A stretch of 51,001 bases of DNA, the filler included, from Ginglymostoma cirratum (Eukaryota), in the NCBI GenBank assembly GCA_024137785.1. It is 2 parts of 2 records of this genome, joined end to end, with 100 filler letters (N's around TTAATTAATTAA, not from the genome) between each part and the next. Parts side by side here need not be neighbours in the genome. Positions count along the whole stretch, not along the records: positions 1 to 27,530 come from JAHRHZ010000092.1; 1 more part is not named here. One strand, given 5' to 3'. Under the pieces are notes generated by a model. It saw only the letters and a list, made by a program, of their open reading frames with translations. It searched no databases and had not been told where the DNA came from. How positions within the stretch are numbered: the stretch's first letter is position 1; the number at the start of each line of letters is the position of its first letter. Positions 1 through 51,001 of this stretch are shown in pieces. Both the position numbers and the translations under genes were made by a program.

Positions 1-188
1 AAACAATCAAAAATGTTCTTTCCATTATTCATATTGAAGTCACACATTAATATTTTCAATGAATTTTAAAATGGATATTGCCCACCAGAAATATTTGTCT
101 TAGAAAAGTTGCAGAATGCTGAACTTCCAATCCCTTTATGTATTTGAAAAACAAAAATCATAGTCACATTTTTTAACTTTCAACTCAC

Positions 189-241
189 CCAGAATGGTCA
201 GTTTAGACCCTTCACCAAAGAAATAATCATAGCTTCCAGAG
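189..241 (-). CDS. TRBJ: TCR beta J segment (SGSYDYFFGEGSKLTIL); coding part and donor intact, RSS split by a LINE
   Basis: FGEGS motif, phase-1 donor G|GTGAGT, perfect heptamer CACAGTG at 242-248 (+); no nonamer after 12 nt because CR1 sequence starts about 261. Confidence 0.9.
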
Positions 242-260
242 CACAGTGTTTCATTCATTT

Positions 261-870
261 TTAGCTTTCATTAATAGCGGGATTGAGTTCAAGAGCCGTG
301 AAGTTATGCCCCAGCTATACAAAAGCCTGGTTCGGCCACATCTGGAGTCTTGTGTCCAGTTCTGGTCACCTCATTACAGGAAAGATGTGGAAACATTGGA
401 AAAGGTGCAGAGGAGATTTACCAGGATGTTGCCTGGAATGGCGGGAAGGTCTTACGAGGAAAGGTTGAGGGAGCTAGGGCTTTTCTCTTTAGAAAGATGA
501 AGGATGAGAGGTGACTTGATAGAGGTGTACAAAATGATCAGAGGTATAGATAGAGTAGACAGCCAGAGACTTTTTCCTAGGGTGGAGGTAGCTTTTACAA
601 AGGGACATAGTTTTAAAGTGAAAGGAGGTAGATATCGGGGAGACATCAGAGGTAGATTCTTTACTCAGAGAGTGGTAGGGGCATGGAATGCATTGCCGGA
701 GAGGATAGTGGAGTTGGCCTCATTAGGGGCATTTAAGCGGCTATTAGATAGGCATGTGGATGATAGTATAAGGTAGCGGTGGAGGTTAGATAGACCTTAG
801 GTTTCGGTTAAAAGTTTGGCACAACATCGTGGGCCGAAGGGCTGTACTGTGCTGTACTGTTCTATGTCCT
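261..870 (+). mobile_element. CR1-type LINE 3' fragment (RT C-terminus plus tail)
   Basis: ORFs 246-500 and 504-776 (LYKSLVRPHLE.CVQFWSP; RGDLIEVYK..FFTQRVV..WN.LP), internal stop, GTTCTAT-type tail. Confidence 0.92.
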
Positions 871-1171
871 ATTCCGGTTACAAAACTGTTCCAGCTTCCA
901 AAGAATTGGGGAATTTTGGATTCGTAATAAAATTAGCCTTTTGATATCTCTCAGAATCCATATGGCAGGAAAAAAAGCTTTCTTTAAAATAGCTTTCCTT
1001 TTATACAATTCTACGATCAATGTTGACCCGTGTCTGTCTTTCAGGTCTGATCCATGTCCTAAATGCACTGAATGCAAAAGGTATTTCAGCAAAGAAATTA
1101 ACATCTTGACCCTCTTTCTTAGCAATTTTAACAGCACATTTTCCGAGTTAACCCAACATTTCTAGGGTCAC

Positions 1172-1221
1172 GTATTACAACCAATTTAGAGCCACTTCAA
1201 AAATAATATTGAGTTCCAGAA
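1172..1221 (-). pseudogene. TRBJ: TCR beta J pseudogene (SGTQYYF*SGSKLVVI)
   Basis: First Gly of FGxG is TGA (1197-1199); heptamer CACAGTG 1222-1228, 12-nt spacer, weak nonamer CAGAAAACA 1241-1249; donor C|GTGACC. Confidence 0.85.
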
Positions 1222-2575
1222 CACAGTGTGAGACCCTTTTCAGAAAACATCACAAGACAAAGTGTTTTTTTAAACCAGTCTTGCAATTGGCCACTGTTGA
1301 CTTGGATGATTGTTTATTTCATCTCATTAATTTTAATCCAATGCCACATTAAAAAGGTAATAATTATAAAGCAGAAAAGGAGACCTATAAGTCAATAAAA
1401 CTTCTAAAGACACAATCAACTAATTTCACTCACCTCTCTTCTTTCTGCATAGCCTTGTAAATATTTTTCAATAAATCATTTTTATATCCAGTTTCCATTA
1501 AGCAAGCTTCCACCACAACACATTCCATATCAATTCAATGTCCTCCATGAGAAATGACTCTGCTAGGTCTTTTACCAATTAGCGCAAAATCAGTATCATT
1601 GGTCACCGGCCATTCTGCCACAGTAAGCTTTCTGATTGTTTACGCAAGATCTTAATTAGTTTTGAAAATGTTGATTAAACCCCCAGTTGTCCCTTACTGA
1701 TCTGTAGAGAATTATAGCAAATTTCAGGTCCACACAGTTGTCTCATGTCTGGTACCATTTTAGTAAATCATTACTGTTCCATATCCAAGGCTTGAAAAAC
1801 AATCTAATGCATTTTGTTCAAAAGTGAACACATTTCATCAGCTGTGACCCAACCACTGATTCCTAAAAGTTGATCAAAATTTATTTTCTTAACTCATCTT
1901 AAATCCTCAATGAGTGACTTTCTGCACCCTCAATTCTTCCTTCCAAATATTTTGAGTATTTACTAACATCATTGTCCCTCCATCCCAGTCCCACGTTCTC
2001 TTGAACTTGCAATAGTACATACAAATTAGTCAATTCAAACTCTTGTATACTAGGCAGTTATCATCTATCAATTTCTACCTGGTCATTGACGCCTTTTTAA
2101 GAAATAATGGAAATTCCAGAAAGATTTGGGAACCTCACTCCAGCTATGATTAGCATTATTTTTATGTATTGGCATCAGCAACATTAAACTACAGGTGTTG
2201 AGTTGATGAGAAATGATTCGTCACAGTTTCTTGACACAACCTTACACAGTTGGATCATAAATTCTGAACCTTTAATTCTCCAGATACGCCTAAATAAGGT
2301 CATTTGTTCAATTGACTATAGTATTGCATTCATTCATTCTTTCAATGTTTACATTTTTCTTTCCATCTGTCTCTTTGCATTTCTGGCTGTCCACATTGAT
2401 CTTCATCTACCGCCGCCCAGACTTGCCCCAACATTTAGTTATTTTGTTTGCTGCTTCTTTAATGTAACAATTATTTGTCTTCCTGATTTCCTGACTTCCT
2501 CTCTTGCTTCCAACTGAAAAGAGCAAACTGTTTCACAGTTTCAATGCTTCTTGAGACTAAAAAGCAATAAGTTAC

Positions 2576-2627
2576 TCAAGACTGTTAACTTATTGCCATC
2601 ACCAATATGTGATAGTTGGGTACTTCC
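2576..2627 (-). pseudogene. TRBJ: Degenerate TCR beta J (GSTQLSHIGDGNKLTVL)
   Basis: IGDG..KLTVL, phase-1 donor A|GTAACT; nonamer-like TACAAAACA 2647-2655 but no CAC heptamer. Confidence 0.7.
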
Positions 2628-2885
2628 TTCTCCTACATCATTGTGTTACAAAACAAATAATCTAGTGTTCTGCCAATTTGAACAGCATCTCCCATTATTA
2701 TGTGACTTTAGTCTTCTTGAAGTTGACTTCAAACATTCTCAATACCATCTATCCACCTGTCGACCTGTTAGCCCTGCTAAATCTAGAATATTTTTCTCAA
2801 AATTCTTCATAACGTTTAATTTAATTCTACACTCAAGATTAATCAGGTGATCTTGGTTCCATCACACAAAAAAAGCCCAACTCGC

Positions 2886-2940
2886 ATAAAACCATTAGGA
2901 CTGACCCTTCTCCAAAATGTACTGGCTGAGTGTTCCCAAC
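2886..2940 (-). pseudogene. TRBJ: Degenerate TCR beta J (VGNTQPVHFGEGSVLMVL)
   Basis: HFGEGS motif; donor is GCGAGT (GC); heptamer CACTCTA 2941-2947 with poor nonamer. Confidence 0.75.
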
Positions 2941-4329
2941 CACTCTATACTTAACCGTAGTACCAAAATGCAACATAAGAAAATAGACATTCAAATATGC
3001 AAGTGATTGCACAGATTTCTAGACATGCATAAAAAGGAAGCAGAAGGAGAGATTTGCAGGCTAGTGGACAAACAGATACATAGAGGATTAAACGAATAAT
3101 GGATATTTGAACATTTATATGCTCACAAACTCATCAAAAATAATCAAATTAATCTCATATCTAAAGTGCGAAATATCAGCAAACACAGGACTAGAAGTCT
3201 CTATTAAAATATTTCACCACTCTCTTATACAGTTCCTTCAGAACAAGGGGGCAAACGTAGATGTGGAAACTTTGGCCCAACAAACAAAGCAACATAGGAA
3301 CTGTAAGATAGACTATTCAGCCCTTTGAGTTGCTGTGACCTTCCTTTCACACATCCTTTCTTCAGTATCTTTAAATATTCTTGGTGGCAAAAAAAACTAC
3401 CAATCTCAGCTTGAGAAGTTACAACTAACTCCCCAAGCCTCAGTACTTTCATTGAGCACAGGTGCCCAGATTTTAACATACTTCCAAAGTCATGAATTTC
3501 CTGACATCAGTATTGGACAGTCAAGCTTTAACATTAACGTTAATCTCCACTCTGCAAAATATCATCCCATGCTTTACTGTGAACTATGACAACAGAATAA
3601 ATAACTCATCTCTATCTGGCGGATCAATTGTTATAACATCTTAGGCACATCCATCAAACAAATCTATTATCTCTTGTGTCAGTCACAAACAAGTATATGC
3701 AAGCTGTCCGCAAATTTAATTCCAATGTCAACCTAGTAAATGTTGACAAATCACTAGAAATCTGTCCTAGAATTTTAGTTGATATTCCACATGTCTCTCA
3801 ATATAATTATAATTTGTAAACATTATTTTCAAATAAAACAAAGTATGCATTCTACACCATACCCCTCTTCTGTCACTTCCTAATCTATTAAAGATTTTAG
3901 ATCAATGGGAAATGCATGGAATAATAAAAATATCCACAACAGGAACCAGCCACTCCATCTTTCAGCCCCATGTCAGTGTCTCCTGCAAATCTCCTTATGC
4001 CATTCCACTACAATATGTCTCTGTTCCTTTCTCCCTCAAGTATATATCCAGATTCCACCTTAAATGCATCAACACTATTCACTTTAAAATATTTGATAGG
4101 ATAGCAAGCCTTAATGTATACAACAGGTCTTCGGTGAAGTCTCTCCTGAATTCCTGATTGGTTTTATTACCAGCTATTTTATATTTATAGCCTCCGAACA
4201 TGGTCTCAACAGCAAGTCAAAGTATGTTTTCTACTTAAACTATTTTGAAGCTCCTTTCATCATCTGAAAAAAGCTGTCAGGTTATTCCTCACCCTGCTAT
4301 TTTCCACAAAGTGAACTCACATAGTTGAG

Positions 4330-4670
4330 TGGTCTTTTTAAATTCATTCACAGTTTGAGGGCGTCACCAGATAGGACAATATTTATTGTCCATTCCTAGT
4401 TACCTCGAGGGCATTAACAGTCACCCACATTATTATGGGTCTGGAGTCACACGTAGGCCAGCCCAGGTAAAGGACATTAGTGAACTAGATGGGTTTTTCC
4501 TGACAATTGACAATGACTCATGGTCATCATGAAATTCCTAATAGCAGAGTTTTATTAAAATCACATTCCACCATCTGACATGGTGGGATTTCAACCCAAG
4601 TCCTCAGAACGTCACTCGGGTCTCTAGATTAATAGTCCAGCAATAATACCACTAGGGCATCATCTACCAG
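4330..4670 (-). mobile_element. SINE copy (DeuSINE/SacSINE1-like)
   Basis: Shares blocks CACTAATGTCCTT, AAATCCCACCA and GACTCCAG with copies at about 5830-6180, 43430-43575 and 48720-49050. Confidence 0.55.
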
Positions 4671-5238
4671 TTCAGGTGCAGGCATTGTTAATCTTTGTTA
4701 TGTTTAAAAATTTATCCAATGTCTCTACAGTGGTACAGGTGACTAAAATTACAATATTTAAAAGACATTTAGACAGGTACATGGGTAGGAAGGGTTTCGT
4801 GGGATATGGGCCAAATGTAGGTAAATAGAACTAGTTCAATTGAGGAAATCTGGTTGGCATGGACAAGTTGGGCCAAAGGTCTATTTCTACGCTGTTTGAC
4901 TCTATGACTTTAAATATCGTATATTTACTGGAACTGCACATAGTCCAGTTGAATATGAAACTTTTTGTTGTATTGCCTTACATTCTTGTTCAACTCTCAG
5001 AGGCCAAATTCAATAATTCTGTCGTGCCAATGTTATTTCTATTTCTGTTTATTTTAGGGATCTTCAGTTATGTTGTCTCACAAGTTCCTTTCCTCCAGGG
5101 CAATGAATTAACACATCTTCCACTGTAAAAGTCATACTTATTTTACCAAGTTCCTGTATTTCAACTCCCTCAACCAAACCCTGCGTAAAGTTACGAATTT
5201 AAAAAACTTTCTCGAGCACAGGGAATGTAATCACTTAC

Positions 5239-5288
5239 CAAAAACGACCAGCTTCGTCCCATTTCCAAAATAAGCTTCTTTATTGAAG
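5239..5288 (-). CDS. TRBJ: TCR beta J segment, apparently functional (FNKEAYFGNGTKLVVF)
   Basis: EAYFGNGTKL; donor G|GTAAGT; 12-RSS: CACAGCA 5289-5295, 12 nt, AGCAAAACC 5308-5316. Confidence 0.95.
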
Positions 5289-5829
5289 CACAGCAGTACC
5301 AAGCTGTAGCAAAACCACACTCAAGTCTGTGTTGCTAAGTTTGTCCTGTTGAAGTTCCTAATATAGTTCCTGATTGGCCTTCGGGGACATAGGATAAGTG
5401 GTGACAATTCGCTGTTTAGATCCTCTTTCACTATTCAATTACATCATGGTTTATTGGTATCTCAAGTCCATTACCCCACCAGGATTATTTAACCCTTAAT
5501 ATCTTTGCCTAACAAACATTTACTAATTTTTTAGTTGAGATATTAAGTAGAGAGTCAATCTCAGGAGACTTATTGGAGCGATAGAATTCCAAATTTTCAC
5601 ATGCTTCCTCAAAATACCCTGTCTCTAATTTAAGATGCTGCAAACTCGTCCTTCCCTCTCCATCTAACTGAACAAAGGAATCAGTATCTTTGTATATAGG
5701 TTCTCAAGTTCTTTAATCAACTTAACACATTGATTATATCACCGCTTATTGTTTTATATATTTACTTAGACAATGCAACCAGTTCTGGTCATGTCACCCT
5801 CTTCATACAATAATATGCTTATTATCTTG

Positions 5830-6180
5830 TAGGAATGAGGTTACAAGTGGCATTTTCTCTGGACTAGTTTTGCAGAGAACCACATAATGTCTTGGAAACT
5901 TAGGTTTCAATCTGACCAGAGGTGATGACAGAATTTGAATTCAACAAAATCTGGAATTGGAAGTCTAGAGATGACCTGAATCCATTGTAGTAAAACAGCA
6001 TCTGGCTCACTAATGTCCTTTTAGGGAAGGAAAACTAATCTGCCCTCCAGGCCACAGCAATGTAGTTGACTCTTAAGTGAGTTACAGCCCTTACAGGGCT
6101 AGCAAGTCATCCAGGTACAAGGGCAAGTTGTTATTAGCAGTAAATGGTGACCTAGTAAGTCAGGTCGCAGGCCCCATCAA
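5830..6180 (+). mobile_element. SINE copy (DeuSINE/SacSINE1-like)
   Basis: GAATTTGAATTCAA..CTGGCTCACTAATGTCCTTT..CACAGCAATGTAGTTGACTCTTAA core, repeated elsewhere in the window. Confidence 0.55.
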
Positions 6181-6240
6181 TGTTTTTTTTCTAAAATCTT
6201 GACTTTACCCCTCATCATTTTTAATTGCATATTGTCATGG

Positions 6241-6386
6241 ATTCTGATCAATACTAGAACTGAAATAAATGTAGACTGACCTAAGACTGTTAACTTAGTC
6301 CCAGCACCAATTCACTTTGGCGCTGGGACTAAGTTAACAGTCTTAGGTCAGTCTACATTTATTTCAGTTCTGGTATTGATCAGAAT
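6241..6386. repeat. 70-bp inverted repeat with 6-nt loop, built from a J segment plus its intron
   Basis: Arms 6241-6310 and 6317-6386 are reverse complements with 2 mismatches; loop TTCACT. Confidence 0.95.
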
Positions 6387-6400
6387 GTTCACCTTATGTT
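6281..6400 (-). pseudogene. TRBJ: TCR beta J pseudogene disrupted by inverted duplication (reconstructs to T*GELHFGAGTKLTVL)
   Basis: GAGTKLTVL with donor G|GTCAGT on both strands; residual 12-RSS CACTATG 6401-6407, 12 nt, GCAAAAGTA 6420-6428. Confidence 0.85.
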
Positions 6401-6528
6401 CACTATGTTCACTTTACAGGCAAAAGTAAAAGAAACAAATATTGAATTAAAGAGAATGTGGAAGACTCGGCACATTAATCATCAATAAAGTATTAACAGA
6501 CACACTGGAAAAAAAATAGCTGACTTAC

Positions 6529-6576
6529 CAAGAACTGTTAATTTGGTGCCTGGCCCGAAATAATTGACTGCTGTAG
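6529..6576 (-). CDS. TRBJ: TCR beta J segment, apparently functional (TAVNYFGPGTKLTVL)
   Basis: YFGPGTKLTVL; donor G|GTAAGT; CACAGTG 6577-6583, 12 nt, ACAGACAGC 6596-6604. Confidence 0.93.
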
Positions 6577-7171
6577 CACAGTGACACTACCTGTCACAGA
6601 CAGCCTCAAAACAGTGTCACTTTTTAGTCTGCGTGGTGCCATTCTAAATAAATGACAGGGGTATCAACTGCATGAATCCCATTCTAATCTGCATGATTCC
6701 AGGTTAATCGATCGATGCTGCAATTACCTGTAAGTCATTGTTCTAATCTATTGGTTCCATGTTTACCTCCATGTTGATCTCTGCTGATCATTTTATTATC
6801 AACGGATTCTGAATGAGTGGGTACAATTATAATTTAATTGTATGGCTTGTTAAGCCTAAATTAAGATTACGTAGTTGTATTCTTGTATTGAACTGATTAC
6901 AACAATCACCCCCAACTATGCTGACCTTGCCCCAGGATGGACCAGACATCCTTCCCTTGTAAATCAGAAGAGAGAGTCAATGCCAACCCAGAAATTGAAT
7001 ATTGCTCCAAAGTGATAAATAGATGTTGTCATGGCATTACATTGAGTGTGTTTCTCAAGGTTATTGGCGCATTTCGAACAGTCTCTGACGTTTTAAAAAG
7101 TCCAGATCTGAAGAGGACTGTGAATGTATATCGCTAGGTAAGTATTTAGAGGCAGAAAGCCCATTTCTTAC

Positions 7172-7220
7172 CTGATACCGTTAATTTGGTGCCTGTCCCA
7201 AAGTAAGTTATTGACTCTAT
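7172..7220 (-). CDS. TRBJ: TCR beta J segment with non-canonical RSS (IESITYFGTGTKLTVS)
   Basis: YFGTGTKLTV; donor G|GTAAGA; heptamer CACATCA 7221-7227; best nonamer GCCAACACC 7242-7250 lies 14 nt away. Confidence 0.85.
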
Positions 7221-7652
7221 CACATCATCAGATCATATTAGGCCAACACCTTCGAGCAGTCATCTAAAAGTGGACTGTTGGCGCAATTAACAGTTACTGG
7301 TCAAGTCAAGATAGCACATAAAAGACAGTGGAACTCAAAAAAGGCTTTAAAACAGAGGAGACACATTCGAATTCCGTCAAGGAAGTTGCATCAAATGGCA
7401 ATGTAAGAAATGGCCAAGCGATTCTTTGCCAGGTTTGACAAGGAGAAAATACTGACAAGCAATGTGCTGGAGTTGGGATGAAGAGCGATCAATGTTCAGA
7501 AAAATTATGCAAAAATCGTGCATTTTGTTTCGTTAGAAGTGCCTTGCAGTTTCAATTGTCCTTTCGTGGTCCTTCACTGAAGCGCTTTAATTGAATTATG
7601 ATGACAGCTCCTTCACCTCGTTACCACTGCTCTTCTGTTGAGCTTGTTTCCA

Positions 7653-7691
7653 GGTTTTTGTACAGAGGTTGCATTGGATTTTATCATAGTG
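7653..7691 (-). promoter_or_regulatory. 3' 23-RSS of D-beta
   Basis: Minus strand: CACTATG, 23 nt, perfect ACAAAAACC. Confidence 0.95.
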
Positions 7692-7705
7692 GCCCCTGCT
7701 GTCCC
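7692..7705 (-). CDS. TRBD: TCR beta D segment GGGACAGCAGGGGC
   Basis: Flanked by 5' 12-RSS and 3' 23-RSS; resembles the conserved TRBD GGGACAGGGGGC; open in all three frames (GTAG, GQQG, DSRG). Confidence 0.95.
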
Positions 7706-7733
7706 CACGGTGAAATATTCTCATACAAAAAGA
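7706..7733 (-). promoter_or_regulatory. 5' 12-RSS of D-beta
   Basis: Read on plus strand: CACGGTG, 12 nt, ACAAAAAGA. Confidence 0.95.
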
Positions 7734-7790
7734 AAGTGAGGTATGAAAGGTATTTAAGAGACTGTTAAATGGCTCTGCCGGGCTTGAGTT

Positions 7791-7815
7791 TGTGATGTCA
7801 TTTGGGATTGACGTG
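7791..7815. promoter_or_regulatory. Candidate D-beta germline promoter, CRE-like sites
   Basis: GTGATGTCA (like the TCR beta promoter decamer AGTGATGTCA) and TGACGT about 60-80 nt upstream of the D 12-RSS. Confidence 0.45.
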
Positions 7816-8449
7816 CTGGCAATTGGTTAGATCATGGTGGACTCCACTAAACTCTTCTGTAACTTGATACGTAAGAATACGGGGAGGACTCATCAACAAT
7901 GACATAGCAACTTTAGGATTCCACGTAACACCAGAGCTCGTTAAAAACGGATCAGGAAACCAATAAACTGCATTTTAACTTGCAGTACAGGGATTTGAGG
8001 AAGTCATCCAACCAATGGAACTATTTGCATTGAGACTACAACAGGCTATTGAGCATCCTCAAACATATAAGAGGATATTCACTCACTTTTCTCTTCAGTT
8101 GCACAAAAACTGGAGAAGGCTATTCAACCTCATTCCATCTGTGGCACAGGAGTGGGAGGCCCATTTAACCACTGTAGTTTATTTTACATAAGAACAGCAG
8201 TCTAATATTTGTTTCATTCCTTCTAAAATGTACAGCACACTGAGAGGAACCTAGCATATTTTCTCAACCAGAAGACCCTTAATATCTACAGTAAATTATG
8301 CACATTGTGATCTCTTAAACTCATCAGTCAGAAGCCCCTTTTATTTCCTTCCCCAAAAGACATTAGTGAGCCAGATGGGGCAATGATTTCATGGCCATCA
8401 GTAGATTCTTAATTCCAGACCTTTTGGTTTTAAATGGAATTCTGATTTC

Positions 8450-8690
8450 ACAATAGTTGCTGGAAAATCTCAGCAATCTGGCAGCATCTGTGAAGAAAAA
8501 ATCAGAGTTAACATTTCGGGTCCGGTGACTCTTCCTCAGAACTGCAAGGCAGAGTTCAGAGGAAGGGTCACCGGACTCAAAACGTTTACTCTGATTTTTT
8601 TCTTCACAGATGCTGCTCAACTTACTGATCTTTTCCAACAACTTCTGTTTTTGTTCCCAATTTACAGCATCCGCAGATCTTTCGGTTTTG
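8450..8690. mobile_element. Penelope-derived palindromic short element, inserted in a SINE
   Basis: Inverted arms GTTGCTGGAAAATCTCAG..TCAGAACT and AGTTCAGAGGAAGGGTC..TTCCAACAAC; same family at about 13250, 17630, 23270, 41275 and 42790. Confidence 0.7.
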
Positions 8691-11600
8691 ATTTCACCGC
8701 AGCGGCATTCGAAACCCAGGCCTACAGAACATTAGCTGAGTTTTTGTATTAATAGACTAGCGACATTATCATGAGGCCATTGTCTCCCCTAACGTGTGCG
8801 ATACTGTTATCACTTCAACTGATCTTACTTCAAGCCAACCCGCTTCAGCATGCACCTGTTACTAACAGTAGCATCGAGAACTCTACCGTTTGTCTAGTGT
8901 CTTAAGGCGCTTGATCTTTGACTGGTGCAGCACAAAGCTTCAGGATGACTATGTCGAACTGTTTAGTGATAACTTCCAATGTTGAATTGAGGAATTGGAC
9001 ATGGATGCCAAATACTTGCAGAAAGGAGGTGGCGGCTGTGCAGAAGTAAGTGCATTATACTTCACAAAGATCGAAACGCTATTGATAAGAATTGTTAACC
9101 TTTGCACCGAGTTGAGGAAAGCCCTTATATAATCTACCCACTTTCAGAACCGGTGGCTACAATCGCGCTCAGTGCACTCAATGAAAACCAGAAACGCGAC
9201 CAAACTGAAATCTCAAAACCGCAGGGTGTAATGATGCAGATGCAGTCCTATTCCTATTATATAGTCCCTGTCACGAATGTAGTTCCGTTCCTTAATGAGA
9301 TGCTTAAATATTGAAATATACATGTGCCTCGGTGCCTACAATGTTCTATTTGCTTGTAATTGTAATATAATGAACGTAGTGCATGACACTTTCTTTAGCT
9401 TTGCATCCATTGTTCCTCTAATCGCTGTCGTATTAGTACATTGATGTAACTAAATCATGCTGACTTGATTTTACCTGATTTTGTACACTGATTTCTTACT
9501 CGATATTGAATATGACTGTCTATGTAACTAATACTGCAATTAATCTTCTGGAATGTTAACAAATTATTGAATAAAATACCATTAATATTGTATTTTCTCC
9601 ATTTGCGATATTAATATAAACCCATTATTCCACTGAGAAGATCTTCTAAGACTATAAAGGAATTTGGTTCAACAACATGTGTTTAATGCATTCCGGTCTG
9701 GTATCTATTTCATAGAAAGATGGCATTGGACGAGGTGCAAAAATGATTTTCAAAGACAGAAACTGAATGGTTGTACCTATCGGGAATCAAAATTCAGGTT
9801 GGTACACCTATTCGATGGAAGAGAGAAACTGTGGTGACGGAGAGTTTGTCAAATGGTTGGTTAATGTCGGCGTAGGGAAAGCGTTGAGACTCCAAAATTT
9901 GTAAATAAACATTGGTTAAAATAGTGAGTAAATCGGGAAACGATAAGAAACCATAGAGTGGTGAAAATATGGAACTCGCAATGTCAAGGTTTTGATTGGG
10001 CTAACATATAACAGGAGCTGAAATATATGCTGACAAGGTTGGAGGAAGTGCGTTGGCCGACGATGCAGCTGAGAACAAGCATAAGCATGCTCCAGGTACT
10101 ATAAACCTTTTATTTAATGCTTAAGGCTTATTCCCAAAATTGTTGTGTAGTGTAGCTGATTAGTGCCTACATACACGACCGAAGGGCAAGGTTGGGGGCG
10201 GGGTGAAACTGTAAAATTCATTGAAAAGTATCATGACTTTTGTTTTATTATTCTTGTGTGAGAGTCGGGCATCGTTGGCAAGGCCATTTGTTGTCTCCCT
10301 AGGCCAATTCAGACCATATTGCTCTAAGTCTACAGTCATGTAGGGACCAGACAAGGCAAGGATGGCAACTTTTCTTCCCCATAGGATATTAATGAACCAA
10401 ATGATCTTTATATGTATATTGACATTAGACAGTTTAAAATTCCAGTTGTTTTGCTACTGGAATAATCATGTCAGTTGTGAGGGTACTGAATGCCTGAGCA
10501 GACTGAATAAGATGAGTAGCCTATTCCTGCTTCTCACGTGTACATTCGTATCTTTGTATATTATTAAGTTAAATGACCTTTATGAAAGTAAGTTGTTGTT
10601 GAAGAATTCAGCAGCGACAAAGGACTTACAGTGGTTTTTGACAAAGCATCCACGATGGCTTCACAGATTTTTGGAAGATCTCAATCTGCCTTATCATGTT
10701 TACCTCAGAAATTGTTGTCTTATTCTTTTTAAATTAAGTAATGGAACATTCCGTCAAGGCATGCTCAACAAATGGTGTGAGTTTTCATCAATGTTAGAAC
10801 AGAGTGAATGAATCCTGTGAATGAATTAAAAATAAAGAATAGAGTGAATCTTTCAGTGAATTAGGACATGGGAGCCAAAACATTGGCACTGACTCTGAAA
10901 TCCTAACCAAAATCAATTAGCATTAACCTCGCAACTATTGAAGTGAGATTTATTTACTTACCGGCAAACATGTAATGAAATAGTTCATGTGATATTTGTC
11001 TATCTCAGAAAGATAAGTACAACCGGATATCTGAACAAAGAATGTGCATTTATGTTACATCTTTCGCATCCAGAAGGGTTTTACAGCAATGATTTACTTT
11101 GATGATTCTGTTCCACTTCAGGAGGCAGGCACGAATTGTGCACAGATGTTCCCACAAGCAAAACATTGATCGTTAGTCCGGAAATCTGATTTTAATAATG
11201 TTAGTTGAGGTGAAAATGTTGGCCCCAGAACAGCTGGCAGAATTCGTCCTGCTCATCATCTAATTGATGAGACACACTCTCTTCTGTTGGAGATGCCAGG
11301 TAGACTTTCAATTTAAGACCTTTTCCTAAATTAAATCACTTTGATGATGCACGAAGTACTGAGCTTTTGGTAGTGTAGTAATACAATCCTCTGACAGTGC
11401 TCCACCTCCTCGGCACTAATCAGCCATCAGTCAGGACTCCCTCAGTAATGCCTTACAACTGCGCAGGATTCTCTTGCTAGTGAACCACTCCTCAATAATC
11501 AGTCTTCTCACAGCACTGACATTGACAGTTCAGCACTGCCGCTCTGAAATAGAGCTCTCCATCAGTATTGAGCCTCCTACAATGCGGTACTTCAAATTTA

Positions 11601-11769
11601 TTTGTCCTTCAGCAATCCATGGTCAGAACAGTTCTTCTGATTATCCACCACAGCCCAGTGCTCCTCCTCATCACTGGCGTCTGGTAGTACAATTGTCCGT
11701 CAGCACAGAACCTGTGACAGTGTGGCAGTCTCTCTTTGCTGCCTGGGCCATCCTTTTTTTTTGAAATTG

Positions 11770-13982
11770 CTTGCTCAGTAAGTATTAAAGGGAAAAGGAT
11801 AACTAAAGAGAGAAGAGGACTCCTCGAGGACCAAAGTGGACATGTATGTGTGGAATCACAGGAGATGCGTGAGGTCCTCAATGAATATTTCTCCTATATG
11901 TTTACCGTGGAGAAAGACATGAAGACTTGGGAGCCTGGGGAAGTTAGTGGCGATATCTTGGGAACAGTCCACATCACAGTAGAGGAGGTGTTGGAAGTAA
12001 TAGAATGCGTGAAGGTGGATAAATCTCCTGCTCCTGACCAATATATCCAAGAACCCTGCGGGAGTCTAGGAAATAAATTGCAGGGGCCCTGGCTGATATA
12101 TTATCGTCGTTGTTAGCCACAGGTGAGGTTCCAGAAGACTGGAGGGTAACGAATGTTGTGTCCTTATTCAAGAAGGGCTGCAAGGCAAAACCTGGGAATT
12201 ATAGACCAGTAAGCCTAACATCTGTGATAGGTAAGTTATTTGAGAAGATTCTGAAGACAAAATATAAATGCATTTGGAAAGACAAGGTTTGATTAGGAGT
12301 AGTCAGCATGGCTTTTTGCGTGGGAGATCATGCCTCACAAATTTGTTAGCGTTTTTTGATGAAGTGGTCAGGAAGGTTGATGAGGGCAGGGTGGTAGATG
12401 TAGTCCAAATGGATTTCAGTAAGGCCTTTGATAAGGTTTCACATAGCAGGCTGCTCTAGAAGATTAGATCACATGGAATCCAGAGAGAGCTGACAAATTG
12501 GATACATAATTGGCTTGATAGTAGGAAGCAGAGAGTAATAGTGGGAGGATGCTTGTCAGACTGGAGGCCTGTGTCTAGTGTGCCTCGAGTTTTGGTGCTG
12601 GGCCCATTGTTGTTTGTTATTTATATCAATGATTTGGATGAGAATGTAGGAGGCATGACCAGTAAGTTTGTGGATGACACTAAAATAGACAGTATTGTGG
12701 ACAGTGAGGAAGGTTATCAGAAATTGCAACAGGATCTTGATCAGCTGGGGAAGTGGGTGGAGAAATAGGAAATGGAGTTTAATATAGATAAGTATGAGGT
12801 GGTCCATTTTGGAAAGTCAAATTGAGGTAGCAGCTTCATGATGAATGGTAGAGCCTTAAGGAAAACTGTGGAACATAGGGACCTTGGAGATCGGGTGCAC
12901 AGTCTCTGAAAGTGGAGTCACAGATAGACAGGGCAGTGAAGAAGGCTTTTGGTACACTGGCCTTCGTCAGTCAGGGCATTGAACATAAAGTTGGGAACTA
13001 AACCAAAGTGTTTCCGGTTTGGTGACCCTTCCTCAGAACCCGTTTGGCACTGTCCACGATACTACTTATTTTAGTGTCATCCACAAACTTACTAATCATG
13101 CCTTCTATATTCTCATCTAAATCATTGATATAGATAACAAACAACAATGGGCCCAGCACCAAACCCTGAGGCACGCCACTAGACACAGGCCTTCAACTCT
13201 GACAAGCATCCTTCCACTATTACTCTCTTCTTCCTGTGATCAAGCCAAACCGGTTCTGAGGAAGGGTCACTGGACCCAAAACGTTAACTCTTTTTTTCTT
13301 CACAGATGCTGCCAGTCCTGCTGAGTTCTTCCAGCAACTTTGTTTTTGTTCCTGATTTACAGCATCCGCAGTTCTTTTGGTTTTTATAGAAGTTGTGAGG
13401 TTATGTTGCAGTTGTATAGGATGTTGGTGAGGTCATACTTGGTGTATTGTGCTCAGTTTTGGTCATCTTGCTATAGGAAGGTTGTTATTAAACTGGAAAG
13501 AGTGCAGATGAAAAATTTACAAGGATGTTGCCAGTACTCAAGGGATTGGGTTACAGGGAGAGGTTGGAAAAGTTTGGACTTTTCTTCTTTGGAGCACAGG
13601 AGACTGAGGGGAGATATTATAGAAGTGTATAAGATCATGAGGGGCATGAATAGGGCAATTGCATTCAGTCATTTTCCCAGGGTTTGGGAATCGAGGACTA
13701 AACAGCATCCGTTTAAGAGGGGAAGCAATACACGGGAACCGGAGGGGCAATTTTTTTACGCAGAGGGTGGTACACATATAGGATGAGCTGCCAGTGGAAG
13801 TGGTTGAGGTATGGACATTGACAACATTCAAAGGCATTTAGGCGAATACATAGAAGGGAAAGGAGTAGAGGGATATGGGCCAGGTGCAGCGAAATGGAAT
13901 TAGAGTGGATGGATATTTTAGTTGAATTGGACCAGTTGGGCCAAAAGACCTGTGTCCACGCTGTAGGACTGTATGACTCCAA
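11770..13982 (+). mobile_element. Degenerate CR1-type LINE ORF2 (RT), interrupted at about 13000-13385
   Basis: [69 protein letters not shown]; frameshifts and stops. Confidence 0.93.
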
Positions 13983-15039
13983 CTATACAATAGACACAAA
14001 TCTCCTCCAGTGTCGAAATAAGGCTATCTGTCTCCTGAGCAACATTTGCCTATCATGTGTGTAACAGCAACAATTTTGCATCAATTTATGCCCTGTGAAT
14101 TAGCAACGTAACTTTTAAGGCACAGATATTACAATGCAGGTTATAATTCATTCTGCCTAGCAACAACAGCAGAGATTGTCACTCAAATCAGTTCAAAAAC
14201 TCAGTCAAAAACTCATCCGTCATGGAAAAGTCAGAGAAGATAGCAAATGGCTGAACATGCTGCTCTGTTTTCTACGAATTTCGGGTTAATAGAAGATCTA
14301 GAACCCTTTAGTATTCAGTGAAGCTGGGAGTAGGTCGCAGGAAGGCAAGCATTTGCTTGGTACAGCTGTAAAAAAATAATCGGGGCTGAATGAAAATCAG
14401 GGACTAAAAGAAGTTGAATCCACGTTGCTAAACGGCTGCTGTCAGCTGGTTCCATGCAGCTGGGGGTAGGTTTCTCTTAGACAGTTGGAGAATTGGAATT
14501 GTGCCACTGATTGGAGTGGCTGGAGTTCAGTACTTGAATCTCAATGAGATACAGCCTGGTTGAGGAGCAGTAATTGCGCCTGTGTTAAGAAGCTAGAGTA
14601 TTGCTTGGCCATTACACTGAGGCACAATCTAAGAAGCAGAACAAATACGCTGGAAAAGAAGACCACAGGGTTAAAAGTGGGAACAAATCTGAGGGAAGTT
14701 CGGACTCCTGTGCGTTTGGCTGAGGACTGTAACCCTGAAATTCTGGCAGGAGTTTTAAGCTGGGGAGCAATCTAGTTCTGTGAAGGAAAAAGAATAAATT
14801 TCCTTGTGAAAGAAGCAAACGTTTCATGAGATTTGGTGGCCGGCAGTGTCACTAACATCTGGGTGGGTTGCCAAGAAATTGATAGGATCTGTTTTGACGC
14901 TTGGAGACAGTAAGGACTACAGATGATAGAAGCCAGAGTCAATAAATGTAGAACTGGAAAATCACAGAAGGTCAGACAGCATCCGAGGAGCAGGAAGGTC
15001 AACGTTTCGGGTTTTCACTAATTGAATCTATTTTGACAT

Positions 15040-15300
15040 TTGTTCGCAAATGGAATCTTTTAATAGAAACCTGAAATGGCAAACTTTGTCAATTTTAAGC
15101 AAAAAATGTACTGGTCCCGGATCAGGTCGTAACAGAAATTTGGTGGTCTCATCTAGGATCGCAGCAAGTTTTACTTCAGAAAACCATAATGAAGGAGTTG
15201 CAATGGAGGCGGAGTTCTTTGTTTTTACTTGCCCAGTCAACTTGGTTTTAGCCAATTAACGAGTTAGATGCAACAGCGAAAGCTGAGCGATAGGTGTCAG
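15040..15300 (-). pseudogene. Possible V relic
   Basis: KFLLRPDPGPVHFLLKIDKV resembles V strands D-E; no YYC or RSS; abuts a repeat at about 14920-15015. Confidence 0.25.
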
Positions 15301-15815
15301 CAATGCGTCAGTAATGCCTGTGAGGTATCCTTTCTCTTTCTAGACCTCAGGTCTGTACTTGCCTCCCGAAAATTCTTGGCCTCTGCGCTCCTCTAACACG
15401 GTGTCCAGAACTATTTCAATTTCTTACTTAATTTCTCCTTCTGAAACTCAGTGTGAGTGTTAATTGACAAAATGTCCAAGGGATAGTATTAGGCTGAGGG
15501 GTCATAGATCCAAAACAGAGATGAGGAGGAATTACTTATCTCTATGGAATTCGCGACTGGAGAGCGCGGTGGACACCGTGACACTGAATAAATTTAAGGG
15601 AGAGTTAGACATATTTTTTGTTAGCAGTGGTTTAAAGGACAACAGGCAGGAAAGTGGAGTTAAGGCCGAGGTGAGATCAATCTTGAATCATATTGATGCA
15701 GGCTTGAGTGGCTGAATTGTGTACTCCTGCACCTCGTCCTTATATCCTTATGTGTTGACGATTGACAAGTTGCTGTTCCATTACAAGTGTGGGTTTGGGA
15801 GTGGGAGGTGTGATA

Positions 15816-15854
15816 GGTTTATGAACGTAAAATTCACTTGCTTGCACCTCTGTG
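15816..15854 (-). promoter_or_regulatory. 23-RSS of TRBV
   Basis: Minus strand: CACAGAG, 23 nt, TCATAAACC. Confidence 0.93.
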
Positions 15855-16161
15855 ACGCTACTGGCAGCACAGTAATATGTCCCTTCATCCTCTGCATTTG
15901 CCCCAGTTATGTTCAAGTTTATGTTTTGCTTATCATTTCTTATCACTTGGTACCGATCGGATACGCCTTTCTCTTTCTCTATTTTGCTTTCATAGATGAA
16001 TGAGCGGAAAAGCATTTGCAGTCCTCCACCTTTCGTTTGTTGGTACCAATACATGTACTCTAACGACTGACTTTGTCGGCAGTTCAAGCTCATGCTTTTT
16101 CCCTGTTCAACAGATGGTTGAGTTGGCGATTGGAAGATCCGGTGCTCCTGAGATATCGCAT
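15855..16161 (-). CDS. TRBV: TCR beta V exon, intact
   Basis: IFQSP..G.SMSLNCRQ..YMYWYQQ..G.GLQ..DRY..LNITGANAEDEGTYYCAASS; acceptor TTACGCAG in phase 1; followed by 23-RSS. Confidence 0.95.
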
Positions 16162-16457
16162 CTGCGTAACAGAATAAAAATAGGAACTGATGTTTTTTAA
16201 AGGTACCGACAACGCTTTTGAAAGCAGGCAATTAACGCTACAGTTGTTAATGTGTCTAAGTTATAGCAAACGCATGCAATAAATAAGGAGGAAGTTCACC
16301 GCCGATATCCAACAATTGTCCTTCCACAATCACCTCTCTAGTGTTAAACGTTTTAAAAACCTTTCCCTGATCAGCTCACCACAGTGCAATTCCTAACATT
16401 TTCCAATTTCTCTGAACATGACCTCAGTAAATTCAGCGGGAGGGCCAAGTAACTTAC

Positions 16458-16503
16458 ATGGCAACAGTAAAATAATAATGCATGAATTTGGACCAAAATG
16501 CAT
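16458..16503 (-). CDS. TRBV: TRBV leader exon (MHFGPNSCIIILLLP)
   Basis: ATG, 46 nt, phase-1 donor T|GTAAGT, splices in frame to the V exon. Confidence 0.88.
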
Positions 16504-17449
16504 TCTATCCCAAGCTCTGTCTCCTGATTTTCTAGTTGTCCTATAGAATATCAACGGGCGATATTGTATTCACAATATGCTAAGCTGGAAGTAGCTTAAG
16601 CAGACCTGTGTATCTGGTCAATTCCTCTGCTGTGTACTTAAGTAATGACTGAAGCTCCGTAAACCCCACCCTCACCACTGAGATTTCCTGCGTTTAAGTC
16701 ACATGATTACAACTAAAGCACCAATCCAGAGTGTCACCCGGTGCAGAACAAAGGAAGTTCTGCGGGACTTGAAATGACAAGTACTGAGAAAATGCTACGT
16801 TGTCAGAATGGGCAGCAGGGAGGTACTGTGCACGTTAGAAGGACTCATACATACAGAGTATGCTGCGGTGTCGGAGGAACAATGCTGCACGATCAGAAGA
16901 TCAATACAAAGGGGACATTGGATTTATCGGAGGTTCGGTACTAAGGGAGACACGAAAGTTCATTTCTTTGCACTCTCAGGCTGACGTTAATATCCCAAGG
17001 GCTACAGTTGGAAGAAAAGCAGCGAATTCGCTTGGAATGCTGGGGAGACAGTTTATTCCTGAAACGACTTCACTGAAATCAGTGGTATGATCGTTGTTCC
17101 GTCATTGTTTGTCGAGGCTTTGTTGGACGGAAATTGATTGCCGCGTTCCCACATGACAACTGTCCTACTCAAATGACTCCTTGTCTTTGAAGTTTCGTTG
17201 ACTTGCAAAGATAGTCAAAGACGATAGGAAGTGCTCCAAGTTTAATACAATTGTACCTTAAGAATGGTGAAAGTCCGAAATAATTCCTCTTATTTTCTTA
17301 TAGAAGTCGACAGGAGATGAGATATTTCTCTTGCTCTTGGCACTAAGTAGAATTATACAGATGCTGCGGAATAGTATTTTGATAGCAGAAAGTGACTGTT
17401 GGTGTCGGCCATCTGGCACCTGTCAAGGAAATGCCGTGCAGCATCAAAA

Positions 17450-18700
17450 TTAAGATTAATTATTTTCCACTAATTGCACATAGAGAATTGGGACAAGGAG
17501 GGAATTTTCAGGATGGAAACCTGCAACTGGTGGAGTGCCACAGGGACCAATGGTAGCGCCAAAATATATGAATAATATAAAAACCAAAAGAGCTGTGGAT
17601 GCTGTAAATCAGGAATAAAAACAAAGTCAGAACTGAGGAAGGGTCACCGGACCCGAAACGTTAACTCTGTTTTCTCCTTCGCAGATGCTGTCAGACCTGC
17701 TGAGCTTCTCCAGCAACTTTGTTTTTGTATATAAATAATATATATCATTTTCAATGCATGCTAACGACTCAAGCGAGAAGAGTGAATGCACTAGCGTCAA
17801 ATTTGCAGATAGCACAAAAATCAATCGGCAGTCAAGTAGTGCGAATGACAGATTCTGCAGAGAGATACAGATAGGTTAAGCAAGTGACCAAAAAATTTGG
17901 CAGGTGGAGTATCGTGTGAGAAAATGTGAAGTAATGCACTTTGGCATGAAAATAGAGAAGCTGAATATTAATTAAATGGAGAATGATTGATGATAGCTAC
18001 AGAACAGAAGCAGTTATGGGTCCTCATTCATGAGATGCAAAAAGCTAGCACTCAAAGTCAGCAGGTAATAGAGCAGGCAAATGGAATGCTGGCCTTTATT
18101 TCAATGGGAATGTGGTATAAAATTATAGAGATTTTCTAAAACTATACAAGGCACTAATCAGACCACAGCTGGAACACTGTGAACCGTTTTTGACCTTTAT
18201 CTAAGGAAAGATATACAGGACCTGGAGGAGGTCCACTCGGCTGATACCAGACATGGAGGGATTGTGAGTAGAGATTTATAGATTAGGCCTAAACTTGTTG
18301 GAATTTAGAAGAATGAGAGGCAATCTTATTGAAACCATGCAAAACTATCTGGAATTGGATTGATAGGATAGAAGAGGAAAGATTATTTGACCCTGTGGGA
18401 ACAATCTCAGAATATGGGGTTGCACATTTAAGGCAGAGATGAGGAGAACTGTTTTGCCTCAGAGAAAAGCGAATCTGTTGAATCTCAACAGTCATTGGAT
18501 TGATGAGGCTGGGCCATTAAATATATTCAATACTGTGATAGGCAGGATTTTAATTAACAAAGGAATCAAGGACTGTGGAGAAAATGCAGGAAAGAGGAGT
18601 TGAAAATTACCAGATCAGCCATGGCCTCACTGAATGGCGGAGCAGACTCAATGGGCTGAATGGCCCACTTATGCTCCTAACTTTAGGGTCTTTAAGGTCT
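17450..18700 (+). mobile_element. Old CR1-type LINE fragment with a short element inserted at about 17580-17728
   Basis: GGAGTGCCACAGGG, AAATTTGCAGAT..ACAAAA, CTATACAAGGCACTA..AGACCACA and CR1-like 3' end. Confidence 0.8.
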
Positions 18701-20039
18701 ATGTTTGGCGGCAACAGACCATCCATCTGCTATGACAGAATCCATCTACAAAATATCACACGCAATTTATTTTAAATGAGGCCTTGGATATGACTCTTTT
18801 CCTGTACAAGGAAAGGTAGAACAAAATAGGAGACAGAAAACCTTTTGCATTTCTATTCTGGCAATGGTGCTCAGATTAATAAATTTGAACATGCCTCGTC
18901 TTAACAATATACTGTACTAGGGAAAATGTGAATACAGATGATATCAAAGTTGCAGTTGAATGATTCCTTTCAGAATGTGCTACTTTGTATTAGAGCATGC
19001 TTAATAGCCTTGTGATTGTTGGTGCACTTTCCCTTTGATGCATGAGCTGCGGAAAAATCGGTGAGCTTTGTTTGCTTTTGATGTTTGAATGCATACTGAC
19101 ATTAAAAACAGATACAATCTGAACATCCCATTGTGGGTTGCTTGAGATGGTAGCAGTAAGTGGCTTTCTTCAATACAATGTCTGTCACCACTACTCTACT
19201 TTTTCACCTCTGAGCTATACCTCTTTCGTCAACCCATTCTCATACTTATATACTCTCATGCACTTAAGTTTAAAATTCTAGCTTCAGCCTCAAATTTCTC
19301 AACCTCAAACTGAATGTGACATTCTATCATACTATAATCATTCAGTCTTGATGATTTTTGTTGACGTAAGATCATGAATAAATCCTGTCTTATTTCCATA
19401 TCTGGCATAGTTTCGACCCAGGTTGGTTCCAGAACATATTGCTCTAACAATCTGTCCCAAATACATGCCATGAATCCTTCCTACTTTGGGCAGTTCGATT
19501 TGTCCAAGCTATGAAGATTAAAACCTCCCACTGCTGTTGCAGTACCTTCCTTGTAAGTCCCAATTATCTATTGATTTTTATTGCATCGTCCATTATAGCT
19601 CAAATCAAAGGATCGAAACAACACTGTCACTAGCAATGTTTTCCTTATTCCTTATCTCAAACCAAACATTTTCTACACTTTAATATGTTGAACAAACAAG
19701 ATTTCCTACTGCAGTACTCACTTCATTCTTTATTGGATAATCATCTGACCATCCTACCTACTATTTTTTAAATACTTCCAACTGTCAAAACCCAGGCATA
19801 CGCACTTGCCTGATTATTTCTCTTTTTTTCACCTTGCAACCATTTCTCTTTATTGGATATCATATCATTGCTGTAACCATCGTGATAAGAATTGTGAATG
19901 TAATTTAAGAAAATCACGTTTAATTATCACCTTTGCTTACTATTTTCATCTACTTAAACCTGATTTTAATGTATATTTCAATGCAATCCGCATTTCTTTC
20001 ACGTCCTAGTTATCAATAACTGCGTTGCTATCCTGTTCT

Positions 20040-21500
20040 TATTCATTCATAAATGTGGACATCATTACCTAGGCCTGCGTTTATTTCCCATCCCTTGATG
20101 CCTCTGAAGATGGTAAACTGTCTTTTTGAATGATTAAAGTCTGTTTGCTGTAGGTAAATGCAAAATGCCGTTGGAGGAATGGGGTGGCATTTTAAAGATT
20201 TTGACCCAGGGGCACTGAACGAGCGGTGATTTATTTTCAAATCATGATGGTGAGTGATTTAGAGTGCAACTTGCAGGTGATGGTGTTCCCATATCTCTCC
20301 TGTCCTTCTTCCAGTTGGTAACAGTCATAGATTTGGAAGTTGCTGTTTATGGCACTTTGATGAATCTTTATATTGCACCTTTTAATTGGCACACACTGCT
20401 GCTGCTGGATGTCAATAGTGAAGGGTTTTTTTTGTGATAACAAGGTGTGGAGCTGGATGAACGCAGCATGCCAAGCAGCATCATAGGAGCAGAAAAGCTT
20501 GACGTTTCGGGCCTAGATGTTTTTGGTGCCAATCAAGTGAACCACTTTGTATACCAAACTTCCTTTATTCTTTATTCATTAATGGGATGAGGGCGTTTTG
20601 CAGGTTCATCCATCCAGACAAATGGGGAGTATTCCATTATACTCCTGACTCGTGCCTTATAGTTGGTGGACCGGATTTACAGAGTCAGGAGGTGAATTAC
20701 TTGCTGTAGGATTCCTAGCCTTCAACATTCTCTTGTAGTCACATACTCGTGTTTCTAGTCCAGTTCAGTTTCTGGCCCTTGGTAAACCCGAGGATGTTGA
20801 TAGTGGGGGCTTCAGTGATAGTAATGTCATTGAATATCAAGGGGTGATGATTAGATTCTCTCTTTTTGGAGATAAACATTGCCTCACACTCGTGAGATGC
20901 CAATGTTACTTGCCACTCATCAAACCTAAGCAAGGCCTTTCTCCATGTGGTTTTGAATCTGAGGAGTCGGGAATGGCGCTGAACTTTGTGCAATCATCAA
21001 CGAATAACCTCACTTCTGACTTTATGATGGAAGCAGCAGAAGAAGGTTGGGTGTAGGGTATTACTCTGTGGAACTCCTGCAGAGATGTCCAGGAGCTGAG
21101 ATTTCTGACCTCCAACAACCACAATCATATTCCTGTGTGCAAGGTATGACTCCAACCAATGGAAAGTTTTCGACCTAATTCCCAATGACTAGACCTTTGC
21201 AAGGTCTCTGTGATGCCACTGTTGGACAATTGCAGTCTTGATGTCAGAGATAATAGGAACTGCAGATGCTGGAGAATCTGAGATAACAAGGTGTGGAGCT
21301 GGATGAACACAGCAGGCCAAGCAGCATCATAGGAGCAGGAAAGCATTTCTGATGAAGGGTCTAGGCCTGAAACATCAAGCTTTCCTGCTCCTATGATGCT
21401 GCTTGGCCTGCTGTGTTCATCCAGCTCTACACCTTGTTATCTGCAGCCTTGATGTCTTGAGGCAGTCACTGTCACTTCCCCTGTGGAATTCTGAGCTTTT
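20040..21500 (-). mobile_element. Degenerate non-LTR LINE (CR1/L2 clade) RT
   Basis: MGIRSKTFHWLESYL..VVVGGQ.S..ISAGVPQ and RLFVDD fragments. Confidence 0.8.
21246..21441. mobile_element. Penelope-derived palindromic insertion with 15-bp target-site duplication
   Basis: Inverted arms matching Penelope terminal repeats; TGCAGTCTTGATGTC 21231-21245 and TGCAGCCTTGATGTC 21442-21456. Confidence 0.85.
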
Positions 21501-22197
21501 GTTAATGCACTATTTCGTTGCTCCTCCTTCTTAATCTTCATTCATGTGAGCACCTTTCTCTACCACATACACCCACCCCCACCCTCTTATTTTGTTTCCA
21601 ATCCTCTTTACAGCCCTTGTTATTCAATTCACTGGGACACTGATTGTGTCTGTTTAAGACCAAGGTTGCTCAAACTACAACTTTCTCTTTTACTTTGGCA
21701 TTCAACATAGTTACAGAATTTGCCACTATCAGCATTCAGTGGATGACATTGACCAGAAACATAACTGGGTCAAAACAAAATACTGTCACTGGCAAAACAG
21801 GTCTGAAGTTAGAAATCCTATGCAAGTAGCTGGCATCCTGATTTCACAACAGCTGCATACCATTTAAAGGCACTGTATAGGCATGCGATAGGATGTTCTC
21901 GACCCTCCTTGAGAGTTTAGTTCCAGTAACAGTTAAAAACCTGACACCATTAAAGACCAAGAAACCAGCTTTGTTGGCATCCCAAGCACCATCTTCAACA
22001 TTTACTCCTCCCAACACTGATGCACATTGGCTGCAGATATCGATAAGATGCACTTTAGGAACTCACTAAGTCTCCTTGTGCAGCATCTTCCAAGCCGTCA
22101 ATCTCAACAAACTCCAATAGACCATGGACAACAATTTAATGGAAATGCAAACCTGAAAGGTCCTGTCCAAGCTACTCACCATTCTTACTTGGAACTA

Positions 22198-22652
22198 TAC
22201 CAGGATGTTGCCTGGTCTGGAGCGAAGGTCTTATGAGGAAAGACTGAGGGACTTGGGTCTGTTCTCATTGGAGAGAAGAAAGCTAAGAGGGGATTTAATA
22301 GAGACCTACAAAATGATCAGAGGATTAGATAGGGTGGACAGTGAGAGTCTTTTTCCTAGGATGATGACGTCGGCTAGTATGAGGGGGCATAGTTGCAAAT
22401 TGAGGGGTGACAGATTTAAGACAGATGTCAGAGGCAGGTTCTTTACTCAGAGAGTGGTAAGGGCGTGGAAAGCCCTGCCTGCCAATGTAGTTAACTCAGC
22501 CACATTAGGGGCATTTAAACAGTCCTTGGATAAGCATATGGATGATGATGGGATAGTGTAGGGGGATGGGCTTAGATTAGTTCACAGGTCTGCGCAACAT
22601 CGAGGGCCGAAGGGCCTGTTCTGCTCTGTATTGTTCTATGTTCTATGTTCTA
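22198..22652 (+). mobile_element. Young CR1-type LINE 3' fragment nested in an older LINE
   Basis: Open ORF 22205-22561 and (GTTCTAT)3 tail; nearly identical to 36320-36865. Confidence 0.93.
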
Positions 22653-24189
22653 TAATGCCATTCTTTCACTGTAACTAGTTCAAAATGTTGGAAACTCCCT
22701 ACGGTGTCCCTTTGCTACATGGACTATAGAATTTCAAGAAAATGGCTAACCTTTAACTAATCAAGGACAATTAGTTATGGGCAACAAATGTTAGCCTAAC
22801 TAGCGATGCCCTTGAGCAGGACATAAATGAAAGGTTTTGTCAGGAACTGGGACTGACAAATGTGAAAGAGAGAGTTATAGTATTGCTTATTTTTTCTGTG
22901 AGAATTGACAATGGCTTCATGGTTATGATTTTTGAGACAAGATTTCCATTCCATAATTCTTAATTCAATCAAAGTCTCATCAGCTGCTATGGCAGAATTT
23001 GAAGCATAATGCATCAGCATTTTCCAAAGTGTGCCATTCTTTTCCCAAATTATTGTTTCTAAAAGTTATCATACAACTGATGTTAAAAGCTTGTAGTTCA
23101 TGGATTTATCTTTGCACTTTTTGCACAAAGGCTGTAACATTTGCAGTTGTCCCACCCTCAACCATTTCTCTAACTTTAAGGAAGGTTCAAAAATAGTGGC
23201 CAGTGTCTCCGGAATATGCAGGCTCTCTTCTGGACCCAGAAGCATGAGTCGAGACAGCCCATATCAAAACATCTGAAGAAGCATCACTGGACTCAAAAGG
23301 CTAACTCTGTTTTCCTTTCACATATGCTCCTGAGCTGTTGACTTGCTCCAGCAATTTCTGTGTTTGTTTGTTTCAGATTTGCAGTATCCGCCGTACTCTG
23401 TTTTATGTTACCATACCAATCTCTCCTTTCGACTAATTCTAAATCCTCAAAATATCTGAAATACCTCCATTTTCTACTATGACCTGGGCAGTATTTTCTT
23501 CCTAAGTAAAGACTGATGCAAACTATTCATTCAATACTTCTGTCATATTCTCTCTCGCCATGCACAAATTGCATTTTTCCTCTTACCACCCTTTCACTAC
23601 AAAGTTTACATGTGTATAGAAAATGCTTAGATTTCCTTTCATTGCGGTAGCTTATCTAACCTAGTATTCTTTATTCCCTTCTCTTATGTATTTTGTTTTA
23701 CAATTCCATTCTGAACCTTTTAATCCCATGTTCAGTCAAACATCTTGCTCCCATCAGTGTCCCAGGTGATGCTCTGATTCACACTATGGAATGATAAGTT
23801 CAAAATCTTACCTTGTTGATAGGATAGAGAAACCTTGCAGTGGCACAATAAAGCCTCTCATAAGCTGGCATTAAACATCCAACAAACAAGTTCAAGTTAA
23901 CCCCCTTCCATTTTTGATATTTCATTTTTATAATCAGAAATCATCCAATTACACCACATGGCCAGGCATTGAGATCCAGGTCCTAACCTAAAACTGCCTA
24001 AAACAAAAAAAAATTTTGTCTCCTTGTGCCATTGTTATTGTATTATTAATATGCTTAGATTAGTGCCAACTGATTCTCAACTCTTCCACCAATAGGAACA
24101 ATCATTCACTGTCTTCTCCATTCCAACTATATTTGATTTTGTACAGGTCAATCAATGATCATCTCAATCTTCTCTTTTACAAGACCAGC

Positions 24190-24680
24190 ATAGGAACATA
24201 GAAATGGGAGTATGCCATTTAACCCCTCAAGCTGGCTCCACCATTCAATAAGATTATGTCTGATCTGTGGCCCAACTCTGTATGCATGCCTTGGGCCCAT
24301 ATCCATTGATACCCTGGCTTGAGAAAGTCTAACTCCACCATTTGAGGAAGAGAGTTCTAAGCCTCCGCTACTCTTTGCATATGGAAGTATTTTCTGACAT
24401 CTCTCCTGAATGACCTGAGCCTACCTCTTAAACTATGTCCCCTCGTTATAGAATCTTCAACAAGTTTATACTTATCTATCCTGTCTTTCCTTGTTAATAT
24501 CCTGAAAACCTGGATTAGGTCTCCCCCTTAACCTTCTAAATTCTACAGAATACAGGCTTAAATTGTTCAATCTTCCCTCATAACTTAACCCCTGAAGGCT
24601 AGGTATAATCCTTGAAAGCCTGTGTTGAATTCCCTCCATGGCCAAAACATCCTTCCTAAGGCATGACACCCAGATCAGCT
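24190..24680 (-). mobile_element. CR1-type LINE 3' fragment
   Basis: LRKDVLAMEGIQHR..IP.LQGLSYE.RL..L.LYS.E.RRLRG. Confidence 0.8.
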
Positions 24681-25064
24681 CCAGCTTCTGCAATCTATCC
24701 GCACAACTGATGTCTCCTGTCCCCAGAAATATTCTCCATTGTCGTATTGTTTCAGACACAATTTTCAGTGATTAATGCCATCCGCCCCCACACTCTCCCC
24801 ACCCCAAACACATGCACATACCTCTAAGGTGTAGTGCCGTGGCCAGAACTGGGCATGGTATCCAGGCAAGGCTGAAACAGTGCTTTTTAAATATTTGCTA
24901 TAAAGTCCTGGCTTTTGACATTTGTTTGTAACAAAAATGATTCCTTATGTTTTATTAACTATTTCTCAATCTGTCTTGCCAATTGTATGTCATGTGCTCT
25001 GTTTTAAATAATGGAAGAGACATAATCTAACTGCACATATTCTTGTTACGTAACAAAACATGTA

Positions 25065-25595
25065 ACATTATGCGCAGTTTTGGGCCCCATATCTCAGGAA
25101 GGATGTACTGGCCCTGGAGTGGGTTCAGAGGAGTTTCACGAGAATAGTCCCAGGAATGAAAAGTTTAATATATGACTACACTCATTGGAGTTTAAAAGGA
25201 TGAGGGCGATCTAATCGAAACTTACAGAATACTGAATGGCCTGGACAGAGTGGATGTTGGGAAGATGCTTCCATTGGTAGGAGAGACTAGGGTACACCCT
25301 TAGAGTAAAGGGAAGATCTTTTAGAACGGAGATAAGGAGAAACTTCTTCAGCCAGAGAGTAGTGAGTCTATGGAATTCACTGCCACAGAAGGCTGTGCAG
25401 GCCAGGTCATTGAGTACATTTAAGACTGAGATGTATAGATTCTTGATTATCAAGGAGATCAAGGGTTACAGGGAGAAAGCAGGAGAATAGGGTTGAGGAA
25501 CTTATCAGCCATGACTGAATGGCGGAGCAGACTCGATGGGCCAAATGGCCTAATTTATGCTCCTATGTCTTATGGTCTTATGGTCTTATGGTCTT
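25065..25595 (+). mobile_element. CR1-type LINE 3' fragment
   Basis: CAGTTTTGGGCCCC..AACTTCTTCAGCCAGAGAGT.. and (TCTTATGG)n tail. Confidence 0.85.
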
Positions 25596-25682
25596 TTAAC
25601 ATATTATGTAACATCAGTCGACGTTTCACTCTCTATGCACAAATACTACGAATTCCTCTGCTCCCATACACCTTATAGAACT

Positions 25683-27795
25683 GAGGTAACAAGCGTGGGG
25701 CTGGATGAACACAGCAGGTCAAGCAGCATCATAGGAGCAGGAAATCTTGACGTTTTGGGCCTAGACCCTTCATCAGAAATGGGGGAGGGGAAGAGGGTTC
25801 TGAAATAAATAGGGAGAGAGGGGGAGGCGGATAGAGGATGGATAGAGGAGAGGATAGGTGGAGAGGAGGCAGACAAGTCGAAGAAGCGGGGATGGAGCTA
25901 GTAAAGGTGAGTGTAGGTGGGGGGGGGGTGGGTAGGGAGGAGATAGGTCAGTCCAGGGAGGACGGACAAGTCAAGGGGGCGGGATGATGTTCGTAGATGG
26001 GAGATGGGCGTGGGGCTTGAGGTGGGAGGAGGGGATAGGTGAGAGGAGAACCAGGTTAGGAAGGTGGAGATGAGCTGGGCTGGTTTTGGGATGCGGTTGG
26101 GGGAGGGGAGATTTTGAAGCTTGTGAAATCCACATTGATACCATTGGGCTGCAGGGTTCCCAGGCTGAATATGATTTGCTGTTCCTGCAGCCTTCGGGTG
26201 GCATCACTGTGGCATTGCAGGAGGCCCAGGATGGACATGTCGTCTGAGGAATGGGAGGGAGAGTTGAAATGATTCGCAACTGGGAGGTGTAGTTGTTTGT
26301 TGCGAACTGAGCGCAGGTATTCTGCAAAGCGGTCCCCAAGCCTCCGCTTGGTTTCCCTGATGTAGAGGAAGCCAGAACGGGCACAGCGGATGCAGTATAT
26401 CACATTGGCAGATGTGCAGGGGAACATCTGCCTGATGTGGAAAGTCTTCTTGGGGCCTGGGATTGGGGTGAGGGAGGAGGTGTGGGGGCAGGTGTAGCAC
26501 TTCCTGCGGTTGCAGGGAAAAGTGCCGGGTGAGGTAGGGCTGGAGGGGAGTGTGGAGCGGACAAGGGAGTCGCGGAAGGAGTGGTCCCTCCGGAAGGCAG
26601 ATAAGGGTGGGGAGGGAAAGATGTCTTTGGTGGTGGGGTCTGATTGCAGATGGCGGAAGTGTCGGAGGATGATGCGTTTGATCCGGAGATTGGTGGGGTG
26701 GTACGTGAGGATGAGGGGCATTCTTTTTTGGTTATTATTGCGGGGACGGGGCATGAGGGATGTGTTACAGGAAATGCGGGACACATGGTCGAGGGCGTTC
26801 TCGACCACTGTGGGGGGGATGTTGCGGTCCTTGAAGAATGAGGACATTTGAGATGTGCAGGAGTGGAATGTCTCATCCTGGGAGCAGATGCGGCGGAGGC
26901 GAAGGAATTGGGAATAGGGGATGGCATTTTTGCAGGAAGGTGGGTGGGAGGAGGTGTATTCCAGGTAGCTGTGAGAGTCAGTGGGCTTGAAATGGACATC
27001 GGTTTCTAGGTGGTTACCCGAGATGGAGACAGAGAGGTCCAGGAAGGGGAGAGAGAGGTGTTAGAGATGGTCCAGGTGAACTTAAGGTTGGGGTGGAAGG
27101 TGTTGGTGAAGTGGATGAACTGTTCAAGCTCCTCGTGGGAGCACGAGGTGGCGCCGATGCAGTCATCAATGTAACGGAGGAAGAGGTGGGGTTTAGGGCC
27201 AGTGTAGGTACGGAAGAGGGATTGTTCCACGTAACCTACAAAGAGGCAGGCATAGCTTGGAACCATGTGGGTACCCATGGCCACCCCCTTTGTCTGTAGG
27301 AAGTGGGAGGAATTGAAAGAGAAGTTGTTGAGGGTGAGGATGAGTTCGGCTAAGCGGATGAGGGTGTCGGTGGAGGGGGATTGGTCAGTTCTGCGGGACA
27401 GGAAGAAGCGGAGGGCCTTTAGGCCATCTGCATGAGGAATACAGGTGTATAGGGACTGGACGTCCATAGTAAAAATGAGGTGTTGGGGACCGGGGAATTG
27501 GAAGTTCTGGAGGAGGTGGAGGGCGTGGGTNNNNNNNNNNNNNNNNNNNNNNNNNNNNNNNNNNNNNNNNNNNNTTAATTAATTAANNNNNNNNNNNNNN
27601 NNNNNNNNNNNNNNNNNNNNNNNNNNNNNNTTAGGAGAGGCTTCGCAGTGGGGTTAAAATTGTTTCAGAGATAGTAGGAACTGCAGATGCTGGTGAATCC
27701 GAGATAACAAGGTGTAGAGCTGGATGAACACAGCAGGCCAAGCAGCATCAGAGGAGCAGGAAGGCTGACGTTTCAGGCCTAGACCCTTCTTCAGT
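25683..27795 (-). mobile_element. Penelope-like retroelement (RT plus GIY-YIG endonuclease), frameshifted, spanning the gap
   Basis: DVQSLYT.IP..GVAMG..FLRYIDD (27006-27467); NVIYCIRC..LYI.ET.R.L..RF.E..NGIN (26056-26847); same terminal repeat at 25683-25776 and 27667-27795. Confidence 0.93.
27531..27630. other. Assembly gap with artificial TTAATTAATTAA spacer
   Basis: 44 N, TTAATTAATTAA (27575-27586), 44 N. Confidence 0.97.
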
Positions 27796-28324
27796 CTCTA
27801 TTCCATTTAACCTGCCCCTTCTCCAAGTCACTGCAGTTTTGCGCTGGAATGCTCTTTAGAAGGTGCACAAAATATTTGCTTTCATCAAATTTGTGGATTA
27901 AGTATTGCAGATCATAACAAGAGACGGATAAATGAAGAATTCAATCATTTCATCCTGCCACTTTTTATTGAAACCTTGGCTATCCGATAAATGATACTTC
28001 ATGCAGTAAAATATATTTTGTCCGATCTACTTCATCAAAAGGTGAGCATTCTGGTACAATTGCCTCTTATCTGAACTTCTGTGTAAATGTTACTGACCCG
28101 AGGATTTCTTTCAGTTGATCAGTCTTCGATTACTGACTGAACTGCATTTTTTTAAAAAAATCTATCCCTTCCGTCTTCTCTGCTCTAACGAAACAGCAAG
28201 ATTTCTGTGCTATTTACTGTTGTTTGGGGAAAAATCATCTCCCTAATGTCATTCAAGTGAATTTCCATTGCATATTTTTCACTGCAGCGTGAATTTCCGT
28301 TAGAAACAATAGAAATACTGGCCG

Positions 28325-28625
28325 CAACTATGGGCACAGTTAGAAGGCGGAATCTGGAATCCCGAGCTCCGCAAGGAGTGTCATTTCAACGGCAGGCGGA
28401 GGAGGGAGCGGCGGTCAAATGGAACACATGAGGTGAAGCTCCGTCAGTCGCACAAGGATAGACCAACTCACACCAGAAAGCGAAATGAAACAAGAACCCT
28501 GTACGTGTCCATTCTGGTTTATTCAGCAGGCTAAGGCAGCGGTTCATATGGATTGTTGCCTGAAGTCACTTCTGGAAGTAGGATGAACAGCACTTTCCTT
28601 GTTTATCTGATGGCGTCCACATCCC
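28325..28625 (-). pseudogene. Degenerate V relic
   Basis: Ends VEMTLLAELGIPDSAF*LC (DSAxYxC-like) about 290 nt after a CAG acceptor; many stops, no RSS. Confidence 0.4.
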
Positions 28626-28862
28626 CTGATATACTTTTTACATTAAATGTACAGTATCGTATAACTTTTGAATTTAATATGAACTGTGAGTTCCGAAACA
28701 GCTTTCTTTTTCTTTATGCCGCTTTTCTCCTGATCTCTTAACGTACTTTTAACAGCCTGTTTCTATTGCGTTCTGGACTTGATTTAGGGTTAAATTCAAA
28801 CTTCGAATTTTAGTTAATAATCTTTCTTCTTGATACGGATTTATTGAAGTTTAAACAATTCT

Positions 28863-29000
28863 CGCTGTGTTTCCACAGATTGGCAGTGTCCTCCCGGGCG
28901 CGGCGCACCTTGGGCTCTCTTCACCGTCAGGTTCAGAGTAATATTTCAGGGATATTCGTTCCGCGAAGTGCAAACGTATCTGCAAATTTTATCTGAGGCA
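28863..29000 (-). pseudogene. Possible 3' V relic
   Basis: Frameshifted FADTFALR / ITLNLTVKRAQ / EDTA pieces followed by CACAGCG; CRE and E-box motifs upstream at 29549-29585. Confidence 0.3.
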
Positions 29001-30974
29001 ATATTCTTCCTCCATTATTTTTCCTCTTAAAAAGCATGAACCAAAACTATTCTGAAGACAGTGGTACCTTCGATAAGTTCCATGATCCGATATGCCATTT
29101 GTAATGTATGAAAAAATATTGGATAGAAAACATTGGACTTAATGGGCCTTGCTACAGACATTCCTCCAGTCAAATAAAAACTTCCAACGTTATCTGCGTG
29201 TTCTTTCCCAAAACAGTGACTGTTTGAAATTGTATCTTACCACCTCCCGATTAACTTCTTGAGATTCAATTTGTTTTTGTTTAAATCCAGTTTCATATCA
29301 TCAAATGGGAAATGTCAGTTTGCATTGTGTTAAATTTAATTACGTGTTAAATTTCTTTAATTCGGTTCTACAAATATCAGCTCTACCTGAGCTAAACCTA
29401 CACTGATTTCCTTCTGGGGCGTTATCCCAGTTCTCTCTGAGCCTCTGAAATCCAAATCAGCATTCATCTTGCTCCCTTCTGTCATTTCGTGTTTCGTCTG
29501 CAAATACCAACATTTGGGGCTGAAGTCGAACTTCTGAAATACAACTTGTGTGATGTCATTGTCCAACAAAGGAGGTGGTCACGTGCCTGTGAAATGTGAC
29601 ATTTCCGGCTTAAGTAATTATTCATTGTTCACTCGGTCGATTTGCCAAAACCTGCCTGTTCTTGCATGAAAGAATGGAAATTAAATATCGCAGTACCTGT
29701 GTCAATATTTAACATAATTCAGCTTTTATTCTGTAAATAGAGCTGATTTAATTATTGTTTTCTGAATTGCAATTGCAGAAACTGTTGGTGGGATGACAAG
29801 ATTTGACTTCATTCTGAAGATGCTATGTTAATTTCCTGTATGGCACTTTCCAATTCGACACATATTGCCTTAAACTTCATGTTTCCGCACGAGCATCCGA
29901 TTCTGCAACATCCTTTCCAATTTATCCATTTGAAATTTTATCATCAATGCTGTGCCATTAAGATTTCTTTTAGTCTCAGTTTAAGAATTTCATTCTTCAT
30001 TATTTGGGGAATGGAACGGTGTTGCTGTGTATTTTTTGCCTTTCCTGTGATTATATCTACTCTTTTTCCTTTCACATCCGAGATGAAAGTTTCTTTTTTC
30101 AATGCAAGTTGGCCATCTAATTATATTTCCGTGTTTATCAATATATTTTACTTAAATTCCCATCACTGAAGCATGTCATTCAGTCCAACAGATCATATCA
30201 ATGATTGTATTCTGAATCAATCTCTTTAATATATTTTCGCCCGTCTCATTAAATTCCTTCGCCTTTTAATCTGAAATGATTGTTGTGTTCCTCTCGAACT
30301 ATTAACTGTGTTCAAAATAATCTTGCTAATATTTTAAGCTTTTGGCACAACCTTGTGCAGGCAGATGGGATTCATTTTTCACGGCATCATGGTCGGTACC
30401 GACTTGGTGGTCAGAAGGGCCTGTTCCAATATTGTGCTTTTCTACGTTCTTTGTTTTCATTTGAGTGAGTTCCCTCAGTTGAAGGTGGAATGCCATCAAA
30501 TTGAAGATACCATGTGGGACAGGGTACTTAACCAGCATTGTCTCCGGTTTTGACACTTTCCCAGCAGTTCATTGCCACGGAAGTAGTCCTCCAAATTAGA
30601 TACAATAAATAGAATCTGATTCTTACCGTTTCGCCTGAGTTTGTATGTCACAATGAGGAATAATGTCAATCCACCTCCCAAACACCGTAAAATCGTTGGA
30701 TAAGGGATGTCATTGTAGCCTGCGCGATTATCTGTGAGGATAGATGTAATTTCAACATGTTTGCAGCGTTACAGAATAATAATAAATCCCAATTTATTTC
30801 AGCTATTGCACTTTTTAGATTTAATTCAGGGAGAATAATTCTGATGAGGTTTGAGCATTATACATTCAAGAAACATGATACATTTCATCTGACGATTCTG
30901 GTTTGCAGACAACATTATGCAGTCATTGCACACCGAGGGATTATTAGAGCTGGAGAAGAAAATAACCACTTGAG

Positions 30975-31310
30975 AAAGAGTCATCAATAATCGCGCCATT
31001 GCCAAAAACCCCACGCACTGATGGTGGGCACAATATCTCCGAGTTGCACTTTGCTCCAGCGTCATAATAACCTTGGTCCAAAATTGGCTGTTCGAGTTGA
31101 ATTGCAGATGCGAGGGTAAACTGTCTGTGCTCGGAATTGGGGGTGTATTACACGGAGTCTGGACTTGAGAAGATCCACCAAAATTAACGTTAATGTTTGA
31201 AAGGGAGGATATACCGTCCACTGATTATTTTTGTCGGAGGTGAATCTATTCAACTGTAGGACATAACTGCTGTCAGCTTTCAACTCACTGTTTTCAAAAT
31301 AAGCATCTTA
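30975..31310 (-). pseudogene. Degenerate V relic, possibly with a fused J-like end
   Basis: QW..YPPFQTLTLI, then DSLPSHLQF..IMTLEQSATRRYCA, then FGNG one base out of frame (30995-31006). Confidence 0.4.
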
Positions 31311-33420
31311 AACTGTTGCATCAATGACCTTACTTCCATCATTGTGTCAGAAATCGTGCAGTTAGATGGGAATTGATAAAATGCACTACCACCAGTGACT
31401 TCTCAAATGTTGAATCCTTTAATGGCTGAATGCAGAAATATTTGGAAAGCATTCAGGTCTCTGGTCAAACGTGGCATGTATCATTCATCTCGCTGAAAAG
31501 CCGGGCAATGGGTTGGCCAATTTAAAAAAAAATCCCCCCACACCCTATTAATTTCAACAGCTTTGTTCGAAGATGAACAACCAGCCTTAATATCCCGGGT
31601 TAGTACTGACTAGGAATCGAATAAGTGCCATAAAGTGCCCCGTTAAGAAACTGGGCAATATTTTGGGGACACCACAGCAAGAAACTCAATTCCGGACTCC
31701 CCAGGTTCTGTCCTCTAACTGTAATGAACAGTTAACAAGTAACAGGAACACTCTGCATTTGTCTGGTTGAGAACCAACAACAAATGAGTATCCGTAATTC
31801 ACCCAGGACCTTTGGGCAGCATCCCATCGATCAGCCTGAGTATTAACACCCATTACATTCAGCAACATGTGTTTAGCAGAATTAGGCTATTTAATCCTTG
31901 AAACTTACTCTGTCATTCAATAATCCCTCGGCTGATCTGCTTTTGGTCCCAGCCCAGTATTCCGATCAGCCCTCCTTCACCCTGACTGCAGTGTCGATCA
32001 GAAAACTATCGAACTGCGCCTGAGATCAATTAAATGAGAAAACATCAACAATATTCTGGGAATTTAATTCCACACGCTAACTACCAAATACAAAGTTCTC
32101 CTCATATCCGTCTTAAATTTAAAACCTCAAGTTCTCAAACAGCATACAGTGGGTTTTATCTCTGCTGAAAGTGAAGACGTCTTTCCAAAATCGGTCAAGT
32201 CTAACCAGGACTTTGCATGTTTCAATCTGATCAGTTCATATTCTTCCAAACTCGAATGGGTAAATCTTTAACCTTTCCTCGCACAATAACCGCTTTAATC
32301 AGGAATTGGTTGATTGCGCATCATCTGAACTGATTACATACTTTTTCCCACTAATGTGACGACAATTCGAGACACAGTCTCACAGAGGCGCTGTCCAAGA
32401 AAAAAATCACTCGCCCTGCAGACCACTCTGCCCATCACAACCCCGCAGATGAGCACACAGAGAACCATTTAGTTTTCTCCTCCATTCACTTTTCAATTAA
32501 TGCCGAAATTCTTTTTTGCCTCCCTAATGATTTCCATCGCCGTAGAAGGCACGTTAGACGGTAGTGAGCACATTCTACATGAGGCACTGCGGCTACTCGC
32601 TTTATCTGGTTCAACAGCACCTTTCAAATACGCACTTCACACACCGAGAAGGTCAAGGGAAGCATGTGCACTGGAAAGACCATTACGTACAAGTGTGCCT
32701 CCAACTCAAACATAATTTCCCATAGTATCCTTGATATCGTCTCATTTAATAGATCTCAGGTGCAGTTTGATAGATTTCTGATAGACATCGCGGTTTAATC
32801 GTCATTGTGGAGCTAGTATACCAGAACCTCGTTTATCCGTACAGAATCCCGGGTATGGGGTAAACATCCTGCAATGGCCGAGCTTGAGCCAAACTTCTCA
32901 TTGGCAAAGGAAATTAAATATGGAGAAATTCGGGTTTTACGAGCAACGTGGCCATTCCAGGAAATGATGAATGGAAACTGAAAAGGAAAATACTGAACTG
33001 GAAATAACTTTTCTAAATGGGGAATTCACCCTGATAATACTGACGGTTCACTAAACAGGAAAGCTGCATGTCACGAAGCCCGACATCTGAAACATGAATA
33101 AGTCCTTCTTTGGATCAAATTGATATCTGTACAAATAGTTTTCATTTCAAACGCGATCATGCCTGAGTATTCACATTTCTTTGTCTGAATTGGATTCAGA
33201 CACTTTCTTGTCACACGCATTTTTTTAAGTCGACTTTTAGTGTCCGTCACTAATTTGTTTAAAATGAGTTGGTCCAATTGCCATATCTCAGGGCGAGCTT
33301 TAGGATAATGAGTTTTGGAAATGGAGGAAACGCCCCGTGAAAAGGGTATTATCAAAGTTGTAGCTCCCCCACCCCACCCCCACCAGCACCACATACAGCG
33401 TTTGTTTTTGCTCGAATTAA

Positions 33421-33650
33421 AACTTGTTCACAATAATAGAGCCCTGGGCATTCTGCGGGCCACCCGTCGATTGTGGAATTACCGGAGAGAAGACACGTTT
33501 CATTGCACAAAGTTATGGAACTTTCATACGAATAAACCAGCTCTGCACCCTTATCAGTGAGGACGAGAAACTTTCCGAATACAATTTTTAGAAAATGATT
33601 TCTTAATCCGCCCTGAAACTGAAAACCTTCACTGATTTTCAACACAGACG
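33421..33650 (-). pseudogene. Degenerate V relic
   Basis: TIDGWPAECPGLYYC; KRVFSPVI in an adjacent frame; no RSS. Confidence 0.4.
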
Positions 33651-33879
33651 AAGAATGATTAAGGATTTAATGGTAACTAACATTAATTGCAACTGCCTTT
33701 CTCCAGAGACAGCCCTTGAGAACGTACCGGAATGAGACGGACAAAATTAAAGCTCAAAATGATGGACTCGTATCAGATTAAACTGTGAGTTCGTCGATGC
33801 AGCAAATTATTCTCAGTGGATGTAACAATGGCTCACTCGGGTCAGTGAAAGCTTTGAATGTTATGGAATGGTACAGGTC

Positions 33880-34610
33880 TGGATCACAGAAAAAAAAAGC
33901 CGCTGAGCCGTCTCTCCAGCGTTATCACCTCGCTCCTATAATGTAGATTCCAGAACTGTCCACAATACTCCGTCTGTGTCCACAGTAACGATACAGACAG
34001 TTCCAGCATAGCCTCCCTTCTCTGAAATTCCATGTCTCGACTAATGAAGGCCAGGATCCGAAATGTTTTCCTCACCACGTTTTCCCCCTGTCCTGATACC
34101 TGAAGGAACCAATGAACGTGCACAACAAGGTTCCCCGATCCCAGATTTCTGTTGCTCGCCATATATTCGCTTGCCTTGTTTATCTTGTCCAAGTGCATCA
34201 CTTCACTTTCTGCACATGGATTTCCATTTCCCATTGATCAGCCCATCTTACCAGCCCCTCTATATCCTCTTTTCGTTTCCTTTTATTCTTAAGCTATCAA
34301 ATCGGCGCTGTATTAGGGTAACAAATGAAAGCTTTTCATTGTATTGTGGTATTTCACTTAAAAGATACATACTTAAAATATAAATCATTCATTCATTCAT
34401 TCATTCTTGCAACCTGCGGTGACCTCCTCACTATTTACCAACGCACCCATTTTCATGTCATCTGCGAAGTTATCAACCCTCCTACATTCAAGTCTCATTC
34501 ATTTCTATAAACTGTAAACAACAAGAGTCCCAACTCTGACCACTGTGAAACCCCTCTGAACATGAAGGTCCAGTCGGGAAAATACCCCTCAACCATCACA
34601 GTCTCTTGTT
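33880..34610 (-). mobile_element. Old CR1-type LINE fragments
   Basis: ILAFISRDMEF..MLEL..L..EYCGQFW..Y in ORF 33884-34234. Confidence 0.8.
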
Positions 34611-34989
34611 GCATCGCGGGAAATGGAGAGTGTCTTAAAATGACAATCATTTTCTAAGCAGATCACAGCGCAACAAAATTAATATCAATGACTGAACTTA
34701 CCCAATTTAATGAAAGGGTCGGTTCCATTGGCTGGTGTCTGAAGTGAGATGTGAGAGACTTGACAGGTGTAAACTGTGCCGCTCTGAGCGGCTCCTGTCT
34801 CAGTCTGGTTACTGGAAGCCTCAGACAGCCCGATTGCATTCTGCAGTTTGAAATGTTTCGACCCGGTAGCAACTTCAATTTATTTTTGTATCAAGTGATG
34901 TTCAGATTGCCCCCCAATTGGAAACTCATTCTATCGTCACAGTCAATATTGTTTTACGAAGGGAAATGACCTTTTACCTAAAGATAGAT

Positions 34990-35310
34990 ATCTGTAATGC
35001 AATTGTAGTATTGATTCGGCGTACCGGAAGACCAGTACACTTGAATTTAATACACTGGTATGAATGGGGCATGTTTTTAAATGCCCAGGAAGCAGAGAAT
35101 CGAGATGAGCAGAGTATTTACAGATGGCAAATTGGATCCAGTGACTCAGTGCAAAGATCAGTGCAGCATGCTCAGATAATTGAAGGTTTACAAATGAAAA
35201 TACAGAAGACAAAGTGACCAACTCACAGACCTTGCAGGGACGAAGTCCCATCTTGGAACTCAGAATGCCGTCCATCACTGTGTGGTATTATCACTGTGCT
35301 AAATTGGATA
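34990..35310 (+). pseudogene. Possible inverted V relic
   Basis: Starts VLIRRTGRPVHLN and ends ILELRMPSITVWYYHCAK about 300 nt later; no RSS. Confidence 0.3.
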
Positions 35311-36319
35311 GGCTTTGATTAGATCTAGAAACTTAAGACTGGACATCCATGAGGTGCTGTCGGTCACCACCAGCAGCAAAATGAAACTCCAACACAATCC
35401 GCAACCTTACAACCCACAAAAACCCACTCTGCCATTACTCCGTACTCGTACCAGTGTCCCATGAATTCGAACCCATTTCTCCTCTACAAATCTTTGAGGC
35501 ATATTTTTATCTCGGAAACCTCGTTAACACCCTGTCATTTTGCTCGTGGCTCAGGTGGTAATCTGGAGAATATTACATTTTGTGGACTGCTTTTCAGTTT
35601 AGCCCCTAGTTCCTCACATTCCTTCAGCAGAACCTCTTTCCTCTTTCGACCTACATCATTGATACCTATGTGGACCCCAACAACTGGGTATTTTCCTTCC
35701 CATCTTGGAAGGGCTGCCCATGTCAGAAAGTCACAAAATGGCTAACAGGGTAAAACAAAATGAAACAGCATGTTCCAATATTAACACACATAAAGGTACC
35801 CATGAACAGGGGTACTCCAAGATAAACAGGAGGCTCTACAAGCAACCATCCAAGACAGTCTGATAAGAGGATGCCGAAGGACAGACAAGTGATTGATTCC
35901 AGCCTAATTAGTGAAAGGATGTTGCCCCATTAAGTGAACAGTACCAGTTAGAACGGGGAGTGTAAATCTCAGCCCATGAACAGCCACCCTAGCTCATTCA
36001 GCAGCTGTGAAAACAACAGCTAAAGTTATTTGGTAGTATTTGGTTGTTTCTTTGAAGTTATTCACAATATTAAGAAATAGATTCTTGATCACAGAATCAT
36101 TGAATCCCTACAGTGAGGAAACAGGCCCTTTGGTCCAAAAAGACCGCACGGACCCTCAGAGCGGGATAAAGAGGAAGGACATATGACTGCACTGTGTGTG
36201 ATTATTGTAACACAAAATGTATAAAAATGCTGTAATTCACTGTAAAAATCACAGTGTGTCATCGATTTCTCTTCTGATCTGAGCTGTTGATTAAGAGAAC
36301 AACTGTGCTCTTAAGTCAA

Positions 36320-36865
36320 AGAACATAGAACATAGAACAATACAGCGCAGAACAGGCCCTTCGGCCCTCAATGTTGCGCCGACCTGTGAACTAATCTAAG
36401 CCCATCCCCCTACACTATCCCATCATCATCCATATGCTTATCCAAGGACTGTTTAAATGCCCCTAATGTGGCTGAGTTAACTACATTGGCAGGCAGGGCA
36501 TTCCACGCCCTTACCACTCTCTGAGTAAAGAACCTGCCTCTGACATCTGTCTTAAATCTATCACCCCTCAATTTGCAGCTATGCCCCCTCGTACTAGCCG
36601 ACGTCATCATCCTGGGAAAAAGACTCTCACTGTCCACCCTATCTAATCCCCTGATCATTTTGTAGGTCTCTATTAAATCCCCTCTTAGCCTTCTTCTCTC
36701 CAATGAGAACAGACCCAAGTCCCTCAGCCTTTCCTCATAAGACCTTCGCTCCAGACCAGGCAACATCCTGGTAAATCTCCTCTGCACCTTTTCCAATGCT
36801 TCCACATCCTTCCTGTAATGGGGCGACCAGAACTGGACGTAATATTCCAAGTGAGGCCGCACTAG
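36320..36865 (-). mobile_element. Young CR1-type LINE 3' fragment
   Basis: Open ORF 36410-36862, (ATAGAAC)n tail, AGTCAA on both flanks. Confidence 0.93.
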
Positions 36866-39582
36866 TCAAGGCAAGATTCGGGGAAGGTCTTTGGCCCACT
36901 CCCTGAAATAATTAGTTATTGCTTGACTCACAGTCTGCCATTACCAGAATTCTGCCTGCCTCTTGGGTTATTGTCCCCAGTCATGGGGTAACGCTCCAAC
37001 ACACCCCAAGTTCCTTCGCCGCCCACGTGTGATGTCCTGAACCTGGGATCTCGGCAACACAGCCTTCAGAGCACTAGATCCTGGCTGCAGAGAACAATGT
37101 TTATTCCTCTGTATTATTTCCGATTACAACTACATTTCTCTTTTCTCCCCAGTCTTGAATGGGCGTGTGGACCATCGCGCTGCAGTTAGTTTGGTCATCA
37201 TCCATGCAATGCCTGCTCTCACCTGCATGGGAAGCAAGAATCTCAAACCTGTTAGACAAGCTCAAGGGCTGACATTCCTTCAGAGTGATCTCCTGGATCC
37301 CTCTGCCTGCCTTGCTTATAGTCACAAAAACAGAAAATGCTGAAAAAAAACTGTGCGGGTCTGGCAGCATCTGAGTGAAAGCAGAGTTCATATTTTGTGT
37401 CCAGTGGCCGTACTTCAGAACTTCACGACTCAGCCTATGTCTGTAATTTCATGAATATTTGGTTGAGTTTTGTGGCGATGTTTCTATCTCATTTTAATGA
37501 GGTGATCTTGTCATAATTCTTAAGTCTTACAGTCGGATTTCCCCTTCATCTATTAAGCTAGAATCAAAACTGTTCATGACACCATGCAATAAATGTGCAC
37601 GGATCTTGAGACTTTGAACATAATGTATTTCAATGTACAATACTGAATGGAACATGGCAGATATCCTGTTTGGATGCATGGCATATTACTGCAGAAATCC
37701 AATCACACATGCAGCAGTGTGATGGAAAACTTGGAAGGCTGGGGGAAGAATAGAAGCGCAGTTGACACAGAGTACTGTCTTCAGTACATTTACTGTCTTC
37801 AGTAATTCAGGTACTAGAGACCCAGCTGAAGATCCAAGCTCAAAATAGGACTTGATCAATGCATTAAGTACCAGATAATAGGTGGAACAAACACATTGAA
37901 AGGACGAACAAATGTTGAGTAGATGCATAAGTGAATACTTGTAGTGGGTTTGGAATCAAATATTAGTATAGTGATTATGTACTGGTGCAATAGCTGACAG
38001 AAAACACAGCTAACGCACTGATATACACACAACCATACAAAGTGAAGCATTTACATGACAATCATTCCACCAGAGCAAGGTAAACTCAAACTAAAATACA
38101 CCGCATAAACATGTAATCCAAAAGTAATACTAACACCCATTGGCTTTCAAACACAGACAGGTAGCACAAGATACATACATAAGATATACACACAGAAACA
38201 TTGAGACAAAACACATGTAGCACACCTTCAAAGGTATACGTTATAATGAGAAAACTTACTGGTTTATATCACACACATATAGACACGCAAAAGTGAGTCA
38301 TTCACCGTGAACCTCTTGCTTAGCAAAACTGTTAGATTTCACTGCAGACGTGACACAAGTAGGTCGCAATATACAACAGCAATGCTCCTCCTGGGTCAAC
38401 AACAGTCGGATCACCGAATCGCCAACAAATGATTTACACGATAACAAGCAGTGGGATTCATTCAAAAACATGATGTCACACTTACGAGCAGCGGTCCTCA
38501 GCAGTGTTATGTCGCACCATTACCCGCAGCACCAGTGCAATCCCAGCAGAAACTCTGAGCCATGATCAGCAACATCGAGTTTCCACGAAAAGAACTCACG
38601 AAACACTCGTTGGGATCACCATCACAAAGTTAAGCATGATGAAGTTACAGCAACAGAAGTGCTAAGTCACCAGGAAACAAAACCTTATTGCAAGAACCAA
38701 CATTAATCAATGGAAGAGAGAAAAGATCAATAGCAAATTGTCTATCACGAGCACTTGTCTCACCCAGATACAAGAATACATATCAGGTCCATATCAGTAA
38801 CTACATCTTGCGAGCAGCAGTACTCTGACCCAGTAAACCACAGGAAACAGGTCAGCAGCAGATAAAGAATAATAACTAACAATAACTGCACAGTCATTGC
38901 ACAATCACCAGCTGCAGTGTACAGTGTGAACATGTGCTGGGCAGATAGAAAAATCGTTTCCCCCAAAAGCGGTTGTGTGGAGACAGATATTTGATCAACG
39001 TTTTGTTCAATTTGGGATGATGTTCCATTCCATAGTTGATATGAATGTGGTTAGAATCAAGCATGCCTATCAATTACAGAGTCCCATGTCAACTGAAGGA
39101 GAGTCAGTGTGGCGGACTCAACCCTAAATCACCATTGCTTTTTTAAAAAATCACAATGCTACCGAGACGTACAGTTGAATTTCCACAGCACACACCCATC
39201 CAAAAGCCCAGAGGTGCAGTGAAAACAGTGAATTGGGAGCTGACTGTTTCATTGCACTACCATGGATTTGTGAGCACGAACTGGTCAATTTGACGATTCG
39301 CTAAGAGCTGCAGCAAATCGGAAATGTTCAGTGGATGCAAAAATGCATATTGTGCTATAGGTTGATGAGAAAGGAAAAGTTTCAAAGTTCCACAATGTGC
39401 GGTTATCTCTCACGTTAAACGGAAACCAGAGCCCTGATGTTGGAGATACAGTTATATTTGCTAAGATTTATTGCGACAGTCTCAATACCATACAATGTTC
39501 AGGTGCTTCTATCCATACTGCACTTTTATGACTTTTGTTCAGTGAATTGCTAGCGAATTTGATTTTATCAACTTTGGTCAAA

Positions 39583-39637
39583 ATGTCGGTCCTTGAAAGA
39601 GCGTGGTACCTGTCAGTCTTGGGCATTATTTACACAG
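39583..39637 (+). CDS. Leader exon of the VJ-C1 receptor gene (MSVLERAWYLSVLGIIYT)
   Basis: ATG, 55 nt, hydrophobic, phase-1 donor CAG|GTACAC, 109-nt intron, in frame with the V exon. Confidence 0.8.
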
Positions 39638-39746
39638 GTACACAAACCAAAACTTGTCTGATAAAAAAAAAAGAGTAAAAACTGTCGAGAGTTCTGCTTC
39701 GAATCCACGCTTATATATGTGTATGTTTCTTTTTTGTTTCTGACAG

Positions 39747-40067
39747 CTACCAACGAAATCCCTTTCTCTGCGACACAATTCCCCACGTGCCTGACCGCAC
39801 TGGAAGATACAAATGTGTCCATGTGTTGTTCCATTCCGCCATTCGATAATAACCCATCGGTGGACGTTTACTGGCGGAGAGGCGACAAGGACAATGCTTT
39901 GAACCTGACAGCAGACAATAGGAAACTAATGTTCCCATTCAAACATGGATCTACTGAGTTCCAACTGCTGAATGTACATTTCCAGGACTCCGGAATCTAT
40001 TATTGCAGCATTAAGGCCGCGGGCAGGAAGATTTTCAATGGAACTGGGATGAGGCTGATCGTGCACG
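39747..40067 (+). CDS. Germline-joined VJ-type Ig domain exon (NCR3/NKp30- or SIRP-like)
   Basis: TQFP..VSMCC..VYWRR..FQLLNV.FQDSGIYYC..IFNGTGMRLIVH in one 321-nt phase 1-1 exon; donor G|GTAAGT; no RSS. Confidence 0.93.
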
Positions 40068-40279
40068 GTAAGTCCCCCTGAACTATTAATGGGTCAGTGT
40101 AAAGTTCCACAGCTATGAAAGGATATGTCACAGAATAAAATAACAGAAACTAGTGTTCGTTGCTGAGATCTTTTTGCGCTTGCCGGGCCCCTGCTATGTA
40201 TCGTAAATCAGTTAGTGTAATTCAAAAAGCTGACTTTTCTGTTCGTCAATGCTCTCGAAACGAGCACAACCTATTTAAA

Positions 40280-40742
40280 GTGATAGTAGGAACTGCCGAT
40301 GCTGGAGAATCTGAGATAAAACGTCGTGGAGCTGGATGAACACAGCAGGCCAAGCAGCATCAGACGAGCAGGAAAGTTGACGTTTCAGGTCGAGACCCTT
40401 CTTCAGAAATGGGGGGGTGAGGGGAGGAGATTCTGAAATAAATAGGGAGAGAGGGGGAGGCGGACAGAAGATGGATAAAGGAGAAGATTGGTTGAGAGGA
40501 GACAGACAGGTCAAAGAGGCGGGGTTAGAGCCAGTGAAGGTGAATGTTGGTGGGGATTTAGGTGGGGGATAGGTCAGTCCAGGGAGGACGGACAGGTCAA
40601 GGGGGCGGGATGAGGTTAGTGTGTAGTAGATGGGGGTGGGGCTTGAGGTGGGAGGAATGCTTAGGGAGGTGGGGACGAGCTGGGCTGGTTTTGGGATGTC
40701 GTCGGGGGAGGGGAGAATTTGAAGCTTGTGAAGTCCACATTT
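40280..40742 (-). mobile_element. Penelope-like element 3' fragment in the V-C1 intron
   Basis: Aligns by eye with 25683-26135. Confidence 0.85.
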
Positions 40743-43700
40743 AAATATCGCTTTTTTTTAAAAGAATTTAAAATAATATGCAGATCCTTGGGCCACAAAG
40801 AACGCTTATTCCTATTGCACATACATCACAATTTCCTTCATGATGTGTTTTAGTGAAGTTATCGTCAATCGATTCACTTGAGATTATTAAAATAATTATG
40901 TGGTGCTCTCGCCTAATAATTTGGAACACTGATCATGTCAGGAAGAAGAAAGGGAGGAAGGTCATGGATTCGAGAGTTTGTGTTTAAGAAGGTTTGTCAA
41001 GTAACAGCGCATTTTATAGATGACGCACACTGCCAGCAGAGTGTCTCTACAGTTCCAGCATTTACTGTCCTATGTGTACCGTCATCGGTGGAGTTTATTC
41101 AGACTTTTGCGGAATATTGTTGTAGTAACGTGGATACACAATTTAGCGGGTATTGGATCGTAATTTTTGCTTGTAGCTGGCAATGTGTAAACTCCTGAGT
41201 CATTTGTTGCAGAATCCATGAGGTTTCTGGCCGCACATTTCTGTTTAACTGCCTAACAAATTCAAACATGGGATAAACAGAAATTACTGGAAAATCTCAA
41301 CCGGTCTGGCAGCATCTCTGCAGAGAAATCAGAGTTAACGTTTCGGGGCCAGTGACCCGTCTTCAGAATTCTAAATTCTGTTTACTGTTACTGATTTCCA
41401 GCACCCACAGTTCTTTCGTTTTTCTCTTTCAGACATGAAAAATATTGATTGAACTAATGTTCATTTAGTTTAAAAGATCCATCGCAAAGGAAGTATTCGG
41501 TTCTCAACGAAATCTTATGTGGATCCATTTCATTCGTTATTCTCATGTGTAGAACTCAGTGTATTTATCCTTAGCACAGACTCTTTCCCTGATTCTCTTT
41601 GGAATCAGTCAGGATGCAGTAATGGAATCAATTGGGATACGGTGTGCCTGAGGAAGTGAATGTTCTGAAGGAGGGTTTCCGGACGCGAAACTTTAACCCT
41701 GCTTTCTGTCCACAGATCTTGCCAGCTCCGCCCAGTTTCTCCAGCAATTTCTGCTTCTGCCACAGTATGTCAGTAACCATATCACAAAAGTGGAAACGGG
41801 GGATGGATATGTTGGACTGAATGAAAATAAAACAAAGTTACACAAACACAGCTGTTATAAATTGCGATTTAGACAATAATTATGTCTAGAATTGCTGACA
41901 GCGGATTATATCTATGCTGATAGTGTTTACACAGAATATCCCGCTGGTTTCATGGCTTTTTCCCCTTGGAGGATAGAAGACAGAGTGGTGACCTTACAGA
42001 GGTATATAAAATCATGAGAGGCATAGAAAAAGTAGATGATGGACTCCGTTTCCCCGTGATTTCATCCTGTCGGTCTCTGTGGCTCTGTGACTCTCTGGCC
42101 ACTTGCACATTGCAAGCTAACACATTCTGAAAGCACATTAAGAGATGGTATTGCATTGGGTGAAGTCATTTACATTAAGATGGCGCATACATGATAAGTT
42201 TGTTTGAACCGATGGAAAATTATGCTTACAGTTATCTTCATTTATGTGCAATGGATTTAGAAACAGCGAGACCCACGATTGACCTGGTGAAATGTATTAA
42301 TCTGGAGATGTACAGCACGGAAACAGACCTTTCGCTTCAATTCGTCTGTGCCAAACAGACACCCTAGATAACTCTAGTCCCATTTTCCAGCATTTGGCCC
42401 ATATCCCTCTAAATCCTTCTTATTCATATACCCATCCAGATGCCTGTTAAATGTTGTAATTGTACCAGACTCCACAAATTCATCTGGCAGCTCATTCCAT
42501 ACACGCACCACCCTCTGTAATGCAGCAAATATTCAATGAGATCTAAAATAAAGAGGTTTTTTTTCAAGTGCTTGTTGAGAAATTAAAATAATAAACCAGC
42601 GGGAGTTCCCATGCTTGAAGGCCGATTTGTGAACTTACTTTTTTGGAACATCTGTTGCTCTAATTCAGTCTGAGTGCCATAGGATCTCATCAGTGAGACT
42701 GAAGTGTTTCTCATAATCCGATGCCATACAGCGAAACATGATTTGAAACTGGGATGAAGTAGATTAAAGACAAGTTAATGACGCAAAATCACAAATTGCT
42801 GAAAAATCTCAACGTGTCTAGCAGCATATGTGTTGAGGGAAAACAGAGTTAACGCTCGCGCCCAGTGACCCTTCCCCAGAGCTCAATGATGCAAATTCAT
42901 TCAGAGGAACCAAGCGCAAAAAGATGTGAGTTACTTTCCACAGGTTCTGCAGAAGGAAGATGTTCTCCACTGGGTGGAACGTTAACGGAGATGCTGTTTA
43001 GGTAACGATAGAACTGGAATAGCATCATTGCGTGAGGCTTAACAAAATGCATGCATAAAGTATATTGGGAATACAGAAACAAACAAACTTCTGTAGAGAG
43101 AATGGGTTTTGACAGAACAGTTTTCAGTCAGCAGGCGGAATCGGGGATGGGGTGATGAGGGGTGATTGACAAACTGAGTACGTCAGAGATTAGGTTTAAC
43201 TCCGAAAAGTAAAATACCCGACTTTAAAGGTTGGCTATTTACTTTGGAAGTGGAATATGGTTTGATGTATTAGTTGTGAAAGCACTTGACAATTAATGCA
43301 TTAGTGGCGAACGGCCCAAAGGCATTTTTTTTTTCTGATGAAGGGTTTAGGCCCGAAACGTCAAGTTTTCCTGCTCCTATGATGCTGCTTGACTTGCTGT
43401 GTTCATCCAGCCCCATGCTTGTTATCCCATGTTCAAATCCCGCCGTGGCGACCGTTGTCCATTGCTGGAAAAGATCTTTCGGTGTAGAAAATTGCTCCCC
43501 TTCCCTGGTCTGGCCTGCATGAGACTCCAGGCCCACTGCAAAATGGTTGACTCTTAACTGCTCTCTGGGCAGTTGAGATTTTGATTCATTATTGTCACGT
43601 CTACCGAGGTGCAGAGAAAAGTGTTGTTTTACATGCTTTACAAGCACATCGGACTGTACAGGTGCATCAGGGTAACAGGATACACATTCGTCCTTTCACT

Positions 43701-43762
43701 TGTTTTGCTGTTGTCATGTACTAGTAGCGTTTTAATACATATTTCCATCAATTTATTCGCAG

Positions 43763-44038
43763 TGCCACCAACTTCAGTGAAGATTGCTCATCTGTCCGAT
43801 CAGCCCCTCACCCTCCTCTGCAAAAGGACTCCTTTTTTCCCAGGGGAGATTCACGTAGTTTGGTATAAAAATGATATCGAAATTACATCTGAGATCAACG
43901 CAATAAAAGTGTGGAAAGAGGGGAGTTTGTTTTAAGTTTCCAGGGTTCTCAATTGTGTGGAGAGCGTATCGGTTTATACGTGCCAGATTTTCCACACAAC
44001 ACTCAAGCACCCAGCTAGTGTCAGTTACACGATTCAAG
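43763..44038 (+). pseudogene. C1-set Ig domain exon with one in-frame stop
   Basis: VPP..LTLLC...FFPGEIHVVWYKN..SLF*VSRVL..YTCQIFH.TL..P; 276 nt, phase 1-1; TAA at 43933-43935. Confidence 0.92.
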
Positions 44039-45469
44039 GTGAGAAATGTGAGCCTTTATTACTGTTTCTCAGTCCCTCGTGTTGTGCGACATCCCGCGAC
44101 CTATTTGAGTCATTTTTAAAGTGTGATAGTGAAAAGCGCCACTGTCCATAGCTTTTGCTTTTTTTGGCGAGGTATCTGACAACATGGCGTAAATGTAAAC
44201 ATGTAAATTTGGTGATATAACTTTGAATGCGGACTATAAATTTCGTAGCTGATCCATTTCATTCTCATGGCATGAGTTATCGGCGATGGAACAGTGATAT
44301 TTTGCATTTATTAGACATCACTTAATTTCACAGCATCCATGGACTTTCTGCTTCAAGATTTTTGCATGGTTTCTAATGACACATGCAGATGTGCAGGTCG
44401 AAGAATTGTTGAGGGTCAAAATGAAAAAGATTTTAGTTTGATTCAGATGTGATCTAAACTCGATTTACATTTGGGAGGTTGCATAAAGTTTACTTTGGCA
44501 GTGTAATCGAAATAAACAGGTCAAATGACATGGATGGACCTGGTATGTTGGGGTATAAACTTAGCGTTCGTAATAGAGCGGAGAAACTGGAGTCATTGCC
44601 TTCAGAAAACTAAACGCCTGCAATCACTGATGTGAGACTGTAACAAAATCTAAAATACTGGTTGACGAACTGGGTCAAATCAATAAAACAAAATGTCTTT
44701 AATTACCCTGTTACTAGCAAGTGCCCAACTTGATACTGCAACCCAGTCCTGGGCACTTGATGAGAAAAATCTTAAGAATGGCCATCGGTTACTACACGTT
44801 AAAAAAAAACCTCCATAGTTATTGTGATTTCAGCATTTAAAATGGATAAACGTCAGGAGGTATTAATTACACAATGAAGGGGCCAGACTGCGTGCATGTA
44901 GTTTTTATTTGTTATCCCATTACTTTCATTAAAGTCAATCGACTTTTTTCTGTATACTTGTGGTTAATTTTTGCTCCACATTCGAGTAGTCGGCCTGTGT
45001 GCCAAAGCCTACCTACCTCCTAAAAGGAGGTGGGCTCTACCTGCTTTGTGTGTCAGTCACTGTTATCAAAACGATCTAATTTCTCAGCTGCTTCTTTTAT
45101 TTTTGTCTAATTACTTTTCTGTAATTTGCACAAAGCTATTTATTTAACTTTAATCGACACAATGATACTTAGAGATATGACGCACAAATACACAACAAAC
45201 CTGTCGCAATATGCTCACATATATAATCTGAACTTGATTAACATTTGAAAATTATTCAGAATTGATAGTCACGTTATATTTTATCATCTGTGACATTTTG
45301 TCAGGCTAAACTTTATTCGGAATAATGAATCACTTTGGAGCGTGCGTTGTACCCTCCATGATAGAGGATGTCCAAGTATTGGCCTGACTTTTTATTGTGA
45401 TTTTGCTTAATTATTTGGAACAATCTTCTCTGCAGAATGCAAACATTCAACTTATTCTGCACCTTCCAG

Positions 45470-45577
45470 GCGACGGCCGCGGTAACTTTCCTGACGCGTT
45501 GGCGCCTGAATGTGCAGTGGGCGGGTTAATAGTTTGATTGTCTCTTGTTGCAATTCTTGTCAAGCGACGGATATCAG
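45470..45577 (+). pseudogene. Transmembrane exon with in-frame stop (GDGRGNFPDALAPECAVGGLIV*LSLVAILVKRRIS)
   Basis: CCTTCCAG acceptor, phase 1-1, hydrophobic span then KRR; TGA at 45535-45537; donor is CAG|GC. Confidence 0.75.
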
Positions 45578-46103
45578 GCAAAACTGCAGACCAGTTCTGA
45601 TAGAACTCTGTTTAGTTGGTTTGTTTGGTCTACTCATTGTTGAATGCTGTAACAGGGACCGTGTAAAATCCAGACTCAGATCTAGATATTCAGAGCAATG
45701 CAGATATCATTCAAAATGCTTGGCTTTCCTTGGTCTCAGTGCTCAAAAGCGGGCAATGCCTGAAGAGAAACCCTTCAGAATAATATGTCCATATCTCGAC
45801 ATTAATGTGAACCAAGGCTTTGATCTCCAGAATAAATGCCAATGATAATGTAGATGGTCGAGATTAAATACCCTGAATGCTGAAACAGGGAAGAGGATCA
45901 ACCGTGAATGAGAAAGTGTGAAATGTGCACTGCAAAAGAATATATTGGACTTTAGACCAAATCTAGTCCATAAGTAGAACCTGATGTTATTTTCTATTGG
46001 TGTCGAATGTGGTCACTTTAATCCAATATTGGGGAGCTCTTCATGCGTCAAGGTCATGATAAGTTTTATTGTTGATATGAGTTTTATTCTCCAATAAGAA
46101 CAG

Positions 46104-46141
46104 AGATTACTGAAGACATACCAGACCGGTTGGAGACACAG
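46104..46141 (+). CDS. Candidate short cytoplasmic exon (EITEDIPDRLETQ)
   Basis: AG acceptor and CAG|GTTAGT donor; phase 1 to 0 joins the TM exon to the last exon in frame; an alternative acceptor exists at 46098. Confidence 0.5.
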
Positions 46142-46287
46142 GTTAGTTCATTCTCATCCAATCAGAAATTAAAATATGCTGTACATTGGCACCATAATTA
46201 TAGGAATTGCACTGAGATAGCAGAACTGTTTTCGTTTATCACAGAACAATCCGTGAGTATGGCTGAGTTAACGTTTCATTTACTTCG

Positions 46288-46418
46288 CTGTGGCGCAGTG
46301 GTTGAGCAGTGCTGCCTCACAGCGGCAGGGATCCGCGTGTGATTGAAGCGTCGGGCGGCTGTCTTTGTGGAGTTTGCACATTTTCCCCGTGTCTGCGTCA
46401 GTTTTTTCCGGGTGCTCA
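46288..46418 (+). mobile_element. tRNA-derived V-SINE (HE1-like) 5' part
   Basis: TGGCGCAGTGG box A, TGCTGCCTCACAGC, TGTGGAGTTTGCACATT.TCCCCGTGTCTGCGT core. Confidence 0.8.
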
Positions 46419-47078
46419 GAAGGTCGCCGAGTTAGCGTTTCTTTCACTTCGTTATCTTCCTCCCCATTGCGAGTGTAATCAGTACCTGATAACTGCAGCA
46501 GCAGAACTTGCTTTCAGGTAATCCATCAATTCTCACAGACTTCAATGCTTGTTCTGATGTTTTCATAGAGCGAGCTGGACAACTATTCAAATATGTGAAG
46601 GATCCCATTCCCGCCCGGTTCTGTTTCAAACGACATTCTCATCCACAATCTTGTACACAGGCTCTCTCTGCACTGATCTGGACTGATCTCCGGGCAGGAT
46701 AACCAGCTGTGCCCTCTTCTCTGCCAAGAGCCACTGAGGCCAACTGCTTTTTTCTGAAATTTCAGAAGTTCTAACTTGGATGCCTGTGAATTTCTGGTTA
46801 GCGAAATGAGATCATTTTTTAAAAATTTGGCAATGATTTAAACTGAACAAGCAGTGGCAAAGAATGGGCACACAACTGTGGGAATTGGATCCGCTGATCT
46901 GCTTATATGAGTATTCTCACATATATAATAGCACTTACCTCTACTACATTGTAGTCACAAACTACACTGCTCTATTTCTCTGCCCTTGTAAGGATTGACT
47001 GTATTGATTCTTGTGTTACTGCATGATGTCTTCAGCATGTAATGTGCAAATAATATCTGCCCAAATATATCTCATCAG

Positions 47079-47195
47079 ATCAGGAAGAGGAGAGAAGTGA
47101 ACAGCCCTTTCTATGCTGCTCTCAATTTCAGTGAGCACAGGAAACCTTCAAAACCCAGGCATGTGGAAGAGCTCATCATCTATGCCAAGGTATGA
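47079..47195 (+). CDS. Terminal cytoplasmic exon with two tyrosine motifs (IRKRREVNSPFYAALNFSEHRKPSKPRHVEELIIYAKV*)
   Basis: IIYAKV fits the ITIM consensus; PFYAAL is ITIM-like; CATCAG acceptor; TGA at 47193-47195. Confidence 0.75.
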   Translation: MRKRREVNSPFYAALNFSEHRKPSKPRHVEELIIYAKV

Positions 47196-49379
47196 GTTTG
47201 ACAAAAAGGAGTGATCAAGTACAATCGTCTAATTTCAATGATGCACATTGACAAAAATTGAACAATTTATTTGAGCAAAAAATGCAAGTGATCTTTCATT
47301 GTTGCTCCCTCAGACTAAACAGAGCATCAACAGTAAACTGACATATGCATCTATGCAATTCACCAATTCCCGGAAGAATGAGAAAAACAACAATCAGAAA
47401 ATGGAAATGGAATATGCACAGATCAAGCCAAACAAGCCAAATGGAGAATCTGAGCTCATATAAACAACTAAAGTGACCAACAATGGGCCAGTCACACAGG
47501 TCCACCATGCAGTGTCTGATTATGGATACTACCAGTACATTGTTGGTTATTTATAATCACATTGACACATAATGGAATGGAAGGAACATACAGAAGATTT
47601 ACTGAGTGAACAACAGAGGGAACTGACACAACAGCTCATCTTGAAATCTACAGCTCCTTTGAAAGAAACAAAGCAGTACAGTATTCATCAAAGTTTAAAA
47701 GTGGGACCATTGAAATGTGAAATGCATTTGTCTAATTGGTTAGGAGTAGATGAGGCTGATTATTTGGGTCAGTTCTGCAACATTATAAAATTTTATTCAG
47801 TAAGAGGAGTACATTTCTGTTCGATCATCTTGACTCCTCTGACAGCATTTAGGTTTGACAAGAAAATGTTCTCACAATTCTTCGAATTATCATATCAGGA
47901 TATCCTTACATTCCTTTCTGTTTCAAGCACTTATCCAGCTCTGCCTGCAATGCACTAATCATCATCATCTCAATGAGATCTTGTAGGAGTAAATTAAGCT
48001 ACTACGTATTTCCTGGGTTAGCAGAAGAAAATTACGACAAGGACAAGAACAATGTATTCACATTAGAGTGACCTTCACTGAAATTTCTTGCTTGCATCAC
48101 ACTATATCCCACCTCATGCCCACACCTTATAGCCCGTAACCCCCTTGTCCATCAAACATCTGCCTAACAATTCTGAATAAATTCTGAAAATATTCAATGG
48201 CCAATCTACAACTGGCTGCTGGGAAAGAAAGTGTTAAAGTCTAGTCACCAGCTGGGAAAGTAAAATTTTTCCTAGTTTAAGTATGGCATAGGTGAGTTCT
48301 TTATTGGAAATCCTCCACGCCCCAGTTTTAAGCTTATGTGGAGATGTCTTTCTGGTTTTTAGCCTGTCAAATCTGCTTAGCTGTTTCAAGATGATCTACT
48401 TTCATTGTTAATAACTTCAATGACATTGGTCCAATCTGTACAAGCCTTTCTGATTAGGCCAGGAATCACATGACACCAGGATGCAGTCCAAGAGATTTAT
48501 TCATCTGATGAAGGGATTACACTTTGAAAGCTTGTGTTTTCAAATAAAGCGGTTAGACTCTAACCTGCGTGTCGTGTGATTTCTGTCCTTGTCCACGCCA
48601 GTCCAACACCAGCAACTCCACACCATGGCCTTGCTGATTAGACAGCCCCTTCGCTCCACATGCCCCATTTTAAGTGAGCATACAAACTGTACAATCTACA
48701 ATGTTTGATTGATTAGTAATCCAAAATTCCAGCTAATTTTCTGAGGACATTATTTTGTATCCCACTATGGCAGTTGGTGAAATTTGAATTCAGTAAATAA
48801 TAAGGAATTAAGATGTTGGCTTAATTGTGACCATGCAACAGTTATTCAATACCTGAACACCCAAGTGTTCAGCAATGTCCATTTTGGAAGGAAATTGGCC
48901 ATCTGTATCAGTCCTGACCTACTGATGTCTCTAGACCTATGGCAATGTGGTTGGACATCAACTGCCACCTAACAAGACCTCACAAGCCATTCAGCTCAAT
49001 GGAATCTTGGGATGGGCAATAAATCCTTGCTCAAGCAGTGTTGTCCACATGTCATAAAAGAATAAAACAAACCTCTGGACTCGGTCGTGACGAAGCAAGT
49101 GAGGAGAGGAAGAAGTGAATGAAGAAAGACTTTGAGCAGAATGCGATTCAGCATTATTCAAAAAGGGGAGGTAAAAGGGGAATAAATATTGATCTTGCTT
49201 TTGGTGCACCTTCTTTGCAGTCATAACTTTGAGCTCCATGCTGTGTTCAACCACCCCGATGATCTTTATATGTTACGATCTGCATGCAAAACAAAACCTT
49301 CCACTTTACCGAGGTACATGTCACAATAATAAATCAAATCAAATCATGCCAAATCAAAAAAATCAAACTATAGGCTGAT

Positions 49380-50240
49380 TAACCTAACATCCATTGGTGG
49401 AAAAATATTGAATAATTTGTTAAATAAGTAACGGCAGCACATTTGGAAAATCATTATCTCATCAAGGCAAGTCATGTCTGACTAATTCAGGAGAGTTTTT
49501 GAGGCAGTTTCAACGAAAGTGGACAGAGCAAAACCAGTAGATGTGTTGTATTTGGACTTCCAGAAAGTGTTCAACATGTTATCTCACAAAAGGTTAAGTC
49601 ATAAGATAAGAGCTCATGGTGTTGGAGGCATGGAGAATTGGCGAATGGGCAGGAAACACTGAGTGGGTAGAAGGGGTTCTTTTTCAGGTTGGTGACCTGT
49701 GACCACTGAGCTTCCACTGGGATTAGAGCAGGGTCTGCAGCTGTTACAAAATTCATTCATGAGTTGGAAGAAAGAAGTGAAAGTACTGTAGCCAAATACG
49801 CAGATGACACAAAAATAAGTGGAAAAATAGGTTGCGAGGGGGATACAAACAGTTTGTAGAGAGTCGTTGATAGGTTAGGTAAGGAATTAAAAGTCAGTAA
49901 ATAAATATAATGTGGGAAAATGTGAAGTTGTTAGTTTTGGAAGAGAAAACAAAGAACAGAATATTATTTAAATGGCGAAAACTGCAGAAAGCCACAACAC
50001 AAAGGGAGTTGGGGATACTTCCACAAGCAATACAGAAAGCTAACAAGCCGGTGCAGCAGGTAATTATGAAAGGCGAGTGGAATGTGGGCCTTTATTTTAA
50101 GGGGATTAGTGTATAAGACGAATTCTACAATTACTGCAATACTACAAATTACTGCAATTCTACAACTTGCTGGTAAGACCACATCTGGAGTACTGTGAGC
50201 TGTTTTGATCCCCTAATTTAAGGTAATCTATCTTTTCATT
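49380..50240 (+). mobile_element. Old CR1-type LINE RT fragment
   Basis: TCATGTCTGACTAAT, TTGGACTTCCAGAAAG, GCAGATGACACAAAA, GTAAGACCACATCTGGAGTACTG. Confidence 0.85.
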
Positions 50241-51001
50241 GGAAGCAGGTCCTGAGGGTTGTCGTGTCTGGATTACGACTGGTGACAAGTGCAAGTGTGA
50301 GTAGGAATAGGAGGATTGAGCAGATAAATGTGTGGCAGAGGAGCTGGTGCAGGGGAGAAGGGATTCACATTGTCAGATCATTGGAATCTCTTCTGAGATA
50401 GAAGTGACCTGTATAAGGACGTGTTAAACATGAATTGGAAGGGGATCTTCCAATATATACTGGTGGGGGATTTGCTCGAGCTCGAACTGGTACAGTTGCA
50501 ACATTTAAAAGGCATCACAATGGATATAGGAAAAGGAAGGGTTCAGACAGATATTAGATCAGTTTAATTCAGGATATCTGTTTGACATAGATGAGCTGGA
50601 CCAAATGGTCTGTTTCCATGCTGTTCATCTCTGTGATACCACAGCTGTCTAACTACAAACTCATATGCAGTGAATCAGCTATTCAGGTTTCCCCTCTATC
50701 TCTTGTACATTAAGCTTGGATGCCCAAAGTAGTATTACTTCCTCTATCTTATCTTGCATCTCTGTTTGTATCCCACTGAGACCGCTCATTTCCAGGCCTC
50801 AGTACAGCTTTGGGAATGCCAGTGTTGTTGATCATAAAAGGGGAGACGAGAATGCCCATCCTCGACTTCAAGGCACCAATTAATGAAGATTAATTTATGG
50901 CAGCAAGGAACTCTGGCAAACTGAAATCCATATGATTTAGTTAAAATGTTTGATTGGCTGCAGTCATGTGGAACACAAGAACAGATTACGATGTTTTTAT
51001 A

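What the first reader, a model, noticed from the sequence alone, without database searches (positions are those of the whole stretch)
6241..6428. A J-beta segment folded back into a 70-bp palindrome
Seen: the J 3' half, donor and 40 nt of intron occur on both strands (68/70 match), while the J 5' end and a 12-RSS remain at 6387-6428. Removing the inserted arm and reinverting the 6-nt loop restores ACA TAA GGT GAA CTT CAC TTT GGT GCT.. (GELHFGAGTKLTVL), which contains a native GTGAA-C-TTCAC micro-hairpin right at the breakpoint. Inference: a template-switch duplication, or repair of a break 14-20 nt from the RSS, conceivably germline RAG activity as known for shark germline-joined Ig genes. The hairpin sits in the intron of transcripts using upstream Js and could extrude as a cruciform.
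Basis: partly seen in the sequence, partly recalled or inferred. Interest (0 to 1): 0.7.

Follow-up and report, generated by a model that had tools for sequence, protein, structure and literature searches.

The report
Ancient hairpin scar in shark TRBJ
In a shark's T-cell-receptor beta locus one joining (J) gene piece is broken by a mirror-image copy of itself that makes a 70-base inverted repeat; a related species carries the same structure, so it is an inherited change, likely tens of millions of years old, likely made by a DNA-copying template switch, and likely a dead gene piece with no function.

Summary
Confirmed. Arms 6241-6310/6317-6386 match 68/70 around a 6-nt loop, inside a minus-strand V-D-J-C cluster whose C exon matches shark TCR-beta chains. 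It is not an artefact: contigs of a related species (organism B, two samples, about 8% diverged) carry both arms with the same junctions, so the event predates the split, roughly 40-70 My on a borrowed shark clock. Re-inverting the loop gives a normal-length FGxG J; all three frames through the hairpin are now closed, so it is a pseudogene. The structure fits one type 1-3-4-2 template switch, with both switch points in a native 8-bp inverted repeat (7/8 in this species, 8/8 in B). The breakpoint is 14 nt from the heptamer, not at it, and the RSS is retained, so it fails the test for a RAG germline joint. RAG is not excluded: a cryptic CAC with a 23-nt spacer sits 3 nt from the junction, and B's neighbouring J has a 15-nt deletion ending at its heptamer. 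The arms evolve at background rate and B has lost 11 nt beside the loop: no sign of a conserved RNA. One adjacent pair of sites suggests arm-to-arm correction.

The parts
6241..6310 (-). Original arm: 3' part of the TRBJ (GAGTKLTVL), GT donor at 6279-6278 and about 39 nt of intron
   Evidence: organism B differs at 4 of 58 letters and lacks 6271 and 6298-6308
6311..6316 (+). 6-nt loop: the inverted L-H-F codon region of the J; on the sense (-) strand it puts a TGA stop in the J frame
6317..6386 (+). Inserted inverted copy of the arm (J 3' part, donor and intron on the + strand)
   Evidence: organism B differs at 9 of 70 letters
6387..6400 (-). Stranded 5' stub of the J (14 nt); 6388-6395 is the other half of the native 8-bp inverted repeat; in-frame TAA
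6390..6396 (+). Cryptic heptamer (CAC, then 3 mismatches to consensus), exactly 23 nt from the same nonamer; its predicted cut site is 3 nt from the 6386/6387 junction
   Evidence: 1 of 6 Js has CAC at this offset; CAC frequency 0.012
6401..6428 (+). 12-spacer RSS of the broken J (heptamer CACTATG, nonamer 6420-6428); heptamer unchanged in organism B
6529..6604 (-). Neighbouring J (AVNYFGPGTKLTVL) with 12-RSS at 6577; in organism B 15 nt of its 5' coding end are missing, up to the heptamer border
7172..7248 (-). Upstream J (FGTGTKLTVS) with degenerate RSS; donor of unrearranged D-J-C transcripts whose intron contains the hairpin
5239..5316 (-). Expressed J (KEAYFGNGTKLVVF), spliced to C; same J type as in TCR-beta proteins of other sharks
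7653..7733 (-). TRBD segment (7692-7705) with 5' 12-RSS and 3' 23-RSS
15816..16161 (-). TRBV exon ending YYCAASS, with 23-RSS at 15854

Best explanation
A shark TRBJ segment is broken by a 76-nt inverted copy of its own 3' half that a related species shares, likely made by one germline template switch at a short native inverted repeat, and likely kept since as a neutral pseudogene. Steps: (1, inferred) the intact J had an 8-bp inverted repeat 5 nt from its coding end; (2, inferred) during replication or break repair the polymerase switched strand at that repeat, copied the loop codons plus 70 nt in reverse and returned at the centre of the repeat (four-point type 1-3-4-2/3-1-2-4; fold-back priming followed by a 6-7 nt tip deletion gives the same product); (3, shown) the RSS stayed but all three frames from the stub to the donor hold stops; (4, shown) the structure was inherited by two species now about 8% apart; (5, inferred) it has since evolved at background rate, with probably one arm-to-arm correction and, in organism B, an 11-nt deletion beside the loop.
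For: Geometry: inverted repeat with inverted spacer, the product described for types 1-3-4-2/3-1-2-4, 23% of human-chimp events (PMC5453318, passages). Of three reconstructions only the loop-reinverted one gives F-G-x-G and a pre-Phe length (19 nt) inside the 17-22 nt of five other Js. The 8-mer at 6311-6318 matches 6388-6395 at 7 of 8 here and 8 of 8 in B; chance at a fixed place 6e-4 and 2.6e-5. Repeats of 5-9 bp can prime fold-back palindromes in yeast mutants (review PMC7999016, passages). Organism B: one 4248-nt contig in each of two samples covers 6007-7789 with 141 other letters in 1721; no difference listed at 6190-6250 or 6377-6392, so both junctions are shared. Both mismatches of this species are derived changes in the right arm (B has the pairing letter). 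Neutrality: 13 of 128 arm letters differ between species against 8.2% background (P of so few or fewer 0.84). All frames closed. A second single-copy perfect palindrome (49-bp arms) occurs in the 481 kb scanned, with no RSS-like site of under 6 mismatches within about 300 nt.
Against: No outgroup with the unduplicated J was found: none of eight shark TCR-beta proteins seen uses this J, so the ancestral J is inferred; alignment to the paralog at 2606 did not separate the three reconstructions (scores 55/51/54). Which letter at 6393 is ancestral is unknown. The single-step model has no clean microhomology at its first switch; models that use the 8-bp homology need a second step. The junction lies 14 nt from a real RSS and 3 nt from a cryptic one, and B's next J is deleted up to its heptamer. 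The arms of this species are closer than expected (2 of 70 against 5.7; P 0.067). No sequence of another individual of this species covered the hairpin.
Confidence: 0.68

Rival explanations
1. Germline RAG break: RAG cut or nicked at the true 12-RSS or at the cryptic 23-spacer heptamer in a germ cell, the coding end folded back on the native repeat and was extended, and the RSS side was restored (open-and-shut or sister-templated repair).
For: RAG-like activity with hairpin intermediates is reported in shark germ cells (PMC2193156, passages). CAC at 6390 is exactly 23 nt from the nonamer, 1 of 6 Js, base frequency 0.012. In organism B the scattered gaps at 6562-6589 realign as one 15-nt deletion of J6559's coding end that stops within 0-2 nt of the heptamer border. 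By my count from depth bins, three of five larger losses (7 nt or more) in B overlap J coding parts (post hoc P about 0.01).
Against: In reported germline joints cleavage is adjacent to the RSS and the RSS is completely excised; here the RSS and 14 coding letters are intact and the palindrome axis is 14-20 nt inside. The P regions discussed there are 2 nt, not 76. The cryptic CAC is one of three tandem copies of an 8-mer (6385, 6396, 6405), so slippage can explain it. The B realignment used 12 of 26 indel rows. A palindrome of the same kind exists away from any RSS. All these coincidences were noticed after the fact.
Confidence: 0.15
2. The hairpin has been kept because it does something: an intronic double-stranded RNA in TRB transcripts (miRNA/siRNA precursor, ADAR substrate, or a mask for the leftover splice donor), or a DNA structure that tunes J usage.
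For: It lies in the intron of J7202-C transcripts; it folds at about -120 kcal/mol; template switches have produced new miRNAs, enriched in introns (10.1101/2023.04.19.537475, abstract); pair 6251/6376 changed on both sides between species; it has lasted tens of My.
Against: Arm letters change at background rate (13 of 128); B has 7 mismatches in 58 pairs and a 12-nt loss in one arm; 0 of 19 Rfam matches reach the gathering score; the stem is about twice the 35 bp and the loop shorter than the 10 nt that the paper gives as preferred for miRNA precursors.
Confidence: 0.1
3. The J was already dead and lacked the Phe codon; the 8-mer at 6388-6395 is a by-product of the duplication, not a pre-existing repeat.
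For: A direct repeat at both ends of an insertion can arise in the event itself; the stub holds an in-frame stop in both species; the paralog at 2606 also lacks Phe.
Against: These reconstructions give 12-13 nt before the G-x-G codon block and no F-G-x-G, and must invert the loop to H-F codons by chance.
Confidence: 0.06
4. Assembly or library artefact (fold-back chimera).
For: No contig or read of another individual of this species covered 6129-6570 in five runs laid; the tool warns that holes prove nothing.
Against: Organism B has both arms and both junctions in two samples, and holds the ancestral letter at both mismatches.
Confidence: 0.01

Closest known systems
Short-range template-switch mutation, type 1-3-4-2 / 3-1-2-4 (PMC5453318; passages seen)
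   Same: [quoted passage not shown]
   Different: Found in a shark antigen-receptor segment and old enough to have diverged in two species; I did not check its length against the published size range.
Fold-back priming at short inverted repeats (review PMC7999016; passages seen)
   Same: A 5-9-bp native repeat at the centre of the new palindrome.
   Different: Known cases give large chromosomal palindromes; here synthesis stopped after about 70 nt and rejoined, and the tip lacks 6-7 nt of the predicted perfect palindrome.
Germline-joined shark Ig genes (PMC2193156; passages seen)
   Same: A heritable change beside an RSS in a shark antigen-receptor locus; a hairpin intermediate is conceivable.
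   Different: No V or D is joined, the RSS is kept, the break is not at the heptamer, and the product is dead.
Template-switch creation and upkeep of RNA stems and new miRNAs (PMC8794818 and 10.1101/2023.04.19.537475; abstracts seen)
   Same: An instant perfect stem in a transcribed intron; one two-sided change of paired sites.
   Different: No evidence of processing or constraint; one species has eroded the stem.
Inverted duplications in avian IGH loci (10.64898/2026.09.05.749481; abstract and outline seen)
   Same: Inverted copies inside an antigen-receptor locus, with conversion between copies.
   Different: Those are recurrent gene-scale repeats proposed to feed somatic gene conversion; this is one 76-nt event in a J segment.

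Membership tests
TRBJ segment (pseudogene) | Lies between a D with 12/23 RSSs and a TCR-beta C exon | tested here: met
   D at 7692-7705; C exon 14 kb downstream, 48-65% identical to three shark proteins, one named TCR beta, whose family includes named TCR-beta chains
TRBJ segment (pseudogene) | 5' 12-spacer RSS, F-G-x-G motif, GT donor | tested here: met
   RSS 6401-6428; motif and donor on the + copy; Phe lost on the sense copy
TRBJ segment (functional) | Open frame from the coding end to the donor | tested here: not met
   Stops in all three frames
Four-point template switch, type 1-3-4-2/3-1-2-4 | Inverted repeat with inverted spacer relative to the ancestral sequence | tested here: met
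   Met against an inferred ancestor: only the loop-reinverted form gives a canonical J
Four-point template switch, type 1-3-4-2/3-1-2-4 | Ancestral state seen in an outgroup | not testable with these tools
   The only relative found shares the event; no eukaryotic relative genomes are offered
Fold-back priming at a short inverted repeat | Native short inverted repeat at the palindrome centre | tested here: met
   7/8 here, 8/8 in B; the repeat's prior existence is inferred
RAG germline joint | Break at the heptamer-coding border | tested here: not met
   Junction 14 nt from the true heptamer, 3 nt from a cryptic one
RAG germline joint | RSS excised and coding ends of two segments joined | tested here: not met
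   RSS retained in both species; no partner segment
miRNA precursor | Match to a known family | tested here: not met
   0 of 19 Rfam matches reach the gathering score
miRNA precursor | Discrete 22-nt products from the stem | not testable with these tools
   No small-RNA run of lymphoid tissue was identified among the 24 runs listed
miRNA precursor | Stem conserved above background | tested here: not met
   13 of 128 letters differ against 8.2% background; 12 nt lost in B
Concerted evolution of palindrome arms | Species-specific changes shared by both arms | tested here: inconclusive
   1 column shared by species, 0 shared by arm; with the adjacent doubly changed column, simulated P 0.0004-0.001 for adjacency, 0.01-0.025 anywhere, 0.07-0.12 for the single column; the pattern was chosen after seeing it

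The most novel reading that the evidence does not exclude
The TRBJ cluster of this shark lineage carries heritable scars of RAG cutting in germ cells: a fold-back at a composite 12/23 signal (one nonamer, two heptamers a helical turn apart) that killed this J, and an open-and-shut-like deletion that killed the next J in the related species. Germline RAG would then erode T-cell-receptor segments as well as join Ig genes, and the arms would have been corrected against each other over tens of millions of years.
Probability: 0.13. Interest if true: 0.72.

Novelty: new member of a known kind. Interest (0 to 1): 0.36.

Why it matters
As it most likely stands, it is a clear, dated example of a template-switch mutation destroying an antigen-receptor segment, and it shows that a near-perfect 70-bp palindrome with a 6-nt loop can persist in a vertebrate germline for a long time inside a locus that is cut and transcribed in T cells. 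If the RAG reading held, it would extend germline RAG activity in sharks from Ig joining to loss of TCR segments, and would be testable by counting scars at RSSs across shark genomes.

Tried and rejected
Artefact: rejected by organism B. Repeat element or MITE: rejected; the arm has 2 BLAST hits (itself) in 481 kb against 7-65 for the ten repeat-derived hairpins, and is single copy in G000. Inverted J with its own RSS: none apparent upstream of the + copy (sequence). Expression: no listed holder is on record as RNA. Raw RNA runs X13 and X14 gave 0 reads on 6190-7290, including the control J7202, so they are no test. Contigs of X1, X2 and X3 do not cover the hairpin; the intact J6559 is also uncovered, so this is not evidence. 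Search for the orthologous intact J in proteins: two searches gave eight shark TCR-beta-like proteins, none with this J; cluster look-up added one member, not read. Paralog alignment did not discriminate. A Pfam scan of V and C failed twice on a frame slip and was dropped. The epaulette-shark mutation-rate paper gave no per-year rate in the passages seen (PMC10587355). Earlier findings of this scan: none. Literature: ten searches, judged from listings, showed no description of this hairpin or of a shark TRBJ germline map; subscription papers and supplements were not seen and may hold one.

Full report
Observation. The arms 6241-6310 and 6317-6386 are 70 nt with a 6-nt loop and differ at two pairs, 6255/6372 and 6306/6321. 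The strand folds at about -120 kcal/mol as RNA, z about -20, with 0 of 200 shuffles as stable. A DNA search of G000 (4.36 Gb, 289 contigs) with 6100-6700 returned only the self match and the arm-to-arm match.

Setting. The first stretch of the window holds, on the minus strand, a V exon ending YYCAASS with a 23-RSS at 15854, a D at 7692-7705 with 12- and 23-RSSs, and Js with Phe codons at 7202, 6559, 5269, 2916 and 219, plus a degenerate one at 2606. A further J and a C exon lie in the next 8 kb of G000. The C exon's three hits are shark proteins at 48-65% identity; a search from the best of them returns chains named TCR beta in nurse shark and other sharks, several of which use a J like J5269. 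The locus is a shark TRB.

It is germline and old. The run search listed 24 runs, 11 holding part of 5150-7800; I laid 7 of the 24. Two samples of a second species (organism B, one study) each gave one 4248-nt contig over 6007-7789, with 141 other letters in 1721 and 74 gap letters. The letter list for X9 (40 of 88 rows shown, running in order from 6251 to 6661, so I take the hairpin region as complete but cannot prove it) has 4 changes in the left arm, 1 in the loop, 9 in the right arm, a 1-nt and an 11-nt loss in the left arm, and none at either junction. At both mismatches of this species, B has the letter that pairs. An artefact cannot produce this. Corrected divergence is 0.087. Whale shark and zebra shark show dS 0.061-0.111 at about 50 My (PMC13100897, passages), which puts the split at very roughly 40-70 My; this is a borrowed clock.

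What the event was. I compared three reconstructions. Re-inverting the loop gives F-G-x-G with 19 nt before the Phe codon; five other Js have 17-22. Dropping the loop, or treating the 8-mer as duplicated, gives 12-13 nt and no Phe. Alignment with the paralog at 2606 did not separate them (55, 51, 54). In the favoured ancestor the J carried an inverted repeat: 6311-6318 matches 6388-6395 at 7 of 8 here and 8 of 8 in B, with chance 6e-4 and 2.6e-5 at a fixed place. Both the tip of the new palindrome and the return point fall inside that repeat. The product, an inverted repeat with an inverted spacer, is the one described for four-point template switches of type 1-3-4-2/3-1-2-4, 23% of human-chimp events (PMC5453318, passages). 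Fold-back priming on a 5-9-bp repeat (PMC7999016, passages) followed by loss of 6-7 nt at the tip gives the same sequence in two steps; the data do not separate these routes.

What it does now. All three frames from the stub to the donor contain stops, so any join to the surviving RSS would be non-productive. B has also lost the G-x-G codons of the sense copy. Between species 13 of 128 arm letters differ, against 8.2% in the flanks: no constraint. B's arms pair at 51 of 58. None of 19 Rfam matches reaches its gathering score. A functional intronic stem is possible in principle (10.1101/2023.04.19.537475, abstract), but nothing here supports it.

Arm-to-arm correction. No difference between the arms is shared by the two species. 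One column (6251/6376) is shared by both arms within each species, and the next column is changed in both arms of B. Simulated independent arms give such a single column in 7-12% of runs, two such columns in 1-2.5%, and adjacent ones in 0.04-0.12%; the pattern was picked after the fact. This species has 2 mismatches where 5.7 are expected (P 0.067). One correction event, as described for template switching in RNA stems (PMC8794818, abstract), is the simplest account, but it rests on two sites.

RAG. Germline joints in shark Ig genes are cut next to the RSS, lose the RSS and show short P regions (PMC2193156, passages). Here the RSS and 14 coding letters are intact and nothing is joined, so it is not such a joint. 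In 481 kb of G000 (the window plus 43 stretches, all but the window from contig C92) I found 12 hairpins with arms of 40 nt or more and spacers up to 40 nt: ten repeat-derived, this one, and one perfect 49-bp palindrome in the V region with no RSS beside it. Such palindromes arise here without RAG. Two observations keep RAG open. A CAC at 6390 is exactly 23 nt from the same nonamer, with its predicted cut 3 nt from the junction; 1 of 6 Js has this, background 0.012, though it is one of three tandem copies of an 8-mer. And B's scattered gaps at 6562-6589 realign as one 15-nt deletion of J6559's coding end that stops at or within 2 nt of the heptamer (from 12 of 26 indel rows). 'Open-and-shut joint' is a label recalled from memory; none of the ten papers listed with 'shark' holds the term. 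A RAG route to the hairpin needs more steps than a replication switch; I give it 15%.

Verdict. Real, inherited, shared by two species, and best explained as a template-switch scar that made a TRBJ pseudogene. The mechanism class is known. Ten literature searches, judged from listings, showed no report of this case. Interest 0.36; the germline-RAG reading has about 13% and would deserve about 0.7.

Noticed in passing
window 6562-6577 (organism B, run X9): B lacks about 15 nt of J6559's 5' coding end, ending at the heptamer border, and the heptamer's first letter appears changed; the J is intact in this species. Looks like a RAG open-and-shut scar, or a chance deletion.
   Followed up: partly
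window 7197-7225 (organism B): Seven letters are missing in the bin that holds J7202's coding 5' end and heptamer (depth bins); exact place not shown.
   Followed up: no
window 7172-7735: Unrearranged D-J7202 transcript spliced to C in organism A; J7202's RSS is degenerate (3 + 5 mismatches), so it may serve mainly as a donor for germline transcripts.
   Followed up: partly
L008:986-1087 (G000:C92:736285-736386): Single-copy perfect palindrome, 49-bp arms, 4-nt spacer, beside an AT-rich repeat tract about 1.4 kb from an inverted TRBV; probably a young template switch.
   Followed up: partly
G000:C92:734862 (+), 726808 (-), 888566 (-): Only three further V exons were found in 200 kb upstream by a strict motif, one in inverted orientation; the motif will miss others.
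   Followed up: no
window 2575-2634: Degenerate J paralog (I-G-D-G, no GT at the usual place) that shares the KLTVL coding letters with the broken J.
   Followed up: partly
window 6580-6623: Short inverted repeats in and behind the RSS spacer of J6559 (a 6-bp pair inside the spacer region, a 9-bp pair reaching to 6623), seen by eye.
   Followed up: no
window 21281-21442, 8496-8600; L006, L010, L011, L027, L028, L033, L038, L045: Ten short-spacer hairpins made of interspersed repeats in 481 kb, arms 42-86 nt at 86-98%: head-to-head repeat pairs are common in this genome.
   Followed up: no
window 39665-40078 (+): Open frame in the second stretch that resembles an immunoglobulin V-type exon (by eye); not tested.
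   Followed up: no
window 26059-27530 (-): Broken open frames that resemble a retroelement reverse transcriptase (recalled resemblance); not tested.
   Followed up: no

What the first reader, a model, noticed from the sequence alone, without database searches (positions are those of the whole stretch)
39583..47195. Non-rearranging VJ-C1-TM-ITIM receptor gene beside the TCR beta V-D-J cluster
Seen: six phase-compatible exons (leader, V with built-in J-like FNGTGMRLIV strand and no RSS, C1-set, TM, two cytoplasmic exons) pointing away from TRB, about 23 kb upstream of the intact TRBV. Known: C1-set domains are largely confined to Ig/TCR/MHC/tapasin/SIRP, and a non-rearranging VJ-C1 receptor is the proposed substrate of the RAG transposon; NCR3, SIRP and PRARP-type genes share parts of this layout. 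Inference: this may be a relic of a proto-antigen-receptor or NK-type family physically linked to TRB. The V is shorter than and unlike a rearranged TRB V, which argues against a germline-fixed TRB rearrangement.
Basis: partly seen in the sequence, partly recalled or inferred. Interest (0 to 1): 0.92.

Follow-up and report, generated by a model that had tools for sequence, protein, structure and literature searches.

The report
Disabled shark VJ-C1 receptor gene copy
This is a real, transcribed, non-rearranging immunoglobulin-type receptor gene from a large gene family found in sharks, rays and chimaeras, but this copy has two premature stop codons and its claimed position next to the T-cell receptor beta locus comes only from how the window was stitched together.

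Summary
The gene is real. Seven GT-AG, phase-compatible exons on the + strand (39583-47463) encode leader, a VJ-type V-set domain with no RSS, one C1-set domain, a TM segment and a three-exon tail with tyrosine motifs. A public transcript contig joins the V exon to the C1 exon exactly as predicted.

- The C1 exon has an in-frame TAA (43933-35), and the transcript carries it too.
- The homologous TM exon is 45470-45593, not 45565-45662, and has an in-frame TGA (45535-37).
- The gene ends at 47463, not 47195.

None of the four tail tyrosines fits a strict ITIM.

The gene belongs to a large clustered family found across cartilaginous fish: sharks, rays and Callorhinchus. RefSeq names its members inconsistently (SIRP-alpha-like, tapasin-related-like, NCR3LG1-like, Ig-lambda-like; NCR3-like for a C1-less isoform). 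The closest homologue is Chiloscyllium plagiosum XP_043563426.1, with the same layout and no stops.

This copy also departs most from family-conserved residues, and a sister species keeps the consensus at several of those sites. It is most likely an expressed pseudogene.

TRB linkage cannot be tested, because the window was joined from unrelated pieces. Verdict: new, disabled member of a known kind; modest interest.

The parts
39583..39637 (+). Leader exon (ATG at 39583; split leader, ends in phase 1, donor ACACAG|gtacac)
   Evidence: Sequence. Aligns to the N-termini of family proteins. Exon table.
39747..40067 (+). VJ-type V-set exon, phase 1 to 1. It encodes both Cys, the Trp, the DSGIYYC motif and the J-like G strand FNGTGMRLIV. 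There is no RSS; a GT donor follows directly.
   Evidence: Pfam V-set 2.4e-11, profile positions 1-109 of 109. Family HMM E 1e-49. AlphaFold model pLDDT 88 with V-type strands. No heptamer. Covered by a spliced transcript contig.
43763..44038 (+). C1-set exon, phase 1 to 1, interrupted by an in-frame stop
   Evidence: Pfam C1-set 1.5e-05 for the first half. Best PDB match is UrIg2, 4.2e-08. Family HMM 9e-21 and 4e-11 for the two halves. Joined to the V exon in X1 contig record 2 with 0 differences.
43933..43935 (+). In-frame TAA (codon 183 of the 360-codon model), at the start of strand E, where homologues have Q, K or H
   Evidence: Present in the transcript contig, which has 0 other letters over 43762-44038.
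45470..45593 (+). Homologous stalk/TM exon, phase 1 to 2, weak donor CA|gttctg. It carries Asp and Glu where the orthologue has Tyr and Gly.
   Evidence: tblastn of P0154, P0007 and P0151. Translation. Exon table. No RNA depth in X1 over 45500-45699.
45535..45537 (+). In-frame TGA inside the TM segment (codon 240), where the orthologue has Leu
   Evidence: It rests on the assembly only: no organism-A reads cover it.
46099..46141 (+). Cytoplasmic exon 1 (TEITEDIPDRLETQ), phase 2 to 0
   Evidence: Aligns to TEISEDIPGQFEEQ and TQITEDIPEQLEPQ in homologues. Sequence. Exon table.
47079..47189 (+). Cytoplasmic exon 2 (..SPFYAALNF..LIIYAK), phase 0 to 0.
   Evidence: 69% identical to P0154 residues 272-310. 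Family HMM 3.6e-08.
47314..47463 (+). Cytoplasmic exon 3 with LTYASM and MEYAQI motifs and the stop codon at 47461-63.
   Evidence: 66% identical to the C-terminus of P0154. Family HMM 7.5e-13.
34727..34924 (-). Decayed second copy of the family, head-to-head with the main gene. The second half of a C1 exon keeps its GT donor; the first half has a stop and a frameshift.
   Evidence: Family HMM 1.9e-11. tblastn. Possible TM (30720-30556) and tail (29506-29378) remnants are only weakly supported (E 0.2 and 1.7), and their tyrosines are replaced.

Best explanation
The locus is a transcribed but disabled copy (an expressed pseudogene) of a multigene family found across cartilaginous fish. The family encodes non-rearranging receptors built as split leader, VJ-type V-set domain, one C1-set domain, TM segment, and a tail of about 110 residues with four conserved tyrosine motifs.

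In intact members the most likely mechanism is inferred from architecture, not shown. The V domain binds a ligand at the cell surface. The tail tyrosines are phosphorylated and recruit SH2 phosphatases, giving an inhibitory signal as in SIRP-alpha and other ITIM receptors. Skipping the C1 exon gives a shorter V-TM-tail isoform.

In this copy a nonsense codon in the C1 exon and a second one in the TM exon prevent any membrane receptor from being made. The RNA seen is V spliced to C1, partly reading on into the next intron, with no cover of the TM exon.
For: Gene structure: seven GT-AG, phase-compatible exons totalling 1080 nt, which gives 359 codons plus stop against 358 aa in the orthologue.

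Domains: V-set and C1-set by Pfam. V fold modelled at pLDDT 88.

Family:
- 163 representative hits at E<=0.001.
- Named RefSeq members from Chiloscyllium, Hemiscyllium, Heterodontus, Scyliorhinus, Cetorhinus, Carcharodon, Mustelus, Heptranchias, Mobula, Amblyraja, Leucoraja, Pristis, Hemitrygon and Callorhinchus.
- Several members per species lie on one chromosome.
- The same gene yields isoforms with and without C1: P0008/P0007 and P0044/P0186.

Transcription and splicing: X1 contig record 2 joins 40066|43762 with 0 mismatches at depth 60. Read-through contigs cover 44009-45316. Depth over the TM exon is 0.

Disablement:
- TAA at 43933 and TGA at 45535.
- 8 of 37 family-conserved columns deviate, the most among 26 sequences compared (range 0-7 for the others).
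- The sister-species contig has the consensus residue at four deviating V sites, including the Thr of the GxGT J motif. Of the ten differences shown, 7 are non-synonymous and 3 synonymous.
- No tail tyrosine fits the strict ITIM consensus, whereas P0151 has three motifs matching the looser ITIM/ITSM pattern used and P0154 one.
Against: - The TGA in the TM exon is supported only by the assembly.
- All splice sites are intact and the reading frame is otherwise open. The decay is therefore recent, or the stops could be a null allele in one individual.
- The RNA depth (about 60) is high for a transcript expected to undergo nonsense-mediated decay.
- Two other family members show 7 deviations at conserved columns, so the conservation test is not decisive.
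- The sister-species contig could come from a paralogue.
- No ligand, phosphatase recruitment or cell type has been shown for any member of the family.
Confidence: 0.75

Rival explanations
1. The gene is functional. The two stops are either errors or a null allele of the sequenced individual, and the species normally makes a full V-C1-TM-tail inhibitory receptor from this locus.
For: All seven exons keep GT-AG sites and compatible phases. The gene is transcribed and correctly spliced from V to C1. The TGA at 45535 has no read support from organism A.
Against: The TAA is present with 0 mismatches in a contig from a separate sequencing run. There are two independent nonsense codons, plus charged substitutions in the TM segment and the highest count of deviations at conserved sites. 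The TM exon has no RNA cover in the run that expresses V-C1.
Confidence: 0.12
2. The locus now makes a truncated soluble product, consisting of leader, V domain and about 57 residues of C1, or a V-C1 read-through form. This product acts as a secreted decoy or ligand rather than a membrane receptor.
For: Transcripts run from C1 into intron 3 and the TM exon is not covered. Other species have annotated V-C1 proteins without a TM segment, such as P0004, P0171, P0172 and P0168.
Against: The TAA falls in the middle of the C1 domain, before strands E-G and the second Cys, so the C1 part cannot fold. The V domain has itself lost family-conserved residues, including the J-motif Thr.
Confidence: 0.06
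3. One reading: a relic proto-antigen-receptor gene that has stayed physically linked to the TRB V-D-J cluster.
For: It has a non-rearranging VJ exon plus a C1 exon. The first half of the C1 domain matches UrIg2, a published candidate relative of the RAG-invaded gene, better than any other solved chain (PMC12227049).
Against: The TRB sequence lies in a different, unrelated piece of the stitched window (the scan program's note). The gene is one of many paralogues in a family across cartilaginous fish. The piece itself holds only this gene, a decayed paralogue and retroelement fragments. For the full-length orthologue, UrIg2 is only about rank 48 among generic Ig, MHC and B7 matches.
Confidence: 0.04

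Closest known systems
RefSeq-modelled VJ-C1-TM-tail genes of cartilaginous fish (closest: Chiloscyllium plagiosum XP_043563426.1 = P0154; also Heterodontus francisci XP_067905922-24 'tapasin-related protein-like', Scyliorhinus canicula XP_038661939 'SIRP-alpha-like')
   Same: Same exon plan, the same seven coding parts and almost the same length (359 vs 358 codons). Identity to P0154 is 64% in V and 66-69% in the tail exons; the first 56 aa of C1 also align closely. The tail motifs YAALNF, IYAQ/K-T, LxY and MEMEYAxIK..NKPNGES are shared.
   Different: The window copy has a TAA in C1 and a TGA in TM, charged residues in the TM segment, and deviations at 8 of 37 conserved columns. No protein from this locus appears in the databases searched.
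SIRP-alpha (PTPNS1)
   Same: N-terminal V domain with a J-like G strand, C1-set domain(s), a single-pass TM and a tail with four tyrosine motifs of the xxYAxL / xEYAxI type. It is the source of many of the automatic names. The SIRP-alpha V domain is among the structural neighbours, at rank 18.
   Different: SIRP-alpha has two C1 domains. It is not among the best 60 sequence matches in the PDB for the V exon, the V profile or the orthologue. Orthology was not tested, and no CD47-type ligand is known.
NKp30 / NCR3, including the published nurse-shark 'NCR3 family' (Kinlein et al. 2021, Immunogenetics 73:333; cited in PMC12227049 and PMC10450919)
   Same: Non-rearranging VJ exon. The family's G strand reads NG-x-G-T-x-L-x-V, which resembles the NKp30 G strand as I recall it; that recollection was not checked against a sequence here. 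The C1-less isoform of a Callorhinchus family member is named 'NCR3-like' by RefSeq (P0186).
   Different: Mammalian NKp30 has no C1 domain, has a charged TM residue and has no ITIM-type tail. NKp30 chains do not appear among the best PDB sequence or fold matches. The 2021 paper is not held in the library, so I could not check whether its eight subtypes are this family.
UrIg / UrIg2 (non-rearranging elasmobranch VJ-C1 genes; PMC12227049, PDB 9dmx)
   Same: Split leader, single-exon VJ domain, C1-type constant domain(s), non-rearranging, found in elasmobranchs. UrIg2 is the best solved-structure match of the first half of the C1 exon, at 4.2e-08.
   Different: UrIg2 has 9-11 C domains and UrIg also has several. 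This family has one C1 domain and a tyrosine-motif tail. For the full orthologue UrIg2 scores no better than ordinary Ig chains.
CD79b (Ig-beta)
   Same: Short V-type domain with a J-like G strand. It is among the best full-length V matches both by profile (7e-12) and by fold (rank 5). CD79b-like proteins from sturgeon, paddlefish and bichir are the first hits outside the family.
   Different: CD79b has no C1 domain and has an ITAM rather than ITIM-like motifs. The similarity is at the general level of V domains.

Membership tests
VJ-C1-TM-tail receptor family of cartilaginous fish (RefSeq models, no agreed name) | Split leader followed by a single V exon that includes the G strand (xNGxGTxLxV) and ends in a phase-1 donor | tested here: met
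   The window reads FNGTGMRLIV, with the conserved Thr replaced by Met.
VJ-C1-TM-tail receptor family of cartilaginous fish (RefSeq models, no agreed name) | One C1-set exon starting VPPTP.., with FFP..WYKN and YTCQVSH motifs | tested here: met
   It is present but interrupted by a TAA at 43933.
VJ-C1-TM-tail receptor family of cartilaginous fish (RefSeq models, no agreed name) | TM exon plus three cytoplasmic exons carrying YAAL, YAQT, LTYA and EYAxI motifs | tested here: met
   The TM exon carries a TGA, and the motifs are degenerate relative to a strict ITIM.
VJ-C1-TM-tail receptor family of cartilaginous fish (RefSeq models, no agreed name) | Uninterrupted reading frame (a functional member) | tested here: not met
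   Two in-frame stops. The TAA is confirmed in RNA.
SIRP family | V domain followed by two C1-set domains | tested here: not met
   Only one C1 exon lies between V and TM, both in the window and in the orthologues.
SIRP family | Specific sequence relationship to SIRP V and C1 domains | tested here: inconclusive
   SIRP chains are absent from the best 60 PDB sequence matches and sit at rank 18 among fold matches. No tree could be built, because no SIRP sequences were available by reference.
NCR3 / NKp30 | A V domain only, a stalk, and a TM segment with a basic residue for CD3-zeta/FcR-gamma pairing | tested here: not met
   A C1 exon is present. The homologous TM segment has no Arg or Lys within the hydrophobic core. 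C1-less isoforms do exist in the family.
NCR3 / NKp30 | MHC linkage in sharks, and identity with the published nurse-shark NCR3 subtypes | not testable with these tools
The piece holds no MHC marker.
UrIg / UrIg2 | A VJ domain followed by three or more C1-type domains | tested here: not met
   Single C1 exon. UrIg2 architecture taken from PMC12227049.
Rearranging TCR/Ig V gene segment | RSS (heptamer-spacer-nonamer) at the 3' end of the V exon, with the J strand encoded elsewhere | tested here: not met
   No CACAGTG or CACTGTG, and no heptamer-spacer-nonamer pattern, in 39500-40400. The J-like strand is in the V exon and is followed by a splice donor.

The most novel reading that the evidence does not exclude
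The family this copy belongs to may never have been described as such. It would then be a distinct lineage of non-rearranging VJ-C1 receptors with a single C1 domain and ITIM-type tails, found across cartilaginous fish, with relatives lacking C1 (V-plus-tail, or several V domains) in coelacanth, lizards and turtles. Such a lineage would be a further surviving relative of the pre-RAG antigen-receptor precursor alongside UrIg, UrIg2 and NCR3. It would be informative on how the VJ-C1 unit was used for inhibitory signalling before rearrangement arose.
Probability: 0.25. Interest if true: 0.6.

Novelty: new member of a known kind. Interest (0 to 1): 0.3.

Why it matters
Non-rearranging VJ-C1 genes in cartilaginous fish are central to current work on how antigen receptors arose (UrIg and UrIg2, PMC12227049). 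This locus shows that such genes also exist as a large, fast-evolving, clustered receptor family with inhibitory-type tails, and that copies are born and die within it. Automatic annotation gives the family at least eight unrelated names, so a curated description and a tree would be useful. The specific claim that made the finding exciting, a lone relic held next to TRB, is not supported, and this particular copy is disabled.

Tried and rejected
1. It has no match to the family HMM, two Glu residues in the hydrophobic stretch, no RNA depth, and its phase does not fit cytoplasmic exon 1. Rejected in favour of 45470-45593.

2. Homologues splice at 47189 to a further exon. Rejected.

3. Specific kinship to NKp30, SIRP or tapasin by PDB sequence search with the V exon, a V-domain profile and the full orthologue, and by fold search. 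Only generic V and C1 similarity came back: TCR V, VNAR, CD79b, PD-1/PD-L1, SIRP-alpha and Ig chains.

4. ESM Atlas look-alikes gave generic V-set clusters only.

5. Literature searches for a described VJ-C1-ITIM family in cartilaginous fish found nothing. The key candidate papers are not held: Kinlein 2021, Flajnik 2012 and Ohta 2019.

6. The last protein search was aimed at finding proteins named as nurse-shark NCR3 within the family. None appeared. This is not evidence of absence, given the word index and the length limits.

7. A V exon for the minus-strand remnant was sought with the family HMM over all six frames. None was found.

8. No earlier notes and no orthologous DNA or synteny could be obtained.

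In one search the exon peptides were aligned to the family separately as fragments and were only counted together.


Full report
Scope. Only window 27631-51001 is genome; positions 1-27574 and 27587-27630 read as N. The scan program's note says the window was joined from unrelated pieces. I treat the TRB linkage as an artefact of the stitching.

What is in the sequence. On the + strand there is a leader exon (39583-39637, ATG to ACACAG|gt, phase 1). Next comes a V exon (39747-40067, phase 1 to 1) whose translation has the two Cys, the Trp, DSGIYYC and a J-like G strand, FNGTGMRLIV, directly followed by a GT donor. Pfam gives V-set at E 2.4e-11, covering profile positions 1-109 of 109. An AlphaFold model built with a small family alignment has pLDDT 88 and the strand pattern of a short V domain. 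No RSS heptamer, and no heptamer-spacer-nonamer pattern, occurs within 39500-40400. A C1 exon (43763-44038, phase 1 to 1) follows. Its first 56 residues hit Pfam C1-set (1.5e-05). Their best solved-structure match is the shark UrIg2 chain 9dmx (4.2e-08), ahead of IgE, TCR-beta and MHC C1 domains.

- The C1 exon has an in-frame TAA at 43933-43935. Homologues have Gln, Lys or His there, at the start of strand E.
Family proteins align to 45470-45593 in another frame, reading GDGRGNFPDALAPECAVGGLIV-stop-LSLVAILVKRRISGK. This carries an in-frame TGA at 45535-45537 where the orthologue has Leu, and Asp and Glu where the orthologue has Tyr and Gly.
- Homologues show three cytoplasmic exons: 46099-46141, 47079-47189 and 47314-47463.
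- The corrected model has seven coding exons, all GT-AG and phase-compatible. They total 1080 nt, which is 359 codons plus stop, against 358 aa in the closest homologue.
- With this splicing the four tail tyrosines read SPFYAAL, IIYAKT, LTYASM and MEYAQI. None fits (S/I/V/L)xYxx(I/V/L). In one search, using a looser pattern that also admits ITSM-type sites, Heterodontus P0151 has three matching motifs and Chiloscyllium P0154 one.

RNA evidence.
- In run X1 of the same organism, a 493-nt contig at depth 60 maps to 39851-40066 and then directly to 43762-44038 with no mismatch. The V-to-C1 splice is therefore real, X1 holds cDNA, and the TAA is present in the transcript.
- That contig ends exactly at the C1 donor. 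Other X1 contigs read through the donor into intron 3: 44009-44918 at depth 16, then down to about 5 as far as 45316. X1 depth over the TM exon is 0.
- A poly-A RNA run of another sample (X21) has no reads on the V or C1 exons, so expression is tissue- or sample-restricted.
- Run X4 holds an unspliced V-exon-plus-intron contig.
- The TGA in the TM exon is not covered by any organism-A run and rests on the assembly alone.

What family it is.
- A full HMMER scan of 1.84 billion representatives with the V exon gave 163 hits at E<=0.001. These include many proteins of 260-450 aa with the V domain at the N-terminus.
- Look-ups name them as RefSeq models from Chiloscyllium, Hemiscyllium, Heterodontus, Scyliorhinus, Cetorhinus, Carcharodon, Mustelus, Heptranchias, Mobula, Amblyraja, Leucoraja, Pristis, Hemitrygon and the chimaera Callorhinchus.
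- Their automatic names disagree: SIRP-alpha-like, SIRP-beta-like, tapasin-related-like, NCR3 ligand 1-like, Ig lambda-1-like, CD276 homologue, H-2 class I-like, or uncharacterized.
- Several members per species sit on one chromosome or scaffold, so the family is clustered.
- A family HMM matches every window exon (V 1e-49; C1 halves 9e-21 and 4e-11; tail exons 4e-08 and 7e-13). It also shows that about 70 of the representatives share the V-C1(-TM-tail) layout.
- The same gene gives isoforms with and without the C1 exon: Heterodontus P0008/P0007 and Callorhinchus P0044/P0186. RefSeq calls the C1-less Callorhinchus isoform 'NCR3-like'.
- Relatives without C1 occur in other vertebrates: V plus a similar tail in coelacanth, two V domains in a lizard, and five V domains in turtles.
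- The closest homologue is Chiloscyllium plagiosum XP_043563426.1 (P0154), at 64% identity in V and 66-69% in the tail, with no stops. No protein from this very locus is in the databases searched.

Is this copy decaying?
- It has the two nonsense codons described above.
- It deviates at 8 of 37 columns that are at least 85% conserved in 25 full-length members. That is the highest count of all sequences compared; the others range from 0 to 7, and most have 1-3.
- DNA contigs of a sister species (X5, 3-7% divergent, including introns) differ from the window in the V exon at ten listed sites, 7 non-synonymous and 3 synonymous. At four of these the sister species has the family consensus where the window does not: Ala to Val, Cys to Tyr before the first Cys, Pro to Leu, and Met to Thr in the GxGT J motif. 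This fits relaxed constraint on the window lineage.
- These are only the differences the tool displayed, and the contig could come from a paralogue. The sister-species letters at the two stop codons were not shown.
- The intact splice sites and otherwise open frame indicate that any loss is recent, or that it is an allele.

Surroundings. Upstream on the minus strand lies a more decayed family copy. It consists of the second half of a C1 exon (34879-34727, HMM 1.9e-11, GT donor kept) preceded by a stop and a frameshift, plus weak TM-like and tail-like remnants at about 30.6 and 29.4 kb with the tyrosines replaced. Between the two copies and in intron 2 are retroelement fragments and very high-copy repeats. 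Nothing else gene-like was found in the piece.

Relation to known families. The architecture works like SIRP-alpha (V with a J-like strand, C1, TM, four YxxL/I-type motifs). However, it has one C1 domain rather than two, and no specific sequence kinship to SIRP appears in PDB searches. It shares the non-rearranging VJ exon with NKp30/NCR3, together with the NG-x-GT-x-L-x-V strand, which I compare from memory only. The published 'highly divergent' nurse-shark NCR3 family may be this family: that is Kinlein et al. 2021, cited in PMC12227049 and PMC10450919. That paper is not held, so this remains open. UrIg and UrIg2 are the published non-rearranging VJ-C1 genes of elasmobranchs, but they have many C domains and no such tail. 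Fold search gives only generic V-domain neighbours: TCR V-beta, VHH, VNAR, CD79b, PD-1, PD-L1 and SIRP-alpha.

Mechanism. What is shown: gene structure, domain types, V-C1 splicing, the stops, and family membership. What is inferred: intact members are type I membrane receptors whose V domain binds a ligand, and whose phosphorylated tail tyrosines recruit SH2 phosphatases to give inhibitory signalling. C1-exon skipping would tune the reach of the ectodomain. This copy cannot make such a receptor. Its RNA is either a by-product of a still-active promoter or, less likely, encodes a truncated soluble V product.

Verdict. The finding is a real feature that is partly mis-modelled, and its interpretation goes beyond the evidence. 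It is a disabled new member of a known, though poorly named, receptor family of cartilaginous fish. The TRB adjacency is not evidence. Interest is modest for this locus. The family as a whole would merit a curated description if it is not the published shark NCR3 family.

There was only one read-laying run, and its tables were truncated. Organism names are coded.

Noticed in passing
window 34727-34924 (-), with possible remnants at 30556-30720 (-) and 29378-29506 (-): A second, more decayed copy of the same receptor family lies head-to-head with the main gene. Half a C1 exon is well preserved (YTCQVSHISLQTPAN, GT donor kept). The upstream half has a stop and a frameshift. No V exon was found, and the tail tyrosines are replaced.
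   Followed up: partly
window 36410-36862 (-); also 41966-42130 (+) and 42374-42511 (-): There is a 150-aa ORF whose sequence looks like the C-terminal part of a LINE (CR1/L2-type) reverse-transcriptase ORF. Shorter pieces of the same kind lie inside intron 2. This is judged by eye from the translation and was not searched.
   Followed up: no
window 40100-40900, 41100-41500, 41900-42100, 42300-42700, 43300-43700: These intron-2 stretches have contig word depths of thousands to hundreds of thousands in organism A's runs, reaching the millions in the sister-species DNA run X5, and the raw poly-A RNA reads also pile up there. They are therefore very high-copy interspersed repeats. One pair lies in inverted orientation: 40327-40375 vs 43367-43415, 90% complementary.
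   Followed up: partly
window 39723-39878 (run X1 contig record 1): A 907-nt transcript contig of the same organism matches the 5' half of the V exon at only about 91%, at half the local depth. At the listed sites 39771, 39796 and 39825 it carries the alternative letters, and two of these (39771, 39825) restore the family-consensus residue (Val, and Tyr before the first Cys). This suggests a close, expressed and possibly intact paralogue or a divergent allele elsewhere.
   Followed up: no
window 40069: In the sister-species DNA contig the V-exon donor GT reads GC (T>C at 40069). Several replacements cluster in the CDR3-like loop at 40014-40025.
   Followed up: no
proteins P0087 (Latimeria), P0140 (Pogona), P0018 (turtles): V domains of this type occur outside cartilaginous fish without a C1 domain. 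Some carry a similar multi-tyrosine tail: coelacanth has V plus tail, a lizard has V-V, and turtles have five V domains named pIgR-like or titin-like.
   Followed up: partly
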